DNA from: Octopus vulgaris
Taxonomy: Eukaryota
Assembly: GCA_951406725.2 (NCBI GenBank)
Contig: OX597821.1
Location: 42,098,001-42,162,000, forward strand
DNA: 64,000 bases
Direction: 5' to 3'
In this document: positions 1-64,000 of the stretch, in pieces
How positions within the stretch are numbered: the stretch's first letter is position 1
Layout: the number at the start of each line of letters is the position of its first letter
Program-made: the position numbers and the translations under genes
The notes under the pieces: generated by a model
Seen by the model: the letters and a program-made list of their open reading frames with translations, nothing else
Databases searched by the model: none
What the model was told of the DNA's origin: nothing

Positions 1-95
1 TTCATTTATTTGCTTCAGGCAGTTGACTGCGGCCATGCTGGAGCACAACCTTGAAGGGATTTTAGGCGTATAGTGCGCAGGAGTATAGGCGTATA

Positions 96-509
96 GGCGC
101 AGGAGTGGCTGTGTGGTAAGTAGCTTGCTAACCAACCACATGGTTCCGGGTTCAGTCCCACTGCGTGGCATCTTGGGCAAGTGTCTTCTACTATAGCCTC
201 GGGCCGACCAATGCCTTGTGAGTGGATTTGGTAGACGGAAACTGAAAGAAGCCTGTCGTATATATGTATATATATATATATATGTATGTGTGTGTATGTG
301 TTTGTGTGTCTGTGTTTGTCCACCTAGCATTGCTTGACAACTGATGCTGGTGTGTTTACATCCCCGTCACTTAGCGGTTCGGCAAAAGAGATCGATAGAA
401 TAAGTACTGGGCTTACAAAGAATAAGTCGAATTGCTCGACTAAAGGCGGTGCTCCAGCATGGCCGCAGTCAAATGACTGAAACAAGTAAAAGAGTAAAAG
501 AGTAAAGAG
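96..509 (+). mobile_element. tRNA-derived CORE-type SINE (family A), near full length
   Basis: tRNA-like head with A box TGGCTGTGTGG and B box GGTTCAGTCCC, CORE-like ATCTTGGGCAAGTGTCTT, internal (TA)/(TG) tract, tail CAGCATGGCCGCAGTCAAATGACTGAAAC(AAGAGTAA)n. More than 10 copies in the window. Confidence 0.85.
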
Positions 510-1030
510 TATGAATCGCTCCTGGGATTTATCGACCCCGAAAGGATGAAAGGCAAAGTCGACCCCGATGAAGGTTCTAGTTGAATATTAGTTCTTATTT
601 TATCGATTCCACAAATATCTAAAGTCCCTCCACCTAGATTTGAATGTAGGACACTCAGGTATTGAACCAGCACCGTAAAATATTTCCTCGGGTACTTTAC
701 CTCCGTCAGTGTTACTGTCTCTCGGTGTCAGGCGATAGGACTTGAATTTATAAACTACAGACGATTCCGCTTTATGGCATACCGCATAATTGCATGGTGT
801 TCCACGGGAATAAATCTTTACCATTTAGCATCAAATCTCTGTAAAATTGAGCGGTTAATTGCATATCTAAATAATCTTAATTTCGGTTAATCGTATAATA
901 TTTTGGTGAAATATAGCAAAAAACTGAACATTAATTTATATGACTATGGAAGCTACTCTTTTCATGAGGAGTTGAAATGAAAGTATTGAGTACTTCATGT
1001 TGCGGCACATTGATGCGCGTTATCTTTATT

Positions 1031-1720
1031 ACACTGTATCTGAAAAATATAAATACAGGATGGTCACGACTGGAATGTCTTTCGATTAGAGGTTCACTTG
1101 ATCAGAGCTGACCTGGGGTTAAACAACAACAGTCGATGGCAAAAGAATAAAATTCTTTTCGTGTCCAAAGTGTTGCGGGTAAAAGGATTGTGGGTGGGGT
1201 GCAATGTAAATGGTCCTTTCTCGTTCGTCGTCACCCCACCCACCCATTGTAGCCAATTTAGAATGAGAGAGAGGGGTGGGGCAGAAAGTGACCTCGTTAC
1301 TTCATCATCATAATAATAATCGTCATGAACAACCCCCAGATATTACTATTTCGATTCTTGCAACTCATAGGGACGGGTACCCTGTTCCCATGGTTTATAA
1401 GTCCGTGTCCGTGGCAGGGTACTCCATTTACAGCTAAGTGGACCGGAGCAATGTGAAATGAAGTGTTTTGCTCAAGAACACAATGTCTGAGAATCGAAAC
1501 CATGATCACAAGATCGTGAATACAACACCCTAACCACTTGGCCACACACCTCGCTCATTATTTCACAGCTACTTTATTTATCGATCCCGAAAGGATGAAC
1601 AGTAAACTTACACTGAATCTGAAAAAATATAAATACAGGACGGTCACGACTGGAATGCCTTTCGATTAGAGGTTCACTTGATCAGAGCTGACCTGGGGTT
1701 AAATAACAGCAGTCGATGGC
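1031..1720 (+). repeat. ~110-bp direct duplication (about 1031-1140 and 1609-1720) of a SINE-like 3' segment
   Basis: ACACTG.ATCTGAAAAA...GACTGGAATG.CTTTCGATTAGAGGTTCACTTGATCAGAGCTGACCTGGGGTTAAA...AGTCGATGGCA occurs twice, nearly identical. Confidence 0.8.
1380..1550 (-). mobile_element. tRNA-derived CORE-like SINE (family C) fragment
   Basis: Minus strand GTGGCCAAGTGGTTAGGGTGTTG...TTCGATTCTC...TGTGTTCTTGAGCAAAACACTTCATTTCAC. Same family at about 17690-18030, 19480-19810, 21720-22000 and 49819-50070. Confidence 0.65.
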
Positions 1721-1899
1721 AGAAATTTCCTAAGACAATTTTCTGTACTTTTAGTTCCATGGTTTTGTAAAGTTAGTCATGGAGGGATTTGAACTGAGAA
1801 CTGAGAGGGCGGAGACAACGACCGCAAGGCACTCTCTCCGATACACCTTTTGGTGCCAATTCGCTGCCTTGAGACTGCGATATATCCAAGTCTTCTTAC

Positions 1900-2945
1900 C
1901 ATTTCAGTGAATTAAAGAGCATAAATGTTCAGATTCCAGTATATTTTCTATTAATTCTTCAATAAAATAAAATTCTTCAATGAACCTTGATAAGGTTCAC
2001 ACAGGAAATCATCACTCACCTGACATTCCAGGTTGAATCTAGCAGAAGGTATTTAAAATGAGTTGACACGTTATTGTTACATATTAATCTTTATTGGAGT
2101 GAAAATTGATTTTTAACAAATAGTTTTGAACCAAATGGTGATTAGAGCAATCTAATTACTCTCATAATCGATCACATTGACCAATGATTCACCTAATTAA
2201 ATAATATGCAATCAACTTGTCTTTCTATTTAGAACAACAGAAGACTTAGTTCCTTCAATGAAACACGTAAGAATTTCTGTGAAGTGTTGTTTCGCGCTGC
2301 CAGAAATTTCCTGAGACAATTTTCTGTACTTTTAATTCCATGGTTTTGTTCCCCTGAACATCAAAATAATGTATTCCAAGGAACATGAGGCTTTCACCAT
2401 ATTTTCTGTGAAGCCCAATTCAAAATCATCTTCTTTCCTGGAATCTTTGACAAAACTTCTTAAACCTTATTATTTTCTTCTCCATATCAGTGAAGATAAC
2501 TTTGCTTTGCTAATCAAGACAATTCATAAAGCAATTTCTACTAACCATTTTAGTGGTTTGATGTGCCACTATGTCACTCTTCTTTAGTGATCTGCAAAGC
2601 TCCAAGACAAATAGTTACACGTGTCATAAAATAGTCAAAGAAACAAAATTCTAAAAACCATTTCTTAAGTTTTAATTTTATATCGTCGTATGAAACCAAT
2701 ACAGCAATTCTCAATTTGCAAAGTAAGGCGAAATATTTATGAATTCGTTTTCATTTAATCCTTAGTCTCTCCCTATTGTTTCTGTAGCGCCAAACTCCCA
2801 TTCGTTTACGCAGTTTGTTAGACTCAGCTTCGTTTAGTTGACTCAATAACTTGAGTTTTGTTCGGTAGACTCAATTGCCTTCAGTTTGAATGTCACATCA
2901 GAAGAGTTCTGCTTTCTGACCTGCGACGTGATGTTGCGCCATTTC
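1900..2945 (-). mobile_element. degraded pogo-superfamily (POGK-like) transposase remnant
   Basis: Manual frameshifted translation gives SDVTFKLKAIESTE (N-terminal DNA-binding-like), LKKWFLE...MTRVTICLGALQI and FDVQGNKTMELKVQKIVS / SGSAKQHFTEILTCFIEGTK, resembling pogo FDMPGNKTVE.KG.KTV...G.EK.HFTVVL.C.ADGTK. Many stops. Confidence 0.55.
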
Positions 2946-3403
2946 TATAATTTGTAAATTAATAAAGAACAGGATTTTATTTTGTTGACTTCTTTCAAGC
3001 ACAGAAACTAATTACGTTATTTTTTTTATTGTATCTCAGTTACCTTTCAACCATCCACTGCAAATGTAAGTTAAGTCACGGATCTACTTGTTGATGCCTG
3101 TTTATGTCAGCCAAACGAAAGATTGTTGGCAGGTAACGAGGTTTTGAAGATCATACTATTAAGCTGTCCAGAGTTTCCGTTTCTCGGTAACATTAAGTGC
3201 TGATCTAAAAATAAGGGCTGTTTATTTAGATTATCAGATAAAGTTATATTGTGCATGATAAACTGGAGGAAAAAACACACAAAAAAAGAAAGAAAAGAAG
3301 CCGATTAAAGCTTTCGTATATTCTCTTTAATGTTCATCCGGTTTTTCTTGTAATGGATCATAAACTCGATACCTGTCTGTCCCTAGTTCCAGTCCAAAGC
3401 TGG

Positions 3404-3510
3404 ACATTTGATAGCAGACGATCAGAAAACCATTTAATAGCAGACGATCAGAAAAACATTTGATAGCAGACGATCAGAAAAAACATTTGATAGCAGAAGA
3501 TCAGAAAAAC
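3404..3510. repeat. 26-27-bp tandem repeat x4
   Basis: CATTTGATAGCAGACGATCAGAAAA(A) starts at 3405, 3431, 3457 and 3484, with no spacers. Confidence 0.9.
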
Positions 3511-3788
3511 AACCGAAAAATACATGATTCAATATAATATTTCCGTCGTTTTACTCATTGCATTGTGGCCAAGATGGAGCACCGCTTTAAGAGGCTTTAG
3601 TTAATCATATAGGCCTCAGTATTTATTATTCGTTTTTTTTTTGTTGTCATTTTTGTCATTGTTTTATCGATATCTCTAACGAGATGCTAAGCTATAGGAA
3701 ATAGCACACAGAGTATCGTTTGCCAATTGGTCAACGTAAAAGAAAGACATTTAATCACACACGTAAACACATACATGTATTGTACGAA

Positions 3789-3823
<35 letters not shown>

Positions 3824-3869
3824 ATGAACCTGGGTTCTCATTTCTACGATATTTTTCTATGTTGTTGTT

Positions 3870-3985
3870 GTTATTATTATTATTATTATTATCATTATTA
3901 TTATTATTCAGGTCACTGCCTGGAATCGAACTCGGAATATTGGGGTTAGTAGCCCGCGCTCTTAACCACTCCACCATATACCGAA
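3870..3985 (-). mobile_element. short tRNA-derived SINE head with (TAA)n/(CAA)n tail
   Basis: Minus strand TGGTGGAGTGGTTAAGAGCGCGGGCTACTAACCCCAATATTCCGAGTTCGATTCC (A and B boxes), followed by (AAT)n. Confidence 0.6.
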
Positions 3986-4139
3986 ACGTTGTGTTAACAA
4001 CAAACAAGATGAGGACAAATATCCGTCAAGTGTAAATAATGTAAATAATGTACATAATTCTTCATCTCTTAAATATACTGTATTACCAAAAATAATGGTT
4101 TCAGATTTTGTCATAAGGCCAGCAATTTTAAAGGGAGGG

Positions 4140-4845
4140 GGAGCAACCGATTGCATCGATCCCCCGCCCAGTATAAAACTGGTAGCTATTTCATCGTCCC
4201 CGAAAGGATGAAAGGCAAAGTCAACCTCAGTAGAATTTGAACTCAGAACATAAAGACAGACAAAATGCCTATTTCTTTACTACCCACAATGGGCTAAACA
4301 CAGAGGGGACAAACAAGGACAGACACACATTAAGTCGATTACATCGACCCCAGTGCGAAACTGGTACTTAATTTATCGACCCCGAAGGGATGAAAGGCAA
4401 AGTCGACCTCGGTGGAATTTGAACTCAGAACGTAACAGCAGATGAAATACCTATTTCTTTACTACCCACAAGGGGTTAAACACAGAGAATACAAACAAGG
4501 ACAGACAAACGGATTAAGTCGATTACATCGACCCCAGTGCGTAACTGGTATTTATTTAATCGACCCCGAAAGGATGAAAGATAAAGTCGACATCGGCGGA
4601 ATTTGAACTCAGAACGTAGCGGCAGACGAAATACCTATTTCTATTTCTTTATTACCCACAAGGGGCTAAACACAGAGGGGACAAACAAGGACAGACATAG
4701 GTATTAAGTCGATTACATCAACCCCAGTGCTTAACTGGTACTTAATTTATCGACCCCGAAAGGATGAAAGGCAAAGTCGACCTCGGCGGAATTTGAACTC
4801 ACAACGTAACGCAGACGAAATACCGCTAAGCACTTTGTCGGACGC
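4140..4845 (-). mobile_element. tandem multimer (about 4 x 180 bp) of Meta-type SINE (family B)
   Basis: Repeated minus-strand unit GTATTTCGTCTG...GAGTTCAAATTCCGCCGAGGTCGACTTTGCCTTTCATCCTTTCGGGGTCGATAAATTAAGTACCAG. The GCCTTTCATCCTT..GGTCG.TAAA..AGTACC block resembles the MetaSINE central domain. Confidence 0.85.
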
Positions 4846-5427
4846 GCCAGGTTGCTGACTTTTGGACCCAACCAATAATAGTATTTTTGTTGTATTAAAC
4901 AATATATTGTACTGGCTGGTAGTGGTGGTGGTGCTTCAGCCTACGAAAGTCTGGATTGATAAGGTCTAAGATAAAGGTTTCCAGTTATGGCCATCCATAT
5001 GTACGTTTTGTTTAAATTACCTTTCATACTCCAAGACAAATGGAAGAATTAACAGCTACATCCAACAGTCAAACGACCACGTACAGGTTCCCACGTTGAC
5101 TCGAATATATTACTGGTATTTCTCTTATTTACTCTGGTTGTAAATTTGACCTCCGTCGGTCACATTTGAACTCAGATACTTTAGGATAAAAACTGTGGGC
5201 TCTTATCGTCCACAATGTTGTGAATTCCTCAAGAAATGTCGATACAGTTCAATGGCGATCTTCACTGATGACAACACGTTGCATCACTTCATTTAGAATA
5301 TAAAATAGGCCCTATTTATCGATCTATCTATTTGTTCTATCTGCTAACATTTATATATATGTGTATATATATATATATATATATTTATATATACTCAAAA
5401 ATAAGCAACAAGAATGACTCTGGTAAT

Positions 5428-5513
5428 TTGGTACAATTGTTTCGCACTACAACATTTTATTAAAAGTTGTAAGTATTACAGCAGATTTAAGATGCTGAGT
5501 GCTCTTCAGCCAA
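5428..5513 (-). ncRNA. minimal type I hammerhead ribozyme (Penelope-type)
   Basis: Minus strand TTGG-CTGAAGA-GCACT-[insert]-AGTGC-GAAA-C-AATT-GTA-CCAA. All core nucleotides are present, with stem I TTGG/CCAA, stem II GCACT/AGTGC, palindromic stem III ACAATTGT and a GUA cleavage triplet. Confidence 0.75.
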
Positions 5514-5589
5514 TAATACAAAAGCTTTCAAATCAAGTAGTATTTGAATCTAAATTGTGTATATATATATATATATATAAAGGATTCCT

Positions 5590-5750
5590 CGTGATAGGTT
5601 GCTAGCCACTACACATTCTCCTGTTTCTTTCTGTAGAAGAGCGTAGGCTCGAAACGTTAAAGACTTTTTCACTTCCCGAGCGTTAAACTAATACATCTGT
5701 TTGTCTACATTACCTGTTCTCGCCTTTTAATTTTTTTGTGAATTCTCCCC
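5590..5750 (+). mobile_element. Penelope-like terminal repeat remnant with hammerhead-like motif (5626-5663)
   Basis: TCTTT-CTGTAGA-A-GAGC-GTAG-GCTC-GAAACGTT-AAAGA. The core deviates from CUGANGA. Flanked by (TA)n. Confidence 0.5.
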
Positions 5751-7674
5751 ACCACGCCCCATATATATATATATATATATATATTTCTAGCTTTATCCAT
5801 TCCTGTCTCTAACCATTGATCTATTGTTCTCTGCCTCTCTTTGCCTCTCTCTCTCTCTCTCTCTCTCTGTAGCTATACTTATCACCATTTACATATTTTA
5901 CAAATAATGATAATTACTCGAGAAACTCTCCCGTGTCTCCGCAAACATTTCGTTCTGGTTCTTCATATTCCCGACCAAAAACATTACAATTCTTGATGTA
6001 TCTTCTCCAGAAAGTCACCAAAATCTCTGGACGAAAACAATAAAAAAAATAATTTTCTATTTGTCTTTCACGAAAGAGAAAAAAAAAATACAAGATAAGG
6101 GGAATAACTTAATTAACCCGCTTAAAAGTTAACCTGATTATTTCCCTTGTACTAAAATTTTTTCAATCAATTTTTCCGGCTAATTTATGTATTATTTATT
6201 GTCATTTATTTTTCTTTTTTGTAACGTTCATTTATTTTTTTTAGTTTTACGATTATTGTTTAATATTTTTAAGTTTAACAGATGGCTGAAAATATACCTA
6301 AACACACACCAGAGTATCCTGATAAAAGAAAAACCTGTGACCAAAGGCCTTTCATTTTGTCCTTGTTCATACATTGCATATCTAAGACTATATTATAAAA
6401 TGAGTCCTTCTGTTTTGAACAGTATGATTGAAGGGAGATTTGGCTACAATTTCTACACTCTTGGGTTCGAAATCATATGAATTTAATAATAAAATTCAAT
6501 GAGAAAGGCAACTTCAGAAAATGTGGTCACTCGGCAAATATTATCACTCTCTATTTTTTGGAGGAAGGAAAGTAAAACTTCAATATTTTTATTTAGATTG
6601 ATTAAACGTCAGTGAAAATACAAATATGTCACTTCTTTCTTCTAAGATCAATTGTTTTGAAGGGAATATGGCATTGATTTCTACATCTGGCAAAAGGCCA
6701 CACAATTTGAGAGAAAGTACACTCCATCATATTGACCCCTGGGCTTGACTAGTAACGTTACTGAAAGAATTCATGAACAGGGGGACTAAAAATGCTAACA
6801 GATTTTATTTCTAATTTGTAGTTTCTTAGAATGTATGATGTTTAAATTGGCTTGCTTAGAAAGCAGAAGAAACTCTATGATTAATGATATTAAAACCATC
6901 CAACCCATGCCACCATAGAAAACAGACATTAAGTGTTGATGATGATATTAAGGATAGACACGTCTGTTGGCAGAATTTATCATCATCATCGTTTTTATTT
7001 AGCATCTGATTTCATTCCGGTACGGTTTGGATGGTTTGATTGAATCCATCAAGTCAAACGTCTGCATCAAGCTCCATTCTCTGTTTTAGCAGAGTTGCCA
7101 TGGCTGGATGCCCTTCCTAACACCAACAACTTAACAGAGTGCTCCGCTGGGTACTTTTCCATAACACTGGAATTAGTGACTTCTCCAAGTAACTTACAGA
7201 CAAGACATAATTGAGTGGTCGAGCTTAGTATATTGGTTAAAAATATAGTTTAGTCTTAACTAATTAGACTTAGATGTCTTTTGAAGTTTTCTTTGTTATC
7301 TACTGTTGTTCTAATTAACTTCTTAATTGAGTTTAACTTTTAATGAGGTGGAGAACAAGAATCTATCTACCTTTTATTCCAATCATTCTAAAATTCTAAC
7401 CACATCACAAGACTTGAATCATTTATAACAATACGATGTTTGCTTTATTTTTTTCCCCATCAAATTTGATTTTTAATCTCTTTGTCTATGCAAAACCACT
7501 TTTGTGATTTTAATTTCCTCTCAGAATGACATGTTTTTACACAAGAGGGTGCCAGTGAAACCAGTTGGTGGATGACTTCCCTTTAAATAGAAATCTTAAT
7601 AAAAATTAAAATAAAAATCCTTTATGAATTTCAAAGTTGTTTTTCATATCCAAGGTTTTTACATTTCATTATTA

Positions 7675-8070
7675 GTGAGCTGGCAGAAATGTTAGCATGC
7701 CAGGTAAAATGCTTAGCAGTATTTCGTCTGCCGCTACGTTCTGAGTTCAAATTCCACCGAGGGCGACTTTGCCTTTCATCCTTTCAGGGTCGATTAAATA
7801 AGTACCAGTTACACGCTGGGGTCGATATAATCGACTTAATCCATTTGTCTGTCCCTGTTTGTCCTCTCTGTGTTTAGCCCCTTGTGGGTAGTAAAGAAAT
7901 AGGTATTTCGTCTGCCGCTATGTTCTGAGTTCAAATTCCACTGAGATCGACTTTGCCTTTCATCCCTTCGGAGTCAATGAACTAAGTACCAGTCACACAC
8001 TGGGTTTGATATAATCAACTAGTCCCCTTCCCAGTAAATTTTCAAGGCCTTGTGCCTAGTGTAGAAATAG
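7675..8070 (+). mobile_element. Meta-type SINE (family B), dimeric
   Basis: GAGCTGGCAGAAATGTTAGCA...GAGTTCAAATTCC...GCCTTTCATCCTTTCAGGGTCG, with a second unit from about 7901. Confidence 0.8.
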
Positions 8071-9519
8071 CAAACTAGCAGAATCGGTAGAGCACCAAAT
8101 AAATACCCAGTGAATAGACCAATAATCAAAGAAATTCCCCATTATTTTACTTAAGCATAACATAATATCTGTGACTAAAACAAATTCGCTTTACCATTCA
8201 TTTTTTTCTTTCATTGTTTTAAAGCAATGGACTGGTTTGATGGAGATTTGGTTATTATTTCTAGCAGGTCAAGACTCCATAGAGAGTAGCTCAGAACATT
8301 CCACTTATTCAGATTTTTTTATTTGACATTAAAGCACTGACCACCATATCACATTTATGCTGTCTTCTAAACAATTTAGTCTGAAAATCTCACAAACATC
8401 AACTGTGCCAGGCTATTTTTGATTCGAACTGGAAAATATACAAAATATCAAATGTCTCGTTATTTTTTATAGTTTTGTCTTTATAGTTTAGCTGACTTTT
8501 GTTTTTTTAGCAACAACAACAGGAATGGCTACAAAATAGGATTAAAACTTTACCAAGCAATTGAATAGATGTTTCTTTTTTTCCCCCGTCAGTGCTCAAT
8601 CCAATAACACTGGGAAACAAATTTCAATGTTTACTCGTTTTTTTCTTTTCTCTGTTACAGACATGTAAACTACCATTTCCTACTACAGCAGTGATGCTCA
8701 ACTCAGATAACCAAATTTCCCTCTGACATCCAGATTTTCTGTAACAAAAGACCGACCATCACTGCTGTTGCCGCTGCCATCACCACCACACCACCATTAC
8801 CACCACCACCACCATCACTACCATCACCACTGTTGCCACCACCTTCACCACCACCATCCCCCAACCCCGCTCTCCAACTTCTATTGTGTGAACAGAGAAA
8901 TGCTACTTTCCTGAAGCACATTTTAAGTTAGTCTTATTTAAATAATGTTGGTTTCAAATTTTGACACAAGGCCAGCAATTTTGGCAGACGTGATAATTCG
9001 ATGTCATCAACCCCAGTATGCAACTGGTACTGAAAGGCAATGTAGTCTCTGGCAGCATTTGAACTGACAATCTAAAGATGGAAGAAATGCTGCCAAAGTT
9101 GGTCTGGAACCGATTCTGTTAATTTGCCATCTTTAAATATCTAAATAATGTTGACAAGATGGTCCTTTCTCCTTTCTTCTGGTTCAGATTGGCGTGTCAT
9201 TGGTGGAGGTTTCACACCTGGAACCCAACCATCCAGTGAAACCCTGTAGACTTTAAATTCTTTCTACCAAAAGACAGATTCCCATTGTGAAGTGCCACTT
9301 TGGTCTACTCTCTTCTTTTATCATTTGCAGAATGAAGACCTCTGAATCTACAGGAACCAACAATAGCCACCCACAACATTCCAGTTGAAATTGTCTTGAT
9401 AATGGAATTCTATGAGTGAAAACACTCACCATATTAGTCGTTTGCAGTACCGAAGATGGCAAGGTGAGAATGTAAACCATTTCAGAGAACTCTTACACCT
9501 TATTCTTTCATAAGGTGAC

Positions 9520-9760
9520 ATCTACCTATTTCTTTACTACCCACAAGGGGCTAAACACAGAGAAGACAAACAAGGACAGACAAACGGATTAAGTCGATTA
9601 TATCGACCCCAGTGTGTAACTGGTACTTAATTTATCGACCCCGAAAGGATGAAAGGCAAAGTCGACCTCAGCGGAATTTAAACCCAGAACGTAACAGCAG
9701 ACGAAATACAGCTATGCATTTTGCCCGGGTGTGCTAATGATTCTACCAGCTCGCAGCCTT
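9520..9760 (-). mobile_element. Meta-type SINE (family B)
   Basis: Same family as 4140-4845, in reverse orientation to 7675-8070. Confidence 0.8.
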
Positions 9761-9918
9761 TAATTTTATTGGTAGATATCCAACATGATATCTACCAATT
9801 CTCAATAGTTTTCAGTTTTATGGTTCCCAAGAAAATGGTCAACAACTTCAACCAAAGTTGTCCATGTTCTAAGTTCCATTTTCATTTGACTTTGGCAGGA
9901 AATTGTAGATGCCACCAC

Positions 9919-9931
9919 TGACCTTTGACCC
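9919..9931. promoter_or_regulatory. nuclear receptor DR1 element
   Basis: TGACCTTTGACCC, an exact DR1-type site (HNF4/COUP-TF/RXR class). A CRE TGACGTCA lies at 10441. Motif evidence only. Confidence 0.3.
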
Positions 9932-10124
9932 AGTGAAACCTTTTGTTTCTATCTTGGCACAATTCTTAACTTTCCATTGAATTTATTGTTTAAAAATTGA
10001 CAGAAATGGTTCATTGCTTTGTGTTTTCCTATTCTCCATCTATTTCTAAAATGGTTTTGAGATGCCTACTTCTTTTCTCTCTTCCCACTTGTATTTCTGG
10101 CAATTTATGATTGGTCCTCCTCTT

Positions 10125-10440
10125 ATCTTCTCTCTCTCTCTCTCCTCATCTCTTCTTCCTCCTCATCTCTTCTTCTTCCTCTTCCTCAACTCTTCTTCTT
10201 CCCCTTCCTCCTCTCATCACCCATACTGTCCTTCTCTCTCTCTCCCTCCCTGTCTCTCTCTCCCCCTCTCTTTCTCTCTCCCTCCCTGTCTCTCTCTCTC
10301 TCTCTAAGGAACTGTTTGGCCTCCCCTCCACACAGTTTTATCTCTTCCGCATCTCTTCTTTCTCTTCCTCTTCCTCCTCTCATCACCCACACTCCCTCCC
10401 CCTCCACACTAACCACTTAATCCATTCCTCCCCCTCCTCA
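10125..10440. repeat. polypyrimidine (CT/CCT) low-complexity tract
   Basis: (CT)n and (TCC/TCT)n runs. Confidence 0.85.
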
Positions 10441-10799
10441 TGACGTCAATCCTTGGTCAATCCCTTTGTGCCATGTTTTTCCTTGCCATTGTCCACTGAC
10501 AGATAATCAGGATAACTATCAACTACATCTTCCCATTGATGTCACCAGAAAAGGTCAGGCGCACTGCATGACCTTTCGTTTTACCAAAACCATCAAAGAG
10601 ATTGGAAAAAAAAAAATTTCCATAAATAATCTTAAATAAATAATGGACCTGTTTTGATCTGGTTTTATTATTTGTGATGAAGATATTATTAAAAACACAA
10701 TGATGATGATGATGATGATGATGTCATCCATCTTTATGGGAGATGAGATATCAAAGAATATATTATGCTATATATCTGTAGTACACACATTATATTCAT

Positions 10800-11090
10800 C
10801 ATCATCATCATCATCATTATTTAGCATCTGCTTTCCTTGCTGGCATGGGTTGGACAATTTGACTGGAACTGGTGTGCTGAAGAGCTACACCAGGTTCCAG
10901 TCTGGTTTGGCATGGGTTCTACAGCTGGATGCCATTCCTAATGCCAACCGCTCCAAGAGTGTAATGGGAGCTTTTAACGTGTCACTGGCACAGGTGCTTG
11001 CAACGTATCACTGGCACGGGTGCTTCTGTGTGTCGCTGGCACAGGTGCCAATGATGTGGCACCAGCATCGGCCACGACTACAATTTCACT
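10800..11090 (-). mobile_element. RTE-associated 3' UTR fragment with (GAT)n tail
   Basis: Matches the 3' end of the RTE copy at 29588-30979. Further copies at about 6985-7170, 13920-14460, 14900-15345, 17080-17270, 33680-33870, 34505-34720, 35170-35360 and 38150-38320. Confidence 0.7.
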
Positions 11091-11137
11091 TAAATGTATA
11101 TTACACATATATTATAAATATTATATAATATGTATGT

Positions 11138-11202
<65 letters not shown>

Positions 11203-11206
11203 TTAT

Positions 11207-11440
11207 ATCTGTAAACGTAATGTGTGACAGTTATTCGGTACCCATGATAAAACTCCAAGTTTTGGATGCCGAGGTGGAAATCCATGCCACCATCTCTTCA
11301 GTTATCCAGGTCATTTTTCATAGTATTTTTCCGATGGCTGGATAACTGAAGAGATGGCGGCGTGGATTTCCCCCTTGGCATCTGAAACTCGGAGTTTTAT
11401 CATGGCTACTGAATAATTGTCACATATTACATTTACAGAT
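11207..11440. repeat. inverted repeat 1 (arms about 103 bp) carrying a hammerhead-like motif
   Basis: 11207-11309 is the reverse complement of 11338-11440. The right arm reads GATAA-CTGAAGA-GATG..CATC-T-GAAAC-TCGGA-GTT-TTATC. Confidence 0.85.
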
Positions 11441-11503
11441 AAATTCCTCTATTTAAATAATATCGAGGTCTCTTCCTTTCTTTCGTTGTCTTACCATATT
11501 TAT

Positions 11504-11539
<36 letters not shown>

Positions 11540-11618
11540 TAGAATAAAAGGATAAAATCATGTTAATGATTTTTATCAGGTAGTCAGCATGCTATAAAAA
11601 TTTCTAGGTAATTTATAC

Positions 11619-11833
11619 ATTGAATTAATAATTATATATATATATCTGTAGTTATATTAAGGGAACAAGAGCAAAAAAACACCTCTCTCCAACATGCTTG
11701 AAAATGCTGAGGCATTCAGATACTACCAAAAAATTCTCAAATATATATATATTTGGGAGTTTTTCAGTGGTATCTGAATGCTTTGGCATTTTCAAGCATG
11801 TTGGAGAGAGGTGGTTTTTTTGCCCTTGTTCCC

Positions 11834-11893
<60 letters not shown>

Positions 11894-11905
11894 CATTAAT
11901 TCAAT
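11619..11905. repeat. inverted repeat 2 (palindrome centred on (TA)n near 11745)
   Basis: TATATTAAGGGAACAAGAGCAAAAAA...CAAATATA / TATATTTGGG...TTTTTGCCCTTGTTCCCTTAATATA. Confidence 0.85.
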
Positions 11906-11926
11906 ATGTTATATTATAAATAATGT

Positions 11927-12378
11927 TTAATGCCACCAAAATACAGGTGTTCCCTAGGATCCAGTGATAGTGCTAATTTTAACCCTAGGTGGACACCTCT
12001 TCCAGCTGATTATGCAGTGCACTCTGCACTTAATATATATTACAGGCAGGGAAAGAACTCCCTACTATTTTAGCCACAAGACCACATGAATATGGTTTCA
12101 ACCTCTTTATGGTCATCCTTGGTGATGGATACTTATTTGCTAGACATAGCAGTAGTCCATCTTGTGCAGATGAGTATTCATCACTGAGGATGACCATAAA
12201 AAGGTCGAAACCATAGTCCTGTGGTCTCAAGGCTAAAATAGTAGGGAGTTCTCTCCCTGCCTGTAATATATATTGAGTGCAGAGTGCACTGCATAATCAG
12301 CTGGAGGAGGTGTCCACCTGGGGTTAAAATAGCAGTATTGTCAGTTCCTAGGGAACATCCGTGTTTTGGTGGCATTAA
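11927..12378. repeat. inverted repeat 3 (arms about 213 bp, 25-nt loop) carrying a hammerhead-like motif
   Basis: TTAATGCCACCAAAA...TTTGC / GCAGA...TTTTGGTGGCATTAA. CTGAGGA-T-GACC-ATAAAAA-GGTC-GAAAC-CATA-GTC lies at 12184-12218. Confidence 0.88.
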
Positions 12379-12939
12379 CCACAGCTTCTCAGTATAAATA
12401 CTGCTTTCATCTCTTGCAGAGATTTTTCTAACTAGCTAGCTTGCTTATTGCAAATAATGCATATAATATATTTTAAGTAATATATTATATATATGATGAT
12501 GATGATGATGATGATATCATTTGAAGAGGAGGATTCAGTTGTTTAATCTCAACTGAATTACCTGCCCCTGAACTAACATAAGTGGATGAGTATTCCACAG
12601 ACATGTGAACCCTTAACGTAATTCTCAAGCAGAATCAGTATGTCACAAGTGACAAGGCTGTATCTTTTGCATTACAGGAACATTCCATCCAAAAGGCTTC
12701 GTTACAGTTTTCAATTTCTCGCTGTCAATCCCAGGATATGCATCAACCAGAATCCACAGGAAATAACAACTGCCCAAAATGCGACATAGAAGAATTGAAC
12801 CTGGGACCTCAAGATTGCAAAGTATGTGTTACACTTACCATACAGTCAACATTTACTTTATTGCTATGAAGATATTACTTTTACTTCATTTACATATTTG
12901 GTTTGCAAGATTCTTGGTGTGAATTTGTGTGTTGAAACA

Positions 12940-13308
12940 AATCTTGTGTCTTGGGAGGGTCATTATGTCAATGATAATAAACACACACACACACATTGGT
13001 TCGGTATCACTTCTTTAGTGTTAATCAATTGGTTGAATATGTAATTAACTAATCAATTGTTTGTTTAAAGTGGTCTCTCTTCAAGATTCGCTTTGATCAA
13101 ACCTTGAGAAGAGAAGACAAGTCACTGAATTTGCTTTGACCTTGAGGAGGGAAGGCAAGTCACTGAAATGGTCATGGATAGCAACAGAAGAACTTTGACT
13201 AAAAATACAATCAATTAATTGTTAAACCAACACATTAAACAAACAATCAGTTAATTAGTTGATTAGATATTCAACCAGTTAACTGACCACAAAGAAGTGA
13301 TATTGAAC

Positions 13309-13347
<39 letters not shown>

Positions 13348-13385
13348 CATTGTTAGCATAATGAACCTCCCATGACACAACATTT
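12940..13385. repeat. inverted repeat 4 (arms about 130-150 bp) with an internal short direct repeat
   Basis: TTGTGTCTTGGGAGGGTCATTATG..(CA)n..TTGTTTGTTTAA / TTAAACAAACAA..(TG)n..CATAATGAACCTCCCATGACACAA. Confidence 0.75.
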
Positions 13386-14899
13386 ACTACTTTTAATTAA
13401 AGTTAAATTATATTATCTTGAAGCTCACAAATTTAATTGGTCTCTTGATTGCTTCAAAAGACCAGTCAAGAAGCAGTCAAGAGACTTCTTCGGTATTTAT
13501 TGCTCGTTAATTGGATGACATTTTGAGTTTCGAAAGTACACAAGTAAATTAACAAAACATCAATAATTAATTTTGATTGACTTTGAAGTCATCAGACTTA
13601 AATGATCAACTTCAAGTAATTTGACTAAAGCATGAGGCGAGGGAAATAATTGAAATATTTTGCACAACCTGATTTGGGAAATGTAACCCAAGGACAAAAA
13701 TTTTTGATAATTACTGAAGCCCTGTTCACATGATCATCCAGCAGTCTGTGGAGACTCACTAAATGGTTGTCGTCCGACAAGATTAGGGGCCAAACCAAGC
13801 TGTGACTATTCATGCACCACCCCATCGTGATTGTACCATATCTGCTACCATATAAACCACCTACAAGCTAAAGATATGTAAGTATGTATGTATGTATCAT
13901 CATCATCATCATCATCATCATCATTATCATCATCATCATCATTGTTTAATGTCCACTCTCCATGCTGGTATGGTTGGACAGTTTGACTGAAAACTGGTAA
14001 GCCAGGGGGCTACATCGGGTTCCAATCTGATTTGTCAAGGTCTCTATGGCTGGATACCCTTCCTAACACCAACCACTCTGAGAGTGTAGGGGGTGCTTTT
14101 TACATGCCATCGACCTAACACTGGCATCAGCCACAACTATGGTCTCACTTGGCTTGACAGGTCAACACAAGCCCAGTATATCGCCAAGGGTGTTGGTCAC
14201 CTGTCACTGCCTCCATGTGGGCCAATGCTCAAACGGTGCTTTTTATGAGCCACCAGCACAGCTGGTACCAGTCAGACGGCACTGTCATCAGCCACAACTA
14301 TGATGTCACTTGGTCCAACAGGTCTTCACAGGCACAGCATTATCCCTTACCAACTGAAGGGTGCTTTTAATGGGCCCTTTACACAACACTGGCCATGACT
14401 ACATCTCACTCGGATTGACATCACTGCCTCCATGAGGCCCAACACACGAACAGTGCTTTTTATGTAGTAAAACACAAAAAATAAGCAAAACATAACTGTG
14501 TGACTGAGTTGAAGGGAGATTTACTTCTGCCTTTATAGAACATAAAGAAAACGGTGTTGTAGGAGTGTACGCAGCATGTGTACTACAGCAGTCCTATACG
14601 TAGCTTAAATACTGAGATTAAAAAGCAGGGATGAATTATGCCTGCCTAATCTGCAAAAAAAAATATATATTTTGTATTTTATGCATAGTAATCTGAGTAA
14701 CCTTCATAATGTTATTGAATTAGATACATATTTTGCCATAAAAGGAAAATGTTACTATTGATCTATTTTATTCAGAGTAGGCACAGCCTACCTTGCCTAC
14801 CTAGGCAGCATGTCCCTGGTATATACATACACACATACATATATACTCTGGAGATATGCTGTGACTTTGAAGACCCAACAAATGAAGTGAGTTCATGGC

Positions 14900-15345
14900 T
14901 TGTAGGATGGCCTGCTGTGCAAACCTTGGATCATAGAGTGACCCGCTGGTCTTGAGGAGACCTAATGAGTCAAGTACATTAACACCAACATCAAAATGAA
15001 AATCAAATGGAAATTATAGTTAAGATACCCGTGCAGGTGACACTTTAAAAGCACCGTCTGAACGTGGCAGATGCCAGCGCCACCTGACTGGTGTCCGTGT
15101 TGGTGACATGTAAAAGCACCAACCGATTATGGCCATTTGCCAGCCTCCTTTGGCCCCTGTGCCGGTGGCATGTAAAAAGCACCCACTACACTCTCAGAGT
15201 GGTTGGCGTTAGGAAGGGCATCCAGCTGTAGAAACACTGCCAGATCAGACTGGAGCCTGGTGCAGCCTCCTGGCTTCCCAGACCCCGGTCAAACCATCCA
15301 ACCCATGCTAGCATGGAAAACGACGTTAAACGATGATGATGATGA
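14900..15345 (+). mobile_element. RTE LINE 3' UTR fragment
   Basis: GAGTGGTTGGCGTTAGGAAGGGCATCCAGCTGTAGAAAC...CATGCTAGCATGGAAAACGACGTTAAAC(GAT)n. Confidence 0.75.
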
Positions 15346-16015
15346 TAATGTATGTATGTATGTATGTATGTATGTATGTATGTATGTATGTATGTATATT
15401 TATATACTGCAGTAACAAATTCTCTTCCATTACTATGAAAGACACACAGCAATTTCTCAAAGTGTATCTTCTCTACAAAGACATTACAATTTCTTTGCTG
15501 CGAATTTCAGTAAATGCTGGTCTACACGAAACAAATGGGTTCATATTCCTGCTAAGACCGAGCAGTCAGACACCTTTACATGTCTTATGAGAGACAACAC
15601 ATGGCTGCTTCTTGTTTCCAATTGAAGGAAATCAAATTTAAACGAAGACTGAACTAATTATCTGTGCCACAGAATTTGATACTTCATCGATACACTGCAC
15701 TGAATTCCCTCCAAACAAAAACAAAAATTATTATTATTTTGCTTTTTGTTTTATTTTAATTTATTTTATTTTGTTTTCAATTTTATTTGCAATTATTTGC
15801 ATTTAATTACTGCTTGTCTCATTCAATTTCAATCCGTTGCCATGACAGCAATGTTTACAGAAGAACACCGAGTGAGTAGCGATTCTATCAATGTGTAATT
15901 AGTGTGTATACGTAATACATTTAATAGCAATACACACACATAAATACATACATACGCACACAATGATGCATGTATGCATATCTGTGTGCGTGTGTGCCTG
16001 TATACATATAGATAC

Positions 16016-16046
<31 letters not shown>

Positions 16047-16179
16047 TACATATACATATATATATGAAATGTATGTAATCTGGATATATAAATGGAAAGC
16101 GGACGTTAAACGATGATGATGATGATACTCATATACATATGCATATGTATACACACACACATACATATTTATACATACA

Positions 16180-16213
<34 letters not shown>

Positions 16214-16216
16214 CAT

Positions 16217-16312
<96 letters not shown>

Positions 16313-17689
16313 CATATATTTATATACACACAGACGCACACACACATACATACACTTATGCATGTATACATACACATATACAAATATACATATCGAAGCA
16401 ATTAAAGACTCGTTCAATTATGACAAATGATCGATAATTAATTACAAACCATGCATTACTCTGAGCGCGCTGAATATCAGAGGCTTGAAAAGCGGGTGTG
16501 GAGAGGGACTTGGCAGAATCATTAGGACACTGAGTGGCATTTCATCCGTTTTGACATTCTGAGTTCAAATTCCACCAAGGTCGACTTTGTTTTTATTGTT
16601 TTTGAGGCCAATAAAGTATGAACCAATTGAATGCTGGAGGTCAATGTAATCAACTTACCCCCTCCCCTCAAATTGCTGGCCTTGTGTCAAAAGTTTAAGC
16701 CAATATTAATTAGTGGAGGGCTGGACTAAATGCCGTTCACTAGCTTTTCTGGGATCAAATCCTGCCAGAGCGAAATTTGTCCCTACCATAATCGAAAACG
16801 GATTGAATGGAATATATTTCTTCTCTGCATGTTTATTTTACATTTTTTACTTGTTTCAGTCATTAGACTGTGGCACCACTTTGAAGAATTTTTAGTTGAA
16901 TGAATCACCTGCAAGACTTAATTCTTTTTAATTTTTTGCCTGGTATGTGACCTATTTGCTGAACTGCTAAGTTATGTGGACGTAAACACACCAACACCAG
17001 TTTGTCAAGCACAGCACTATTTGGGGACAAACACAGACAACAAACACACACACACATATGTAAATACATACATATGTATATGCCACGTAAAAATCCCTCA
17101 GTCCACTCTGTAAGGTGGTTTGTGTTTGGAAGGGCATCTAAGCGTAAAAACCCTACCAAAACAGACACAGAAGCCTGGTGCAGTCTTGTACTTAGCCAAA
17201 CCTTACCAAAGCATCCAACCCATGCCTGCATGGAAAACAGACAGTAAATGATAATGATGATGATGATGATGATATATATATATATATTTAACGGGCTTCT
17301 ATCAGTTTCCATCTATCAAATTCACTGGGAAGGTTTTGGTTGTCCCAGGGCCATAATAGAAGCTTGCCCAAGGTGCTGCACAGAGGGATTGGGCCTGAGA
17401 ACACATACTTGGGAAGCAAGCTTCTTAACCACATTCACACCTGTGTGTTACACAATAATGATATAATAATTTGTCATTAGTGCAAATCGTAAGAGTGTAA
17501 AACACTCGACATAACAAGTCTTTCCACTTGAATCGCTTGGATTTGCTTCTTTCTTTTGTTCTGGTTTCTGTCTTTGATGCTCTCAAAAAAAATTAAATAT
17601 TTCATTCAACATTTAGCTTTGAAGTGTTGCAACATTTTCAAATATTTTTGCTTGACTATAGTCTTATTCTCAGGTAAAGTGTAACGGGT

Positions 17690-18030
17690 AAGGAACCCCC
17701 ATTGGTCATCAATGACCATGGGACTGCACCTAGAAAGTTCCCCTCCACAGCACAGGTCTGGGCAAGGTTGTTTATGGAAGACCAGTAGTCACCCATGCAT
17801 ACCAACTCCACCCCTCTCCATGCCACCAGTGTTATCCAAGGGAAAGGCAAAGGGGCCGATACAACTTGGCACCAGTGACATCACAACTCATTTCTACAGC
17901 TGATTAGAACTGGAGCAACATGAAATAAAGTGTCTTGCTCAAGAACACAACACACAGCCCGGTCCGGGAATCGAACTCACTACCTCATGAATGTGAGCCT
18001 GATGCTCAAACCACTGAGCCATGGGCCTTC
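17690..18030 (-). mobile_element. SINE family C, near full length
   Basis: Minus-strand head TGGCTCAGTGGTTTGAGCATC...GAGTTCGATTCCCGGACC...TGTGTTCTTGAGCAAGACACTT. Near-duplicate at 19480-19810. Confidence 0.75.
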
Positions 18031-18261
18031 ATATTCTCAATGCTAGACTGAATGTTCCATTGAGGTTTTCTTGCTGTTTTTTCCTTTTTTTCTTTCTTGT
18101 GCTATTCTACCATGTTGGCACCAAATAATTTAGTGCCAACTTGAGAATCTTCAACATCCACAGCTACTGCAGACATAAAACAATGTTAGGTTTATTGTTG
18201 CTCATCAGAAATTTCCTATGACCAATTCCTCCAGGAAATCATTCGTAAAAATTTGTAAATA

Positions 18262-18672
18262 GGCGCAGGAGTGGCTGTGTGGTAAGTAGCTTGTTTACCA
18301 ACCACATGGTTCCGGGTTCAGTCCCACTGTGTGGCACCTTGGGCAAGTGTCTTCTACTATAGCCTCGGGCCGACCAAAGCCTTGTGAGTGGATTTGGTAG
18401 ATGAAAACTGAAAGAAGCCCGTCATATATATGTATATATATGCGTGTGTGTGTTTGTGTGTCTGTGTTTGTCCCCCTAGCATTGCTTGACAACCGATGCT
18501 GGTGTGCTTATGTCCCCGTTACTTAGCGGTTCGGCAAAAAAAAAAAACGATAGAATAAGTACTAGGCTTACAAAAGAATAAGTCCCGGGGTCGAGTTGCT
18601 CGATTAAAGGCGGTGCTCCAGCATGGCCGCAGTCAAATGACTGAAAAAAGTAAAAGTAAAGTAAAAGTAAAA
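18262..18672 (+). mobile_element. CORE-type SINE (family A), full length
   Basis: Same head, body and (AAAAGT)n tail as 96-509. Confidence 0.85.
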
Positions 18673-18892
18673 TCATCAGATCGACTCACTAATTTCTATG
18701 ACCAAAGGAGTCTTTACATTTTTACTGATTTCCTTTTAGGGAAGTTACCCTGCCCATGCTACAGCATTAACGAATGGTTTAGAGAGAGGAGAATTGAATG
18801 CATGGACAACACCCAGTCTTCCTGGAAACCATCTTACCCAGGGTTTGCAACTATGCAAGCAGGTCATCATAGAATGACAGAGGCCATAGATT

Positions 18893-19258
18893 AGCTGTGT
18901 GGTAAGTAGCTTGCTTACCAACCACATGGTTCCGGGTTCAGTCCCACTGCATGGCATCTAGGGAAAGTGTCTTCTACTATAGCTTCAGGCTGACCAAAGC
19001 CTTGTGAGTGAATTTGGGAGACGGAAACTGAAAGAAACCCATCATATGTGTGTGTGTGTTGGTCTGTGTTTGTCTCTCCCAACATCGCTTGACAACCAAT
19101 GCTGGTGTGTTCATGTCCCCGTAACATAGTGGTTCGGCAAAAGAGACTGATAGAATAAGTACTAGGCTTACAAAGAATAAGTCCTGGGGTCAATTTGCTC
19201 AACTAAGGGCAGTGCTCCAGCATGGGCGCAGTCAAATGACTGAAACAAATAAAAGAAT
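18893..19258 (+). mobile_element. CORE-type SINE (family A)
   Basis: Family A sequence with many CpG to TpG/CpA changes. Confidence 0.85.
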
Positions 19259-19479
19259 ACAGGGAAGATGCATGTTAGTGTTGACAAATGGAAGCCATAC
19301 AAGTAAGGTAAGGGCACAAGTATGGCCAACACTAACTAATGAAATCCACACAAGTAGAGTCACAAGAATGGCTAAGTGGTGAAGATTCTGTTTTTTTTTT
19401 GTTCTTTATCCTTTGCAAGAGCATGACTCCAAGGTCAATTTTATTTTGTAGCTCCTTGGGCAAATAACTTCTATTTCTG

Positions 19480-19810
19480 AGACCCCCTTCGGTCATGACT
19501 AACCATTGGATTGTACCTAGAAAGTTAGCCTCCCAGGCACAAGTCAGGGCAAGGTTGTTTATGGAAGGCCAGCAGTCACCTATGCATACCAGCCTCCCTT
19601 CTCCACACCACTGATGTTATCCAAGGGAAAGATAAAGGCTGATACAGCTTGGCATCAGTGATGTCGCAACTCATTTCTACAGCTGAGTGAACTGGAGCAA
19701 CGTGAAATAAAGTGTCTTGCTCAAGAACACAACACGCAGCTCAGTCCAGGATTCAAACGCGCAACCTCACGATCATAAGCTTGACGCTCTAACCACTGAG
19801 CCATGCACAT
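19480..19810 (-). mobile_element. SINE family C
   Basis: Homologous to 17690-18030. Confidence 0.75.
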
Positions 19811-20473
19811 TCACAGCTTCTATTATAACCTCAGGTAAACCAAAAATCTTGGTAGACAAACAACTGTTTGGAAACCTGTGGATTTGAACTCAGAACATTA
19901 AAATAGACGAAATGCCACTCAGCATTTTGCCCAGCATGTTAACAGTTCTGCCAAACTGCTGCCTCGGTGCTATCAATAATCAATACCATGAAACCAAGAT
20001 TCTAAAGGTGCAAAGAGGAACTTTAAAATAGGACATTGTAACATATTCAGCTACTTAAATATACAGACAGCAGTGTCAGTATTAAGTGCACCTTTGTCAG
20101 TGTGCAAATCACTGCAGTACGCAGCTTATTGTTGCAACAGTATGACAAATATTTGCAAGCACTTCTGAACTCTACCATTCCTTGATGGAATTTTGTTTTT
20201 GTTTTGTTGTTTTTCTTGTCAATATGTATATACCTGACAACCACCAAAGTTTCTTGTTTCTTTCTAATCGACCTCAAGTGTCAAATTAAGGTTTATATTT
20301 CATCTCTCTCTCTCTCTAATTACATCTTTAACATGGTTGATTTCTGTGTCTTTCTTCCAGTGCAATTATTGATGGTGTTTAAACAGTTTTTGCTCAAGTA
20401 GGTCGATTGAAGCAGAGAGAAATTATTGCTACGTATGTGTATAACCACGTAACATTTTGTGTGTTCGACCTTG

Positions 20474-20513
<40 letters not shown>

Positions 20514-20642
20514 TTGTTTCAGCTGTTGTAGTTCTCATTAACAGGTGATCTCTCTATGGTTAAAGTCGAACTCAGTGAAGAGGAAGAGAGAGAAAGGCGA
20601 AGGTAAATAAATAACCATTATGAATGAGAAATAATTAACAAG

Positions 20643-21003
20643 AATGATGACGATGACGATGACGACGACAATGATGGTGATGATGATAACAATGATGATG
20701 ATAGTGATGCTGGTGAAGATGGCGACGATGATGATTGGTGGTGGTGGTTGTTGTGGTGATGATGATGATGCTGATAACGATGATGATGATAACGACAATG
20801 ATGATGATAGTGATGCTGGTGAAGATGACGATGATGGTGGTAGTTGTGGTGGTGATGATGATGGTGATAGCGATGATGATGATAACGACAACGATAATGA
20901 TGATGTTGGTGGTGATGATGGCAATGATGACGATGATGGTGGTGGTCATGATGATGATGATGACGATGGTGGTCATGATGATGATGATGATGATGATGAT
21001 GAC
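20643..21003. repeat. compound (GAT/GGT/GAC)n trinucleotide array
   Basis: Degenerate (GAT)n with internal higher-order duplication. It is the source of spurious poly-D/H/M ORFs. Confidence 0.9.
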
Positions 21004-21372
21004 AGCAATGCCATAATATTTCTAAAGAGACAACAGTTTCCATGACAACCCAAGAGAGAAACTATGTTGCTGTTTATAACCGGGCCACACACACACGTTA
21101 TGCAACGAGATGTTGCGTCACATCTAATCAGTCTTGTATCGAATCATCTCTGACATTTCAATAACAAACCTAAAACATGGCTTCCAGGGTAGAACAACAA
21201 CAACAACAACAACAACAACGATATACCTAAGTGTTCAGTGGATCAGATAACATGAAGGTGGGGGGGGGTGATGTATTGGAATGTCATTTAAAAGTACTTC
21301 TCTGAGAGAGAAGGAGAGGTGGGGGGTTGAGGCATTTAGTTATTAATTAGTTTGCCATCATTAACCACCATG

Positions 21373-21403
<31 letters not shown>

Positions 21404-21569
21404 ACAACATCACCAGCACTTATCCAAGATGCTGTGCAATGAGATTGAACCCAGAAACTGGATGTGTAGAAAGTGAATAACTGATGAACACAAATGGAGG
21501 AGAGAAAGAGAGGGGGGGAAGTTCTTCATGTTAGTTTTTTTTTTAATTTTTGATGAATGACATTTAAAG

Positions 21570-21604
<35 letters not shown>

Positions 21605-22280
21605 TGTCATGATGACTTACCCTGCAATTAAGTTGATGGTACATTTCTCTGTGGAATACTCGACTATTTCCATGCAAATTCAAAGAGCCTGGTGATTCAG
21701 TTAATTGCACAAATGTGTGTGGCCTGGTGGTTAAGGTGATGCATTCACAATCGCTAAATCATGGGTTCAATTCCCAGACTGAATGGTGCATTGTATTCTT
21801 GAGCTAATCCCTTCATTTCCCATTGCTCCAGTACACTCAGCTGTAAATGGGTACACCCTGTGACAGAATAGCTTTCTGATCAGTGTGAACATTGGCCTGC
21901 TCACCTAGCCAATAGGGTGGTATCATCCAAAAGCTAAAATAATGTAAAGCGCATTGTGGCCAGTGATGTATAACAACATCCAATAGTCTGGTCAATCCCA
22001 TAATACACAGGCAGAAGTAGCGCCCTTTCGTATTTCAGTTTTCTAATTTTAAATTCAGCTTCTTTTTTATTTCCTAAAGTTTCTGCAATTTTTTTTTCAT
22101 TAGTTTATTATTCATTTCTTTAAGTAATGCAATAAATTTGTGTTCAATAAAAAAAAAATCACTTGATAAACATTTACTTACTATAAAAGTCATTAAATGC
22201 AAAAAGAGCATTACCCCTGCCACACCCTGTATATGTAAATATATAGAAAGAGTTCAGATTTACAGAAGACAAAAGATGGG

Positions 22281-22416
22281 TAAGTAGCTTGCTTACCAAC
22301 CACATGGTTCCAGGTTCATTCCCACTGCATGGCACCTTAGGCAAGTGTCTTCTACTATAACCTCGGGCCAAGCCTTGTGAGTGGATTTGGTAGATGGAAA
22401 GTGAAAAAAGCCCGTC

Positions 22417-22477
<61 letters not shown>

Positions 22478-22655
22478 TGTCTGTGTTTGCCCCCCCCCCC
22501 CCAACATTACTTGACAAACCGATATTGGTGTTTTACGACCCTGTAACTTAGCAGTTCAGCAAAAGAGACAGTACTAGGCTTACAAAGAATAAGTCCTGGG
22601 GTCAATTTGCTTGACTAAAGGCAGTGCTCCAGCATGACTGAAAACGAGTAAAAGA
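22281..22655 (+). mobile_element. CORE-type SINE (family A)
   Basis: Family A sequence, 5' clipped. Confidence 0.8.
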
Positions 22656-23512
22656 GCCAATAACAGTAGGTAAACTTACACACTAAGGTAACTTTGGACG
22701 ACCGAAAATTCTATATGAAATGCAGCCGGATTTGGGAAGATAGGGATAATGTCTAACTATTTTACACTACATGTTTACACTGTATACATGTTGATTTGGC
22801 ATGCAGGGAAACATGTTATATATATTGTATATATATCCAGTCAAATATTTGTTTTTTATGCACATCTCATCAAAAGTTTATTCACCTTTCCTTTATATTT
22901 TTAAAAATATTTTCCCGTTTCACAACTCAGATTTTGTCATGCAAATGGCAGGGTGAAACTCCGAATCACAAAATATTAATTTTCAATCCAATAGTCTCTT
23001 GACGTTTTCCTTTCACTACTTAATTTTCTTGTCTGTTTATATTGTCATGGTTATGTTGAATTGATTATTGGCACACACACACATCTACATAAATATATAT
23101 ACCTACAAATATATATATATATAAGATATATATGTATATATAAACACATGCATATATGAGTACAGGGCATCACCAACATTGCAAATAACATGAAATACAT
23201 AAACAAACAGGAGAAAAATGAGTGAAATATGTAAACACAGAGAAAGGACCCTTCATCAGTTGTAGGCTGTCTATCTGCTCCTCATTTTGAGCATTCAATG
23301 ACAATATGAGTCATCAAAGACTGTTGCTCCCATAAATTCTAAAATAAAATTTAGGATTTATTGAGGGTAAAAGTTGGGAACAAAAACAAGACAGTGGAGA
23401 CATACAAGGAAACCAAATGAAAACATACATGGAGGGTCATAAGACCAGAACAAAAGGAAAATAGTGAATGCTGGGAGAAATATTTTCTTTGAAAAGAGAA
23501 AAGATAGAAGGT

Positions 23513-23862
23513 CTGTGGTAAGAAGTTTGTTTCCCAACCACATAATTCCAGGTTCAGTCCCACTGTATGACATACTGGGCAAGTGTCTTCTAATATAGCC
23601 TTGGGTCAACCAAAGCCTTGTAAGTGGATTTGGAAGATGGAAACTGAAAGAAGCCCATTATGTGTGTGTTTGTCCTCCATCACTGCTTGACAACTAGCGT
23701 TGGTATGTTTACATCCTCTGTAACTTAAGGGGTTGGCAAAAGAGACCGACAGAATAAGCACCAGGCTTAAGTAATAAGTCCTGGGGTCAGTTCATCCAAC
23801 TAAAATAGTCTTCAAAGCAGTGCCTCAGCAAGGCCACAGTCTACTGACTGAAACAAGTAAAA
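23513..23862 (+). mobile_element. CORE-type SINE (family A, older)
   Basis: Diverged family A sequence inserted in an A-rich, possibly Penelope-derived segment. Confidence 0.75.
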
Positions 23863-24426
23863 ATCAAGAGAATTACAACTTTTTAAACTCAACAGAATAA
23901 CCAAAGTAAAAGAAGGAAAGTTGGGTTAAGAGGGATTAACATATTAAATGAGATTATCCTAAATAATGGTGAGATAACAGCAGAAGGTGATCTTATGACG
24001 ATATGAAAATAAGAGAGATGGAAAATAAAGAGGAGAGGGGAGCATGGTAGGATAAAACATCATTGGAGGAAAATGGTCACAACCCGGAAAAAAAGACATT
24101 TAACATTATGGAGTATGGGGAGTTAAGTAGATAGAAATAATCAATGAGGTTAAATGAGGTTAAGTAATAATTAATAAAGGAACCTAGGTTAATAAATGAG
24201 CTTAGAGATTCAGGAAAAGTTCAATACAGTTTAACTAGAAATCAATAAAAAAAAAAGAAGAAATTAATGTCATGAAGGCATGTGAGGGGTGAGGGGTGAG
24301 GAGAGGAAAGTGCAGAACTGGTTTGTAAGGTCACATGAATTTATTGTTGCAATGTTTTTATTCTTTGGGAATGTGTTTAGATTATACATACAAGTATATA
24401 AAGACTATGAGGGGTTGAGTTCACTT

Positions 24427-24795
24427 GAGATCTAAACAAACAGGTATGCTGGGTAAGTGCCATAGTCGGTCAACCATTAGGTTCCAAGATCACAGCTAAG
24501 GTTGGATCTAGGGATCCGTTTTAGGGTTCCATCAAAACCAAGGCAGAACGAGTATCTCAAGTCATTTAGAATAATTTAATTAGGGGAGATCTAAACAAAC
24601 AGGTATGATGGGTAAGTGCCATAGTCAGTCAACCATTAGGTTCCAAGATCACAGCTAAGGTTGGATCTAGGGATCCGTTTAAGGGTTCCATCAAAACCAA
24701 GGCAGAACGAGTATCTCAAATCATTAAGAATAATTTAATTAGGGTAAGGAGAATTTGAAATGACTTGAGATACTTGTTCTGTCTTGGTTTTGAAT
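24427..24795. repeat. ~160-bp tandem duplication followed by a short inverted copy
   Basis: GAGATCTAAACAAACAGGTATG...TAATTTAATTAGGG at about 24427 and 24587. The segment 24755-24795 is the reverse complement of TCAAAACCAAGGCAGAACGAGTATCTCAAGTCATTT. Confidence 0.8.
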
Positions 24796-27629
24796 TTTCC
24801 TCTAATATATCATCATCATCATCATCGTTTAATGTCCATTTTCCATTTTATTTTTATTTTTGTTTACTGCCTGTGTTGCAAATTTTTTTTTTCTTTTCAA
24901 TCGCTTCTTTGTACAAGTGGTGAAAATGCAAATGTACAAACAAATCGTGTAGTTTGCAACACAGGCAGTAAACAAAAACGAAATACAACAGATTGGTGAA
25001 AATAATCACAAACTTAACACAGGCAAATGTACAGAGGCAATTGAAAAGCAAAAAAAAAAGCATGTAATATGCAACACAGGCAGTGAACAAAAATAAAATA
25101 CAACAGAGTGGTGACATTAATTAGAGATGACTCAGAAGTTGTTCCTCTTCAATTACTATTGCATACAGCAGTAGCTTTCTTCAACCGAATACATGTCACT
25201 GATTGGTTAAAATTACCCAAATATGACAACACTAAATAACTTCTAAAATACGAAATTTTGTCAAAAATGTTGAAAGTAAACTGTGTTCAGCATGAGAAAT
25301 TACACCAATATACAAAGTTTCAAACTGTTTAGTTAGAAAAAAAATAATTAAAAAATCTGTGAGTGAAACTGAAAAGATCCAATATTTTGAAGCAGAGACA
25401 TATTTGAATATGGAGTGATGTTCCTCTACATAGGTATTTTGAAGTAGACTGAACCACACACACACACACACACATCAAAATTATTCTGGGATATTGTATG
25501 AATGCAAAAGTTGAGACTATGAGACCAAGTACATCAAAGATGATGAGGTCAAACTCAGACATAGGGCTTAGGTTTTTAATGGACCCTAGGATTCAAAAGG
25601 CCAAAGCTTAAATCAGTTCCCATAATGTATAAGGGACTGAGATCACAACATTCACCCTGAATAGGCTGCTAGCCCATCGCAGGGTTAACTTCCCAGTTAT
25701 CACTGGAACTCCTTTACAGCCAAGTGGGCTGAAGCATCATAAAATGAAGTGTTTTGTTCACAATGTACTGCCCAGTCTGAGAATTGAAATCATTTTACGC
25801 TCACTTTAACATGGTTACATACCACAACATTGGGTCTCACTACTAACTGAAAACAAAATAACTGGTTGAAAAACCTCAAGTCAGTCCTGATCCAGTAGAT
25901 TTATGATCAGAGACATTCCTGTTCAGACCATCCATGGCTACACAGTCCAAAAATTCTAGTTTTATTCTGTCTTTTTTTTTTTCAGAGATGGTGAAAGTAT
26001 AGATTTTAGGGAAACTTAGCTGTTATTTCTAGCTGATTGAGTAGCCATGTAGAAAGTTTTCCTGGTCGGTACATAGAGATATTTACTGAACTCACTGGCA
26101 GGTTTACTACTTAGTGCCACCTGGTGTTATCTTTGCTTAAAGCTCAAAGTCCCTCTCACAATCTCCTTGAGATTAAAATGTTTACAGAAGACAAAATTAA
26201 TGGAATAGTCCTTAGAACAGTTCTTAGGCTATTGTCGAGTTCTCTGGGAGATTAATCTTCATAATTTCATGTCTTTTTCCGATTTACAACAATTCAAACA
26301 TAAAAACAAAAAAGCTCAGAGATGTTAAACATTGGTGGCTGCAAGACATCTTTACAGCCACCACCACCACCACTGTCAATACTACCATTTACATAGCCAC
26401 CAACACCACTTCCACTTACATAGCCACCACCAACACCAACACCACCACCAACACCACTGATACCAGAACCATACTAAAAGCAAATTTAAGAAGCCCAAGA
26501 GTTGTTCTTCAGTATTTAACTAAATACTAAACCAATATTTGAAAGAGAAAAATCTATAATCAATTGAACCAATCAACGAATATCGTTAATAATTATTTTA
26601 TCGATCTGCATGAGATTTGGATTCAAAATATAAAACAACCTCAACCGAAATGGTGCAAGACTTTTAGTTATATCAAACAATGGCATATTTCAGATGAAGT
26701 AAAAAAGACCCAATGTGTTTTAAGGGCCTGAAGAAGTGTGGATGTTGTAATGTTCATGCTTTTCCTAAAGCCATTAAAAATAGAGGAGAAGTCAACATGT
26801 ATTGAAAGTGAATCCAAAGATTCTTTAGTGGTGGTCATACCAAAAAAATAATAATAATAACTTAATTTTGCAACAACTGATCTAGAAGGTGGCAGAGTTG
26901 GAACATTGGACACAGTGCTTAACAGCATTTCATCTTGCTCTTAGCATACTGAGTTCAAATCCTGCTGAGGGTACCCTTGCTTTTCATCCCTTCAGGGTCA
27001 ATAAAAGAACTAGTCAAATACTGGGATCAAAGCAACTGACTTGCCCCAACCACCACCCCTCCTCCACTCACAATTGTTGGTCTTGAACTCTGCAATGGAC
27101 CAGTGTCCCTTTAAAGGGGAATTTTGTGATTCCAGTCATTTATATGCCATGGAAACTAGATAACTGGTCATAAGAGTCCAAGGGATCAAGAAAAAATAAA
27201 TAGATCAATCAGATCCTCACTACTACTATTACCACCACCACCACCACCATCATCAGTTTTAATACTACTACTACTACTGCCATAGAGACCAGCAGGTCCC
27301 TGCCTCACTCTTATATATCACTTCTCTAACCAGGGTCCATCATCCGTTTTCAGCCCTACTTCTCTGAATGACCCTTCCTACATCAAATCATCTCCGATTG
27401 GAGACAAGTCACCCTGAGAGGTAAAAATATTTTTGGTAAAGAATTCACAATTAAAACTTGCTAAAAAGTTTGGTAAAAACATTAAAGAACAACACAAAAT
27501 TGTTGAAGAAGTTTATTAAAATACAAGATATCTTCTGACTTGAAAAACAGTCATCTTGGTTAGTTCACAGCTTGGAGTTTACTTGAGAGAATGTCACAAC
27601 TTGAGTCACAACTCGTATTGAAAAGTGTT

Positions 27630-28190
27630 TAACTCTTTCGTTACCTTAATTCTGCTGAATTGCATCATCTTCTTTTCAAGCAATTTCGAAAATAATGAAG
27701 AATTTGGCAAAATAACTTTGTCGTAATCAAGTCAATGTTTTGAATAGGAATTAGGAGGATATTCTGGTGGAAGGCTTTTAATTTGGATCACTTTAAACAG
27801 AAAGATTGTATCACAGAACCAGGGACAATTTCAGACAGGTTTGTATCAAAGAACTAAAAGACAATCAGGAATTAATAAAAGAGTGATTTGGCTGGCTAAT
27901 GATCCCTGACTGACTATTGTAGTCCCTAATTTAAAACCCATTAGTTATGATATTTCTGTTGAAATTCACTGCCTGCCCCCCTCCACTTTTGTTTCTTTTT
28001 TCATTTCAGTTAGGTTTGAATATAACAAAGAAGTTAGCAAAATAAGTTTGGAATTATTAACCTGGTGTTTGGAACAAACATTAACCTGAAATTTTGATGG
28101 GAGATTTTAATTTCGATCATTTTTAAAACATGAAGTTTGTATGATAGAACCAGGATCAGTCTCAGATGGGATGGAATCAAAAAGGTTGAT
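27630..28190. mobile_element. two piggyBac-like MITE copies (TTAA ends, CCCTT..TACC / GGTAT..AAGGG termini), degraded
   Basis: TTAACTCTTTCGTTACC...GTATCAAAGAACTAA plus a second copy ending ATCAAAAAGGTTGA. Same family at 39648-40122. Confidence 0.5.
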
Positions 28191-28376
28191 ACATTTAAAT
28201 GAAACCAATTCTATACTTACCATTCATTCTTCACAAGATTCTCTGATATTCCTGAAGATTTCCAACAGAATTAACAGAAATACAGATTTAAGATTGTACA
28301 ACATGAAACACTTCTCATGGTTCTCCATCACAAGAATCAAAGGCAGTCTTTGATTCCTACTCATTGGGAGAGTTAA

Positions 28377-28909
28377 TATGAGGTCTGATCAGAAAGTGTC
28401 AGGACTGTTACTATGGTAACAGAGTTAAAGTACACCGAGTGAAGCTGCTCGACACAGACTGACCTTGAACCGAGTCCAACATGGAGTTATAATGTTCTCA
28501 CTCACTTTTGTTGTTGAGAGCAGAACTTGGGAGTAAAGTGTGTAGAGTGCGGTTGTCTCAAGAAGAAGATCAGGCTTCTTCAGATGCACAGGGTCTCCTT
28601 AATTGTGTCAAGGAAGACGGTCACAAAAGGGGACAAATTGTGAGTCTATGGCTATGACTCTTTCCTCTTTCTAAAAATCAAAGGAATAAGATTTCAAGAC
28701 ATTGAAGAAATCCAAGAGCATGCAATGAGGCAGCTGCTTGTTATCCCAAAGTAGGAGTTCCAGGAATGGTTCCATCAATGGAAACAACACTGAATAAAGT
28801 GTGTGGCTTCAAAAAGGGACAACTTCAAAAGAGATGAAATACTGAATTGATATCTGTTATAGTTTTCCTGTCATAGTACCAGTCTGATACTTTCTGATCA
28901 GACCTTATA
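28377..28909 (+). mobile_element. internally deleted mariner element
   Basis: TIRs TATGAGGTCTGATCAGAAAGT / ACTTTCTGATCAGACCTTATA. Internal DSFLFLKIKGIRFQDIEEIQEHAMRQLLVIPK*EFQEWFHQWKQH*IKCVAS matches the mariner transposase C-terminus. Confidence 0.85.
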
Positions 28910-29436
28910 TGGTAATATTTCAAAAGACAAAAACATTTTTTTATAAGGTACTCCACCATTCACTTTCAGAAGAAGACTGCCATCTTAAATCAAAGACCAA
29001 CAGTTGGATCTTAATGGCATTTATTTCAAAGAATTGGGAAAGCTAAAATGTTTACAAACCATTGAGATCTTGAACCTAATAACAGAACACTTTTAGTTCG
29101 GCACTCCATCACCATCTTTGACTCTCTTTTTCTTCTTCAGATCTTGCAGCATTTTTAGAAACAATTATATAAACTCATCACATACGTATACAATTTAATA
29201 GAAAAAAAAAGAATGTGAGAGCACACACGGAAACACACACACACACACACACGCGCACACACATGCACACTCACACACTTGTATATAATTCCATTTATTG
29301 ATAAGATCATGTGATGAAAGACTGATATACATTAACAAATTATACTCGTACACATGGATATGGATATGTATGTATATGTATAAGTGTATTCAAGAATGTA
29401 CACATATGTGAATGTATTACATATATGTGAATGTAC

Positions 29437-29484
<48 letters not shown>

Positions 29485-29587
29485 GTGTGTGTGTATATAT
29501 ATATGCGTGTATATATATATAAATAGTATATATATATATGTTTGTGTGTATGTATGTACATATATATATAAAATATAAATATATAAT

Positions 29588-30979
29588 CTATGCTGACGAC
29601 CTTGCTCTAATTGATGAGTCACTATCAGAACTAGAGGAGAAGTTTCAAGTGTGGAAACAAGGATTAGAATCGAAGGGCTTTAGAGTCAACTTAGCTAAAA
29701 CCAAAGTCTTAATAAGTAGGAAGGCAAGCAAACCACAAATCCCTTCAGGTAGATGGCCCTGCTCAATTTGTAGAAAAGGTGTAGGTAGAAACTCTATAAG
29801 ATGTACCCAGTGTAAGCTATGGACACATAAGAGGTACAGCAATATCAAAGGAAGGCTAACTGGGAAGATAGTTTTTGTGTGAGGTAGATGCTCAGGAGCA
29901 ATAAACACTGAAAATGTGCAGACAACAACTTCTGCTACATTCCAGGGAGAAAAACTAGAAGTAGTGATAGCTTCCGTTACCTAGGTGACCAAGTCAGTAG
30001 CAGGAGAGGTTACACTGAAAGTGTAGCTGCTAGAATAAGAATAGCATGGGCTAAGTTCAGAGAGCTCTTACCTCTGCTGGTGACAAAGGGCCTCTCGCTC
30101 AGAGTAAAAGGTAGACTGTATGGCACATGTGTACGAACAGCCATGCTACATGACAGTGAAACATGGGCCGTGACTGCTGAGCACATGCGTAAGCTCGCAA
30201 GGAATGAAGCCAGTATGATCCGATGGATATGTAATGTCAGTGTGCATACTCGACAGAGTGTAAGTACCTTGAGAGAAAAGTTGGACCTAGGAAGTATCAG
30301 ACGTAATGTGCAAGAGAGATGACTGCGCTGGTATGGTCATGTGGCGAGAATGGATGAGGATAGCTGTGTGAAAAAGTGTCACACCCTAGTGGTTGAGGGA
30401 ACCTGTGGAAGAGATAGACCCAGCAAGACCTGGGATGAAGTGGTGAAGCACGACCTTCGAACATTAGGCCTCATCGAGGCAATGACCAGTGACTAAGACT
30501 TTTGGAAATATGCTGTGCTTAAGAAGACCCGGCAAGGCAAGTGAGACCAAAACCTTGTGTCCTATGCCAGGTGTGTAACCAGCCCACTTGTGCGTACCTT
30601 CCCTTCATTGGACACTTCTTGTGAAGACTTGTTGAGGCAAGTGAAATCGAAATCAAATTCGATGACTGGCATCCATGCTAGTGGAGCACTAAGAGCACCA
30701 TCTGAGCGTGATCGTTGCCAGAGTGGCTACCTGGCATTCATGCCAGTGGCATGTAAAAAGCACCATTTGAGCATGATCGTTACGATTTTTTTGTGGCACA
30801 TAAAAGCAGCCACTACACTCTCGGAGTGGTTGGCATTAGGAAGGGCATCCAGCTGTAGAAACTCTGCCAGATCAAGATTGGAGCCTGGTGCAGCCATCTG
30901 GTTTGCCAGTCCTCAGTCAAATCGTCCAACCCATGCTAGCATGGAAAGCGGACGTTAAACGACGATGATGATGATGATG
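29588..30979 (+). mobile_element. 5'-truncated RTE-clade LINE (RT from YADD onward, PHD insert, 3' UTR, (GAT)n tail), pseudogenised
   Basis: YADDLALI...[11 protein letters not shown]...FRYLG...ARIRIAWAKFREL...LRWYGHVARM...RPSKTW, with stops and a frameshift near 29965. Ends GGACGTTAAACGAC(GAT)n. Confidence 0.92.
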
Positions 30980-31007
30980 TATATATACATATATATAGAT
31001 GTTTGTG

Positions 31008-31041
<34 letters not shown>

Positions 31042-32469
31042 GATAGATAGATGTTTGTGTATATATATATGTGTGTGTGTGCATAGATGTATGTATGTAT
31101 GTGTTGGTTAGCTAGAGTGTTGCAATGTGGTACATTGCAATATATAATCAATTTATAAATTTAGGAGAACAGTAGAAATACTGTTGTTAGTGTCCACCTC
31201 ATTAAATCTTGATTAAAATGGTTCCTGACAGTTGCAGAATCCTTACAGAGAACAGCCAAAGAACTGGGGTGAATTACCTGGAAGAGAAGCCATTGCTGTG
31301 TCTGCAGAGTCAACAAGTCTTGTTAGAAACAGCACAATGTCTCCTAAAAACACACACACACCGTTTAACAGACATGGCACTATTACTTTCCAATTTCTCT
31401 TCAGACATCATATTCTTATTGGTGATTGATTGCAAGAATTTCGGTAATGTAATTGAAGCTGAATCTTTAATAAGTGTGGGCAGTTGTAAACAGTGGCTGT
31501 GGTAACTACATTTGACAGGTCTTAATGTCTGAGAGAGGATAAAAGCAGCTCTTGAAGAGTCGTCTATTTACTCTCCATTTTATCACTAATAATGGTAATT
31601 ACAGCTAACTTGTGTGACAGCTCTACAAGGTAAATATACTTATGTATGTATGTATGTATGTATGTATGTATGTATGTATGTGTGTATGTATGGCTCTGTG
31701 TATGTGTCCGTATGCACATATACACGTCTGTGTATGCACACACACATATATATGTGCATGTATACAGATATGTACACACATATATATGTATGTGTGTATA
31801 TATATATCCCTAAAAAAACCTATATATATAAATGTATATCTGTATGGCTTTCTGTATGTGTGTGTGTGCATGTTTAAACATATGTGTATGAACACATGTA
31901 TGTATGTATGTCATCGCTTAGTTAAGTGATTAAGTAGCTTGCTTCCCAACCACATGGCGCCATATTCAGTCCCTCTGCATAGCACCTTGAGCAAGTGTCT
32001 TCTGCTAAATCCTGGACCTAGATTTGAGAGGTATAAACTAAAAGGAACCCATCATATGTGTGTGTGTGCATGGTTATGCATGGAGGGGTGTGTTTTTCCA
32101 GTTCCTTGTTTCGATGTCATGCAAGAGTTATGAACAGGGTCAACTTTGCCATTCAGCCTTTCAGGGTTAGTGAAATATATAATACCAGTGAAATACTGGG
32201 TTGATGTGGCTGACTTACCCCTCACCTAACATCAGTCAGCCATATGCCAAAATTTGAAAACATGATTATTATTATTATTATTAAGGAGGCACGCTGGGTG
32301 AAATGCTAAGCAGCATTCCGTCCATATCAATGTTCGGGGTTCACTGGGGTTGACTTTGTCTTTCATCTTTTCGGGGTCAATAAAACAAGTACCAGTGGCG
32401 TATTGGAGTGAATGAAATGGAATTACCTCTCCCCCAAAATTTCAGGCTTTGTGCCTATTAGTAGAAAGG

Positions 32470-32510
<41 letters not shown>

Positions 32511-32794
32511 AGGTGAGGCCAAAATCTGGAGATTACTGAAATAATTACTTCAGTTAAATTGAACTTTGACACATTTACATCTTTCTAAATTGCTTGAAAT
32601 CACTTGGGATTATTTTATGGCTTATGAAGACACTGCTCCAGCATGGCCTTGTCCATTATGGCTTCAACAAACAAAAGAACTAATCAGAAGAAAGGTCATT
32701 AGTACCACCTGGGGCTTGAAACTAATAAGGGAAAGGGAGATACATTTATATATATATATATATATACATATTTATAATAATAATAATAATAATT

Positions 32795-32945
32795 TGAGGG
32801 AATACTATTCCAAACTTACAGGGAAAAATTCAGTTTAGAAATACTAAATCAAATTTCACGAAATATAATATATATATATAAAAATTAGAAAAAAACACCT
32901 TTTATCAATTCAAAATGAACAATTAAATTACACCATCTAGAAAAT
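32795..32945 (+). repeat. dispersed AT-rich repeat, second copy at about 57194-57350
   Basis: GAGGGAATA.TATTCCAAACTTACAGG.AAAAATTCA.TTTAGAAATACTAAATCAAATTTCAC...TCTAGAAAATTAC is present at both sites. Family unknown. Confidence 0.75.
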
Positions 32946-33068
32946 TACATATAATAGAAATATTAAAATATAAAATAACAATAATATACCGATGATTAAG
33001 TAATGTGCAAAATAATAAATAAAACGTAAATATTTATATATATATATATATACGTATGTATGTATATA

Positions 33069-33655
33069 GGTGCAGGCGCGGCTGTGGGATAAGAAGCTTG
33101 CTTCCCAACCACATGGTTTGGGGTTCAGTCCCACTGCATGGCACCTTGGGCGAGTGTCTTCTACCACAGCCTTGAGTCGATGAAAGCCTTGTGAGTGAAT
33201 TTGGTAGACGGAAACTGAAAGAAGCCCATTGTATATATGTAAATGTTTGTACCGTTCACCATCACTCAACAACCAACGTTGGTGTGTTTACGCCCCCGTA
33301 ACTTAGCAGCTCAGCAAAAGAGACCAATAGAATAAATACTAGGCTTACAAAGAATAAGTCCTGGGATCGATTTGCTCGACTAAGGCAGTGCTCTAGCATG
33401 GCCACAGTCAAATGACTGAAACAAGTGTGTACACACACACACTCCCCTCCTCTCTGTTAATAGGCACAAGCACTTATACACACACAAACACACATATGTA
33501 CACACATGATGGGAACCTTCACCTACCAAATTCAATCACAAGGCTTCGATCACGTCAAGGCTATAGCAGAAGATGCTTGCCCAAGGTGCCATGTAGGGGG
33601 ACTGAACCCTAAACCATGTGGTTGGGAAGCGAGCTTCCTAACCACACAGCCATGC
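33069..33655. mobile_element. two family A SINEs in opposite orientation (33069-33426 plus; about 33505-33655 minus)
   Basis: Family A head/body on both strands. Confidence 0.75.
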
Positions 33656-35537
33656 TTATATCAATACACATCCTCATAATCATTATCTTTTGATGTCCCT
33701 GTTTCCAAGCTGGCATGAGTTGGATGATTTTGACAGGAATCGATGAGCCAGGGGGCTGCACCAGGCTCCTGGTGTCTAGTTTGGCAGGTTTCTACAGCTG
33801 AATGCCCTTCCTAATGCCAACCATTTTACACTGTGTATTGAGTACTTTTTTACATAGCACCAGCAGCAGGACTCATCAAGTACTCACAAGACCCCTCAAC
33901 TCAGTTGAGTAAAGTCTTGAGGGATGTGAAACTATGGTACAGGGACAGGAGCGAGTGTCTTGCTGAAGAGGTGAATACACAGATTATTCTCTAGCTGGAG
34001 AGAGAGAGAGATGGTAAGAGTGTACCTTCAAGCTACAAGATGAATACGGGAGAGAGAATAGGGGATAGAAGATCAGAAAGGGTGGGTGGGTAGGTAAATG
34101 CAGCAGAGTGTGAAAAGAATGAGATGAATGATTAGAGGAGGGTGGTTGAGGTAGAAACGAGTGAATATCAGTTTATGGGAGGAGAAGTAGGAGTGGGTCT
34201 GGGAGGAGGAGGTGATAAGGGACAGTGACTGGGATACAATGTGACTTTGCTGTTGTTGTTTAGCCCTAGTCAGACTATTGTTGTTAAAGACATTCCAACC
34301 ATGACTACATTGTCAAAAGTGCGATTCCTTTGTGTTAAGACAATGGGGGATGACGCAAGTGAGCTTTGGTTGCTTTTCTAACATTTCTGCTATTTTTGTA
34401 TACAACCTCACATAATCAATAAAGTCTAATGGAAATATTTGGCCAGAAGGCCAAAGCTGCCCAAATTCTATTCTAAATTATTAAATCAGATTAACAGTAG
34501 AGCCTTTGCTGGCACCATGTCAAAACTCCCATGCTGGTGTCACATATAAAGCACCCAGTGGACTCTGTAAAGTGGTTAGTATTAGGAAGGGCGTCCAGCC
34601 ACAGAAACCATGCCAAAGCAGACAATTGGAACCCGGTGCAGCTTTTTGGGTTGCCAGCTCCTGTCAAACTGTCCAACCCGTACAGGAAAGACAATAGTCA
34701 TTAAAGGATGATGATGATGGAAGTAGGAAGAGCAAGGAATGGGACAGTCTACCCTAGGCAATGCTGTTATGGCGGGAAATACTTTTTGGTCTGCTGTATT
34801 AACCTGTAAGGGCTGCATTGGCCGAAAGAGGGTGTGGCAAACTCAAACGCAGTCGCTGGTAGCGCTCCCTCTATACCTACGCCACTGTAGGTAAAAAAAA
34901 AGGACAGGTACAGATATGGCAAGAAACAACTGTAAGTTTACAGAAATAATGCATCACCGTTAATTTTAACTATTTGTCTTGTTTATCCCATGTGATCTAT
35001 GGAGCATATTATTCCCCTGGCATCCAGGCACCAGATCTGATATGCATCCCCAATTTTTATTTCAACCACGAGAATAACTTGGGAATTATGAATGGAAAGA
35101 TTGATATTACTCTTAACTTATTAAACAAGGTTAAACTAAAGGTCTGAAACAAGAATGGACGTTTGGGACATCATCATCATCATTTAGTGTCCATGTCCAT
35201 TGTCCATGCTGGCTGCGTTGGGCTGTTTGACAGGAGCTGACAAGCTGGAAGGCTGCACCAGACTCCAGTCTGATTTGGCATGGTTTTCTACGGCCAGATG
35301 CCCTTCCTAACGCTAACCACTCCGAGAGTGTAATGGGTGCTTTTACGTGCCACCAGCATGGGTACCATATGAAAATGCTTTGGACAGGCAAAGAGTTAAT
35401 GAGAAGGAAGTAAGTTGAGAGAAATTTGGCTGTTGTTTCTAGGAGTTTGAAAACCTGTTTTGATTTTCTTATTAATCGGAGGAATCAAGGAGTTGTAATT
35501 TAATCCTAATTGGGCAAATCTTTTATAGACTATCCAA

Positions 35538-35754
35538 CTCTCTTTTACTCTTTTACTTGTTTCAGTCATTTGACTGTGGCCATGCTGGAGCACCGCCATT
35601 AGTCGAGCAAGTCGACCCCAGGACTTATTCTTTGTAAGCCTAGTACTTATTCTATTGGACTCTTTTGCTGAACCGCTAAGTTACGGAGATGTAAACACAC
35701 CAGCATCGGTTGTCAATCGATGTTTGGGGGACAAACACAGACACACAAACATAT

Positions 35755-35809
<55 letters not shown>

Positions 35810-35938
35810 CATACATATATTCGACGGGCTTCTTTCAGTTTCCGTTAACCAAATCCACTCACAAGGCTTTGGTCAGCCCGAGGCTATAGTAGAAGACACT
35901 TGCCCAAGATGCCACGCAGTGGGAATGAACCCGGAACT
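35538..35938 (-). mobile_element. CORE-type SINE (family A)
   Basis: Reverse complement of family A. It accounts for the first half of the 221-aa ORF at 35655. Confidence 0.85.
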
Positions 35939-36078
35939 ATGTATTTTTTTTATATGGAGGACTAATGTCGTTTCTGTTCTGAAGACAGTAGTGTGGTCTT
36001 GTGGAGAATCTGGCTGCTATTTTTTTAGTAAGTCAAATCATTTTTGCAACAAGTTGAACAAGTTTATTAGTAGCAAGG

Positions 36079-36225
36079 TGAGTCAACAGACGCGCTATAA
36101 AAACCACCGCCGCCACCCTGGTATGTATACGAGACACACGAGAAAACAAAGGATAAGACACGAACAACCTTTCTCGAGAAGCGGGCCGCATGAGACACGA
36201 CCCGAAAATGGCGGCGACGCAAAAG
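36079..36225. promoter_or_regulatory. small CpG-rich, promoter-like segment
   Basis: AP-1 TGAGTCA at 36079, TATAAAA at 36096, YY1-type AAAATGGCGGC at 36205-36215, and locally high CpG density. Confidence 0.45.
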
Positions 36226-37320
36226 TAAAAAAAAAAAAAATTAAAGCAACTTTTCGTAAGGTATACTATTCAGGAAGTGTCTTGCACATGACTGATCTAA
36301 AGGGTCAGACGACGTGCTAGAAATAGCAGTCAAATGTGCTGCAAGCCACGCCCTTTCAGTCTTAAAAGAAAACTGTCTTGCATTATGCGGTTCAGAGTTC
36401 TCTACACAAAGGGTAAAAATCGAGATGGGTACGGCTGGAACGCCTTTCATCATCGGTCTGACCAATCAAGGTTGACTTGGTAAACAACAGCATACACAGA
36501 AAGAGAAACCAATGAGGGTCGCTTGATCTACTAAAACTAGCAGACCAAATTACCCTCAAACACACACACGGGGGGGGGGGGCAATGTACTTCCTGATATG
36601 CAAAAAAGGTGTGATGGCCACGGCGGGAATACGTTCAGTCCTAGATATGTTTATTCGATCAGGACCGAACAGGGATTAAAAAAAACCAGGAAATTAATAC
36701 GAGACATATTTTTGATAAACGGAGATGACGAAATAGGTGTTATATAAAGACTAAATAGACTTAGTAAGCGATTAGCGGGGATTAATGGCATAATCTCATC
36801 TGATTATGTTGACATTTTGTCCAAATGACTCAGAAACAATGTCGAAGTGTTTGTTTCCTTGTCGTAATTCTATCGTAACACTAAAGTTAATTGAGAGCCG
36901 TTTCCTTCTAGATTTTTATCATTAACATGATTGAGGAGACAGACATATCAGCACTCATATGGAGTAGGAACCAAAGTAAATAAATATAATACAATCGATG
37001 ATCTAATGTTCAATAAACTGTTACCGCGATACCAATGTCTCTAATAAGACATTTAAAGCCCAGTTAATTCGATTGACGATGTGAGTAAGGGAGGTAACTC
37101 AGTGACATCTTTATTTCACACCTGCAGCTCCACATCATTTTATTTTTCGGCCTTGAATTGCCAGAAGTTCATGTGTATTACACACGCACACACACACATC
37201 ATAAGTGGTAAGAATTTGCTTCCCAACCGCATGGTTCCAAGTTCAGTCCCACTGCGTGGAACCTTGGGCAAGTGTCTTCTATTATAACCTCGAACCGACC
37301 TAAGTGTTGAGAGTGGATTT

Positions 37321-37710
37321 AATAATAATAACGAAATTATTGTATACAGTGCTCAGGTGCACCACAACTTGTCGAAAGTGCGTATAAAGAATATGCAGTA
37401 ATGTACAAATGTCTGGAAAGTAAACAGTGTATGAGTCAGATACATGCTTGCATGTGTATGGAGGGGAGAAAATCAGGTGAAGTGTTGGCGAATTTCAGGA
37501 AGCATGGAGGTTTTGAAGGATGCAGTGTTCCGACAACTAACAACTGATGCTGGCAGTTTGTTCCATGCTTCAGCAACTCTTAACGTGAAAAAATGTTTCC
37601 GAAAGTCATGGGAGCTGTGCTGATTTCTGACTTTGTAAACATGTCCACGGGTGTTAGACAGGTGGAGTTTGAAAAGGTGCTCAGAGTTATTGTTTGTAAG
37701 ATGGTTAATA
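37321..37710 (-). mobile_element. 3' fragment of a CR1/L2-group LINE nested in a family A SINE (about 37203-37760)
   Basis: SNTRGHVYKVRNQHSSHDFRKHFFTLRVAEAWNKLPASVVSCRNTASFKTSM matches the typical CR1-group ORF2 C-terminus. (TTA)n tail. The host SINE is split at GAGTGGATTT / ATTTGGTAGA. Confidence 0.85.
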
Positions 37711-39008
37711 ATTTGGTAGAGGAAAACTGAAAGAAGCCCTTCGTATCTGTGTGTGTGTGTAAATATATAAGTACAACTGTGGCTTTGTGGTAACGAAACT
37801 TGCTTCTCAGCCATGGGGTCTCAGATCAATCCCACTAAATGGCACCTACCAAAGCCTTGTAAGGGGATTTGATAACCAACAAGAAGAGTGTACCCAAAAA
37901 ATGTATACACACTTCAGGAAAGGCTAAATTTGTATGGATATTCAACTTGTATAAGTACCTCAGTAAATATAAATACCTCTTGTGATGTTTTATCAAATTG
38001 TGAAAACACAATCAAATTATTTATACAGATTTTTCCCTTTCTTGAAGTGTGTATAGTTTTTTTGGGTTTTTTTTTGACACTATGGATGGATGGATGGATA
38101 GATAGATTGGTAGACAGACAGACAGATAGATAGATAGATATGTTATAGTTTAATATCCATGTTTCATGCTGACAAGTGAGAAGACTTCACTGATTCCTGT
38201 TGTCTGTTTTGACATGGTTGCCATGGTTAGATGCATTTCTAATGCCAACCACTTCACAGAGTGTAGTGGGTGCCTTTTTATGAGCCACCATCAGCAGTGA
38301 GGTCACCAAGTCACCTGCAAGACAAGACCTCCGTGCCTCAACTGGAAGGGAGGAAGTGATACTGAGGAGGGGTTGTGCCAGGAGATGAGAGATTAGGGTA
38401 CGGCTGGAGGGACAGAAATAGGCGTTTTGCAGTAGAGGAGAAATATATGGCTATCTCAGTTGGAAGGAGAGAGAGGGAGGGAGGGAGAAGGACAGAGAGA
38501 GAGTGAGAAGGGTAGAGAGAGAGATGGTGGAGGTGAAGATGTAATGGATTAGGGGTACCCTCAAGTTACAGGGAGCTGTATACAGGTGATGTGGAACCAA
38601 GCATTGGGTAGGATGAAGGGGTGGGTAAGTTCACAAGACTGCAAAAGGAGAGGGTAGTGAGTGGACACACCTAGGTGGAGCGGGGTGTTAGGAGGGGGAT
38701 ATGTTGTTGAGAAGAGATTCAAGAGAAGCACATTGTGTACGGGTAGGTGTGTGCAAGGGTGTGAAAGGGGTGTGGGAGATAGAGGGGAAAGAAATACAGC
38801 AAGCAGTGAACATGGATGGAGACACTAGGTTGTGAGGGGAAAGGTTTGTCAAGATCGCAGACATAAACAAGAAGCCTTTAGGGCCTCGATTTTAGTTAGG
38901 TGGATGGGTCATCTCAAGCAGATCGCCAATCATCTTAGTTTTTTGTCAACTCCTCTGAGGCTCAACATCTGAAGATAATTCTTCACTACTTCATCTCATA
39001 TCTTCCTT

Positions 39009-39038
<30 letters not shown>

Positions 39039-39041
<3 letters not shown>

Positions 39042-39245
39042 GGTGTCCCAGAAGTTGTGCACCACCCTGGTTTTTTAAAAGAATACACCCTTATTGATTT
39101 CAAGAACACGTTATTGAAATTAATCATAATAAATGCTCAAATTGAGCACCCTCTACAATAAAACATGCCGAAAAAAATAGAAAATAAAATGCTTTAATTA
39201 TTTTAAATGAAAACTAGAATGGTGCGTGACTTCTGGGACACCCTG
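39039..39245. mobile_element. Tc1/mariner-type MITE
   Basis: TIRs AGGGTGTCCCAGAAGTTGTGCACCA / TGGTGCGTGACTTCTGGGACACCCT, within (TA)n flanks. Confidence 0.75.
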
Positions 39246-39249
39246 TGTA

Positions 39250-39294
<45 letters not shown>

Positions 39295-39647
39295 GCATAT
39301 CTGTGTGTTCCCTTGTCTTGTGATGACATGATAGTTGTAAACAAGCATCACCGTTGAATAAGAGGGGTGTACTTCATTTCCAATCTTCCATAAAAACATG
39401 TCCAGCCATGGGAAAATATTACCTTTCTTTGAAACAGACGATGGTTTAGCAACAGGGAGGGTATCTGGACATGGGAAATGTCCCTTAATGAAATTGGTAG
39501 AACAATGACAGTGATCAAAAATTTGAAGCTAAAGTGAATTGAAGAATCTTGTTTCAATGCAGTCCAGGCTCTCTGGGGAAAAAAATGGTCTCTACGAAAA
39601 TTTATTGTAGCTTGTGAAGATTAACATTTGTATGGAATGTCATCACT

Positions 39648-40122
39648 TTAACCCTTTTGATACCAACCTATCTGAGATTGTGCTTGGTTCTATGATACAA
39701 ACTTCCTGAATTTAAAGTTAAAGACCTTTCATGAAAGTTTCAAGTTCACATTCCAAATACCAACTTAACTCTTCTGTTACCATATTTCTGTTGAAATACA
39801 CAATCTTTGCTTCACTTAGTTTTTAAAATAAAGAAGAATCTAAGAAAATACCTTTGTTATTATTCAGCCAGTGTTTGGAACAAAGTACCACAAAATTTTC
39901 ATGGAAGGTTTCAATTCAGATCACTTTAACCCTTTTGTAACCATATAAATACACTGCCTTTATTTCAATTAACTATGAAAATAATGAATTTAATAAAATA
40001 ATTTTGTCGTTATTAAGCTGGTGAAATTTTCATGAAATGTTTTAATTTAGATCATTTTAAAACAGAAAGTTTGTATCTTAGAACCAGGGACAACCTTAAG
40101 CAGGTTGATATCAAAAGGGTCA
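39648..40122. mobile_element. cluster of piggyBac-like MITE pieces
   Basis: TTAACCCTTTTGATACCAACC...GGTTGATATCAAAAGGGTCA with internal partial copies. Related to 27630-28190. Confidence 0.5.
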
Positions 40123-40284
40123 TTTTTACTAAATTCTTCATTATTTTCAAAACAGATTTAAATGAAAGCAGTGTATTTGAAGCAAAATATGGTAATGAAG
40201 GGTCTATATGCTATTTCCAAGCACAAAAGTGTTGTTAAAACTTTTTTATATGTCCATAGGTTATACATATTGGTGCTGTTAAAC

Positions 40285-40536
40285 CAGTGGTTCTCAACCA
40301 TTTTTTACCTGTGGACCCCTCCGATTCCTATTTTACTCAACTGGACCCTCATAGTGATTTGATATTTTAAAAATTCTGTTGTTTTTATAATTACACATTA
40401 TTTGGAATTGTATAAAAAATGTATTTAAATATTTTGTGTATTGAAGAAGCATAAGGAACTTAATGCACCAAAATTTTAATAGCAGATTCTTCTATGGACC
40501 TCCAATGGTGATATGGACCCCAGGTGAGAACCACTG
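40285..40536. mobile_element. hAT/Charlie-type MITE
   Basis: TIRs CAGTGGTTCTCAACC / GGTGAGAACCACTG. 8-bp TSD TGTTAAAC / TGTTAGAC. Confidence 0.85.
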
Positions 40537-40735
40537 TGTTAGACAAAACCAGGACAACTCAAATTCCATAGGTCGATTAGCTCTAAAAATAGGCCCTATC
40601 TTTGGCAAACAACCAAAATTTCTTGCAGAATATTAATCACTTCTTTCTTGAGAAGATAAACTTTAAAAACTGAAATATCAACAAAAAACACTTAAATATT
40701 CAACATGTTGTCCTTTTAAAAAAAAAACATCCAAC

Positions 40736-40741
40736 TTTATT
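40736..40741 (-). terminator. candidate polyadenylation signal of the KLHL21-like gene
   Basis: AATAAA on the minus strand, followed by U/GU-rich sequence, about 1.43 kb past the stop. Alternatives exist (e.g. near 41006). Confidence 0.35.
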
Positions 40742-41002
40742 CGCTGTGAGTTCAAAAATTGTTACATTAAAAAAAATTGTTATTCAAATCAAATTTCACT
40801 TTTTTGATTTTTTAGTGTAAAATTTAATACAATTTATATTTTGTAAGGCCACAGCACAATTGCTGAGACCATGAAAAGAGTGTGTATGTTCATGAATATA
40901 TACACACACACACACACATATATATATATACATATATATACACACATATTTATGTATATTTATATATGTGTGTGTGTGTGTGAGAGTGTGCATGTGTATA
41001 TA

Positions 41003-41035
<33 letters not shown>

Positions 41036-41529
41036 CATACAGACACACACACACAAACATGTATTTTTTTATGCATGTATATTGGGCAAAAAAGGAATAG
41101 AATTTTTTTTCTTTTAAATAGAATTTAAAGGAATACAGACTGTTTTAATAAACCATTCAGAATTCAAAATTATTGAAGGAAAATGTCACAGAAGTTTCAC
41201 ATTAAATTATAAGAGAAATATAAACATATATATATTATATTATATATATATATATATATATACACTGGAGTTTAAAAATCAGAAATCAAACAGGTACTGA
41301 AATTAAATAAATTATAAGAAGAAATATAACAGAGCACAACAAAAAAATATTTGATAAAATAAGCATATTGAGAATAAATAAAGAAACATTATGTTTAGCA
41401 TATATGTCTGTGTGTCTGTGTGATAATTTACACAGTAAATGCAACTATGTCAAAGACTGACCCCAACAAAGACAGTCACTGCAATTATATCACAGATATG
41501 GTCCCATGAACACAGTCAAAGCAGGCATG

Positions 41530-42190
41530 TTGCAGACCTAATCACAAGAAGTCAGTCCATGCTATAGGTCGGAGTAACATGTTAGCATGTGAGACTGTCA
41601 TGTAAGCACACATAGCACGTTTGCTGAGCTTCTTTGGAGACTTCAACATGTGTAGATTGGCAAGCAAAGTGTGCTGCACATCTAAGTCACACACAGATTG
41701 TCAAGCAAGTATGGAAGGATCTAATTAGTTATGTGTGGACTGTCAAGCATGGAAGGATCTAATTAGTTGTGTGGACTGTCAAGCAATGATGAAGGGGCCT
41801 AGTCACATGTGGTGTGTCCAGCAACAGAGGAAATGACCTTGTCACAAGTGAACTGTGTGATGTTTAGATGAAGGGACCTAGTTAACATGTGGACTGTCAA
41901 GCGATGGGGAGTGGAAGAAAATCTAGATGTGGGTTAGTCTGTTAAGCTAGAACACTCGGATACATGTATGAAGCAAAGAAGAATAAACCCAGTCACAGGT
42001 GAAGAGTTAGTCCTGTGGTAGCCTAGTTACAGAGAGTCTGCAAACCTAGGACAAGATCTATTGAGACTGTCAAGCAGGGATGGAGAATTGGTCACAAATG
42101 GATTGTCAAGCAGGAACAAGAGGGACCTAGTCAAATAGGGATTGTAAAAACGAGAATGAATGAATTTAGTCATATGTGAACTGTTAGACA
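41530..42190 (-). repeat. degenerate ~39-nt tandem array matching the gene's terminal codons and stop (about 12+ units)
   Basis: Minus-strand consensus TGCTTGACAGTCCACATGTGACTAGGTCCCTTCATC versus the CDS end TGT CTA ACA GTT CAC ATA TGA CTA AAT. Confidence 0.85.
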
Positions 42191-43939
42191 GGCATGTGAC
42201 GACCTCGCTTGGCTCATGCTCGTCTCTTCGGTCCATTCATTTGTCGAAGGATCGTAACATTCCACACACTGTGATGGCACCGAATTCTCTACATCATGTA
42301 AACCACCAGCAATGTAAATTTTACCTCTTAATATACTAGCACCACTGTTAACATGAACATGTGGGACATCAGGTAAGTTACGGAATGTTCGTTTCTCAGG
42401 GTCAAGGGTGAGCACTTTGCGGCTATCTTCCCATATAATATAAAATACGTTGTCTAGCACTAAAATCTGAGCATATCGTATAGAATTTGGCAGCACATAT
42501 TGCTCTCCGCTAGGATTAAGTGAAGCACCATTACAAACATAGGTTTCTATTGTATTCACACACTGGCCACCTTGCAGGCCACCAACCTCTAGAATAATGT
42601 CTTCATATGGTACTATTCTGGCCAATGTCCTTGGAAAGCGGCTTTGACCAACTTCCTCCCAAGTATTGGAAATAGCATCATAACGTTCAATAGGCTTTAA
42701 GTCTTTTATATCATGTTCTTCTCCATAGCCAACACCACCAATCACATAGACACAATTGTTCACGGAAGTAGAAGCATGACGTGCACGAGGTTGGGGCATT
42801 GCTTTCACACTCTTCCACTCTAATTTAATACAATCAAAATGCCACACATTGTCCACGATATGACCATCGTGTATTCCTCCAGTTACAATGAGTCCAGTGG
42901 TTAACATAGCAACACTATACTGAGAAAGAGATTGAGGAATATCAGGGAGACTAGTCCAACGATCTTTCTGAACATCATACATTTCCACAGACTGAGTTAT
43001 ATAACTGTTCAATCCACCAACAACCACCAAAACCTCTTTGGCAACAGTAGATGGTCTTGGGTGAACATTATTGTTTTGCATGCTACGACGACGCTTACCT
43101 TGTTGATTCGAGACAGACTCATGTTGAATTTGAGCCTCACGAACCATATTCAGGCAATCGCTTTGATTAGAAATTACCGGGTCACTTTCAATTTCTTGCA
43201 GGTAGCCGAGATCCACAATTGGAAGACGAACTTGTTGTAGAAGGCATGTAAGATGTTGTTTTCTCTCATCAAGGTCATACTTTACCCAACGCATCACAGC
43301 ATCATAAACCACCTCTTCTTTGCGTACATCAATCAGGTCACTAGACGTGTAAGTCAGTAATCGATCTATTGACAAGTCCAAAAATTCATCACTCTTGACA
43401 ACCATGCTAAAGTTTTCCAGTGCAAACTTATGCGCATCGTTCTGCAGATCATGACATGAGTGAACCTGAGCATATTGCTCAATACCCAGACAATTATTGT
43501 GGTCAAGCTGACGGCGAAGAAACTCACAACAAGCACTAACTATGTCGGGATATTCAAACAGACTGCCTGCTGCTAAGAGCTGAAGGGCATTTTCGGCGTT
43601 GATAGCAATCCGTCCACTATAGGCATATTCAATGACACGTTTTAAAGTCCAAGGAGACACTTCACTAATGCAGATCCTAGATTCATGGCTTTCTCGTAAG
43701 TCACTGGTAAACATAGCTTTAAAATAAGGACTGCTAACAGCCAGCACATTTCGGTGGCAAGGAAATTCTTCGTGTTGCACGCACAGAATGGCATCGGTAA
43801 ACGTCGCTTCAATACGCAACGAATCAAGTCTTTTAACAAGATCCAATGTATAATTAGGGTTTTGAAGCAGGTACTGTTGATCTGAAGATAAGTCTGGGCT
43901 ATTCATTGTACTCATGGCTCTGTACATGAGTTGGAACAT
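42170..43939 (-). CDS. KLHL21: Kelch-like protein (BTB-BACK-Kelch, Cullin3 E3 adaptor), KLHL21-like, intronless CDS, 589 aa
   Basis: BTB FPCHRNVLAVSSPYFKAMFTSDLRES, BACK EEVVYDAVMRWVKYD, GG-containing kelch repeats. PRPSTVAKEVLVVVGG and FYIIWEDSRKV...HVHVNSGASILRGKIYIAGG resemble vertebrate KLHL21 (PRPSTGLAEILVLVGG; YFVRDDSAEV...QVHVGGSLAVLGGKLYVSGG, recalled). The family is certain; orthology is probable. Confidence 0.93.
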   Translation of the reverse strand: MFQLMYRAMSTMNSPDLSSDQQYLLQNPNYTLDLVKRLDSLRIEATFTDAILCVQHEEFPCHRNVLAVSSPYFKAMFTSDLRESHESRICISEVSPWTLKRVIEYAYSGRIAINAENALQLLAAGSLFEYPDIVSACCEFLRRQLDHNNCLGIEQYAQVHSCHDLQNDAHKFALENFSMVVKSDEFLDLSIDRLLTYTSSDLIDVRKEEVVYDAVMRWVKYDLDERKQHLTCLLQQVRLPIVDLGYLQEIESDPVISNQSDCLNMVREAQIQHESVSNQQGKRRRSMQNNNVHPRPSTVAKEVLVVVGGLNSYITQSVEMYDVQKDRWTSLPDIPQSLSQYSVAMLTTGLIVTGGIHDGHIVDNVWHFDCIKLEWKSVKAMPQPRARHASTSVNNCVYVIGGVGYGEEHDIKDLKPIERYDAISNTWEEVGQSRFPRTLARIVPYEDIILEVGGLQGGQCVNTIETYVCNGASLNPSGEQYVLPNSIRYAQILVLDNVFYIIWEDSRKVLTLDPEKRTFRNLPDVPHVHVNSGASILRGKIYIAGGLHDVENSVPSQCVECYDPSTNEWTEETSMSQARSSHACLTVHI

Positions 43940-45825
43940 CAGTAGTCTTTGAAAAGTTAATTATCACAACAAAGCTGTTAAAACAATTGTCACAGCATTG
44001 AAATAGTTAAAAGAGCAAAAAGGTGCGCCTGTAAGAGCAGCGGTACTTTGCAGTGACTGGAACTTCATACAGCGGAGGTAACAAGTTGCTACTTCCTGAA
44101 AACACGTGTGGATGGTCTCCAATCAGCCTTTTCAGTTCATAGTTTTATGATTTTAAATAAACAGTAAATGGAAATGGCTACAAAAGTTGTTTTATCTTCC
44201 TTTCTTTCTTTTTTTAATATAACTTGTTGGTTTACATTTAATAAAATTAGAGAAAGGAAATATCTTTCATATTTCAAATGAAGTCAGGTGTCGATCGCCA
44301 TCAAGTTGAAATTGGTTTCGAAGTTAAACAAAATGAAAATTCACTGAGTTTAAAGTTGATAAAATAAAATGTAAATTGAATTTAAAGTCAAAAGTTTACA
44401 TGTTTTGTAAGGAAATGAAGATAAGTAAGTGGTCGTTTTCTTTAGATGTCTTTTTTTTTTTAACAATTATGGAAACCAGATAAAAAAAAAAGAAGAGTTG
44501 AGTTCGAAAGGGAGAAAAAGTCAATCAGAGATTAAGACGGTGACTTGAGGGGATTGTTGAGATTTTGCGTTCGAGGAAGGAACGAATTGTACCCGTAATT
44601 AACAGCTTCTTGGATGGCTGGAGGCAAAAATAGGAATTGACACGGAAATATATAATATTGATATATATATATATATATATATATAGTGGGGGGGGGCAGT
44701 AATGACAAACTAACAAGTTGCAATCACGTTACTAACCTGTAATTTCTGCCAGTAATGACACAACCACCAGAAAAGGTCACGTCTATAATTCCAAGATATA
44801 CTCGATGCTCTACACACACCAAAAAAAAAAAAAAAAAAAGGGGGATTCGCACTTCAGTCTTTGCAAAACAACAATATCAAGAAATTAAAATTATCCAAAT
44901 TTTTTTCCCCACTCTTCTTTAAAGTTTTCACTTCTTTTAAATATTGCTTTTGTTATTTTTGTGTGTGTGTATGTGTGTGATAGCAGCGGCGGCTTTGTTG
45001 TATATTTATTTTCACCCGCAGGTTATTTTCGATCCTTTCAGCTAAGAGGACGATTTACTCCGCCCTTAAATTTGGGTCCAATTCACTTGCAGATATATAT
45101 ATTACTGAAGTAGAGTATTTTCTGGAGGGTATAATTCCTCAATACATCACTTATGCATATATATTATCAACGTAGGTGCGTATTTCAGCTGTCATTTAAT
45201 TAAAGATTAATTGTAAAAGCTTTCGATATAAATATGAAATTTAACAACGTTTATGCTGTTTTCCGCTAAAAGAAAAAGATAAATGTAGAGAAAAGTAATT
45301 TCATTTGGCCCCGATATACAGAATATTCATTTTTCCGTAGCTGAAGGTGACGAACAGTTCATAAAGGTTTAATAAACTTGATGGTTTCAATAATTCAAAC
45401 AAATAATAAGAAATATGCAATTTGGTTTTTCGTTTTGTGTTGTTTTTCCTTCGAAACAAATTTCCAGGGAGTTTAGTGTGACCCCTATTCAAAGATTGCA
45501 GGGAGAGAGAGTGAAGTGCGTGCCGTAGCTATTGCACCTATAGTAGTCGCTGTTGGTTGTATGCTTCGGTACAGGCAACAAATACAGGAATTATTTGCGT
45601 GAAGCGGATGCCGCCTCGATTATTATTATTCCACAGGCTTCAGGTTCGGGTACAGCCAATGCACAAGTATCTTTCTATCACAAAAGCAATTCAAATTAAA
45701 GACAGCGGGCTGCAGAGTATGACCGACCGGGAATCAAATTTGCAGCCCTGACAAGAAGCAGAAATGTTGTGAACAGCCTCCGTTCGTTAATATCATAGTA
45801 GTTGCGACAGTTTTAGCGGCGCCTG

Positions 45826-46305
45826 CTTTATAACAACGATGTCTGTGATGATATTGTACATAACACTACCAACCACTGTATTCTTATTTGCTGCAATTGT
45901 AATCCAAGATGAATTAAAACGAGAAAATTGAGTGCACGCCTTCCTGAATGCAGCTTCGGCAGCCATATTTAACAGCCGGGCCTGTTCACGTGTGTGCAGC
46001 GGTGTGGAGATGTGTTCCTATTGTTACTCAGGCTACAACACCACAATAATTCCAGCTTCAACGTACACATTCTACATACAGTCGCTGAAGCACACGTAAG
46101 CAGATTGTTCACATATAACCACACGTGAATGTCTCCCTCTCTTTCTCTGGCACGTACACATAAAGGACACACGTGAAAAGGCTGTACGATGTAAACACAG
46201 GCACACACATGGATATACACCGGTGTCCATCATTGACGTCATAGCTACGTAAGTAGGGATTCCCTCCTGGGTGGAGGCAGAAGCAACTGTTGCAAACGTG
46301 AGTCA
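45826..46305 (-). promoter_or_regulatory. putative promoter/enhancer of the KLHL21-like gene: TATA plus E-box/HRE/CRE/AP-1 cluster
   Basis: TATAAAG (minus) at 45826-45832; CACGTG at 45987, 46122, 46170; TACGTG (minus) at 46093, 46151; TGACGTCA at 46234; TGAGTCA at 46299. CpG is retained and the segment is TE-free. Confidence 0.6.
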
Positions 46306-46639
46306 ATTTCGCTAAATGCGAATCTATGGAAGAATAGTTAGAACATATTTGAATAGCAACAGTTAATTTTTATTTATTTATTTATTTATTTATAAATTTT
46401 GGGAGTTAATTGGTTGAGTTGTAATTATTGGAAGAATGCTACCGAGTTCGAAGAGTGCGGAAGAGATGTTGTGACTTTCATGCTTTTCCAAAGGTATTAA
46501 ACAACGGGGGGGGGGGGGTGAAAACAGGTAAATGCAACTGCATTGAAATTAGTGCAATAGTTTCTACGCTATGTACGTTGCGTGCTCCAGCATGACCACA
46601 ACCGCATGGCTGAAACGAGTAAAAGAATAAAAGAATATA

Positions 46640-47370
46640 CGCAAACATACATAAATACATACATTCGTACGTATATACATACACGCAAATATACATACAT
46701 GCACACAAATACATAAGTACGTATATACATATATATGCATGCATGTACAGGCATGCATACACACACACATAAATGCTTCCACATTTATATGCATGCACAT
46801 GTACAAGAATACATGCATGCGTGCATGTATGCACACGTACATTCATATACTCGCAGATACATGCACACATACATATGTACGTGCGTACATAAATATTCGT
46901 ACGTGCGCACATACATATATACATACATACATACATATATGCACACATACATGCATACACACATACATACGTACACATATACATACGCACACATATACAT
47001 ACATACATACATACATACAGACAAATACATACTTGCAAATACATACATATACACATACATAGGCACATGTACATACATACATATATATGCACACATACAT
47101 ACATGCATACCATACATACGCACACATACATTCACGCGTACGTATATGCATATCATACATACATATATAAGTAAACATACATACACATACATACATACAT
47201 ACATACATACATACATACATACATACATACATACATACATACATACATACATACAAGCATACATGCATGTATGCACACGCTATATATATGATTAAATATA
47301 CGTATAGGTAAGCGTGTGTGTGTTCGCGCGTGAGCGCGTGTGTGTATGCATGTGTGTGTGTGTATGTGTT
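46640..47370. repeat. degenerate (TACA)n/(CA)n microsatellite field
   Basis: Alternating purine-pyrimidine tract. It is the source of many spurious ORFs. Confidence 0.9.
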
Positions 47371-47499
47371 GTAAGAAATACGACTCTGCGTCAGAACCAT
47401 GGAGAGAAAGCTTTATATTTAAGACGAGGCTGTTTTACACCCCTCCCCCCAAGCAATAATTAAGACCAAAACCGTCGTAATTATTATTATTATTTATAA

Positions 47500-49050
47500 C
47501 CAAAGATCACAGAATGACCACCACAGTCTTCATTTTTTTCAAAAGTGCTTTACATATCTCCTTTTTTCCGCATGTAAAGTTTTTAATGGTGTCTCTGAAA
47601 ATCAATATTTCGGTCGATTCAACGCTGAGCCAAGCTAAGCCCGCCACAAAAAACATCATGTGACATGTTTTTTCTGAGATAGTTTTTTTTTTTTTCTTAT
47701 CATTTTAAGCTTACTAAAATAAACATTCTACAGAAACCACTGTTGCAGGTATCGGGAGGAAAATTTGAAGCGATAGGGCTCATGCGTTTAGAACGGTCAT
47801 TTCCAATGTATTTATAAATCTTGATGGGTAAACCCATGGGTTTGAGTCAGAGACCCTTAAAGTAGCCACGGTGTACAATAGTCTTCATTTCGATTAATTA
47901 ATTTTAAAAGTTGGTTTTTTTTGCTTTCATTTTTCTTTCTTTCTTTCTTTTTTGCCATTAACATCAATGTTGTAAATGTCTGCAAATGACAGGAATTCTG
48001 TGCTTAAAAGATTTCTCGATATAGACACGTATTACCAGAGGAATGGAAACACCAGGAATGTTGTTTGCAGCTTGAAATCTCGGTTAGTCCAACAATGATG
48101 GAATCGACAATGACAGAAACAGATGTCCAAAATAATGACTCTGTGATTCTCTTGGAATCCTTTGTCTCGCTCTCATCACATGACTGGTTTTCATTAAAAT
48201 ATATAAATATATATATATTTCGCTTTCTTTCTCTTTTTCTAGTCAAAGTGAAATTTTTCAGTTTTTAGACTTTTATCAACGTATTTCGATTTGGCCAACA
48301 GAATATCAATCAAATTGACCTCGCAGATCCTGCAATTGCTTTTTAGGCATTCCAACGCTGCCTCCTTCAGAAATAACAGTAACATCTCTCGCCTCTATAA
48401 TATCATAATTTAAACAAGGGAAACGACTCAAAGAGGCCAATGGCATGTGTTTGAAGAACATAGACAAATACAGGTATATCGAATACTGTACAATACAATT
48501 TTTTTATTTATCAAAATTATCTCCGCCTCGTGAAGATGTATCATACTTACCAAATTGTAATTGAAACTAGCTCTATATAAGAAGGGGAGAAGGCGGCGAG
48601 CTGGCAGAAACGTTAGCACGCCGGGCGAAATGCTTAGCAGTATTTCGTCTGCTGTTACGTTCTGAGTTCAAATTCCGCCGAGGTCGACTTTCCCTTTCAT
48701 CCTTTCGAGGTCAATAAATAAAGTACCAGTTTCGCACTGGGGTCGATGTAATCGACTTAATCCCTTTGTCTTTGTTTGTCCCCTCTGTGTTTAGCCCCTT
48801 GTGAGCAATAAAGAAATATATATAAGAAGGGGAGATAATCTCGAGAATCCAGTGTTCTCCAAAGCTGACAAAGGAAAAGGAGACAGGCTTATTGTCTGGA
48901 GATAAGAGGACAGTCATGGACACGTATCTCTGGTTCAATACCCGCCATTATCACGTCCATTGCGCAACCCTATCTCCAGTAGCCAAGGGCCTCAGATTGA
49001 TACAAAAAGGACTTGAATACATTCATGACCGAGGTAATTTGGATAATTTA
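47500..49050 (-). mobile_element. degraded hAT (ZMYM1-like) transposase remnant, interrupted by a family B SINE
   Basis: Manual translation gives KKQLQDLRGQFD, TRKRERK..FNENQSCDE..VIVDSIIVGLTE and ALSLQIFLPIPATVVSVECLF/SKLKMI..NYLRKNMS. The last matches the hAT dimerisation domain (IALRIFLTIPVTVASAERSFSKLKLIKNYLRSTMS). Confidence 0.7.
48590..48815 (+). mobile_element. Meta-type SINE (family B), young copy
   Basis: GGCGGCGAGCTGGCAGAAACGTTAGCACGCCGGGCG... with CpGs intact. TATATAAGAAGGGGAGA appears on both sides as a TSD-like duplication. Confidence 0.88.
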
Positions 49051-49239
49051 AACGGAAGTTAGTTAAAGGAAATGACTCAGGGTGGCCAGTGGCTGGCATT
49101 ATGAGAACGTAAATGGATGACAGGAGTGTGAATCTGAAGGAGGCTCTCTATTTGGTTGCTCCTGTTTCTTGGTCTCTAGTCTTCGGCGTCAGATTAAGTT
49201 TTATATCATGCTGCAAGTCAGTTTCATGCCGTTCAGATT

Positions 49240-49662
49240 TACTCTTTACTCTTTTACTCTTTTACTCTTTTACTTGTTTCAGTCATTTGACTGCGGCCAT
49301 GCTGGAGCACCGCCTTTAGTCGAGCAAATCGACCCCGAGACTTATTCTTTGTAAGCCCAGTACTTATTCTATCGGTCTATTTTGCCGAACCGCTAAGTGA
49401 CGGGGACGTAAATACACCAGCATCGGTTGTCAAGCAATGCTAGGGGAACAAACACAGACACACAAACACACACACACACACACATACACACTTATATATA
49501 TATATACATATATACGACAGGCTTCTTTCAGTTTCCGTCTACCAAATCCACTCACAAGGCATTGGTCGGCCCGGGGCTATAGCAGAAGACACTTGCCCAA
49601 GATGCCACGCAGTGGGACTGAACCTGGAACCATGTGGTTGGTTAGCAAGCTACTTACCACAC
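49240..49662 (-). mobile_element. CORE-type SINE (family A), young copy
   Basis: Reverse complement of family A with (AAAAGAGT)n tail, CpGs intact. Confidence 0.88.
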
Positions 49663-49818
49663 GTGTAAATAATTTCACATTGTCGATTCTGGTCAACCTT
49701 TGGGTAAAGGAAATGCAGAACATTGGCAAGGAGATGGTGGATTTCAAAGCAATTTGCCTTTTGGGGGTAATGGAGGAGTAAAGAGAAAGGTGACTATTAT
49801 AATACAGTAACCTGGGAA

Positions 49819-50070
49819 GGCACGTGGCTCAGTGGTTAGGGTGTTCGGCTCACGATCGTAAGGTCATGAGTTCAATTCCCGGCGATGCATTGTGTCCTTG
49901 AGCAAGATACTTTATTTTCACGTTACTCTGATCCACTCAGCTGCCAAAAATGAGTTGAACCTGTAATTCAAAAGAGCCAGCCTTGTCGCATTCTGTGTCG
50001 TGATGAATCTCCCCGAGAACTACATTAAGGATACATACGTCTGTGGAGTACTCAGTCAATTGCACGTTCA
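49819..50070 (+). mobile_element. SINE family C
   Basis: GGCACGTGGCTCAGTGGTTAGGGTGTTCGG...GAGTTCAATTCCCGG...TGTGTCCTTGAGCAAGATACTT. Confidence 0.8.
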
Positions 50071-50174
50071 AATGGACATAAGATAAAATAAGAACAATAA
50101 TAAACGAGTGAAGAACGAATATACGGTGCGTGTGTCTATTTGGCAAGAAAAAAAATGACTGTTCAGAAATATAA

Positions 50175-50555
50175 CAATAATAATAATCCTTTCTACAATA
50201 GGCACAAGGCCTGAAATTTTGGGGAAAGAGGTTAGTCGAATACATTAATTAAAATACGCAACTGGTACTTTATTTATCGACCCTGGAGGGATGAAAGGTA
50301 AAGTCGAACCAGGCAAAATTTGAACTCAATAACAATAATAATAATCCTTTCTACTCTAGGCACAAGGCCTAACATTTTGGGGAGGGAGTCAGTTGGTTAG
50401 ATCGACCCCAATACACAACTGGTACTTAATTTATCGACCCTGAAAGGATGAAAGGTAAAGTCGACCCCGGCGGAATTTGAACTCAGAACATGAAAACGGA
50501 CGAAATGCCGCTAAGCATTTTTTCCGGTGTGCTAACGATTCTGCCAGCTCACCAC
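50175..50555 (-). mobile_element. two tandem Meta-type SINEs with (TTA)n tails
   Basis: Family B central domain with an alternative tail CAGGCCTTGTGCCTA..GTAGAAAGGA(TTA)n. Confidence 0.75.
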
Positions 50556-51550
50556 CATAATATTGGAAGAAATAATAATGGTTTCTAATCTGGACAGGGG
50601 ACAGCAATTTTGAGGGGAGGGGTAAGCTGAACCCAAGACTTAGATTGATAATTGAGTTTAATGAGTCCAGGCATGTGAACGGTAGTTTACTTTGGCGGGA
50701 TTTGAACTCAGAACGTAAAGAGCCCGAAGAAATATCGCTAGCTATTTTGTCCGACGCTCAATCGATTCTGCCAATCAGCCGCCAAATAACTGTTCCTGAT
50801 TTAGACAGGAAGTCACTGTTTCGAGGGGAGGGGGTCTAGTCAATGTCATCGTTCCTGGTACTTGATTTGTTTTAGGTTTATTGACCCCCGAAAAGGATGT
50901 AAGACTAAGGTGAATCCGACCAGTATTTGAAACCTGATCGTAAAGAGCATTTCCTAGCCTGAAGCTGCAGAGATTCTGCCAGCTTCAAAATTGTACACCT
51001 ACGGCTTTCAAATCTCTTAAACACACACACACACACGCGCGCACACACACACACATCGTAATGAATAGAGTGGTAATGAAGATGTTTATATATTTGTCTT
51101 AATAGCACAGCCAGATAAAAATCTAGGTCGTTGACTTGAGGCTCCACAAGTCATCTGCAACACAACAGGGCATAATTAACTGCTATGAAACCTCCATACA
51201 ATTGTATATTTCATTGAACAATATATTCATATTACTCAATTTAAAGTGAACTTTCTTCAAGTAGTTCAGTCACTTTAAGTCTCAGATGTATCGCCATCTC
51301 TCTCTCCTTCTGTATCCAGCTCGTCTGCATCCTGCTGTTAACCATCGTATTTTGTTCATTTTGTAAAAATACATCGTCAGCAACACCATCACTGTTAACG
51401 GCAGAGTCACCACCTGTCCGACCGACTTGCGAGAAATAATTGAGAAATTTCCCTCAAATCACGTCCCATATCTTTAAAAAAAATTAGAAAGCACATTGGT
51501 TAAGTGAATTCTATATATAATATGTCCGGGTTGCGGATAAGACGAGAGGA

Positions 51551-51978
51551 CAGCGCTGGAATAACCATTAAGCAAAATAAGCACGTGCTTAGGGCATCAA
51601 GGGAAGGAGGGGGCACCACAGAAATGGTAAATGGTTTACGGCACAAAAGAAATCACTTTTAAACTTGTTAAAATAATATTCGGGATGTCTTTACCTCTAC
51701 TATGTATAGATGCAAATGTGTTTCCTAAGATTAATTTTGAGGATCTGATCAAAGAATTTGCAATTCAAAAAAATAGGAGGAAACTTTTCAAATGTAAAGA
51801 AAGTGGAAGTATACAAAAATAAACATCATTTTCCCTCTAACTGTTTTGTTTCGTTTTGAAAAATAAAAATATATTTTATGGTTTGTTATTGTTTATATTT
51901 TGAATTACATAACCTTTTATGGGGGCACCAAAATCTTCTAAGTGCTTATGGCTTCGATGGGTCTTAATCCGGCCCCTG
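51551..51978 (+). mobile_element. non-autonomous hAT element retaining the transposase C-terminus
   Basis: Imperfect TIRs CAGCGCTGGAATAACC / GGTCTTAATCCGGCCCCTG. TSD-like CGAGAGGA / CGAGAGAG. Internal LLCIDANVFPKINFEDLIKEFAIQKNRRKLF. Confidence 0.75.
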
Positions 51979-53675
51979 CGAGAGAGTCACGGTTGTAATG
52001 ATTTGACTAAAAGTCTAGTCCTCAGTTAGGACTAGAGTCTCCGGTGGTCGATGTTGATCGTGCATTTCCATACATTTGCGCTGGCCAGAGCAAGAGTTCT
52101 TTAGGAAGATTGGCGGTTGTCCTTACATGTGTAGTGAGATCAAGAATCGAACCTAAAATCATCAGGTGCCAGGTTCGAGACTCGGGTACATCATGCTCAA
52201 GTCGTACGGATTCTTCTGATTATCAGCCAATCGGTTTGCAGCGGTATCCAAACCATACTATGAACACCAGCCCAAATGTCCTTGAAGCTTGCGCGTTTTC
52301 GTTAGCATTTAGGTGAAAACCCGCTAAGAACAACCGCAGAGAGTTTTGAGACTGCTACTAGAGAACCCTCATTCTCACCTCTCGCCACAAGCAAGCCAGA
52401 GCTCGGCCTATTATGGCAGAAATTACAAGTTTTCCTTCGCTGAATCCAACTAAAAATGAAGAGAAATCTTCTTCATAAATTCGAGCCAGCTCTTTCCGAC
52501 TTCTTGGGCCTTACTAGCCATTTGCTTTGTATATTTGTCATACTGAAGCTTGTTTCTGATCGCCAACATTCCCTACCAGCAGTCATTAAAAGTTTATATT
52601 CAATTGTTCTCCTTTTCAATAAATATATTCAATTAGTTTTGCGTCTGTTCGTTGTGATATAACACGCAGCCGAAACAGTAACGAACAACACCGCAGCAAT
52701 GTTTGGTAACAAACTATCTCTTTTCATCGCGACACACGCAGGTCCCCTTTCTCCATGCCTCAGATGTTCTTCCAAGGGAAAAGTCGCCAACTCGGGTCGA
52801 TACATATTTGGCCGTCCTGTCATCGTTGGTGTTGCTGTCAGAAAGCAAATAATGTAAGAAAAAGAAAAAGAAAGAAACTTTTTAATTAATACCCGACACA
52901 ATGAAAGCAAAGTTGACCTTGGTAGGGCTTGAACTCAGAGTGCAGGCACAAAAAATCATAAAGGATTTCTACTCAACCCTCTAACGCCCTTGCTAGTCTA
53001 CCCCGTTCGGCGATCTCACTGATCTGAAATTAAACAACACCGCCAACTAGAAGAGCAGCATTGATTGTGGGGCCCGAGCACTGGGGTCGATATAATCAAC
53101 TTAATCCGTTTGTCTGTCCTTGTTTGTCCCCTCTGTCTGTGGCAAACGGAAACTGTGGTGTGTGTGAGTGTGTATGTATTTGCATCTTTGTGTTTGTTAT
53201 GTACTCCCATCACCATTTCACAACTATTGTTGGTTTGCTTACATCCCCATAATATTCGCGGTTCGGCAACCAGAAACCGATAGAATGAGTATCAGTTTAG
53301 GAACAAAATAAGTTTTAAAAATCAGCTCTAAAAAATAAAGTACTCTCCCCCCCACACACATACAGCGTTACCTCTCCTCACTGTAACTCTTCGCTAACCG
53401 CTGGTTAGGTCTTGTGTCCTTTGATAGTAAAACTTACCGCTGGTAGGATGCGAACCGTTGTAACCTTGGTTTGTAGATCTATTAACTTACCATTCGACTC
53501 GCTGCAGCAGCTGTCATTGCTATAATTAACGATAGCTTTAGGTGAGGTAGTTGAAAGCAAACTTCAAACGGAAGGTGGCAGAAAGATAAAGACGAAGCGA
53601 ATTTAATGAACAAGTATTACAAATGGATATCGTTTAATCCGTATTGACACGGAGGATTTCAATGCAGGGGAAAAG

Positions 53676-53694
53676 GATAGACAGACAGACAGAG

Positions 53695-53792
<98 letters not shown>

Positions 53793-54191
53793 GAGAAAGA
53801 GAGAGACAGGGGTAAATTGATAGACAAAGAGATGGAGATCGATAGTTAGACATTTAGATAGAGACAGAGATGAAGTGGAGAAAGAGGTGAGCTGATAAAT
53901 GGATAAAAAGAAAGACAAAGCAAGCATTATAGATAAGTACATATGCTCAAAGCGAGGGAAAAGGAGAGCTTTAAAATGATTTAAATGACGATGGCAACCA
54001 AGGTGAAAATGGTGACAACGACAATGTAATTAATTAGCAGTAATTTAGGTCCGCGTATATCTTGAAGCTACTCACACGCACACTCTTTCACACACACACA
54101 CACACACACACACTCTCTCTCTCTCACTCCCTCTCTCTCTCTCTCTCTCTCTGTATATTTATATATATATATATATATATATACCTCCCTC

Positions 54192-54250
<59 letters not shown>

Positions 54251-54330
54251 CTCTATATATACACACACATACACATACACACACACACACACATATCGCA
54301 CACACATACCCACACCATATACATACGCAC
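53676..54330. repeat. (GATA)n, (CA)n, (CT)n, (TA)n, (CTAT)n microsatellites
   Basis: (AGAT)n at about 53695-53790 and (CTAT)n at about 54190-54250. Confidence 0.9.
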
Positions 54331-54789
54331 GCGCGCACACAGAACAAACGATCTCCTTTCTTGATTTCTTATATATTTCTTCCTATTTTCCTGCTTTCAA
54401 ATTATTTTGCAACTTTCTTTTACCTTTACTTGCACACCGAACTAATTAACTTTATTATCATCATCATCATCATTATTATTATTATTATTAAATATTGTTT
54501 GTTATTATTTTGCTGTTGTCGTTGTTGTTGTTGTTGTGGTGGTGGTGGTGGTGGTGGTGGTGGTGGTGGTGGTGGTGGTGGTGGTGGTGGTGGTGGTGAT
54601 TGTGGCTGTTTAGTCAGTTCCAATCTTCGTTTGGTTAACACTGACGTCCATCAATTGATTTGTAAACTTCAGGTTTACTTAAACAGTTTCACACGACAAA
54701 GTGACATTGTCTCTGCAACCAGAGACCTTGGAACACACCAACCACACACACACACGCGCGCACACACACATGAAACACTGCTCTTTCTA

Positions 54790-55600
<811 letters not shown>

Positions 55601-55631
55601 ACCTCTCTCTCTCTCACTCTCTCTCTCTTTC

Positions 55632-55663
<32 letters not shown>

Positions 55664-57739
55664 ATAACACACACTCGCGAGTCCCTCTACACACACACGT
55701 ACGCACACCATCTCCAGTGACAAATGACGTCAAGCCTTTCTATCTGGAAGCGATAAAATATTTAAATAAACCAATAAAAAGAGTGACTTCAATGGAGGAT
55801 GAGACGAGAATCATAAATCTTGGCTTTTGTTTGATTTTATTTCTGTTATATTTTCCTGATAATAATTGTTCTAGAGTTTGTTTTTTTGTTTTGGCTTTTT
55901 TTCTATTTTGTCTTTCGTTTCCAAGTCCCTCCTCCTCTTCCTCCTCTTCCTCCTCCTCCTCCTCGTCTTCTTCTTCCTCCTCCTCCTCCTCCACCTCCCA
56001 TATCCATCATTAACGTCACAAGTATTTTACCAACGTCTAAAATAAATATAATTTTCAGTAATGACAAATAAAATCGTTTGGAAAATTTTGCTTTTATATT
56101 AGAAAAAGAAGAAAATGGGAAGCTGTGATGTTTATGCCTTTACTACCAAAAGCATTCATTCGTTGGCGCGCTTTTTTTTTCTTTGCACTACGGACGGCTT
56201 TCATAGAAGACAACTTTTTCACGAACGGGGAGATCACGCGGATGACAAGACAAAGCACAAAGTGCATAACATATAATTTAATTATTACACATACACATAC
56301 AATACGTCAGTGGCGACTCCAACACTCAGGTTGTTCAGGATTGGCTCAAGTACAAATTTCGTAAAGTGAATGTGTATTTGCAAGCCGATTTAATAACTGC
56401 CAACACTGACTTCAAGGTTGTAATTGCAGCCAATAACTTGGGCTCTTTTTATTGGGCCCGGTCGCAGTTCATTTATTTTTCTTCAGTGTCTGGCGGTGGT
56501 CTTAGAGGTACCCTGTGTAACAAAAAATATAATTTGGAGCAGACGTTCTCTCGACATCGTTCACATGTGCCTGACTCGGGCTCAGAAGTCACAGCCCAAG
56601 TTGTTATCTACGATCGTAAAAATTAAAAGTAATTCAAATTCAATGTTTTCTTGAAATAATAAATTTCTATAGAGATTAGGGTTTAAATTCCAGTCTATGA
56701 AAAGTTTCCGTTCTACAATATTCTTAAAGGAACGAAAAATTATCCAGCAACTCGGGCTAATATGTATGTGCTTGGCAGGTGTAAAAAGACTGACATCTCT
56801 TGTCAAGAGTACAGGCGACATTCAGATCAGTGATGTCAGTTATGCACTCCGCTGTCGTTATTTGATTGTTGTTATTCTGTTCGTCTGTGCGTAAAGATCA
56901 GTTGTGTTTTGCAGGGTTGCCTTATTTTTTTTATCCTTAACTTAGAAATAGAGAAAGGCATAGTGCTAGATATAATAAATAAGCAATTTGGGGTTAGAAA
57001 TATTGCGGAAAAACGTGAGACATTCTTTCGTTAGAAGCAGCAAACTTGCTTACGGTTAAATTATCCGTGCGTATGTAAGACTGCGGTGTGTATTACGTCT
57101 CTTATCTTCTTGTATACATGGATCTTACGCGAAATTTGTGATGTGCCCGGAGTCGCCTCTGATGTATATATATATATATAAATATATATAATATGAGGGA
57201 ATATTATTCCAAACTTACAGGCAAAAATTCAATTTAGAAATACTAAATCAAATTTCACAAAATATAATATATATATATAATATAAATTAGAAAAAAAACC
57301 ACCTTTCATCAATTCAATAATGAAAAATTAAATTATACCGTCTAGAAAATTACTATATATATATATATATATATGGAAACTAGATAAACTTGTCTGATGA
57401 GCCCTAAGACCTGAGACAGTAATATCCGGAGGTTGATGATGAAGATGATGATGGAGACTAAAGAAGGATACAACGCTTCGGTGAGTTGGTTGGGTTTATT
57501 GACTTCATCTGGGAAAAAGGAACCATATCGTTGAATTTTACATGCCATCTGAAAGAAGCGCGATCGATGTGGTTAACGTTTTCCTTAGCGTATCGGGAGC
57601 TTGTACTGACTGTCCAGGGCAATCCTCGAGTTTGCCGCGCCATCACCACGAATGATGCATCATAATATACGTCAAAATTCACACTACCATCATCGCCAAA
57701 AGAAAAAAGAAAACATCCTTGGACAGAACATACCATTTG

Positions 57740-58660
57740 TCCCGTTTAAGTACGCTGAAGATTGCAAATGGACTACTGCAGAAAAATATGGGTGGGGAGG
57801 GGTTTCCAGTCAGCTGGGGTACTGCGAAGGAAAGAAGGAAGAAGTAGAGGTTAGTGCGGGTTTGGTGGATAGGACACAACATTGAGTAATGAAAGGAGAG
57901 GAAGTGAATGCGTCGAGAGTGCCTGAGGAGAGACGGCACGATACTAGGCAGATTTGAGGATTATAAGCCATTATAGGAGCGGCAGAAAACGTTGAGAGAG
58001 AGGACATAGCAATACTTATGGGGCAAGATACGGGATCGCGTCTGCAAGTGAATTTATGCTAATGAGTTGAGTGGTCCTTCTCGGGATGCAGTCCAGGAGT
58101 CTTGTGTGTGCGCTAACAGCACACACCGTCCCAAATGTGGGAGCAATATATTTTATTGTCGGCCTCACCAAAGCCTTGTAGAACGCCAGTAATTGTTGGG
58201 GACTGAGAAGTTTGCAAAATTAGTGGTGATTTATTTCATTTTATTTTATTTTATTTCATTTATTTATTTATTTCATTTATTTATTTATTTTTATGTAAAT
58301 GACCAGTAGAGTGATTGCAGTTGTTGGTGGTGGGGCAGCTGGAGGGATCTGCAATACATGAACAAATCCTTCGAAGTTCGGTCGGTGGATTTATGAGAGT
58401 TACATTCCTGGGTAAATGTCACGTTTTGAGAAGTGAGCGAGTTCCTGGACCACTTGGGTTGCTCGGGGGGAAGTGGCATTGGTATTAATGTGCCGAGATA
58501 GGCCAAAAATGAAAGTTTTGGGTATCCACCAAACTGCTTCAAGCGGGTCAGAGGAAAAATACGTGCGCTACCAGAAATAATATGCATTGAACAGGCGGAG
58601 CTCCGAGCACTCAGGTAACTTTGAAGTACCACACAGTCCAAGGATGAGGATGTTTTATAG
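57740..58660 (-). mobile_element. old CR1/L2-group LINE remnant (RT C-terminal half)
   Basis: Frameshifted translation QQLLAFYKALVRPTIK.CSHIWDG..RLLDCIPRRTTQLI and SSFFP..W.PLPTHIFSAVVHLQS. The part at 58290-58660 is only weakly RT-like. Confidence 0.6.
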
Positions 58661-60368
58661 TATGGCGGGATGGGTACGTCTGATGAGGCTGTAATCGGAT
58701 AATCTGATGGTTATTAGACATAGTTTGTTGAAAATACAACACACCAACTTGCTTCGTTATGCTAAAATTTCCAGATTCCTCGTTAACTTCCTTCCATAGT
58801 TACGCTGTTAAAAGTGTGACACTCCATGTTTCATCATGTTAAAATTTTCAATTATATCGTTGATGTCTTTCCATAGTTAAACTTGCCAAAACTGCAACTC
58901 TCCAATTATTGTAGTTTCACCATGTTAAAATTTTCAGTTCTGTCATCGATGTTATTCCATAGTTAACTTCCTTAAACCACACACACTTATAAAAGAGAAT
59001 AATATATTTTATGTAAATGAAGGAGAATGTTGTAACGTAAATGGTGAGTTACCGAGTGAATGAAGGCTGCAACTCAAGTTTCATTTGTAAGTGTAACTCT
59101 CAGCGTAGTCACTCCGCTAAAAGTCATGGACATCTTACTAAAGTCAACAGAGTTAACACTTCATTGATGAATTACCTAAAATCCGAAAGGTCAAGTACAT
59201 AACTCGATCGCACTCAGAGTCTGATCAATATTTTTTTCTTTTCTTTTCCTTTTTTTTTTTTTTTATCTTTATTTTCCTAATCTTATTATTTGTATTTCAT
59301 AGCAATCGAACGCCAGAAATGGTAGAGAGAACTGGCGAAATGCCATGCGGTGTTTCATTCCTTCGTCTATATTCATTCAGGGCGAAAATACCATCAAGGT
59401 CTATAGACAACGCTATACTGTCGCCTATCTGCTAAAAATAGCAGCCAGAGACCCCCCCCCCCTCAAAAAAAATGTCACATTAAACAATCTTAAAATAAAA
59501 AAAAAAGTCACACTGCAAATTCTATAGATTTATTTCTGAATAATTGTTGGGGAGCGGCGAAGTATCTTCTTATCCTGGACAGAATGATCAGTCTTTGAGA
59601 CACAGATCGAACAACGTTGAGGAGGAGAACTTCGATGATAATGAAGCTTAACATTTGCAGTGACCGTAAAAATGTTTGTTGCGAGCTGCTCATGTTTAGG
59701 AAGATACGGTGTGGTGATGTCTTCTGGGTGAGTAATGCTTGCGTGTGTGTATGTATGTATGTACTTGTATTTTTTTTTCTGTTGAAAGAGACAAGATGAC
59801 ACATCTGGAAGGTTTTTGTCAATATACCGAAACAACAACAACAGTGTTAAAGAAAAAATGAGGATTTAAATTGTATGGTTGGAAGGTTCCAGAAGGAGAG
59901 TAAGTTCTAGTTCCCTGCGAAGGTGAGAAGCCAAGTTATTGACTTGATAGGTACGACCAAAATAGAAAAGGTGCCAAGCCATAGGATCTGCCGAACGGAA
60001 ATGATAGGCAAAAATGCAATCCACTATCGAGACAGGTGCCTTCAGGGTGATCTACAAAAGCAAAGTAAGAGGTATTTGATATACTTAGGGGTATAGATGA
60101 AAGAGATGGAGATGTGGAAAGAGTGATTGTTAGACCCGCTTAGTGTGTTGGTTGCGCTGTTGTTTTGCTACTTTGATTGTGCTTTATTTTAACGACCCTG
60201 GAAGGATGAAAAGCAAAGCCGGCCTCATTTGTCGCCGAAATCAACTTTGCTGTTCATCTCTCCGCAATCGATAAAATAAAACATCAGTCAAATATTGCGG
60301 ATCGATTATATCAATTAATCCCCTCTCCATGAAATCGATCGCTTTGAGGTAAAATTCGAAACCATCCC

Positions 60369-60416
<48 letters not shown>

Positions 60417-60449
60417 CATTATTATTATTATTTTATTGTTATTATTATT

Positions 60450-60986
60450 GAGTGAGTAAGAGAGTACTGCATGCTATCAAAGTGACACTGGGGGTAAAAT
60501 ATATGAAGCCCAGTATACCCATCATGACTATACCAGGCATCACAGACATATGTGCGCGATATAGTGATCTCATATCAAGATAAACAGCGCATGACCTCTG
60601 GTGGGGCCCAGTTAGAATTTTCAGGTCGAGCAGCCCAGCCCAGCCCACTCAAAAGGTCCCTGAAAAAGAGTTGTTTAAGGATGACAAATGAAACAACGAT
60701 GTTTCCAGAGGTGAATTACTGAAACCCCCAATGAATTCCTCTCAGCACACGACTATGATGCTCCCCCACTACTTCTGCTCGTGATCAGAGTTGCACATAT
60801 CATCAGCCACCAAAGGACATGCTCAACAGGTTAAGGTCAAATAACTGACAAGCAAATCTGTGGTATTGAGCAGAACATTTGCTGTAGCCCATCTTTTATA
60901 CCAAGACAAAACAATGTACATGATAACACTTCCGATCAATTAAGATCAAAAACTATGAGAGTCACTGACTGGTAGTGCATCAGGGC
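60450..60986 (-). mobile_element. ~540-bp non-coding (TAA)n-tailed retroelement, copy 1
   Basis: Embedded in (ATT)n on both sides. Highly similar to 61062-61612. Confidence 0.8.
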
Positions 60987-61006
60987 ATTTATTATTATTA
61001 TCATCA

Positions 61007-61061
<55 letters not shown>

Positions 61062-61975
61062 GTGAGAGAGCAGTGCATGCCATCAAAGTGACACTGAGGT
61101 AAAATATACGAAGCCCAATATACCCATCATGACTACCCGTCTGATAAGGGTACACCAGGCACATGCATCACAACCATATGTGCACGACATGGTGATCTCA
61201 TATCAAGATAAACAGCACATGACCTTGCAGGTGGGGCCCAGTTAGAATTTTCTTCAGGTTGAGTAGCCCATCCCGCTCAAAAGGTCCCTGAATAAGGGTT
61301 GTTTAAGGATGTTGAAAGAACCACCCATGTTTCCAGAGGTGAATTATTCAAACCCCAAAGAATCCCTCTCAACACATGGCTATGATGCTCCCCCACTACT
61401 TCTGCTCGTGATCAGAGATGCACATATCGTCAGCCACTAAGGGACATGCTCAACTGGTTAAGGCCAAACAACTGACAAGCAAATCTGTGGTATTGAGCAG
61501 AATATTTGCTGTAGCCCATCTTTTATACCAAGACAAAACAATGTACATGATAACACTTCCAATCAGTTAAGATCAGAAGCCATGAGAGCCACTGCCTGGT
61601 ACTGCATCAGGGTTCAGGCTTGGTCTTATTCCTGGTAGGATTTATATGGGTTAGGCATCCACAAGTTTTTATCAGTCTTTCAAGTGCTTGGAACCCTTCT
61701 GATAATCCTTACTGTCCCTAAAAGACAAACTTTCTGTAGGAGCTCTACGGGGCATTCTATTTCAATCTCCTTCAGCCATTTGTCTAGATCTTTGCTTATT
61801 GTTTCCATCACACCAATTATTATAGGCACGACGTTTACTGTGCGCATGCTCCAAATTCTTCCTATTTCAAATTTTAAGGAATTGTTTTGTTTTTCTTTTC
61901 CTCTTTCTTTACAAACCTGTAATTAAACAGGCATGATGGGTCGATCAGAAAGCAACTACACTTTTCCTTATGTAT
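61062..61975 (-). mobile_element. 5'-truncated R4/Dong LINE (family B): REL endonuclease end plus long 3' UTR
   Basis: IIHKEKCSCFLIDPSCLFN..KKEEKK / LKFEIGRIWSMRTVNVVPIIIGVMETI..LLQKVCLLGTVRIIRRVPST* (stop at 61680-61682), then about 620 nt of non-coding sequence to a (TAA)n tail. Confidence 0.8.
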
Positions 61976-62244
<269 letters not shown>

Positions 62245-63939
62245 TTCAGTAGTTTTATTTTTAGAGCGTGCTTTCACTTCACTACCGAGCGCAGCTCTGT
62301 GTGCCTTGGATATGTGCTGTGATTTGTTGTAATGCTCTGATGGTTATTGTATGGAAAGTGTTCTGCGTAGGTTGTGTGAAGTACCTAGTAGTGCAATTTT
62401 CTGTATGTTATATGTGTTTGTAAGTCCTGGTGTTTTTGTTATGTATTTGTCTGAATATTTTTTATCATGCCTAATGCACCTACTATGATAGGAATTGTTT
62501 CTGTTTTTAGATTCCACATTCTGGTTACCTCTATTTCCAGGTCTTTGTATTTTGAAAGTTTCTCCATTTCTTTTAGAGACACGTTGCCATCTGCTGGTAT
62601 TGATACATCAATTAGAAAGCATTTTTTTTCTTCATGATCTCTGACAACTATATCTGGTCTGTTGGCCTTAATTTCTCTATCTGTGTGTATTGGCATATCC
62701 CAGAGTATGGTTGCTTTCTCGTTTTTTTGTGACCTTTTCTGGTGTGTGCTTATACCATCTTTTTTCTGTTGTTATTCCATAATGTTGGCATAGCTTCCAG
62801 TGTATGTAGGTCCCAACTCTGTCGTGTCTGTGAATATATACCTTCTTAGCCAGGACTGGGCAACCAGAGATAATATGATTTATTGTTTCTTGTCCATCTC
62901 CACATATTCTGCAGCTACTTGTTATATTTCTTTTCATTACATGTTTTTGGTAATTTCTGGTGGGGAGGCTTTGGTCTTGTGCTGCAATTAAAAATCCCTC
63001 TGTCTCTGCTTTGAGTCCTGAGCTTCTCAACCATTGCTGGGATTTTTCTTTGTCTATTTCTTTTGCGTTTAGTTTAGTCCAGTATTTATCGTGGAGGGGT
63101 TTTTCTTGCCATCGTTTTATCATGGTTCTTTGCTGTTCTAGTTTTAGTTTGGATTTCATTTGTTTTATAGCTTTTGTTGTTTCTTCTTCTTCTTCTTCTT
63201 CTTCTTCTTCTTCTTCTTCTTCTTCTTCTTCTTCTTCTTCTTCTTCTTCTTCTTCTTCTTCTTCTTCTTCTTCTTCTTCATATTTGTTAGGTGGTATGAT
63301 TTCTTGTTTGTATTTGTCAGCTTCCTTAAATACTGAGAACAGTTTCTTGTTTTGCTCGTGTTTTGCCGCTATTTGTATCAGTTTTCCTTCCTTCTGAAGT
63401 AGATATTTTTGCAGTCCTATGGTGGTTATTTTATAGTAGTTTTCCAGCTGTATAAGGCCTCTACCACCTTCTATACGTTGTATATATAGTCTTTCTATGT
63501 CAGATTTTGGGTGATGCATCCTAGATCCTGTCATTATTTTTCTTGTTTTCCTATCTATTTTGGTCAGTTCATTTAGTGTCCAGTTAAGGATATTGTAGCT
63601 GTAACTTATAACTGGGACGGCTAAAGTGTTAATACCTATTATCTTGTTTTTAGCATTGAGCTCTGTTTTTAGTATTGATCTAACTCATCTATAATATTCT
63701 TTTTTTATTTTCTCTTTCATTTGTGTGTGTTGTGTCTTATCTAGTTCATGGATTCCTAAGTATTTGTAAGTTTGACTTTGGTCTAATTCTTTTATTTCAT
63801 TGGTTTTATCTAGTGTGATGTTTCTACTCTTAACTAGTTTTCCTCTTTTCAGGGTTACTTTGGCGCATTTTTCTAATCCAAATTTCATATCTATTTCTTT
63901 GGTAAATCCATGAACTGTCTTTAATAGTGTTTCCAGCTG

Positions 63940-63945
<6 letters not shown>
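62245..63945 (-). mobile_element. 5'-truncated R4/Dong-clade LINE (family A): RT C-terminus, CCHC knuckle, REL endonuclease
   Basis: MKFGLEKCA..YKYLGI, RLYIQRIEGGRGL, ETEGFLIAAQDQ, CRICGDGQETINHIISGC, RHDRV, NRPDIVV..LIDVSIP..EKLSKYKDL. One in-frame stop (63685) and two homopolymer frameshifts. (TAA)n on both sides. Confidence 0.93.

Positions 63946-64000
<55 letters not shown>

Follow-up and report, generated by a model that had tools for sequence, protein, structure and literature searches.

A tandem array seeded at the stop codon of an octopus kelch gene, probably an old and decaying duplication with a leaky stop context

Introduction

Among vertebrates, translational readthrough at a UGA stop followed by CUAG has been reported for AQP4, OPRL1, OPRK1, MAPK10, MDH1, LDHB and VDR, all of which share a motif kept throughout the vertebrates and have had their readthrough measured (PMC4132726, PMC5868278; both sources in part). 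The shorter context UGA-CUA, which an earlier note on the DNA described here had taken to be leaky, is indeed documented as such, with about 1.5% readthrough by itself in HEK293T reporters (PMC4132726, the same excerpt). In the fruit fly, the gene kelch encodes a BTB-Kelch Cullin-3 adaptor in which an in-frame UGA past the propeller separates ORF1 from a long ORF2, so that the product passes from 76 to 160 kDa; according to the excerpted preprint, a stimulatory 3′ stem-loop is present, and readthrough is high and restricted to neurons (bioRxiv 10.1101/2020.06.22.165522).

More than one stop can be read through in the same gene. Thus, 35 of 353 Anopheles candidates are described as cases of double readthrough, with five of triple readthrough; these genes and their Drosophila counterparts have successive in-frame stops in leaky contexts and are defined by cross-species coding signatures between the stops (PMC5100048, in part). 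In the same excerpt, abundant readthrough is found only in Pancrustacea, molluscs are not mentioned and nothing is said of ladders produced by duplication of the stop region. As to the fate of the products, hydrophobic extensions are cleared via SGTA-BAG6 in worms and mammals (PMC10364623, in part). Finally, minisatellites in 3′ UTRs can have head-to-tail units of about 40 nt, as does the DAT1 VNTR with its 40-bp unit (PMC1325255, in part).

A literature search returned nothing on KLHL21 in octopus and, judging by titles, nothing on readthrough in cephalopods. The locus described below lies in a stretch of 64,000 nucleotides of Octopus vulgaris (contig OX597821.1, positions 42,098,001 to 42,162,000), referred to as the window, whose own positions are used throughout.

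The kelch gene and its transcript

An intronless BTB-BACK-Kelch ORF occupies positions 42170..43939 of the minus strand (ORF list and Pfam), with 589 residues if read from the ATG at 43939 and 585 if read from the ATG at 43927; the frame is open without interruption from 43960 to the stop at 42170. Matches to Pfam BTB, BACK and Kelch_1 lie above the cut-off and follow the BTB-BACK-Kelch propeller order of KLHL proteins, which places the product in that family. Its predicted structure has a pLDDT of 84.6, and KEAP1, KLHL3 and KBTBD2 are its relatives in the PDB. The name KLHL21 is used here as a label only, since it is the database label of near-identical proteins, and some relatives are labelled KLHL24. 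One residue separates the protein from P0121, labelled as O. sinensis, and six from P0001, labelled as O. bimaculoides; about 57 relatives score above 190 bits, and those with a name come from molluscs, annelids and nemerteans. The gene and its 3′ stretch are single-copy in the genome, and the only other kelch match there (L003) has no array.

The terminal position is tightly kept within the family: 94 of the 97 relatives scored for it (P0001-P0057 and P0121-P0160) stop 20 or 21 residues past the last Trp, the exceptions being a fragment, a distant protein three residues longer and the old gene model P0124. None of these 97 relatives has a stop-to-sense extension running into the array. The extended O. 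bimaculoides model P0124 was considered in this regard and rejected: its tail derives from positions 35034-35114 of the minus strand of the window (89% match), 7 kb away from the array, and is probably an artefact of an old gene model or assembly. It was also observed that the terminus of this KLHL family takes the form ...M-stop or ...M-C-stop, with TGA aligned with the Cys codon in a nearly fixed column (94/97).

A single 2811-nt contig of run X1 corresponds to positions 41272..44075 (minus strand); it covers the CDS together with the entire array and matches the window there letter for letter. The array probably belongs to the 3′ UTR of the transcript. No run is recorded as RNA; we infer that X1 is probably RNA from an automatic guess at its type and from the fact that contig sets of 30-115 million letters hold this 2.5-kb stretch of a 2.8-Gb genome. 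At least 91% of the words of the stretch are contained in 19 of the 24 listed runs. In X15, from one very close relative, five substitutions and one 3-nt insertion are seen in 3 kb, of which three substitutions and the insertion fall in or just below the array and none in units 0-5; the stop-1 motif is unchanged, and the number of units is identical in X1 and X15, these being two runs only. The matches of X21 and X22, from other organisms, are short pieces (that of X22 is a 44-nt piece of CDS). Independently of this, contig depth in X1 drops from 70 to 12 on the upstream side of 44075 (44075-44490). A pyrimidine-rich AG lies close by, at about 44096, and the drop may mark a 5′ UTR intron or the start region.

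The array and its stops

Immediately at the end of the gene lies a degenerate head-to-tail array (41630..42192; this and all positions in the array refer to the minus strand), which consists of a CDS-end unit and 14 copies of 32-41 nt, with a modal length of 39 nt. The earlier note had described a 3′ UTR array in which the gene repeats its C-terminal codons together with the stop, made of about 12 degenerate units of some 39 nt and reaching 41530. Tiling and the comparison with the majority unit confirm this composition, the degeneracy and the modal length. On the other hand, tiling counts about 14 copies beyond the CDS end and reaches from 42192 to 41630, with only faint, unscored pieces between 41630 and 41530.

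The units are 50-92% identical to the column majority (the highest value cited, 92%, is that of unit 8), and pairwise identity is mostly 40-75%. Wraparound profile tiling gave a score of 288 versus 79-127 in 12 shuffles, the real run having used a chosen seed and 8 rounds and the shuffles a random seed and 5 rounds. A 30-nt segment at the stop recurs four times with at least 60% identity within the next 700 nt, compared with a mean of 0.06 in shuffles, none of which (0/200) reaches four; in addition, a repeat search recovered an 8-copy family. No signal over shuffles was obtained with fixed-lag autocorrelation, which indicates that the array is very worn. The nhmmer profile E-values are circular, as 9 of the 12 array matches were seeds; the non-seed copies have E-values of 0.057, 0.11 and 5.1. 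With head-to-tail units of 10-60 nt beyond chance, the array is a tandem repeat of the minisatellite type. This unusual, stop-seeded array is real.

Unit 0 (42154..42192), the source of the array, comprises the final six codons of the gene (C-L-T-V-H-I) with their true stop, followed by 16 nt of 3′ UTR. Reading on in frame, the sequence offers (i) stop 1 (42170..42172), UGA followed by CUA A; (ii) stop 2 (42131..42133), UGA followed by CUA G, that is, the full motif; and (iii) stop 3 (42092..42094), UGA followed by CCA, where the motif is broken and the C at +4 is retained. The first stop is thus a UGA followed by CUA, as in the UGA-CUAG readthrough genes, but reads UGA-CUA-A; the G of the seventh base is missing there and found at stop 2. 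These stops delimit three potential readthrough segments, whose translation is predicted: segment 1 (42134..42169; 12 codons) is strongly hydrophobic, with a mean Kyte-Doolittle value of 2.0, compared with 1.1 for segment 2 (42095..42130; 12 codons) and 1.2 for segment 3 (42023..42091; 22 codons). The last one is closed by a UAG at 42025-42023, which corresponds to the TAG within the CTAG of unit 4 and not to the stop column of that unit. The stops placed by the earlier note at 42170, 42131, 42092 and 42023, together with their contexts and the in-frame translation, were exact, and the spacing of 13 codons follows from a 39-nt unit that contains the stop. In turn, its statement that later units are mostly out of frame applies to 5 of the 12 alignable copies; the other seven are in the CDS frame, four of them later ones. 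Nine of the 15 unit lengths are multiples of three.

Some additional features were noted in the window. A 12-bp hairpin is predicted at 42022-42050, in units 3-4; the UAG that closes the frame lies in its 3′ arm, and its z of -0.98 is not significant. A 69-aa ORF in another frame (42027-42236), which overlaps the CDS end, spans units 0-4 and has an AUG overlapping the stop (AUGA), was discarded for its lack of a homologue. The one protein match of the read-through peptide, P0162, was also discarded: it is an unrelated 93-residue repeat ORF scored by summation. Farther away, two ORF fragments (62680-63684, minus strand; 29912-30319, plus strand) presumably resemble the ends of reverse transcriptases of LINE-type retrotransposons.

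Age and origin of the array

The majority reading of the copies is C-L-T-V-H-M-stop, with the stop in the context UGA-CUAG. Over these six codons, the present CDS end differs from the majority at all four synonymous sites and at 1 of 14 non-synonymous sites (M>I). Terminal H-I occurs in 6 of 95 relatives, all of them within the octopod cluster that includes Argonauta, and H-M or N-M ends are common, M being far more frequent than I as the last residue. The P0002 cluster (79% identical), which probably represents squids and cuttlefish, ends in C-L-T-I-H-M, and both squid-type and bivalve-type relatives retain the terminal M. Since the majority has M and the relatives retain it, the array copied the end of the gene as it was at an earlier stage. 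On the simplest reading, the array would predate the M>I change and, hence, the split between Octopus and Argonauta.

Units 11 and 12 (41710..41786) form a recent duplicate pair (93% identity over 30 nt), an apparent sign of turnover later than the founding of the array. This pair, and the 72% identity of unit 5 to the CDS end of today, mean that turnover went on and that the copies cannot be treated as independent. An origin from a dispersed repeat or transposon was rejected: the genome contains a single match to a 701-nt stretch of the locus, and the two matches to a 16-nt unit word both fall within the array.

Orthologues and other kelch loci

Orthologues were compared at four distant, non-cephalopod-like loci whose 3′ ends were covered (L005, L007, L008 and L009; 48-51% identity), and neither the array nor UGA-CUA was found at any of them (0/4). 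Their stops read TGA-TAT, TGA-CCT, TAA-GGC and TGA-TCA, respectively. L007 ends in ATG-TGT-stop and L008 in ATG-TGC-stop, while L005 and L009 end in ATG-TGA; UGA and the terminal Cys codon are, therefore, one change apart. Two further observations concern L007: (i) 11 nt of its 3′ UTR (L007:2332-2342), about 65 nt past the stop, match the core of the unit found in octopus, as a single copy and possibly by chance; and (ii) a 36-nt tandem array of 8-9 copies (L007:44-377) lies upstream of the coding match of the orthologue.

As a control, 47 of 80 kelch loci were used, namely those with a match reaching the C-terminal region, some of which are near-duplicates or have short downstream sequence. 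Stop-spanning tandem arrays were present in two of the 47: L061 (2244-2350), where a 43-nt unit is repeated 2.5 times across the TAG-CAA stop of a kelch-like gene, and L079 (1686-2574), where a 98-nt unit is repeated 9.1 times (94% matches) over the last 33 codons of an unrelated kelch gene. The stop of L079 appears to arise where its first copy meets the second, and the array may have replaced the original C-terminus. Since periods of 43 and 98 nt are not multiples of three, no ladder is possible at either locus. These two arrays could be assembly artefacts, though their copies differ among themselves.

Evaluation of the possible explanations

The preferred explanation, to which a probability of about 0.55 is assigned, is an old and mostly decaying duplication whose leakiness is a by-product. 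It agrees with the alternative of a repeat seeded at the stop, which fits best among the options that the earlier note had raised. According to this explanation, a 39-nt segment across the stop would have been duplicated, through slippage or unequal exchange, in an ancestor of the octopods that still had the terminal Met now replaced by Ile, and would have been tolerated, with all later copies dropping into the 3′ UTR. Duplicating a segment across the stop does no harm, since protein and stop are unchanged by the presence of the first copy. In-frame stops in a leaky context, 13 codons apart, result from a unit length divisible by three and an ancestral UGA-CUAG stop. The copies would now be decaying with little selection on the encoded residues. 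By extrapolation from mammalian reporters, stop 1 would leak on the order of 1-5%, yielding a 13-residue hydrophobic tail likely to be cleared by quality control of the SGTA-BAG6 type; products that pass two stops would be about 0.02-0.25% (computed as about 0.02% at the published rate of about 1.3-1.5% for the bare motif and 0.25% at 5% per stop). In this sequence of events, the age, the neutrality, the leak and the clearance are what we infer.

Readthrough might instead be selected, which is possible but unlikely: a leaky stop 1, and possibly stops 2 and 3, would be retained so that a regulated fraction (e.g., neuronal) of a Cullin-3 adaptor carries tails of 13, 26 or 49 residues that alter its stability, location or binding, the ladder being ready-made by duplication of the stop. 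A true ladder of several rungs, in which octopods duplicated the leaky UGA-CUAG together with the terminal strand and the first rungs were selected, giving nested tails that each end in a copy of the family terminus, is the part of this proposal that we regard as quite unlikely. In its favour, the first three stop contexts are kept beyond neutral expectation. A neutral simulation with the substitution spectrum of units 4-14 (substitutions only, without indels) preserved the CUA of stop 1, the UGA-CUA of stop 2 and the UGA-C of stop 3, along with the two open frames, in 0.6% of 40,000 runs, and in 0.03% when the terminal pattern was added. Consistent with this, none of the 16 mismatches in the 39 nt of unit 1 falls inside UGACUA (P 0.03), and the UTR part of unit 0 has none in CUA (P 0.21); however, direct contrasts among copies are not significant (TGA retained in 2/2 vs 4/12, P 0.16; another, P 0.27), and the motif lacks its G at stop 1 and its U at stop 3. 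At the peptide level, the hydrophobic-T-hydrophobic core is found in 7/7 in-frame versus 1/5 out-of-frame copies (Fisher 0.010; 0.015 without the duplicate), but this contrast vanishes over the whole hexapeptide (BLOSUM P 0.18; second position P 0.25). Moreover, to reach three of these seven in-frame copies a ribosome would have to pass 9-11 stops, UAA among them. Likewise, a gapped alignment gives a coding-like 7/2/11 mismatches by codon position, while the ungapped count for segments 1 and 2 is 9/6/11 (P 0.22), their BLOSUM score has a P of 0.23 against the neutral simulation and their pN/pS versus the majority is 0.63 (segment 1: pS 0.56, pN 0.41; a within-array proxy of low power). No coding signature was thus detected between stops 1 and 2 with this low-power proxy (P 0.22-0.23), and MDH1 and LDHB likewise have none between their stops in the portion of the literature considered. 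The family terminus, conserved in 94/97 relatives, could matter as a motif, and the copies mimic it. Segment 1 has lost its Cys and His. Also in favour of selection, the array has held a period near 39 nt, with no microsatellite seen inside, despite its apparent age, and the fly kelch and the mosquito double and triple cases provide precedents. Against it, folding versus shuffles gave no stem-loop 3′ of stops 1-3 (z +1.05 and +1.34 at stop 1, +0.56 at stop 2, and -0.24), so that a stimulatory element of the Drosophila kelch type was not found, and the UGA-CUA context is absent from the distant orthologues (0/4). The argument of the earlier note that the copied strand could help to close the propeller fails because readthrough adds residues past the native last strand and never replaces it: the AlphaFold2 model keeps a confident strand at 579-585, to which the tail is appended, with pLDDT below 50 at 588-634 (a weak result for a tail with no aligned sequences). 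As the criteria in favour of selection were picked after the data had been seen and the copies are not independent, these signals are hints, not proof. The functional serial ladder of the earlier note, then, found little backing, with no significant peptide constraint, no 3′ structure and distant orthologues that lack both array and context.

Two other explanations leave aside the usefulness of the tails. One of them, which is improbable, treats the array as a landing strip at the RNA level, where an RNA-binding protein or a microRNA recognizes the repeated short words and so adjusts the stability or location of the mRNA, the frame being irrelevant. The array and the CDS do lie together on one probable transcript contig, the best-preserved copies include some that are out of frame (unit 8, 92%), GCTTGACA occurs six times in the array and ACUAAY, a QKI/STAR-type motif, occurs four times against 0.4 expected (P 0.0005). 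Nevertheless, recurring words are expected of any repeat, two of the four ACUAAY belong to units 11 and 12, recently duplicated, and one or two changes are enough to turn the unit into ACUAAY. Furthermore, no block of columns is invariant across the array, no Rfam family matches it and, among the Euprymna miRNA matches listed, the complements of ten distinct array words are not at seed positions. A pairing of miR-153 with TGTGACTA of the unit was rejected, as it involves only the middle of the microRNA and not the seed; TGACTAG, in turn, presumably resembles the start of miR-279, on the wrong strand for targeting this mRNA. The other explanation, very improbable, is that the UGA is recoded through A-to-I editing (UGA to UGG) or selenocysteine insertion. 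Cephalopods edit RNA heavily; ADARs disfavour a 5′ G, and stops 1-3 lie in unstructured RNA and are preceded by precisely that base. Stop 4 (UAG) does lie within the predicted 12-bp hairpin, but the z of the latter is only -0.98, and the X1 and X15 contigs, which drop rare variants, show no difference at any stop. A difference of A>G type at 43686 in X15 (H>R) was rejected as editing, since the genome-derived P0121 has the same change. Regarding selenocysteine, the octopus UGA shares a column with a terminal Cys in 16 of 95 relatives, which is the pattern of Sec/Cys pairs; yet a single TGY>TGA change explains this column, past the UGA, L005, L009 and the window have unrelated sequences and no conservation is seen, and a search of 40600-42400 against Rfam gave 29 matches at E<=1, none of them a SECIS and none inside the array.

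Significance

If the array is the neutral, decaying duplication preferred here, it represents a natural record in which the UTR preserves an older C-terminus and stop context of its gene, and it shows that stop-spanning duplications, seen in 2 of 47 other kelch loci as well, can mimic a readthrough ladder. If it is selected, serial readthrough would have arisen in a single step by a new route, the duplication of a leaky stop; it would then be placed in molluscs, outside the insects and crustaceans where abundant readthrough has been described, and the locus would offer a compact subject for readthrough tests in cephalopods.

Comparison with known systems

As in the vertebrate UGA-CUAG genes, stop 1 of the octopus gene is UGA-CUA, stop 2 has the full CUAG and the majority unit reads UGA-CUAG. 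In contrast to those genes, with their vertebrate-wide motif and measured readthrough, the octopus gene is known from sequence, has no G at stop 1 and shares its context with none of the four distant orthologues (0/4); besides, its downstream stops are duplicates of the first one. The likeness to the ORF1-UGA-ORF2 arrangement of Drosophila kelch lies in the type of protein, a BTB-Kelch Cullin-3 adaptor, and in the in-frame UGA past the propeller. But while the fly gene has a long ORF2 and a stimulatory stem-loop, the octopus segments have 12, 12 and 22 codons and no predicted structure. With the Anopheles and Drosophila genes in which two or three stops are read through, the octopus locus shares successive in-frame stops in leaky contexts; those genes are defined by signatures across species, whereas the evidence from the octopus array consists of single-genome proxies with mixed results.

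As for repeats, the octopus array resembles 3′ UTR minisatellites such as the DAT1 VNTR in its head-to-tail units of about 40 nt, although its unit number does not change between the two runs that cover it. The arrays of L061 and L079, like that of the octopus, start inside the CDS and repeat the stop. Compared with the DAT1 VNTR, L061 and L079, the octopus array is far more degenerate and combines a triplet period with a leaky stop context.
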